In this document: positions 1 to 7,160 of the stretch, one piece after another
Layout of the letters: each line of letters begins with the position of its first letter
How positions within the stretch are numbered: position 1 is the first letter of the stretch
DNA from: a virus
Lineage: Duplodnaviria > Heunggongvirae > Uroviricota > Caudoviricetes
Length of the DNA stretch: 7,160 bases
IMG/VR virus record: IMGVR_UViG_2706794676_000001
Reading direction: 5' to 3' (one strand)
Position numbers and translations under genes: made by a program
Notes under the pieces: model-generated
What the model saw: only the letters and a program-made list of their open reading frames with translations
Database searches by the model: none
Told to the model about the DNA's origin: nothing

Positions 1-98
1 AGGGACAGCTGATAGAAACAGAAGCCACTGGAGCACCTCAAAAACACCATCATACACTAAATCAGTAAGTTGGCAGCATCACCTCATTCGTCTGTTCC

Positions 99-545
99 TT
101 AAATCTTCCAGGAAATTTCTGCATTGCCGTCAGCATCACCGGCACCTGTGAATTCAGCGTTGGTCAGCACCACGTTTTTGCCACTGACTGACGTGGACAT
201 GAATCCACCCAGCGGCACTTTGATGGATTCATCAGTGGAGACGACAACGTATACCGGATGCTTCATGGCGTCGCCCGGGAAGTTCTTGCCTGTTCCCACC
301 TGGCGAACCATGTCCGGCTGCGACGTGGTCGGATAAGGGCGCACGTAGATCCCCTTCACCTTGTCTGCGGTATCACCATCTGCCAGCGGCACGAAAAAAC
401 CGTCATCATCGTATTTACCAGCCAGGCCATAGGCAGCGAAGGCGTTATCGGATTTAAGGACCACCGGTTCGACGGTTAAGTCCTGCGGGCGAGAGACAGC
501 CCCGGCAATGCCAACAGGCATCCGGTACAGAAATACATTATTCAT
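99..545 (-). CDS. Phage head-module protein of unknown function (148 aa), possibly a capsid-associated or decoration protein
   Basis: Intact 148-codon ORF with ATG at 545-543 and TAA at 101-99. A Shine-Dalgarno-like AAGGG lies 6 nt upstream, inside the 3' end of the preceding gene, which stops only 3 nt before this start. Same strand and tight spacing as the head genes upstream. No recognisable catalytic motif; function inferred from position only. Confidence 0.6.
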   Translation of the reverse strand: MNNVFLYRMPVGIAGAVSRPQDLTVEPVVLKSDNAFAAYGLAGKYDDDGFFVPLADGDTADKVKGIYVRPYPTTSQPDMVRQVGTGKNFPGDAMKHPVYVVVSTDESIKVPLGGFMSTSVSGKNVVLTNAEFTGAGDADGNAEISWKI

Positions 546-548
546 TTT

Positions 549-1769
549 TTACCCTTTACGGTTTGCCCAGAATTCAGCGTTTTGTTTGTTCAGGGAAGCG
601 ATACTGGTCATGCCCATGTTTAGGCGCTGTGCATCGCCGGTGGTGGCGCGGGTGTTTCGCCCTTTGGCAACCTCAGACACGGCATTAAACGCCATGTCGA
701 CCGATTGTTTCGGTAATTTGCGGATATCCGCATCACCGACTATCTGGCGAACCAGCGTTTTGTCAGCAGAAGCCAGAACCTCGCGTTTGAACGCGGTCGG
801 TTTCATCTTACGGCTCAGATCGATACCCGGAACGATAACTTCGGCACGCCAGGCTGAGTCACCAGTAATCGTGGTTTCCTCTTCATCGTCCTCGCCGTCA
901 CCGGTCGGATTATCGTCAGGCTTATTATCGTTATCGCCCGTGGCATTTCTTTCCAGCTTAGCCAGCAGGGCTTTCAGTAATGTTTTGAGGTCATCATCAC
1001 TGTCGCCGGTTGGATCTCCGCCCATCTCTGGTGCTTTGTCCGGTAGTGGTTGCTGCGGGGACAGGTTGATGTTGAGATTAACGCCCTGCGGCAAATCCCC
1101 CTCATCTCCTGTAACCGATGCGGGAGCCGACTCCACCAGTTCGTTCATGGTGTCGGCATCTCCTGTCTTGATGGCCGCACGCATGCGGTTCCACCAGTTT
1201 TTCTTTTGATTTGCCATTGTGTCTCTGTCTCCAATTGCACAACGATTTCCGGCTCTGCCTTTAGGGACAAGAGCCACATGGTTTCCGGTAATATCGACCT
1301 GCTCGGCTTTACCTGGCTCGGTCTGCTCGTACTCCGCGTCATAGCCGCACGACACTTCGCGCAGGCCATCTTCGATAAGCTGAATGGCGCTTTCGTCTTT
1401 GACGATAAGGTCAGCCAGCATCAAATCAGACTGCTCACCCGTCCCGCGCCGGACATTCTGGAGGTGCCCGACAGCAAGCTCTTTCCAGTTCTCGGGATTT
1501 ACCAGCCGCACATTCCCGTTTTCATCTTCAGGATGCAGGATCGTGATGCTCATCCCTTCGAATGAGGCAAGCGTGGCCGGATGGAATACCTGCTCAGGAG
1601 AACGCGTGACGACTATTTCACCGAACTTATCGGGTTTCAGTTTTGGCAGGTCATCAGCACCATAGAGCTGCTTACCTGTTCGTCCTATCGGCACGTCTTT
1701 GCACAGCAACGAGCCGTCAGCCAGGCGGTATCGGGTTTCCCCGAGCCTGGTCTCAAAAAAGTATTTCAT
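549..1769 (-). CDS. Phage head-assembly protein (406 aa): N-terminal globular domain, long acidic Asp/Gly/Glu-rich linker, C-terminal domain; putative scaffold or protease-scaffold fusion, possibly DUF2213-like
   Basis: Intact ORF with ATG at 1769-1767 and TAA at 551-549, starting 3 nt after the Mu F-like gene stop. Residues about 201-305 are low-complexity and acidic (TGDEGD...DSDDD...GDNDNKPDDNPTGDGEDDEEE), typical of scaffolding proteins. Sits between the head morphogenesis gene and the downstream capsid genes. Family name is from memory, not a search. Confidence 0.7.
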   Translation of the reverse strand: MKYFFETRLGETRYRLADGSLLCKDVPIGRTGKQLYGADDLPKLKPDKFGEIVVTRSPEQVFHPATLASFEGMSITILHPEDENGNVRLVNPENWKELAVGHLQNVRRGTGEQSDLMLADLIVKDESAIQLIEDGLREVSCGYDAEYEQTEPGKAEQVDITGNHVALVPKGRAGNRCAIGDRDTMANQKKNWWNRMRAAIKTGDADTMNELVESAPASVTGDEGDLPQGVNLNINLSPQQPLPDKAPEMGGDPTGDSDDDLKTLLKALLAKLERNATGDNDNKPDDNPTGDGEDDEEETTITGDSAWRAEVIVPGIDLSRKMKPTAFKREVLASADKTLVRQIVGDADIRKLPKQSVDMAFNAVSEVAKGRNTRATTGDAQRLNMGMTSIASLNKQNAEFWANRKG

Positions 1770-1772
1770 GGG

Positions 1773-2555
1773 TTATGCTGCCCTTTTCATTGCGAATGGA
1801 ACGCGAACAAACACGATCTCTTTATAGCAGCGGCAGTTTGGCAGCTCGCCCGCGTGGCCGGTCATGCCGTCCAAAGTTGGAGGTGAATCCCAGCGGACGA
1901 ATTTACCTTTCATGTGATCGTGGGAATCTCGGACATCGCCATCATCGGCTGTACGCCAAATATAACCATCCGAGCCAATAGCTATCGCTCGGGCCATATC
2001 CAGCGCGCCCGTTGCTCTTCCCAGTTCCGTTCGGGCAATCAGATCGGCCCTAGACTTAGCAACATCGCCGGTAGATGCAATCTCTTTAGCAAACTGCTCC
2101 GCCCGACCACCGGTGACAACAGCCTCTATCGCTTTGTTCTGGATGTCGTACACCCTGTCTGCGGCCTCGAGAGGCAGAGATTTGATGTACTTGACCTGTT
2201 CGGCGATGATGGATTGCATCACCTGGCCCACAGGAGCGCTTTCCACAAGATTGCGGAGCTCGCGACTGATGTTCTTGCTGTGTTGCCGCCAAACTTTCTC
2301 GTTCTGCCGGGTTAGGTCCGCAGTAAAGTTTTCCGCGACCTTTGTCGCCCAGGGGGTGATGATTTCACTGTAACGCTCCAGCGCCGCAATAATTTCCGTG
2401 ATACTGTCATTTGAACCATCGTAGCGACCATTTACGATGTCTCCGACCGCCCTCGCTATCCTGCGTAGGCTGGTTCGATACCGGATTTCCGCCTGACGGC
2501 TCCTGCGGTTCGTCATCAGGTTCGCCGATGCCGGGCGGCGCTTCATCTTCGGCAT
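1773..2555 (-). CDS. Phage head morphogenesis protein, Mu F / SPP1 gp7 family (260 aa)
   Basis: Intact ORF with ATG at 2555-2553 preceded by GAGGA 8 nt upstream, and TAA at 1775-1773. The C-terminal half carries the family's hallmark residues (ARTELGRA, W-x-TADDGDVRDSHD, LDG, then PNCRCY). Position directly after the portal gene is canonical for this family. Confidence 0.85.
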   Translation of the reverse strand: MPKMKRRPASANLMTNRRSRQAEIRYRTSLRRIARAVGDIVNGRYDGSNDSITEIIAALERYSEIITPWATKVAENFTADLTRQNEKVWRQHSKNISRELRNLVESAPVGQVMQSIIAEQVKYIKSLPLEAADRVYDIQNKAIEAVVTGGRAEQFAKEIASTGDVAKSRADLIARTELGRATGALDMARAIAIGSDGYIWRTADDGDVRDSHDHMKGKFVRWDSPPTLDGMTGHAGELPNCRCYKEIVFVRVPFAMKRAA

Positions 2556-3489
2556 TCTCGATGTCCTCGTCGGTAATGGATGCCCCGATGCCGGTTACGT
2601 CAGAATTTTCTCGCAAATCAGTCATAGCGGCTTTCAGTGTCATCAGACCATCACCCAGCGCCGTACTGATTGCGTTGGTGGTGTTTAACGCCACCGTTGA
2701 GCGATCGACATCAGACATTTGCCAGAGCGGGTTAAACTCAAACGTGAAATCGTCCGGCAGCGGCTTGCCAAGTTCCGAACGATGCATGATGTCCAGTATC
2801 CGCCGCACCGGAAGACGTAAACGCCTCTCCTGCAACGAACTGATGCGATCGTAATAGTTGGCAAGGTCTGCATCACCGGTAGAAAATCCTTTCGGGGACT
2901 GTCCGAACAACCGCACCAGTGGGATACCAACAGCGCCACTAATCTGTTCTACAAACTGCGAAAGGATGTCATCCAGACCACTGAAGCTGTACTGATGGGT
3001 TTCAAACTTATCCCGCGAGTCCATGAGCGTCATGCCTTCATTACTCTGGAACTGTCGAATCAGGTCGATATTCTTCAGCAACGCTTCATACGCAGGACCA
3101 CCAAGTGCGATAAGCTCGCGTAGCTTCTCCACGCTGTAGGTACGCAAATGCGCCTTGTAGACCAGCTGCGCCGCGCCGACAGTAGCGCTGTCGAACGCGG
3201 TAAGACGATCCCAGATACGCTCTACAACCGACATTCCCCATTCGTTCTCGGTCATCTTCTGCTGAAATGGCAACGTGACGCCATCAAAGCGAATCAGGCG
3301 ACTGTGATGAATGCGCCAGGCAGGAATTCCCGTTGCTGTGGTCACCACATCGTAAAACTCAGGTTTACCCAGGTCCGGCCCCATATCTTTAATGCGGCGG
3401 GTCAGTGCCGGGTCGACCATCCAGCGGTCGAGCGGGAGAATCCCCTTAAACTTGCCCTTACCGATGGTTTCGGGTCGCAGCGGGGTCAT
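2407..3489 (-). CDS. Portal protein, largest uninterrupted segment (360 codons) of the portal reading frame
   Basis: ORF with ATG at 3489-3487 preceded by GAGGGG about 9 nt upstream, and TGA at 2409-2407. Acidic C-terminal tail and position between large terminase and Mu F-like gene fit a portal. This start is in frame with an upstream ATG at 3873; see the pseudogene feature covering 2407-3873. Confidence 0.7.
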   Translation of the reverse strand: MTPLRPETIGKGKFKGILPLDRWMVDPALTRRIKDMGPDLGKPEFYDVVTTATGIPAWRIHHSRLIRFDGVTLPFQQKMTENEWGMSVVERIWDRLTAFDSATVGAAQLVYKAHLRTYSVEKLRELIALGGPAYEALLKNIDLIRQFQSNEGMTLMDSRDKFETHQYSFSGLDDILSQFVEQISGAVGIPLVRLFGQSPKGFSTGDADLANYYDRISSLQERRLRLPVRRILDIMHRSELGKPLPDDFTFEFNPLWQMSDVDRSTVALNTTNAISTALGDGLMTLKAAMTDLRENSDVTGIGASITDEDIENAEDEAPPGIGEPDDEPQEPSGGNPVSNQPTQDSEGGRRHRKWSLRWFK

Positions 3490-3873
3490 TGGTGCCTACC
3501 CCTCAATCATGATGAAACCCACCGCGCCGCCGTAGAGGCGCGACCATTTCAGCACGTCATTCAGCGCATCCCAGATTTGCAACTCATCCAGTTGTGATTC
3601 GAGAATGCCACGATCTTTTGCATCAATTTCCGAAGTGATGCGAATGCCTTTGCGGGTCATATCATCCGGGATAGCATCGACTGCTTCGCCGATGATCTAG
3701 GATGAACGATAGGACCATTCCACCAGCATGCGGTTACGACTGGTGAAATTAGCCCGGTAGGTGGATGCTGAGTGCTGGTTAGGTGTCTGCATCCCTACGC
3801 GGGCAATAAAATTCTCATAACCATCAGCTGTGGCCTGCACAGTTCGCCGCAGGGCTTGTTTGTTTCGTGCCAT
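2407..3873 (-). pseudogene. Full-length portal gene frame (about 488 codons) interrupted by two in-frame amber (TAG) codons; either a nonsense-disrupted portal or one needing amber suppression
   Basis: Read directly from the sequence. ATG at 3873-3871 overlaps the large terminase TGA stop (ATGA coupling) and has GGGGAGA about 8 nt upstream. The frame then reads 58 codons (MARNKQALRRTVQATADGYENFIARVGMQTPNQHSASTYRANFTSRNRMLVEWSYRSS), TAG at 3699-3697, 66 codons (IIGEAVDAIPDDMTRKGIRITSEIDAKDRGILESQLDELQIWDALNDVLKWSRLYGGAVGFIMIEG), TAG at 3498-3496, Ala-Pro, then the ATG of the 360-codon ORF. 3873 and 3489 are exactly 384 nt (128 codons) apart. The total length matches typical portal proteins. 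Confidence 0.55.
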
Positions 3874-5303
3874 CAGGCCTGTCTCCCCAGCTGTTCCCAG
3901 ATATCCAGCGATGTATCGATTGGCGCGAAGGCCATAATGAATGCATCAGCAACGTTTGGTGACGGTATCTCGCGTTTTGCGAGGTCTTTTTTACTTTCGA
4001 CCATCACACGTCCGTTACGGTCGAAATCACGATGAGGTGTTGTCAGTTCCAGTTTCAGCTTTTCAAGCAACGGACAACGAGAATCTATGCTGATCAGCTC
4101 ATCCACAGGATACTGTTCTCCGTTGTTAATGGCGTTAAACGTATTTCTGAAACGGTCAGCCACCAGCCACCATGCCTGAGCCTTAAGATTTGCGAAAAAG
4201 TCTTTGTTGGGGATGCCGTTGTACTCGTCATCTGGCTCATGCACACCAGCACCGGCGTTAAACCTCTGGTAATTCACACGTCGCGCGTATGCGTTCTCGC
4301 TCTTCCGGTCAGCGTTAATTTCAGAGAATTTAGCACCGGCAGACGCACCAACACCGATAGAGTCGTAAACAATATCTGCTTCACGCTCCAGCGCCGCCTG
4401 ATAAGTACGCTGGCAGCTCTTCAGTAATTCATCTTCTTTGGCCTTCCATTCGTCGGCCCAGAAAACAACGGATCCGTGACGGTAAACGTTAGCGCACTTA
4501 TCTGTACCACTGTCAGCCACGTCAAAGCCAATACGCTTTCTTCCACTGGGTTCGAAATTTAACGTTTTGTGCGCATCCACTGCGGCTTCTATCCAAGACA
4601 GTTTGATGATTGCCGCATCATCATCAGACTCCGGAACGCCCTCATACACATGTTTAAAACCATCCGGATCACGGCGTCGCGCCGCGTCGATAACCTTAAG
4701 CATGGTGTCAGACAGAAACGGATTTTCGTCATAGTTAATTTTGCGGATGAGAGTGCCTTCGGGCGGATCAACAACGAAGTTGCGCCAGACGAAATCAGTA
4801 ACAAGTCCGGGGTTGAATATGAACCAGCATTCCGAACCCTCTTTACGGATCGTTGGCTCCAGAATTTTCCACTGGTATTCCGTCAGTGCGTGGGCTTCTT
4901 CCAGCCACAACACATCGATCCCCTCCAGTGACTTAATTTCTTCGATGTTGCGCCATAATCCATAAAAAACAAATTCCGAGCCAGTAACCCGGTTAATGAT
5001 TTTGTTGTTCAGAATACGGAAACGGTGCCGCAGACCAAACCTGTCTATCTGAATTTTGAGCAGGGTATACACCGACTCTTCGATTTTATTCTGGATCTGA
5101 CGGGCACAACAAAAACGCAGGGTGTATTTATTCGACAGAAATATGGCAATGCCAGCGGCATCCCATGATTTTGACGATGACCGACCACCATAAAGCACTT
5201 TGTTACGTGCCCGCATAGTCCAGAAACTACGTAAAGCCGGATTCAGCGTCGGTTTGGATGTCAGAGTAGAAGTCATTGAGGTCACGCTCTCCATTGCCAT
5301 CAT
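3873..5303 (-). CDS. terL: Terminase large subunit (PBSX/Terminase_6-like ATPase-nuclease)
   Basis: Long intact ORF ending at TGA 3875-3873. Contains the N-terminal LNPALRSFW motif followed by a Walker A / P-loop (VLYGGRSSSKSW), a Walker B-like hydrophobic stretch ending in acidic residues (IDVLWLEEAH), and a C-terminal nuclease-like region. The longest ORF begins at 5384 with a non-ATG start; ATG codons at 5303, 5300, 5294 and 5276 are more likely starts (AGGT lies 4-5 nt before 5303). Exact start is uncertain, and any of them overlaps the small terminase 3' end. Confidence 0.9.
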   Translation of the reverse strand: MMAMESVTSMTSTLTSKPTLNPALRSFWTMRARNKVLYGGRSSSKSWDAAGIAIFLSNKYTLRFCCARQIQNKIEESVYTLLKIQIDRFGLRHRFRILNNKIINRVTGSEFVFYGLWRNIEEIKSLEGIDVLWLEEAHALTEYQWKILEPTIRKEGSECWFIFNPGLVTDFVWRNFVVDPPEGTLIRKINYDENPFLSDTMLKVIDAARRRDPDGFKHVYEGVPESDDDAAIIKLSWIEAAVDAHKTLNFEPSGRKRIGFDVADSGTDKCANVYRHGSVVFWADEWKAKEDELLKSCQRTYQAALEREADIVYDSIGVGASAGAKFSEINADRKSENAYARRVNYQRFNAGAGVHEPDDEYNGIPNKDFFANLKAQAWWLVADRFRNTFNAINNGEQYPVDELISIDSRCPLLEKLKLELTTPHRDFDRNGRVMVESKKDLAKREIPSPNVADAFIMAFAPIDTSLDIWEQLGRQA

Positions 5304-5991
5304 CAATACCTGCATCACGGCGAAGACGATCAGCCTCCAGAGACACCTTATCAGTGGCGGCCTTGCGGTAGGCTGTATCAGCAAATATTTTTCCTACCGT
5401 CGCAAGCGTGCCAACGATGGACTCAATACGAACTGTATTGCGCATCATTGCTTTCTCGGCGGCGCTGATATTTTCAATCAGCATCTTCCTTTCCTGGTCC
5501 CCATTAGCATCTTCCAGCGACACCAACCACCGACCAATATTCTCTGCAGCGACAAGGTTGTTAGCACGAAGGCGAAATAATTCGTCCTCGAGCGTCAACG
5601 CTTTAGCGTCCTCTATCACCTCATCTTTGAGCAGAAGGCGACGGGCATAACCACCGTGTTTTAATGCCTGCTGGTTACCGGGTTGGAATGGGTTAGTCGG
5701 GGGATCGGTACGCATTCCGCGTATCGGTTTCGTATCCGGTGTAGATTCTGTTTTTAGTTGCGTACTTTTTTGTGTAAGGCCAGTAATGGCAGGCTTTCTG
5801 CTGGTACGCACTTTCCTTTTTTGCGTACCATTTTTGCAAACCTGCGTACCGCCACTGCGTGCCCAACCAAGCTTTTTGGCCCTCTTCCTGATAGCCCCTT
5901 CTGTAACGCCGTATTTCTCGCCTATATCACGGAGGCTAAGGACTCCGGCCCGGTATGCCGATTCGATGGCCTCCCAGTCCGGTTTTGCCAT
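5227..5991 (-). CDS. terS: Terminase small subunit (254 aa) with N-terminal helix-turn-helix DNA-binding domain
   Basis: Intact ORF with ATG at 5991-5989 preceded by AGGAAG 7 nt upstream, and TAG at 5229-5227. N-terminus (SLRDIGEKYGVTEGAIRKRAKKLGW) is a classic HTH as in small terminases, followed by a basic linker and a conserved PGNQQALKHGGYAR motif. Lies immediately upstream of, and overlapping, the large terminase. Confidence 0.8.
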   Translation of the reverse strand: MAKPDWEAIESAYRAGVLSLRDIGEKYGVTEGAIRKRAKKLGWARSGGTQVCKNGTQKRKVRTSRKPAITGLTQKSTQLKTESTPDTKPIRGMRTDPPTNPFQPGNQQALKHGGYARRLLLKDEVIEDAKALTLEDELFRLRANNLVAAENIGRWLVSLEDANGDQERKMLIENISAAEKAMMRNTVRIESIVGTLATVGKIFADTAYRKAATDKVSLEADRLRRDAGIDDGNGERDLNDFYSDIQTDAESGFT

Positions 5992-6075
5992 GATTATGCT
6001 TCCTGTGATTTACTGTTATCGCTGCCTGTCACAATAGGTTGCTTTAATTCTTCCTCATCACTCACTCCTGCGACG

Positions 6076-6101
6076 CTCCGTGGCAGGGCCCCCCACAGGA
6101 G
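6076..6101. repeat. GC-rich imperfect inverted repeat (8-bp stem with one bulge, 9-nt loop containing GGGCCC) in the intergenic region upstream of terS
   Basis: CTCCGTGG (6076-6083) pairs with CCACAGGAG (6093-6101) around the loop CAGGGCCCC. No U-run follows on either strand, so it is not a canonical intrinsic terminator. Lies between the moron and the terS ribosome-binding site. Confidence 0.3.
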
Positions 6102-6188
6102 TACCTTGTAAATGTAAGGTGTTTAAGCCTAAATTAAGTCGTATCACGGTTAAATAGCAAAGAAAAATTCACAGAAGGAAAGACATTG

Positions 6189-6698
6189 ATGGAGTGGATA
6201 AATGCTTTGATGAACTATTTTGTACTTCATCCATATCGCCTATGGGGGCTTCTTTTTATAATAGCGTTCACAAAATCCACTTTACTCATTTCGGCGATAT
6301 TGCCACCAGCATCAATTATGATGGCCACTGTAATTACAGTCAGCAAGACGACTCTTTCACCATGGGAAGCTGGAATCACGGTCATGAGTGGCGCATGGTG
6401 CGGTACTATCGTTAATTACCATCTTGGTATAATAATTGGGCATATCCCTCAACTTGCATGTATAATATCAAGCCGTTCCAATACAATAGAACGGGTTCGC
6501 CTTCAGTTGCAAAATAACTCTGTGTCAATACTTTTCACTTCGCGCTTTATCGCCGTGCTGCGTTATATTGCTCCTTTGGTGGCAGGAATGTTGCAACTTC
6601 ATCCAGTGAAAGTGTATACAGTGAGTCTGATTTCAGCTGCTAGCTGGTCAGCACTTTATGTTGGTAGTTTTAGCTTCGTGTTGCCTTTTTTTAGCTAA
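6189..6698 (+). CDS. Small polytopic inner-membrane protein (about 169 aa, four predicted TM helices), resembling DedA/YqaA-type (SNARE-associated / VTT-domain) proteins; prophage moron
   Basis: ORF on the strand opposite all phage genes. ATG at 6189 is preceded by AAGGA 9 nt upstream; the track's 6186 start is a TTG one codon earlier. Stop is TAA at 6696-6698. Markedly AT-rich (a sampled 60-nt stretch is about 37% GC against about 60% in the flanking structural genes). Four hydrophobic segments with Gly-rich motifs (SGAWCGTIVNYHLGIIIG, RYIAPLVAG) recall YqaA/DedA proteins; this is recollection, not a search result. Confidence 0.65.
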   Translation: MEWINALMNYFVLHPYRLWGLLFIIAFTKSTLLISAILPPASIMMATVITVSKTTLSPWEAGITVMSGAWCGTIVNYHLGIIIGHIPQLACIISSRSNTIERVRLQLQNNSVSILFTSRFIAVLRYIAPLVAGMLQLHPVKVYTVSLISAASWSALYVGSFSFVLPFFS

Positions 6699-6786
6699 AC
6701 TGCCCATAAAAAGCTCTTGCGAATCCAGCTTCCCCCATTCCTCTGACAACAGAATCTGATTTGAAGGATAATGAGTAAAATTACCG

Positions 6787-7160
6787 CTACCCCCCAAGGC
6801 ATTGGATCCTGATGTACTCCTGAAGCATTCTCAATGCTGTCTGGTCGCTGATGATTCCGTCCCGGATACCGAGAACGTTTCGTCCAGCAACTGGAGAGAG
6901 TTCGACGGTGGCATCATTGCCCATGCCGGAGGCGCTGGAGGTTTCGGCTGAGGATGGCACAGGGCATTTTCCTTTGACGAGCACCCGACCACCATTATCA
7001 AGCTTGCGCCGAAGAGCATCATTTTCAGCTTTCGCATCAGCTAACTCCTTCGTGTATTTAGCATCGAGTGCATCAGCATCACGCTGGCGCTGCTGCATGT
7101 CAGTAATGGTTGCGTTCGCCAGCTTCAGTTCTCTTGCGTTTTTGTCGCGCTGCTCTTTGT
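6787..7160 (-). CDS. Rz: Rz-type i-spanin (inner-membrane spanin), 5'-partial; N-terminus lies beyond the window end
   Basis: Translation reads ...[51 protein letters not shown]..., a close match to my recollection of phage lambda Rz. The frame is open to the window edge at 7160. Stop is TAG at 6789-6787. Confidence 0.85.
6831..7037 (-). CDS. Rz1: Rz1-type o-spanin (outer-membrane lipoprotein spanin), nested in the +1 frame inside Rz
   Basis: 68-aa ORF with ATG at 7037-7035 preceded by a strong AAGGAG 7 nt upstream, and TGA at 6833-6831. Signal peptide with lipobox (LIMVVGC) followed by a proline-rich stretch ([11 protein letters not shown]), as in lambda Rz1. Fully embedded within Rz. Confidence 0.85.

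What the first reader, a model, noticed from the sequence alone, without database searches (positions are those of the whole stretch)
855..1217. Possible nested scaffold gene: in-frame internal start with Shine-Dalgarno site ahead of the acidic linker in the 406-aa head protein
Inside the 549-1769 gene, an in-frame ATG at 1217-1215 (Met185, context IGDRDT-M-ANQKKNWW) is preceded by GGAGA about 10 nt upstream. It sits just before the acidic low-complexity region (residues about 201-305, nt about 855-1169) and the C-terminal domain. Lambda makes its Nu3 scaffold from an in-frame internal start within the C protease gene; the same arrangement here would give a full-length protein plus a roughly 222-aa scaffold from one ORF.
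Basis: inference. Interest (0 to 1): 0.4.

Follow-up and report, generated by a model that had tools for sequence, protein, structure and literature searches.

The report
Scaffold gene nested in phage protease gene
Comparison with about 150 related phage and prophage genes indicates that this prophage head gene makes two proteins, a full-length capsid-maturation protease and, from a conserved internal start, a shorter capsid scaffold, an arrangement already known from phages lambda and Mu and from herpesviruses.

Summary
ATG 1217-1215 (Met185) lies in frame in the 406-aa gene (549-1769, minus strand), 10 nt downstream of GGAGA (1232-1228).

In this one sequence that is not beyond chance. Comparison makes it convincing:
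- 131 of 137 diverse homologs have a Met in the short linker after the DUF2213 domain.
- 78 of 80 loci from different species have an ATG there with a Shine-Dalgarno-like motif 4-11 nt upstream. One more uses GTG.
- The Gly180 codon that forms the motif is GGA in 60 of 62 loci, against 11% GGA elsewhere in the same genes.
- The site is unusually unstructured and AT-rich.
- Distant clades keep the signal, switching between ATG and GTG.

The N-terminal domain is predicted to fold like the T4 gp21 and herpesvirus assemblin proteases, with invariant His79, Ser140 and His164. In the distant homolog Pa193 gp24, the C-terminal half was seen by cryo-EM bound inside the capsid.

This is a new, unannotated example of a known arrangement (lambda C/Nu3, Mu I/Z, HSV UL26/UL26.5). 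Translation from Met185 has not been shown experimentally. The prophage in this window looks defective, because its portal gene carries two nonsense codons.

The parts
549..1769 (-). Full-length 406-aa gene (44.4 kDa): DUF2213 protease domain, linker, and a scaffold-like C-terminal half. The stop codon is at 551-549.
   Evidence: ORF list. Pfam DUF2213 E 2.8e-42. phrog_1961 E 1.8e-198 and 'head maturation protease' PHROGs. RefSeq annotates the 99.8%-identical copy as a single CDS, 'DUF2213 domain-containing protein'.
1227..1769 (-). N-terminal domain, aa 1-181: predicted prohead serine protease with the assemblin/T4 gp21 fold. His79, Ser140 and His164 are invariant.
1767..1769 (-). Start codon of the full-length protein. 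It lies 3 nt after the TAA (1775-1773) of the upstream MuF-like gene and has only a weak SD-like AAGGG (1785-1781, 11-nt spacer).
   Evidence: Sequence. Anti-SD pairing is -4.4 here against -6.4 at the nested start. Across 45 loci the gene's own start averages -4.0 and the nested start -6.7, and the nested SD is the stronger in 89%.
1228..1232 (-). Shine-Dalgarno-like GGAGA for the nested start, built from Gly180 (GGA) and Asp181 (GA-).
   Evidence: Sequence. The Gly180 codon is GGA in 60 and GGG in 2 of 62 non-redundant loci, against 10.7% GGA among other Gly codons of the same genes. Its third-position entropy is 0.20 bits, against a next-lowest value of 1.20 and a median of 1.73 over 41 conserved four-fold-degenerate columns.
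1215..1217 (-). Nested in-frame start codon, ATG (Met185).
   Evidence: A Met lies in this linker in 131 of 137 diverse representatives, against about 27% expected. An ATG with SD is present in 78 of 80 species-level loci, and GTG with GGAGA in one more. The surrounding RNA is unusually unstructured (mean z +1.6) and AT-rich (55% against 43%).
549..1217 (-). Nested ORF: predicted 222-aa (24.0 kDa, pI 4.8) scaffold protein, identical to the C-terminal 222 residues of the full-length protein.
   Evidence: The nested product begins 'MANQKK'; homologs begin 'MAKK', 'MTTK' or 'MSKK', which look like genuine N-termini.
1200..1244 (-). Disordered interdomain linker (aa 176-190) that contains the SD and the nested start.
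   Evidence: AF2 pLDDT is below 50 for residues 176-190. The linker varies in length and sequence among homologs, and the Met stays close to the downstream helix.
855..1169 (-). Acidic, mostly disordered region (aa 201-305), with one amphipathic helix (aa 259-273, nt 995-951, LKTLLKALLAKLE) and six of the seven T-G-D motifs.
   Evidence: D+E 25.7%, pI 4.05. AF2 secondary structure and pLDDT. T-x-D enrichment.
645..872 (-). Confidently predicted helical C-terminal domain (aa 300-375), containing the conserved 'RAEV/ILxPGI' motif. It is a candidate capsid- or portal-binding domain.
1146..1148 (-). Second candidate in-frame start, Met208, with AGGAG (1164-1160) 11 nt upstream. It is much less conserved.
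   Evidence: Pairing is -7.4. Only 30 of 137 representatives have Met at this column.

Best explanation
The gene at 549-1769 (minus strand) is a two-product head-assembly gene on the phage late mRNA.

The first product comes from ATG 1769-1767. This start has a weak SD and lies 3 nt after the stop of the upstream MuF-like gene, so initiation there is probably low-level and coupled to translation of that gene. It gives the 406-aa protein: an assemblin/T4-gp21-fold serine protease (candidate triad His79, Ser140, His164) joined by a disordered linker to a helical and acidic C-terminal half.

The second product comes from ribosomes that load independently at GGAGA (1232-1228) and start at ATG 1217-1215. 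It is the 222-aa C-terminal half alone. This short protein is the scaffold for the DUF2184 major capsid protein.

Because the protease carries the same C-terminal sequence, a few protease molecules co-assemble with the scaffold core inside the procapsid. The protease then destroys the scaffold so that DNA can enter, possibly at the repeated conserved T-x-D motifs.

What is shown and what is inferred:
- Shown by sequence comparison: selection acts on the start codon, on the SD (including a synonymous site), and on an open RNA structure at this point.
- Shown by structure prediction and fold search: the N-terminal domain has the protease fold, and the C-terminal half is helical and disordered.
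- Inferred: actual translation of the short product, the ratio of the two products, the scaffold role, and the cleavage sites.
For: 1. A Met lies in the linker in 131 of 137 representatives clustered at 50% identity or less. About 27% would be expected from a 2% Met frequency and a linker of about 16 aa.

2. In 80 loci from different species (100% down to 32% identity), 78 have an ATG there, all with GGAG, AGGA or AAGGA 4-11 nt upstream. Anti-SD pairing averages -6.7 kcal/mol, and 94% of sites reach -6 or lower. Only 6% of 475 other in-frame ATGs and 11% of all codon positions do so. The one intact locus without Met has GTG with GGAGA 6 nt upstream.

3. There is constraint on a synonymous site. 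Gly180 is GGA in 60 of 62 loci and GGG in 2, against 10.7% GGA elsewhere, and this holds even in genomes of 60-67% G+C. Its third-position entropy is 0.20 bits, against 1.20-2.0 at the 40 other conserved four-fold-degenerate columns on the same tree. Where residue 180 is not Gly, other codons supply the SD, such as AAG-GAx or GAC-GGA-G.

4. The start region is less folded than the rest of the gene, with mean z +1.6. It falls in the least-structured fifth of the gene in 81% of 69 loci. AT content is 55% against 43%.

5. The nested SD is stronger than the gene's own SD in 89% of 45 loci.

6. Distant DUF2213 clades keep the signal: Pbunavirus JG024 Met195, KpV52 Met191, ZF40 Met191, cyanophage JY40 Met205, RHEph06 Met195 and ZHS Met208. 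In 71 IMG/VR loci, ATG or GTG with an SD lies directly before a conserved K-x-I-x-L-D-G-L motif, with Met and Val interchanging at the initiator position.

8. Scaffold role. PDB 9b40 chain G, Pa193 gp24 'scaffolding protein', has a DUF2213 N-terminal domain (the JG024 ortholog matches Pfam at E 2.5e-33). Its residues 286-326, which lie downstream of the nested start, form a helix-turn-helix pentamer on the capsid interior (PMC11456595). The gene order portal, MuF, DUF2213, cement protein, major capsid holds in every phage examined, with no separate scaffold gene.

9. No sigma-70-like promoter lies between 1217 and 1769 on the minus strand. This fits internal initiation on one mRNA.
Against: - There is no experimental evidence (proteomics, ribosome profiling, N-terminal sequencing) for the short product in any DUF2213 phage in the literature I could search.
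- Within the window alone the SD+ATG is unremarkable, and Met208 and TTG226 score equally well or better.
- The 10-nt spacer is at the long end of the usual range.
- phiEcoM-GJ1 (Chaseviridae) has no ATG, GTG or TTG at the boundary, and the Lactobacillus clade has only a weak SD. The arrangement is therefore not universal.
- The sequences share ancestry, so raw counts overstate independence. The entropy comparison controls for this.
- In this window the prophage looks defective, so the gene may no longer be used here.
Confidence: 0.75

Rival explanations
1. P2 gpO-type single product. Only the 406-aa protease-scaffold fusion is made. It scaffolds the capsid itself and then removes its own scaffold part by autoproteolysis. 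The internal Met and GGAGA are incidental consequences of the conserved Gly-Asp codons.
For: Fused protease-scaffold proteins without nested translation exist; P2 gpO is described this way in the HFTV1 preprint. phiEcoM-GJ1 has no start codon at the boundary. All public annotations list a single CDS.
Against: Gly-Asp alone does not require GGA. GGA is used in 60 of 62 loci against 10.7% elsewhere, and this column is the single outlier among 41 comparable columns. When residue 180 is not Gly, an SD is made from other codons. Met is replaced only by Val encoded as GTG. The RNA around the site is unusually open.
Confidence: 0.07
2. The short protein is made from Met185 but is not a transient scaffold. 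It would be a permanent internal capsid protein, for example a vertex 'dowel' that stabilises pentons, or a regulator or inhibitor of the protease.
Against: No other scaffold candidate lies between the portal and capsid genes in any of the phages examined. The product has the typical scaffold make-up: helical, acidic and disordered, with a basic helical C-terminal domain. The repeated conserved T-x-D motifs suggest that it is cut into pieces. The Pa193 authors themselves read the density as a scaffold remnant.
Confidence: 0.12
3. The conserved SD-like element is a translational pause site that lets the protease domain fold before the C-terminal half emerges, or a site of another RNA-level function. 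The nearby Met is unrelated.
For: The motif lies exactly at a domain boundary, in a disordered linker.
Against: A start codon follows at SD-appropriate spacing (4-11 nt) in 79 of 79 intact loci. The start-codon position tracks the SD when the linker length changes. ATG and GTG interchange. The sequence after the start is Lys-rich and AT-rich, like a real initiation region. A pause site would not need any of these features.
Confidence: 0.03
4. In this particular clade the nested product starts at Met208 (ATG 1148-1146, AGGAG 11 nt upstream) rather than at Met185, or at both.
For: The Met208 SD pairs more strongly (-7.4 against -6.4).
Against: Met is present at column 208 in only 30 of 137 representatives, against 131 of 137 with a Met in the linker. 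Met208 lies inside the predicted helices at residues 192-220 rather than in the linker.
Confidence: 0.03

Closest known systems
Phage lambda C / Nu3
   Same: [quoted passage not shown] Both starts have SD sequences on one late mRNA (established knowledge; stated in the HFTV1 preprint; gene table). The position between the portal and capsid genes is the same.
   Different: Lambda gpC is listed as an S49-family peptidase, a fold I take from established knowledge to be unrelated to assemblin. No S49 match was found here. The protease here has the assemblin/gp21 fold. There is no detectable sequence relationship.
Phage Mu I / Z (p20), and Mu-like Pseudomonas phages
   Different: It is a different sequence family. 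Mu I is Pfam Mu-like_Pro PF10123, and a profile comparison of the DUF2213 alignment with Mu I gives probability 0.07%.
Herpesvirus UL26 / UL26.5 (assemblin and scaffold)
   Different: In herpesviruses the short product comes from a separate promoter and transcript (established knowledge). Here no internal promoter is seen, and an SD indicates internal ribosome loading.
Haloferax tailed virus 1 gp17 / gp17.5
   Same: It was annotated as a single fused 'P2 gpO-like' protein. Ribosome profiling and mass spectrometry then showed an in-frame internal start that gives an excess of the C-terminal scaffold (bioRxiv 10.64898/2026.09.13.751334). The same experiment would settle the case here.
   Different: It is an archaeal virus with no SD motif at the internal start. 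Its homology to DUF2213 was not tested.
Pseudomonas phage Pa193 gp24 (PDB 9b40), Pbunavirus
   Same: It belongs to the same Pfam family in its N-terminal domain and has the same gene position. Its C-terminal half was seen inside the capsid and called a putative scaffolding protein. Its ortholog in JG024 has the best SD of the whole gene at Met195, directly after the DUF2213 domain.
   Different: Only the N-terminal domain aligns; the C-terminal halves are not alignable. The published description mentions neither a protease domain nor an internal start (0 occurrences of 'protease').
Phage P2 gpO
   Same: An N-terminal protease and a C-terminal scaffold lie in one ORF (as described).
   Different: gpO is described as synthesised only as the full-length protein, which then cuts itself. 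Here a conserved internal initiation site is present.

Membership tests
Nested protease/scaffold gene pair (lambda C/Nu3, Mu I/Z type) | The long product carries an N-terminal capsid-maturation protease domain. | tested here: met
Nested protease/scaffold gene pair (lambda C/Nu3, Mu I/Z type) | An in-frame internal start codon with a ribosome-binding site lies at the boundary after the protease domain. | tested here: met
   ATG 1217-1215 with GGAGA 1232-1228, inside the disordered linker at residues 176-190.
Nested protease/scaffold gene pair (lambda C/Nu3, Mu I/Z type) | The internal start and its RBS are conserved among homologs beyond what the protein sequence requires. | tested here: met
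   131 of 137 representatives have the Met. 79 of 79 intact loci have a start codon plus SD. There is a GGA codon bias and a third-position entropy outlier. Distant clades use ATG or GTG.
Nested protease/scaffold gene pair (lambda C/Nu3, Mu I/Z type) | The short product is actually synthesised, in excess over the long one. | not testable with these tools
   Only indirect evidence exists. The nested SD is stronger than the gene's own SD in 89% of loci, and the RNA at the site is open. No proteomic or ribosome-profiling data were found.
Nested protease/scaffold gene pair (lambda C/Nu3, Mu I/Z type) | The shared C-terminal part acts as the capsid assembly scaffold. | tested here: inconclusive
Pfam DUF2213 (PF09979) | The score exceeds the Pfam gathering threshold. 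| tested here: met
   145 bits against a cut-off of 22, residues 16-181.
Assemblin / T4 gp21-type prohead serine proteases (fold level) | The fold is shared with solved members. | tested here: met
Assemblin / T4 gp21-type prohead serine proteases (fold level) | A catalytic Ser and His (plus a third residue) are positioned as in known members. | tested here: inconclusive
   His79, Ser140 and His164 are invariant, in the same order as the assemblin Ser-His-His triad (triad named, abstract of PMC4498786).
Mu-like_Pro (PF10123, Mu gpI family) | There is detectable sequence homology to Mu gpI. | tested here: not met
   hhalign of alignment A1 against Mu I gives probability 0.07% and E 0.68. The query has no PF10123 hit.
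Lambda gpC family (S49 peptidase) | The protein matches the S49 peptidase family. | tested here: not met
   Only DUF2213 is found at E 0.01 or better. The predicted fold is assemblin/gp21-like.
P2 gpO-type fused protease-scaffold (single product) | There is no internal initiation, and the scaffold is released only by autoproteolysis. | tested here: not met
   A conserved internal initiation signal is present. Whether autoproteolysis also occurs was not tested.

The most novel reading that the evidence does not exclude
Nearly the whole DUF2213 family has a herpesvirus-like design. The family has thousands of members, with 6418 cluster representatives at E 0.001 or better, and it includes the therapeutic Pseudomonas Pbunaviruses, Klebsiella Jedunaviruses, cyanophages and many prophages. 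In this design an assemblin-fold protease gene hides an unannotated scaffold gene, read from a conserved internal ATG or GTG. The scaffold carries repeated conserved T-x-D motifs, which are the protease's cleavage sites. If so, Pa193 gp24 and its relatives are protease-plus-scaffold pairs rather than 'a scaffolding protein'. The nested arrangement would also be shown in one more protease sequence family, separate from those of lambda, Mu, HFTV1 and the herpesviruses.
Probability: 0.6. Interest if true: 0.55.

Novelty: new member of a known kind. Interest (0 to 1): 0.5.

Why it matters
Annotation. It gives a concrete function to a widespread 'domain of unknown function' and adds a missing gene, the scaffold, to thousands of phage and prophage annotations. 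These include phages used for therapy. None of the 12 phage and prophage records whose annotation I inspected lists the nested product.

Interpretation of published structure. It suggests a new reading of a published cryo-EM density. The Pa193 gp24 fragment lies in the nested product of what is also a protease gene.

Evolution. It extends the nested protease/scaffold design to another protease sequence family that has the herpesvirus fold. This bears on the proposed common ancestry of tailed phages and herpesviruses.

Practical use. The case is directly testable, and the conserved SD+ATG/GTG rule could be built into phage gene callers.

Tried and rejected
- Sequence search of the PDB with the single protein found nothing. 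Only the family profile found Pa193 gp24.
- The first scan of viral contigs with the single protein returned only relatives of 97% identity or more, which were useless for conservation tests.
- An alignment of very distant N-terminal domains was too divergent to seed a scan. Single distant proteins were used instead.
- The profile comparison with Mu gpI was negative.
- No supplementary proteomics tables of the Pa193 paper were available to look for C-terminal peptide excess.
- The one paper that treats DUF2213 at length, a Tn-seq study calling it an 'essential domain' in a Burkholderia prophage gene, has no bearing on the mechanism.
- An apparent double annotation under the match in Klebsiella phage GZ7 proved to be an antisense over-call, not a nested CDS.
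- The 217-aa database protein P0152, which begins exactly at the nested Met, cannot be distinguished from a gene-caller artefact on a degraded copy, so I did not count it as evidence.
- The rule 'first ATG after the domain' underestimates the signal in the KpV52-like and some cyanophage clades. There, a second ATG or a GTG is the one preceded by the SD.
- No internal promoter was found.
Full report
CONTEXT

The window is the head-morphogenesis module of an E. coli/Shigella prophage related to Salmonella phage SEN34 (Brunovirus), Hafnia phage yong1 and the Escherichia vB_EcoM-6xx phages. All of these genes lie on the minus strand:
- putative small terminase, 5227-5991
- large terminase, 3873-5384
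- DUF1073 portal, 2407-3873
- MuF-like head morphogenesis gene, 1773-2555
- the 406-aa DUF2213 gene, 549-1769
- an E217 gp24/XM1 gp53-type cement protein, 99-545

In the intact relative the DUF2184 major capsid gene follows. About 339 of 5426 complete E. coli genomes carry this gene.

CHECK OF THE OBSERVATION

The ATG at 1217-1215 is codon 185, in frame. GGAGA lies at 1232-1228, which leaves a 10-nt spacer. The nested ORF would give 222 aa. Residues 201-305 are acidic (25.7% D+E, pI 4.05).

Taken alone this is not beyond chance. Met208 and TTG226 in the same gene have equally good or better SD-like motifs. About 11% of codon positions in such genes pair with the anti-SD at -6 kcal/mol or lower.

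COMPARATIVE TEST AT THE PROTEIN LEVEL

An exhaustive search of cluster representatives at 50% identity found 6418 family members at E 0.001 or better. I aligned 136 near-full-length representatives with the query. In 131 of the 137 sequences a Met lies in the short variable linker. This linker runs between the conserved end of the DUF2213 domain (G-R-[AC]-G-x-R-C-x-I-x-D, residues 171-181) and the first conserved helix of the C-terminal half. About 27% would be expected from a 2% Met frequency and a mean linker of 16 residues. When the linker is longer the Met stays close to the downstream helix. The sequence after it (MAKK, MTTK, MSKK) looks like a protein N-terminus.

COMPARATIVE TEST AT THE DNA LEVEL

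A scan of one genome per species returned 80 loci, from 100% down to 32% identity.
- 78 have an ATG in the linker. Every one has GGAG, AGGA or AAGGA 4-11 nt upstream.
- Predicted anti-SD pairing averages -6.7 kcal/mol, and 94% of sites reach -6 or lower. Only 6% of 475 other in-frame ATGs and 11% of all codon positions in the same genes do so.
- Of the two exceptions, one is a broken ORF. The other has GTG with GGAGA 6 nt upstream.

The SD is made largely from the Gly180-Asp181 codons. The Gly codon is GGA in 60 and GGG in 2 of 62 non-redundant loci, although GGA is only 10.7% of the other Gly codons in these genes. Many of the hosts have 60-67% G+C.

As a control that shares the same phylogeny, I compared third-position entropy over all 41 conserved four-fold-degenerate columns. 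Gly180 has 0.20 bits. The next lowest column has 1.20, and the median is 1.73. Where residue 180 is Gln, Lys or Asn, the SD is supplied by other codons.

The 53-nt RNA window around the start is less structured than the rest of the gene, with mean z +1.6. It falls in the least-structured fifth in 81% of 69 loci, and it is more AT-rich (55% against 43%). The nested SD is stronger than the SD of the gene's own start in 89% of 45 loci. The gene's own start in the window lies 3 nt after the upstream stop codon and has only AAGGG 11 nt upstream. No promoter-like site lies inside the gene upstream of Met185.

DISTANT CLADES

The same signal appears directly after the DUF2213 domain in these phages. 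It is the best SD among the gene's in-frame ATGs, with two exceptions: in JY40, ZF40 and RHEph06 only when the annotated start is set aside, and not in ZHS.
- Pbunavirus JG024: Met195, MSLKKAKQK
- Klebsiella phage KpV52: Met191
- Pectobacterium phage ZF40: Met191
- cyanophage Ssp-JY40: Met205
- Rhizobium phage RHEph06: Met195
- Edwardsiella phage ZHS: Met208

In 71 non-redundant IMG/VR loci of the KpV52-like and cyanophage-like clades, an SD plus ATG or GTG lies immediately before a conserved K-x-I-x-L-D-G-L motif. Loci without Met at that position have Val encoded by GTG. This Met/Val(GTG) interchange is what an initiator codon predicts.

There are exceptions. phiEcoM-GJ1 has no start codon at the boundary, and the Lactobacillus clade has only a weak SD.

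WHAT THE TWO HALVES ARE

The AlphaFold model, built from 85 sequences, shows these regions:
- a confident beta-rich N-terminal domain (residues about 10-175, pLDDT above 90)
- a disordered linker, 176-190, which contains Met185
- helices at 192-220
- a disordered acidic stretch with one amphipathic helix at 259-273
- a confident helical domain at 300-375

Independent experimental support comes from a distant homolog. The family profile hits PDB 9b40 chain G, 'gp24 scaffolding protein' of Pseudomonas phage Pa193. Residues 286-326 of that protein form a helix-turn-helix pentamer on the inner capsid surface at the five-fold vertices (PMC11456595). That segment lies in the nested product. The paper does not mention a protease domain or an internal start.

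In all phages examined the gene order is portal, MuF, DUF2213, small cement or structural protein, major capsid, with no separate scaffold gene.

MECHANISM PROPOSED

One late mRNA gives two products. A small amount of the 44-kDa protease-scaffold fusion comes from a weak, probably translationally coupled start. A larger amount of the 24-kDa scaffold comes from the internal SD and ATG. The shared C-terminus takes the protease into the assembling procapsid, and the protease then removes the scaffold.

A further observation fits this model. The nested product of the window has seven T-G-D motifs. Across 137 representatives, T-x-D occurs 6.0 times per C-terminal half against 1.6 in shuffled sequences. 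The Asp residues of several of these motifs (D204, D291, D304) are among the few near-invariant columns of that region. I suggest these are the cleavage sites, by analogy with the short acidic cleavage motifs of other prohead proteases (my own knowledge, not tested).

COMPARISON WITH WHAT IS KNOWN

Nested scaffold-in-protease genes are established or reported in several systems:
- Lambda C/Nu3.
- Mu I/Z, which is annotated in NC_000929 and has been predicted in Mu-like Pseudomonas phages.
- Herpesvirus UL26/UL26.5.
- The archaeal virus HFTV1, shown by ribosome profiling.

The DUF2213 family is not detectably related in sequence to Mu gpI and has no S49 match. In fold it belongs with gp21 and assemblin.

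I found no paper that reports a nested start in a DUF2213 gene, and none of the public annotations I inspected contains one. I therefore rate this as a new member of a known kind. It is well supported computationally and not yet shown experimentally.

STATE OF THIS COPY

Compared with a 99.8% identical prophage in E. coli FDAARGOS_944, the window's portal gene carries two nonsense codons (substitutions at 3498 and 3698). The cement gene lacks 60 nt at 259/260. The DUF2213 gene itself is intact, but this prophage probably cannot make heads. The nested start here is inherited rather than necessarily in use.

Noticed in passing
window 3496-3498 and 3697-3699 (minus strand, portal gene 2407-3873): The DUF1073 portal gene has two in-frame stop codons (protein positions 59 and 126). 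They are caused by single substitutions at 3498 and 3698 relative to the 99.8%-identical intact prophage in E. coli FDAARGOS_944 (L003). The prophage in the window is probably defective.
   Followed up: partly
window 259/260 (cement-protein gene 99-545, minus strand): There is a 60-nt in-frame deletion relative to L003, so the product is 148 aa instead of 168 aa. It affects the E217 gp24/XM1 gp53-type cement protein.
   Followed up: partly
window 549-1217 (minus strand); T-G-D at aa 202, 220, 254, 277, 289, 302 and 377: The nested product has seven T-G-D motifs. Family-wide, T-x-D is about four-fold enriched in the C-terminal half (6.0 against 1.6 in shuffles). The Asp residues of several motifs (D204, D291, D304) are near-invariant in an otherwise hypervariable acidic region. 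They may be cleavage sites of the protease.
   Followed up: partly
window 1146-1148 (ATG, Met208) and 1160-1164 (AGGAG), minus strand: There is a second in-frame ATG with a strong SD-like motif 23 codons downstream of Met185. It is conserved only in the close clade: Met at that column in 30 of 137 representatives.
   Followed up: partly
L217, L218, L222, L226, L227, L229, L231, L240, L253 (IMG/VR loci) and L136: In homologs that lack Met at the nested start position, the residue is Val encoded by GTG and preceded by a good SD. ATG and GTG interchange at the same alignment position.
   Followed up: yes
L166 2957-3030 (phiEcoM-GJ1 gp51): The Chaseviridae member of the family has no ATG, GTG or TTG between the DUF2213 domain and the C-terminal half. 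It may be a true single-product fusion, or it may use a non-canonical start such as ATT. Its annotated GTG start also looks doubtful.
   Followed up: no
window 6186-6698 (plus strand): A DedA-family membrane protein gene lies on the opposite strand, between the terminase and lysis genes of the prophage (annotated as such in L003). It is a likely moron, that is, an extra cargo gene.
   Followed up: no
window 2407-2555: The MuF-like ORF (from ATG 2555) overlaps the 3' end of the portal gene by about 150 nt. RefSeq annotates a shorter MuF that still overlaps by 110 nt in L003. The true MuF start is uncertain.
   Followed up: no
L167 2402-3493 (KpV52 gp16), residues 196-259: The region immediately after the nested Met191 gives a sub-threshold hit to Pfam Phage_scaffold PF06810 (E 0.006). 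This is a weak independent hint of scaffold identity.
   Followed up: no

What the first reader, a model, noticed from the sequence alone, without database searches (positions are those of the whole stretch)
3490..3873. Portal gene frame carries two in-frame amber (TAG) codons but is otherwise intact
The frame from the ATGA-coupled ATG at 3873 to the TGA at 2407 is about 488 codons, a typical portal length. It is open except for TAG at 3699-3697 and TAG at 3498-3496. There are no frameshifts, every other gene in the cluster is intact, and both lesions are the same stop codon. This fits a recently inactivated prophage, an amber-mutant phage that needs a suppressor host, or re-initiation at the 3489 ATG (which has its own GAGGGG site) giving an N-terminally truncated portal. 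It is not stop-codon recoding, because terS and Rz both terminate at TAG. An ORF-only annotation would miss this and report a short portal plus orphan small ORFs.
Basis: seen in the sequence. Interest (0 to 1): 0.75.

Follow-up and report, generated by a model that had tools for sequence, protein, structure and literature searches.

The report
Dead portal gene in Shigella prophage remnant
The two in-frame TAG stops are real, but they are ordinary point mutations that killed the portal gene of an already broken, IS-truncated prophage remnant carried by Shigella sonnei, so this is a routine pseudogene and not a special translation mechanism.

Summary
The minus-strand frame 3873→2407 has 488 codons and is open except for TAG at 3699-3697 (codon 59) and 3498-3496 (codon 126). 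It is a Phage_portal_3/DUF1073 portal gene (Pfam E=6e-104; PHROG portal E=1e-174; Pam3 portal 8hds E=6e-38).

The window is a complete 7160-bp contig of a draft Shigella sonnei assembly. It is otherwise identical to complete S. sonnei chromosomes. The nearest intact copy, in E. coli FDAARGOS_944, differs by 12 SNPs over 6.9 kb. That comparison shows the stops are TGG(Trp59)→TAG and CAG(Gln126)→TAG.

All intact homologues keep W59 and Q126, including the plaque-forming phage SEN34. Neither amber occurs in any of 5,426 complete E. coli genomes. Among the matching IMG/VR contigs, the only four that carry them are 100% identical to S. sonnei.

In S. sonnei the prophage is wrecked. An IS3-family element sits in the holin gene. 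IS1 follows directly after the cement gene, and chromosomal genes come next, so there are no capsid or tail genes. S. dysenteriae lost the same gene independently, through an IS1 cut.

Verdict: an ordinary lineage-specific pseudogene, already present in public genomes. Suppressor dependence, functional re-initiation, recoding and sequencing error are all unsupported. Interest is low.

The parts
2407..3873 (-). Portal (Phage_portal_3 / DUF1073 / HI1409 family) pseudogene: 488 codons plus TGA, interrupted by two TAG codons
   Evidence: PF06381, 348 bits, residues 55-402; Pam3 portal 8hds, E=6e-38, query 15-413; TIGR01555; phrog_146 portal, E=1e-174; 99% identical to the intact 488-aa E. coli protein
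3697..3699 (-). Amber 1: codon 59, TGG (Trp) to TAG, a G-to-A change at base 3698 on the gene strand
   Evidence: against L001. W59 is present in all 5 intact homologues aligned and is conserved in the Pam3 portal. The allele is TGG in 47 IMG/VR contigs and TAG in 4. No exact 61-mer among 142 matching E. coli genomes
3496..3498 (-). Amber 2: codon 126, CAG (Gln) to TAG, a C-to-T change at base 3498 on the gene strand
   Evidence: Q126 is present in all 5 intact homologues aligned and aligns with Q in Pam3. The allele is CAG in 128 IMG/VR contigs and TAG in 4. No exact 61-mer among 273 matching E. coli genomes
2950..2952 (-). Third S. sonnei-specific change in the gene: codon 308, GCA to GTA (A308V). 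All 5 intact homologues aligned carry Ala here
   Evidence: (36 of 36 non-sonnei copies carry C)
3697..3873 (-). Fragment ORF 1 (58 aa plus TAG): the N-terminal portal piece. Its start overlaps the terL stop as TGATG
   Evidence: named 'putative bacteriophage protein [Shigella sonnei]'
3496..3660 (-). Fragment ORF 2 (54 aa plus TAG): portal residues 72-125
   Evidence: It equals phrog_28295
2407..3489 (-). Fragment ORF 3 (360 aa plus TGA): portal residues 129-488. It starts at the ancestral Met129, with GAGGGG (3499-3504) 9 nt upstream
   Evidence: Q3Z426_SHISS. The GAGGGG..ATG stretch is identical in the intact copies
3873..5276 (-). Terminase large subunit (PBSX family), 467 aa, intact, ends in TGA
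5227..5991 (-). Terminase small subunit, 254 aa, intact, ends in TAG
   Evidence: phrog_370, E=7.5e-95
6787..7160 (-). 3' part of the Rz-type lysis gene, cut by the contig end, ends in TAG
1773..2516 (-). Mu F-like head morphogenesis gene (247 aa at its longest start), overlapping the portal 3' end
549..1769 (-). DUF2213 / Pa193_gp24-type head gene, 406 aa
99..545 (-). Cement (Gp24-like) gene: 148 aa here against 168 aa in every other copy, because of a 60-bp in-frame gap at 259|260
1..83 (.). Left end of IS1. This is the junction where the rest of the prophage (capsid and tail genes) has been lost
   Evidence: the sequence continues into InsA in L003. (IS1 followed by pgl-like lactonase and LysR genes)

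Best explanation
This is a portal-protein pseudogene in a cryptic SEN34-like (Brunovirus-type) prophage remnant in the Shigella sonnei chromosome. Two independent G:C-to-A:T point mutations turned Trp59 (TGG) and Gln126 (CAG) into amber codons in the S. sonnei lineage. A third lineage-specific change, A308V, hits a residue that is Ala in all five intact homologues aligned. The element had lost, or was losing, all phage function through IS insertions and an IS1-bounded deletion of the capsid and tail genes. Nothing selected against the stops, and they spread with the S. sonnei clone. Translation ends at the first TAG. The downstream ORFs are leftovers, not products of a designed re-initiation. 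Shown: the mutations, their direction, their restriction to S. sonnei, and the degraded context. Inferred: that no functional product is made, and the order of events (probably A308V, then Q126*, then W59*).
For: The gene is a portal. The window is a whole contig of S. sonnei assembly GCA_001257855.1 and is 100% identical to complete S. sonnei chromosomes apart from one 60-bp gap. The nearest intact copy (E. coli FDAARGOS_944, WP_000113499.1, 488 aa) differs by 12 SNPs in 6901 bp, including TGG→TAG and CAG→TAG. Using over 100 related copies as outgroup, only four changes are S. sonnei-specific: 6470 (synonymous), 3698, 3498 and 2951. All four are G:C→A:T transitions. Intact 487-488-aa homologues with W59, Q126 and A308 occur in 338 E. 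coli genomes and in the isolated phages SEN34, vB_EcoM-606R2 and Omnitron. SEN34 is a plaque-forming temperate myovirus (PMC5261728). Among intact homologues the gene is under purifying selection, with 149 synonymous against 43 non-synonymous codon differences to SEN34. On the S. sonnei branch the count is 0 synonymous, 1 missense and 2 nonsense. The ambers are absent from all 5,426 complete E. coli genomes. In IMG/VR they occur only on 4 contigs, always together, and those contigs are 100% identical to S. sonnei. In S. sonnei an IS3-family element lies in the holin gene, further IS3- and IS110-family copies lie upstream, and IS1 sits 15 bp after the cement gene, followed by chromosomal lactonase and LysR genes. 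Major capsid, adaptor, tail and tape-measure genes are all missing (compare 32). S. dysenteriae Sd197 carries the same remnant with Q126 intact but with the portal cut by IS1 near codon 103 and with extra missense changes, which is independent decay. TAG is a working terminator here, since terS and Rz end in it, and the window holds no tRNA gene.
Against: Two nonsense changes among only three lineage-specific substitutions in the gene is more than neutral expectation: P is about 0.01 for at least 2 of 3 G:C→A:T transitions being nonsense. Three of the four lineage-specific changes in 6.9 kb fall in the portal. Both figures are post hoc, computed on a finding that was selected for its stops, but they leave some room for selection in favour of inactivation. 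Neighbouring genes (terS, terL, Mu F, DUF2213) still have open frames, so decay is not uniform. No expression data were available, so a residual role for the 360-aa fragment is not formally excluded.
Confidence: 0.93

Rival explanations
1. Translation re-initiates at the ATG at 3489, helped by the GAGGGG 9 nt upstream. This yields a 360-aa N-terminally truncated portal that is retained because it does something, for example interfering with portal-ring assembly of superinfecting SEN34-like phages.
For: A 360-aa ORF with a plausible Shine-Dalgarno-like sequence exists and is identical across very many S. sonnei assemblies. The upstream terS and terL frames are still open.
Against: The GAGGGG..ATG stretch is ancestral coding sequence for conserved residues E124-G125 and M129, and it is identical in 128 intact copies. 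It is therefore not an evolved start site. The missing 128 residues are conserved in all homologues and align to the solved Pam3 portal from residue 15. The retained part carries A308V, where all five intact homologues aligned have Ala. Identity across S. sonnei is expected for a very young clone (own knowledge) and says nothing about selection. The S. dysenteriae counterpart of the same fragment has 4 further missense changes, at least 3 of them at residues invariant in functional homologues. No capsid or tail genes remain for a portal to work with.
Confidence: 0.04
2. This is a conditional-lethal amber-mutant phage that is viable only in a host carrying an amber suppressor tRNA such as supE or supF.
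For: Both lesions are TAG in an essential virion gene. A Gln-inserting suppressor would restore Q126 exactly.
Against: There is no viable phage genome to rescue. The holin is split by an IS element, and the capsid, tail and other late genes are deleted at an IS1 junction. The alleles are those of natural clinical S. sonnei chromosomes, not of a laboratory stock. The window holds no tRNA. Two genes in the same window rely on TAG for termination. No phage record carries either amber.
Confidence: 0.01
3. The stops are sequencing or assembly errors in a draft genome.
For: The window is a short contig from a draft short-read assembly, and it carries one oddity, the 60-bp gap, seen in no other assembly.
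Against: Both TAGs are present in every S. sonnei locus examined. These include 10 loci from nearly or fully assembled chromosomes of different projects, such as 53G (HE616528.1), CP022457.1 and CP044191.1. The fragment proteins occur on at least 1000 contigs.
Confidence: 0.005
4. Loss of the portal was positively selected. Knocking out the portal was advantageous, for instance by preventing lethal packaging or lysis by a still-inducible prophage, which would explain two nonsense hits in one gene.
For: Nonsense changes are in excess (P about 0.01), and 3 of the 4 lineage-specific changes cluster in the portal. Exact look-ups suggest stepwise intermediates: an intact V308 form on 1 contig, and a 125-aa W59...G125 fragment on 3 contigs.
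Against: One stop suffices to inactivate the gene, so selection cannot explain the second. The statistics are post hoc on 3-4 events. The intermediates sit on a handful of short Logan contigs that could not be inspected and may be chimeric assemblies.
Confidence: 0.02

Closest known systems
Portal protein of Salmonella phage SEN34 (Brunovirus SEN34, ALF02478.1) and of induced E. coli prophages vB_EcoM-606R2, -689R2, -611R5 and -683R1
   Same: The gene sits in the same position directly after terL and has the same 488-codon length. Identity is 85% (SEN34) to 98% (vB_EcoM) at nucleotide level and 91-98% at amino-acid level. The following genes come in the same order: Mu F-like, DUF2213, cement.
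   Different: Those genes are uninterrupted and carry W59, Q126 and A308. They belong to complete phage genomes with capsid and tail genes. The window copy has two TAGs, plus A308V, and sits in a truncated remnant.
Intact prophage copy in E. coli FDAARGOS_944, FDAARGOS_943 and VL40 (WP_000113499.1)
   Same: 99.8% identical over 6.9 kb, with the same Rz, DedA, terS and PBSX-type terL module.
   Different: The portal is intact, and the capsid gene (DUF2184) and later genes are present downstream instead of IS1.
Solved portal structures of the same superfamily (cyanophage Pam3 portal 8hds; Pseudomonas phage E217 gp19, 8fvh)
   Same: Sequence homology spans residues 15-413 of the restored protein (E=6e-38 for 8hds). 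W59 and Q126 align to W and Q in Pam3.
   Different: These are distant relatives. The comparison serves only to show that the N-terminal 128 residues belong to the conserved portal fold.
IS-driven genome decay and pseudogene accumulation in Shigella (for example PMC8072062)
   Same: A host-restricted lineage with many IS copies, gene loss at IS junctions, and point-mutation pseudogenes. The S. dysenteriae copy of this same gene is cut by IS1.
   Different: Nothing differs in kind. This is one more instance.
Classical amber (suppressor-sensitive) mutants of phage head genes
   Same: TAG nonsense codons in an essential morphogenesis gene, arising by G:C→A:T transitions.
   Different: Classical mutants sit in otherwise complete phages propagated on suppressor hosts. 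Here the element cannot form particles, and it is a natural chromosomal allele.

Membership tests
Phage portal protein, Pfam PF06381 (Phage_portal_3 / DUF1073; TIGR01555 HI1409 family) | Matches the family profile above the curated cut-off | tested here: met
   Read-through protein: 348 bits against a cut-off of 33.8, residues 55-402. Restored protein: TIGR01555, 255 bits against 196. phrog_146 portal, E=1e-174
Phage portal protein, Pfam PF06381 (Phage_portal_3 / DUF1073; TIGR01555 HI1409 family) | Sits immediately downstream of the large terminase in a head-morphogenesis module | tested here: met
   The terL stop overlaps the portal start (TGATG at 3871-3875). Mu F-like, DUF2213 and cement genes follow
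Phage portal protein, Pfam PF06381 (Phage_portal_3 / DUF1073; TIGR01555 HI1409 family) | Sequence homology to experimentally solved dodecameric portals | tested here: met
   8hds E=6e-38, 9jlf E=4.5e-23, 8fvh E=9e-15
Phage portal protein, Pfam PF06381 (Phage_portal_3 / DUF1073; TIGR01555 HI1409 family) | Uninterrupted full-length reading frame, that is, a functional member | tested here: not met
   Two internal TAG codons at codons 59 and 126. It is a member by descent only, as a pseudogene
Bacterial pseudogene in a cryptic (defective) prophage | Disrupted relative to intact orthologues, with the disruption derived in this lineage | tested here: met
   TGG→TAG and CAG→TAG against 47 and 128 intact copies. 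Absent from 5,426 E. coli genomes
Bacterial pseudogene in a cryptic (defective) prophage | The surrounding element lacks genes essential for particle formation | tested here: met
   IS in the holin gene. IS1 after the cement gene, followed by chromosomal genes. No capsid or tail genes (compared with SEN34)
Bacterial pseudogene in a cryptic (defective) prophage | Relaxed selection on the lineage | tested here: inconclusive
   0 synonymous, 1 missense and 2 nonsense changes on the S. sonnei branch, against 149 synonymous and 43 non-synonymous differences to SEN34. The direction is as expected, but there are only 3 events
Suppressor-dependent amber-mutant phage | An otherwise complete, inducible phage genome | tested here: not met
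Suppressor-dependent amber-mutant phage | A host or phage amber suppressor tRNA | not testable with these tools
   The window holds no tRNA. The whole S. sonnei genome could not be scanned here
Stop-codon (TAG) recoding in phages | In-frame TAG in many genes, and TAG not used as a terminator | tested here: not met
   Only the portal has in-frame TAGs. terS and Rz terminate at TAG. The homologues encode W and Q at those codons with ordinary TGG and CAG

The most novel reading that the evidence does not exclude
The portal was knocked out in steps (A308V, then Q126*, then W59*). The surviving 360-aa C-terminal fragment, translated from the ancestral Met129 behind a fortuitous GAGGGG, is expressed. 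It acts as a dominant-negative portal subunit that protects S. sonnei from superinfection by SEN34-like phages. That would make it a prophage-remnant defence built from a broken structural gene.
Probability: 0.03. Interest if true: 0.5.

Novelty: already known. Interest (0 to 1): 0.08.

Why it matters
It matters little biologically. It is one more point-mutation pseudogene in an IS-ravaged prophage remnant of a lineage known for genome decay. It has been in public S. sonnei genomes for years, first as three small 'putative bacteriophage protein' ORFs and later, most likely, as a pseudogene.

Its practical value is as an annotation lesson. The orphan fragments have spread into protein databases. 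UniRef entries exist for the 58-, 54- and 360-aa pieces. At least one PHROG family of 'unknown function', phrog_28295, appears to be nothing more than the 54-aa middle fragment of this dead gene. Prophage and portal surveys that count ORFs will miscount this locus.

Tried and rejected
(1) Sequencing error was rejected. Both stops are in every S. sonnei locus fetched, and the fragments occur on at least 1000 contigs.

(2) Stop-codon recoding was rejected. TAG terminates terS and Rz, and homologues use TGG and CAG at the two sites.

(3) A phage-borne suppressor tRNA was rejected. ARAGORN finds no tRNA in the window.

(4) I first suspected that S. dysenteriae shares amber 2, because Sd197 also has a 360-aa ORF starting at Met129. 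Its DNA (L118) disproved this. It has CAG at codon 126 and an IS1 end cutting the gene near codon 103.

(5) Circulating amber-mutant phages were rejected. All 4 amber-bearing IMG/VR contigs are 100% S. sonnei sequence, and no GenBank phage has the ambers.

The putative single-amber intermediates could therefore not be inspected.

(7) I did not run the large protein-database searches, structure prediction or fold search. Family membership was already unambiguous from Pfam, NCBIfam, PHROGs and PDB sequence hits.

Full report
**1. The observation**

On the minus strand, the frame from the ATG at 3873-3871 to the TGA at 2409-2407 is 488 codons long. It has exactly two internal stops, both TAG, at 3699-3697 (codon 59) and 3498-3496 (codon 126). 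The frame has 3 stops including its terminator. The other two frames of that strand have 21 and 35, and the opposite strand has 9-28. So it is a true, recently coding frame. One detail needs correcting. The terL stop and the portal start overlap as TGATG and share only base 3873. They do not overlap as ATGA. ORF listing breaks the frame into pieces of 58, 54 and 360 aa.

**2. What the gene is**

With the two stops masked, the protein matches:
- Pfam Phage_portal_3 (PF06381) at 348 bits, E=5.8e-104, residues 55-402.
- NCBIfam TIGR01555 (HI1409 family), above its cut-off.
- PHROG 146 'portal protein' at E=1.4e-174.
- Solved portals: cyanophage Pam3 (8hds) at E=5.8e-38 over query residues 15-413, and others.

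It lies directly after a PBSX-type large terminase. It precedes Mu F-like, DUF2213 and cement genes. The profile and structure matches span both stop positions.

**3. Where the window comes from**

An exact look-up of the 148-aa cement protein returns a single record. It is contig CWTQ01000178.1 (7160 bp) of assembly GCA_001257855.1, so the window is that whole contig. The window is 100% identical to several nearly or fully assembled S. sonnei chromosomes, such as 53G (HE616528.1) and CP022457.1. The one exception is a 60-bp gap at window 259|260. The three fragment proteins are named by their sources as Shigella sonnei proteins (for example Q3Z426_SHISS), and each is seen on at least 1000 contigs. 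The 360-aa piece is indexed in 2576 blocks of the collection. Sequencing error is therefore excluded.

**4. The ancestral state**

The closest intact copy is a prophage of E. coli FDAARGOS_944 (also FDAARGOS_943 and VL40). It differs from the window by 12 substitutions in 6901 bp, and its portal is an annotated, uninterrupted 488-aa protein (WP_000113499.1). Codon by codon, the two stops are TGG(Trp59)→TAG and CAG(Gln126)→TAG.

More than 100 related copies from IMG/VR and E. coli were used to polarise the 12 differences. Only four are specific to S. sonnei:
- 6470, synonymous, in the DedA-like gene.
- 3698, giving W59*.
- 3498, giving Q126*.
- 2951, giving A308V.

All four are G:C→A:T transitions. 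W59, Q126 and A308 are present in all five intact homologues aligned. These include the isolated phages SEN34, vB_EcoM-606R2 and Omnitron. W59 and Q126 also align to W and Q in the distant Pam3 portal. SEN34 was isolated from plaques as a temperate myovirus (PMC5261728), so the intact form of this gene works in a real phage.

**5. How widespread the ambers are**

61-mers centred on each amber find 142 and 273 E. coli genomes respectively. Every best hit has one mismatch, so none of the 5,426 complete E. coli genomes carries either amber. In IMG/VR, site 1 is TGG in 47 contigs and TAG in 4. Site 2 is CAG in 128 contigs and TAG in 4. The same four contigs carry both ambers, and they are 100% identical to the S. 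sonnei sequence. No GenBank phage has either amber.

S. dysenteriae Sd197 also has a 360-aa ORF starting at Met129, which at first suggested a shared stop. Its DNA (L118) shows CAG at codon 126 and an IS1 end cutting the gene near codon 103. It also has four further missense changes, at least three of them at residues invariant among functional homologues. That is an independent inactivation of the same gene in another Shigella lineage.

**6. Genomic context**

Longer S. sonnei loci show the following:
- The holin gene is split by an IS3-family element.
- More IS3-family and IS110-family copies lie further upstream, among remnants of the immunity and late-control regions.
- IS1 begins 15 bp after the cement gene (window 1-83 is its left end).
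- After IS1 come chromosomal genes: a lactonase, a LysR regulator, another IS1, and an aconitase-family gene.

SEN34 and the intact E. coli prophage continue at that point with the major capsid gene (DUF2184), adaptor, tail and tape-measure genes. All of these are missing in S. sonnei. The element cannot make particles whether or not the portal is intact. In two complete, recently annotated genomes no protein is called across the portal interval. This most likely means it is flagged as a pseudogene, which is my inference. Older annotations list the three fragments as separate proteins.

**7. Mechanism and rivals**

The best-supported reading is plain pseudogenisation by two spontaneous transitions in a gene no longer under selection. 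Among intact homologues the gene is strongly constrained, with 149 synonymous against 43 non-synonymous codon differences to SEN34. The S. sonnei branch has 0 synonymous, 1 missense and 2 nonsense changes.

The re-initiation idea is weak for four reasons:
- The GAGGGG (3504-3499) and the ATG (3489-3487) are ancestral codons for E124-G125 and M129. They are identical in 128 intact copies.
- The lost 128 residues are part of the conserved portal.
- The retained part carries A308V.
- There is no capsid to assemble on.

The suppressor-host idea fails because there is no viable phage, because TAG terminates terS and Rz in the same window, and because the window holds no tRNA. From general knowledge, basal read-through of UAG in E. 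coli is about 1e-3 to 1e-2 per codon. Two stops in series would therefore give negligible full-length product.

One point stays mildly odd. Two of the three lineage-specific changes in the gene are nonsense. The expected nonsense fraction among G:C→A:T transitions in this gene is 6.2%, giving P of about 0.011 for at least 2 of 3. Three of the four lineage-specific changes in the contig also fall in the portal. With so few events, and a finding chosen because of its stops, I treat this as chance. Selection for inactivation could explain one stop at most.

Exact look-ups hint at intermediates:
- An intact 488-aa protein carrying V308, on one Logan contig.
- A 125-aa product with W59 that ends after G125, on three Logan contigs.
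- No product corresponding to amber 1 alone on the V308 background.

This suggests the order A308V, then Q126*, then W59*. These contigs could not be fetched and may be artefacts.

**8. Comparison with what is known, and novelty**

By descent, the gene belongs to the DUF1073/HI1409 portal family of SEN34-like (Brunovirus-type) temperate phages. Functionally it fails the one criterion that matters, an intact frame. The situation is typical of Shigella genome decay, in which IS expansion and pseudogene accumulation are well documented (for example PMC8072062). Nothing here is new in kind, and the locus has long been in public records.

The only wider point concerns database hygiene. PHROGs contains a 54-position 'unknown function' family (phrog_28295) that matches residues 72-125 end to end, which is exactly the middle pseudogene fragment. 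It also contains other families corresponding to portal pieces.

**9. Verdict**

Novelty: already known. Interest is low.

Noticed in passing
window 259|260 (inside the cement gene, 99-545, minus strand): The window lacks 60 bp, in frame, that are present in every other S. sonnei locus and in E. coli L001. This shortens the cement protein from 168 to 148 aa. The 148-aa form exists on this one contig only. The junction has a 3-nt GCG microhomology. Whether this is a real strain-specific deletion or an assembly artefact is unresolved.
   Followed up: partly
window 1-83: The left end of IS1 begins 15 bp after the cement gene stop. The contig ends inside it. In complete genomes IS1 is followed by chromosomal lactonase and LysR genes, which marks the deletion of the capsid and tail region.
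   Followed up: yes
window 6186-6698 (+): A DedA/VTT-domain membrane protein gene (170 aa, TTG start) lies antisense between Rz and terS. This is moron-like cargo, also present in the intact E. coli prophage.
   Followed up: no
window about 3873-3926 and upstream; L002 and L155: The packaging module is mosaic. Homology to the A34 and vB_EcoM-606R2-type prophages begins about 53 nt before the portal start. Upstream they carry a different terS (190 aa) and TerL (540 aa), where the window has a 254-aa terS and a 467-aa PBSX-type TerL. This suggests a recombination junction at the 3' end of terL.
   Followed up: partly
window 3496-3660 (fragment ORF 2) and PHROGs v4: phrog_28295 ('unknown function', 54 positions) matches portal residues 72-125 end to end, which is exactly the middle pseudogene fragment. 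phrog_12751 and phrog_15615 also correspond to pieces of this portal. Pseudogene or partial ORFs appear to have seeded database families.
   Followed up: partly
E. coli homologues (for example H44 in NZ_CP029371.1; P0034, P0036): Some RefSeq records name intact homologues 'anti-CBASS protein Acb1 family protein'. Pfam, NCBIfam, PHROG and PDB matches all say portal instead, so this is probably a misleading propagated name.
   Followed up: partly
L118 (IMGVR_UViG_2609459817_000001, S. dysenteriae Sd197-type copy), gene-strand start: The same portal gene is cut by an IS1 end near codon 103, with Q126 intact. The remaining 360 aa carry four extra missense changes (W186R, P318L, P-to-L at 459, R477W). 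This is independent decay of the same remnant in another Shigella lineage.
   Followed up: yes
window 6787-7160 (Rz-type lysis gene): Four of the 12 differences from the E. coli FDAARGOS_944 copy cluster in about 90 bp of Rz: A60D, A73A, N74D and W91R. All four sites are polymorphic among related prophages, so this looks like a small recombination patch and not new mutation.
   Followed up: partly
window 1773-2516 against 2407-2516: The longest Mu F-like ORF (247 aa) overlaps the last 110 nt of the portal in another frame. Several annotations instead start it downstream (152 aa), and in SEN34 the gene starts after the portal stop. The true start is uncertain.
   Followed up: no

Follow-up and report, generated by a model that had tools for sequence, protein, structure and literature searches.

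A minimal DedA-family gene forms an inverted moron cassette at the lysis-terminase junction of a Shigella prophage remnant and may act in envelope stress

The analysis of a 7,160-nt stretch of viral DNA (the window) identified a genuine moron between the lysis and packaging genes of a prophage. We estimate a probability of roughly 60% that this cassette encodes a minimal DedA protein which handles lipid phosphates and serves as a lysogenic-conversion factor under envelope stress. The carrier is a defective, IS-shredded lambdoid/PBSX-terminase prophage remnant that lies in Shigella at ybhC/pgl, the att-lambda site. DedA proteins are now regarded as undecaprenyl-phosphate and phospholipid flippases that underpin polymyxin and colistin resistance. 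No phage-borne DedA protein was found in 50,697 phage genomes (none of which has a record with the present gene), in BFVD structures or in the searchable literature, and literature searches for a Shigella prophage DedA and its accessions returned nothing. New here are a subfamily with a Glu-to-Lys pattern, its Mg2+-transporter and PhoP context, the limits of the cassette and the intact copies in Shigella prophage remnants.

The DedA/VTT ORF lies on the + strand and codes for a minimal predicted inner-membrane protein. It can be read from ATG (6189..6698, 169 aa) or from the TTG start chosen by PGAP (6186..6698, 170 aa). Homologues start with MEW, and the ATG at 6189 is therefore preferred, as in the original prediction, which had given 169 aa; residue numbers used below (K30, A42, R120, R126) refer to the 170-aa form. 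The gene has its own ribosome-binding site, as had been proposed: a Shine-Dalgarno sequence AGAAGGA can be read directly at 6174..6180 (+ strand), 8 nt before ATG 6189, within a purine-rich block that is kept in homologues. The protein is 100% identical to WP_011069285.1 (Shigella/E. coli), which already bears the RefSeq (PGAP) name 'DedA family protein'.

All neighbouring phage genes are on the - strand. The Rz i-spanin gene at the end of the lysis cassette (6787..7160, cut by the window end; complete length 471 nt in L001) was recognized by PF03245 at 78.4 bits and phrog_13 at E 1e-43, and the Rz1 o-spanin gene embedded in it (6831..7037) by PF06085 at 75 bits. On the other side lie terS, the terminase small subunit gene and first packaging gene (5227..5991; phrog_370, E 7.5e-95), and terL (3873..5384; PF04466, 131 bits). 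These profile matches bear out the placing of an opposite-strand gene in the slot that bor occupies in lambda, between lysis cassette and terminase. The DedA gene is convergent with Rz and divergent from terS, as bor is. Likeness to bor extends to the slot after Rz/Rz1 and before the packaging genes, the inverted orientation, the accessory nature of the gene and its foreign composition. The two are, however, unrelated in sequence and fold: Bor is an outer-membrane lipoprotein whereas the window protein is a polytopic inner-membrane protein with no Bor Pfam match. Its sole Pfam match is VTT_dom, an amphipathic helix at its N-terminus leads into a hairpin and no lipobox is present, so that the earlier view that it is not a Bor lipoprotein was correct. 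Lambda bor is expressed in lysogens, and genes antisense to the late operon are typically accessory loci (PMC7067206).

Position beside Rz/Rz1 is the one feature that speaks for a lysis-timing accessory, i.e. a membrane protein modulating holin or spanin action. Since the DedA gene is on the opposite strand and has its own upstream module it would not be transcribed together with S-R-Rz; lysis proceeds in sister prophages that lack it, and no lysis genes occur near its chromosomal orthologues. Such a role is extremely improbable.

Base composition sets the gene apart from its surroundings. The GC content is 40.6% for 6100-6786 and 41.7% for the ORF (GC3 38.6%), as compared with 51.2% in terS, 54.2% in Rz and 52.3% elsewhere in the window. 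The 513-bp segment with the lowest GC in the whole sequence begins at 6106 and lies ~4.7 SD under the mean of the other segments. The anomaly claimed in the original prediction is thus real, but its figures (37% against 55-60%) were too extreme, the measured ones being 40.6% against 51-54%. A distinct composition (ORF 41.7% versus 51-54% GC) is one of the properties by which morons are recognized.

The limits of the cassette were defined by BLASTN. A copy in a Citrobacter youngae prophage matches window positions 6114-6708 at 82% identity, and one in C. meridianamericanus matches 6119-6709 at 77%; no similarity to either Citrobacter copy was detected past these limits. The mobile unit was accordingly delimited as 6114..6708 (595 bp, + strand), comprising ~75 bp upstream, the ORF and ~10 bp downstream. 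Two unrelated prophages, that of the window type and a Citrobacter lambda-like one, carry it inverted at this lysis-terminase slot. Two copies were considered and rejected as phage cargo: the C. meridianamericanus copy, from its genomic context, and the IMG/VR copy L049, in which a Mu-like prophage abuts a dinI-DedA islet.

Outside the cassette, homology to prophages with the same terS ends at 5993-5998, and cassette homology begins at 6114. Between terS and the cassette lies a 5′ junction segment (5992..6113, unstranded) that is restricted to this type of prophage and bears, at ~6066-6102, an inverted repeat rich in GC; the stability of hairpins in this segment was not above that of shuffled sequences (z -0.65/-0.79). 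Within the 3′ junction (6709..6786, unstranded), 6743/6758-6786 is sequence that follows Rz in many lambdoid prophages, and from window position 6743/6758 the Rz-side homology is common to thousands of E. coli prophages. Folds of the 3′ junction were likewise not significant against shuffles, and an Rfam search of 5900-6900 gave nothing credible.

Comparison of the Rz-terS junction across prophages confirmed the suggestion that this slot is a variable cargo space. In ~120 prophages of E. coli whose terS is 95-99% identical, homology ends 2 nt upstream of the terS start; the cassette gene is missing from prophages with 98.8%-identical terS, and the slot of APEC E19057 holds only a 61-aa same-strand ORF. 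Universal conservation with uniform GC, which would have spoken against a moron, did not apply, the gene being absent in relatives and lower in GC than its flanks.

A conserved 75-bp upstream module accompanies the ORF in the Citrobacter copies. A scan for consensus sigma-70 promoters upstream of the ORF found none. The candidate proximal promoter (6120..6155, + strand) consists of TGTTTA at 6120-6125, a gap of 5-6 nt, AAATTA at 6131-6136, a gap of 13 nt and TTAAAT at 6150-6155; its second half-site AAATTA is degenerate and a canonical -35 is absent. This block is kept in the Citrobacter copies and aligns to the Enterobacter proximal module (T/C)GTT(T/G)A-N5-xATTxA-N12-T(T/C)(A/T)AAT. No intrinsic terminator was detected between the convergent DedA gene and Rz. 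On the proposed model, a host-derived 595-bp cassette comprising proximal promoter, RBS and ORF would have been inserted inverted at the lysis-terminase junction, where the prophage copy may have a promoter of its own that drives transcription opposite to the repressed late operon.

Membership of the DedA family, the similarity originally proposed, is supported by the PGAP name and by PF09335 (VTT_dom), which matches residues 42-162 (model positions 3-121 of 123) at 52.4 bits versus a gathering score of 33.9; all homologues carry the same domain. The protein falls outside the equivalog families of E. coli DedA and UptA: scores against the NCBIfam models NF052604, NF052605 and NF008102 were 19.5 vs 250, 16.0 vs 300 and 30.7 vs 236 bits, the first being for UptA and the last for DedA. 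Structure was modelled with AF2 from 69 sequences (pLDDT 79.8, pTM 0.74), and an earlier model from 16 sequences (pLDDT 55.9) was set aside. The predicted helices are H2-14, a hairpin H16-31/H43-54, TM H59-85, H88-110, a second hairpin H112-119/H123-135 and TM H140-169. Thus the original description as a four-helix protein holds in so far as there are four hydrophobic stretches, but the model instead resolves them into two helix-loop-helix hairpins and two long TM helices. The DedA core is built of amphipathic helix, re-entrant hairpin and TM helix, repeated in pseudo-inverted fashion (PMC7818093), and the topology predicted by the model fits it. On this model the protein is minimal, with two re-entrant hairpins and two TM helices; YqjA, DedA and YabI have additional helices at the N- and C-termini, which it lacks. 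A Foldseek search of the PDB with this model gave no match at E<=0.001, and a PDB sequence search only a chance match (E 0.17).

By profile the nearest relatives are proteins of the COG0586 branch, which includes E. coli YqjA, YghB, DedA, YabI and YohD, B. subtilis UptA and P. aeruginosa PA4029. The window protein has the VTT domain in common with them and is predicted to share their core, in which each of two re-entrant hairpins packs against a TM helix. The Arg pair of the second hairpin (R120/R126) and its motif are also kept (SRFIAVLRYIAPLVAG in the window protein vs GRFIAFVRTLLPTIAG in YqjA). On the other hand, YabI, DedA and YqjA are only 23-25% identical to it and are equidistant at 58-60 bits, the Asp of the motif GDxxxYxxGR is replaced by Thr or Ser, and the C-terminus is 40-90 residues shorter, without the terminal helices. 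The acidic residues that are associated with proton coupling in COG0586 (YqjA E39 and D51; UptA E32) are not present.

Assignment to the YqaA type, which had been named alongside DedA, did not survive this comparison. YqaA/COG1238 proteins resemble the window protein as short single-domain VTT proteins of ~140-170 aa. They retain acids in re-entrant helix 1 and lack basic residues in helix 2 (PMC10127716); K30, the absence of a conserved acid and the presence of R120/R126 are the reverse of that pattern. Outside the subfamily the closest VTT domains are those of VTT-PAP2(-LssY_C) fusions ('bifunctional DedA/PAP2 phosphatase', P. aeruginosa PA4011 type), which match at 70-85 bits over positions 1-160. 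Ala stands at the YqjA-D51 position in ~29% of these fusions, as it does in the window protein. They differ in size (430-700 aa), in having a lipid-phosphate phosphatase domain and in not being phage-borne; unlike the window protein, 89/89 fusions examined keep the conserved Glu.

The subfamily itself consists of minimal DedA proteins of 165-180 aa, found in Enterobacterales only. Among 1.84 billion proteins it has 12 representatives at E<1e-30, the next matches being at <=85 bits, and 70 loci were found in 185,579 species genomes, all of them Enterobacterales. At position 30, 57/60 subfamily members have K, whereas E or D stands there in 164/168 other DedA proteins. It corresponds to YqjA E39/UptA E32, the near-universal Glu in the re-entrant loop of the family. 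R120/R126 are invariant in the subfamily alignment and occur in 58/60 members. That alignment has no invariant acid, and the window protein contains 0 Asp and 3 Glu. A42 occupies the YqjA D51 position; this position varies across the DedA family, and reading A42 as a lesion was abandoned for that reason.

In YqjA/YghB, E39, D51, R130 and R136 are essential (PMC10846249; PMC7818093), and in UptA the E32-R118 bond and R112/R118 are required for C55-P binding (PMC11474028). By the logic of Todor et al., absent RH1 acids argue against classical PMF-driven UndP flipping (PMC10127716). Loss of the Glu could mean another substrate or a non-transport role. We propose that the substrate is a lipid with a phosphate head (the most likely candidates being undecaprenyl phosphate and related polyprenyl-phosphate or anionic lipids), which would pass between the re-entrant hairpins with R120/R126 touching the phosphate. 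Because the Glu has become K30 and no acid is conserved, any transport would be scramblase-like (equilibrative) and not coupled to protons. Indirect pointers to a putative UndP (C55-P) flippase activity are that the Arg pair is kept, that the nearest relatives are fused to PAP2 and that the Enterobacter orthologue is co-induced with arn. With Lys in its place, the whole subfamily amounts to a natural experiment that tests what the conserved Glu does.

Orthologues of the gene are syntenic chromosomal genes in ~60 species. Mg2+ transporters of two unrelated families, MgtE and CorA, stand beside them: MgtE adjoins the orthologue in ~27 Enterobacter-group and ~7 Arsenophonus loci, and CorA in Morganella. 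Published RNA-seq of an mgrB-deleted E. hormaechei shows the MgtE/DedA/SDR trio up 19.6x, 23.1x and 3.1x (PMC10434160 supplement, Table S1), and we confirmed the synteny of the trio in this species, whose DedA orthologue is N5F16_08430. The same data place the Enterobacter orthologue among genes co-induced with the arn operon and MgtE upon PhoPQ de-repression (PMC10434160 supplement). This lends indirect support to the link with cationic-peptide resistance that had been drawn originally. Perfect PhoP-type boxes were found upstream of the orthologues in 22 Enterobacter species, at -99 to -122, with 0 in 785 kb of background. The consensus PhoP box of E. coli and Salmonella is (T/G)GTTTA-N5-(T/G)GTTTA. 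The Enterobacter orthologue, 23-fold up alongside arn and MgtE, is hence a candidate new member of the PhoPQ regulon.

The picture is different for the phage-borne copies. The PhoP-like element of the window, TGTTTAAGCCTAAATTA, has 3 mismatches, and 24 such matches occur in the window versus 12.5 expected. For the window copy the match to a PhoP box is not above chance, nor is it for the Citrobacter phage copy, and the hypothesis was kept for the Enterobacter orthologues only. With the distal perfect box lost and only a weak box-like proximal element left in the window copy, PhoP control of the phage-borne gene is putative. Natively, on the chromosome, the protein would take part in low-Mg2+/PhoPQ envelope remodelling beside MgtE and arn. 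Because relatives in Enterobacter are induced with the low-Mg2+/polymyxin-resistance (PhoPQ) response, the prophage copy may alter the envelope of the lysogen, and it would then contribute to lysogenic conversion or to fitness under envelope stress (cationic peptides, low Mg2+) rather than serve a phage function.

The same neighbourhood could be explained by Mg2+ or divalent-cation homeostasis, the protein moving Mg2+ itself or modulating MgtE/CorA and so helping the lysogen in Mg2+-poor niches. Adjacency to two unrelated transporter families in different genera and co-induction with MgtE are consistent with this; furthermore, Mg2+ or Ca2+ relieves the phenotypes of K. pneumoniae yqjA/yghB mutants, and Mg2+ uptake has been tied to a DedA protein in Xanthomonas (PMC10846249). 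However, a cation path should use acidic or polar ligands and the subfamily has no conserved acid, with Lys beside two Arg, while co-regulation with Mg2+ transporters is equally expected of any PhoPQ regulon member. We consider this explanation unlikely.

Still less probable is a neutral hitch-hiker, i.e. a degenerate DedA in which Glu-to-Lys inactivated transport and which persists as a short harmless gene, or else a dominant-negative partner of host DedA dimers. It would agree with the loss of the distal PhoP box, with the decay of the carrier prophage and with reports that mutating E39 or D51 abolishes YqjA function (PMC10846249; bioRxiv 10.64898/2026.09.20.752871). Against this, K30 is nearly invariant across the subfamily, which indicates a selected state and no lesion. 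The gene evolves under purifying selection (dN/dS 0.15-0.24 vs the Citrobacter copies), its orthologue is kept in the strongly reduced Arsenophonus endosymbiont genomes (0.85-0.94 Mb), and orthologue induction is 23-fold.

Chromosomal occurrence also bears on superinfection exclusion, the other function originally suggested, or anti-phage defence, in which a small inner-membrane protein made by the prophage would block entry of incoming phage DNA. Many Sie-type genes are, like this one, membrane-protein morons antisense to the late operon. Yet none of 5,027 PADLOC defence models matched at E <= 0.01, the orthologues are syntenic chromosomal genes even in the Arsenophonus endosymbionts, and a BFVD search found no phage protein with this fold, the only matches being non-significant 'SNARE-associated' proteins of giant viruses (E 0.7-2.8). 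This role gained no support and is very unlikely. If the gene influences tolerance to cationic peptides or low Mg2+, prophages would with it be spreading a mobile determinant of envelope resistance.

The gene is a concrete and readily testable candidate for lysogenic conversion; it is near-ubiquitous in Shigella and rare in E. coli, where 6/5,426 complete genomes carry it. S. sonnei, S. flexneri and S. dysenteriae all keep it intact in IS-shredded prophage remnants. The exact protein occurs in 5,113 collection blocks and in three Shigella species, where the surrounding phage genes are decaying; retention in Shigella was seen mainly by look-ups requiring presence of the gene and is subject to ascertainment bias. 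A more far-reaching proposal, which we regard as doubtful, is that K-type short DedA proteins form a fourth functional class of proton-uncoupled, all-basic UndP/anionic-lipid scramblases, an unrecognised arm of the PhoPQ/low-Mg2+ response. One of these would have been captured by phage with an activator-dependent promoter as a cationic-peptide/low-Mg2+ fitness moron and selectively retained in independently evolved Shigella lineages amid prophage decay. Truncated 'partial' forms of the protein also exist.

The late operon of the window lies on the minus strand and comprises genes for a cement protein, a DUF2213 protein, a Mu-F head-morphogenesis protein, a DUF1073-type portal, terL, terS (5227..5991) and Rz/Rz1 (6787..>7160). 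The gap between terS and Rz/Rz1 holds a plus-strand ORF (6186..6698; 170 aa from a TTG or 169 aa from the ATG at 6189, which is preceded by AGAAGGA), convergent with Rz and divergent from terS. An opposite-strand gene with its own ribosome-binding site between the lysis genes and the terminase, as originally predicted, was therefore found. The predicted GC contrast of 37% with 55-60% was correct in direction and overstated nearly twofold in size: GC is 40.6% in 6100-6786 and 41.7% in the ORF (GC3 38.6%), against 51.2% in terS, 54.2% in Rz and 52.3% in the rest of the window. The 513-bp segment with the lowest GC of the whole sequence starts at 6106 and lies about 4.7 SD under the others. A 14-nt inverted repeat, complementary at 13 of 14 positions (6364-6377, GGGAAGCTGGAATC, and 6721-6734, GAATCCAGCTTCCC), joins the coding region to the 3′ junction; by our own estimate about 0.07 such pairs are expected per 901 nt.

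The product's identity as a membrane protein of the DedA family is secure. It matched Pfam VTT_dom (PF09335) with 52.4 bits at a gathering score of 33.9, and stayed far under the cutoffs of the NCBIfam equivalogs (E. coli DedA, 30.7 versus 236; UptA, 19.5 versus 250). This basic annotation is already public: the identical RefSeq protein, WP_011069285.1, is named 'DedA family protein'. An AF2 model built from 69 homologues (pLDDT 79.8, pTM 0.74) places helix-loop-helix hairpins at 16-54 and 112-135, followed by long TM helices at 59-85 and 140-169, respectively, in addition to amphipathic surface helices. The predicted fold is the published DedA core (PMC7818093) without additions, whereas YqjA, DedA, YabI and YohD are 40-90 residues longer. 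Searches of solved structures (PDB) and viral models (BFVD) with the protein gave no match.

Two database searches delimited a subfamily of 165-180 aa proteins scoring 126-283 bits, beyond which scores fall to 85 bits or less. Its 70 loci in 185,579 species genomes are all in Enterobacterales, and members come from Citrobacter, Kosakonia, Enterobacter, Lelliottia, Huaxiibacter, Hafnia, Morganella, Proteus myxofaciens and Arsenophonus. YqjA/YghB require residues E39, D51, R130 and R136 (PMC10846249; PMC7818093), and neither D51A nor R136A complements at pH 8.5 (bioRxiv 10.64898/2026.09.20.752871). UptA E32 is bonded to R118, and C55-P binding is lowered by E32A, R112A and R118A (PMC11474028). 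The position aligned with YqjA E39 and UptA E32 is Lys in 57 of 60 subfamily members and Glu or Asp in 164 of 168 other DedA proteins. The GDxxxYxxGR motif has Thr or Ser instead of its Asp, the subfamily alignment contains no invariant acidic residue, and the Shigella protein has no Asp and three Glu. The Arg pair equivalent to YqjA R130/R136 and UptA R112/R118 is kept. Position 42 (YqjA D51) is variable across the DedA family, so A42 is not diagnostic. Todor et al. distinguished three combinations: acid plus basic in COG0586 (UndP flippases), neither in COG0398 and acid only in COG1238/YqaA (PMC10127716). Judged from its residues, this K-type subfamily is a fourth, 'basic only' combination that arose within COG0586, and the proposed YqaA-type assignment fails on this point. 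K-12 YabI, DedA and YqjA are equidistant from the short protein (58-60 bits, 23-25% identity), and the closest outgroup is VTT fused to a PAP2 lipid-phosphate phosphatase, with or without LssY_C. The top non-subfamily matches (proteins P0117-P0245) are mostly of 430-740 aa with N-terminal VTT and PAP2, often followed by LssY_C; all 89 aligned VTT-PAP2 fusions keep the acidic residue, the Glu that the short subfamily has replaced.

The chromosomal relatives adjoin Mg2+ transporter genes. Of about 32 loci in Enterobacter, Lelliottia and Huaxiibacter, about 27 have the short DedA gene divergent from a gene for an MgtE-family transporter (PF01769 plus CBS), and about seven Arsenophonus loci have MgtE after it. 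The Morganella gene, between rarD and uvrD, is separated from corA by 10 nt; two of these loci (L107 6001-7470, from M. morganii, and L110) show it convergent with corA in a conserved recQ-rarD-...-corA-uvrD neighbourhood. That two unrelated Mg2+ transporter families adjoin one small gene family by chance appears very unlikely. A direct role in Mg2+ handling has to be weighed beside these neighbours, with less evidence for it than for the lipid role proposed below. Other chromosomal copies occur in C. amalonaticus, in Kosakonia (between an EF-G paralogue and an L,D-transpeptidase) and in C. meridianamericanus, where the gene follows dinI in a small islet (L011 7584-8510). In an IMG/VR contig (L049 2182-6513) this dinI-DedA islet adjoins a Mu-like prophage (transposase A, repressor) on one side and SRAP, SMEK and Macro-domain genes on the other. 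Strongly reduced Arsenophonus endosymbiont genomes of 0.85-0.94 Mb also keep the gene (L094, L108, L113-L116; 17-25% GC), which hints at an important cellular role; its context there is housekeeping genes (rpoD / gene / mutS; gene / ssb / RNase II-type).

Upstream of the gene in 22 Enterobacter species, at about 99-122 nt and on its strand, we found a perfect (T/G)GTTTA-N5-(T/G)GTTTA repeat with invariant half-sites and variable spacers; no perfect match occurred in 785 kb of flanking DNA. This motif is the PhoP box consensus of E. coli and Salmonella. It was seen, as TGTTTA-N5-(T/G)GTTTA, in L058-L084 and, for example, at L016 7898-7914, inside the divergent MgtE/DedA intergenic region. In E. 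hormaechei, N5F16_08425, N5F16_08430 and N5F16_08435 encode MgtE, a DedA family (SNARE_assoc) protein and an SDR (PMC10434160 supplement), the exact gene order of loci L016-L018 and of E. hormaechei L062/L072. These genes were up 19.6-, 23.1- and 3.1-fold in an mgrB-deleted colistin-resistant strain and 7.7-, 11.9- and 2.4-fold in an isolate resistant to CSA-13, alongside arn (PMC10434160). With the matching gene order, this indicates that the chromosomal orthologue behaves as a PhoPQ-regulon gene, and together with the perfect boxes it predicts that MgtE and DedA form a new PhoP-regulated pair in Enterobacter. The K-type subfamily and its Mg2+/PhoPQ link are new as far as the searched literature goes.

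Because the Arg pair is kept, relatives are fused to PAP2 and induction is shared with arn, we infer that the short DedA protein handles a phosphate-headed lipid, most likely UndP. The exchange of Glu for Lys and the loss of any conserved acid suggest that transport would be uncoupled and scramblase-like, or its specificity altered.

DNA similarity between the window and Citrobacter copies spans 6114-6708, from 75 nt upstream to 10 nt downstream of the ORF. The upstream block of this cassette aligns with the proximal module in Enterobacter (a box-like direct repeat, 12-13 nt, T(T/C)(A/T)AAT); the distal perfect box is absent, and the repeat in the window, TGTTTA-AGCCT-AAATTA, has three mismatches to the PhoP box, which is not above chance. 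Homology to prophages with 95-99% identical terS ends 2 nt before the terS start, and an Rz module common to thousands of prophages begins at 6743/6758. At the Rz-terS junction two of these related prophages have small ORFs in place of the short DedA gene: a single 61-aa same-strand ORF in APEC E19057, and several small same-strand ORFs in series in another. In C. youngae a 78%-identical gene, also inverted, lies between GH19 endolysin/holins and Nu1-like terS/GpA terminase of a lambda-type prophage unrelated to that of the window. The cassette limits, the absence from terS-matched prophages and this second capture make moron status in a bor-equivalent slot secure, as proposed. Three further small genes of the C. 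youngae slot (L007 6311-7776; 161-175 aa, 119 aa on the opposite strand, and DUF6694) gave no match to PADLOC models, and the slot looks like a cargo region for several genes. The location beside lysis genes brings in modulation of lysis, and the phage context superinfection exclusion; evidence for either is weaker than for lipid handling, and the short DedA protein itself has no PADLOC match. None of 50,697 phage genome records searched carries the gene, and all 16 IMG/VR contigs with it belong to the clade of the phage-borne copy. In Enterobacter (62%) and Arsenophonus (33%) its GC matches that of the host, and in the mobile clade it is lowered (47%, 46.5% and 41.8%).

The window is 100% identical to loci L024, L029 and L030, except that it lacks 60 nt between 259 and 260 relative to L024 and L029, which gives a cement protein of 148 instead of 168 aa. 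Entries for the exact protein, which is listed in 5,113 collection blocks, name S. sonnei and S. flexneri as its source, and S. dysenteriae has a variant of 169 aa; among 5,426 complete genomes of E. coli only 6 have the gene. Compared with the intact 488-aa copy of E. coli FDAARGOS_943, the portal gene (2407..3873, minus strand) has two in-frame TAG codons, at 3697-3699 (W59, TGG>TAG) and 3496-3498 (Q126, CAG>TAG), also present in L024, L036 and L044; the prophage of the window is therefore defective. Every examined head gene is intact in the IMG/VR copies L038, L042 and L045. The carrier prophage, at ybhC/pgl, is interrupted by IS1, IS2, IS600, IS911, IS110 and IS66, with breakpoints differing by lineage on the left (5299, 5520, 5952, 5980, 5999, 6139) and right (~6787, 6854, 6954, 7032). 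The short DedA ORF is intact at all loci retrieved by look-ups that demanded its presence, and a few truncated 'partial' entries occur, so selection for retention in Shigella is only suggested. A neutral remnant is a less supported reading; dN/dS of the gene is 0.15-0.24. Likewise new, as far as the searched literature goes, are the repeated capture by phages into one slot and the gene's persistence in Shigella.

In E. coli VL7S7 (L003 7992-8045) an IS911 is inserted upstream of the gene, about 47-50 nt before its ATG, equivalent to window ~6139-6142. The box-like repeat is gone while TTAAAT, the RBS and the ORF are left, so an IS-borne outward promoter may be needed for expression there. Window positions 1-83 match the end of an IS1 copy and map beside IS1A in locus L001. 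Outside the window, the carrier prophage has a hokD toxin gene and, upstream of the holin, a four-tRNA cluster (Ile, Arg, Thr and Gly/Val; L001 14547-14857, L002 10160-10466).
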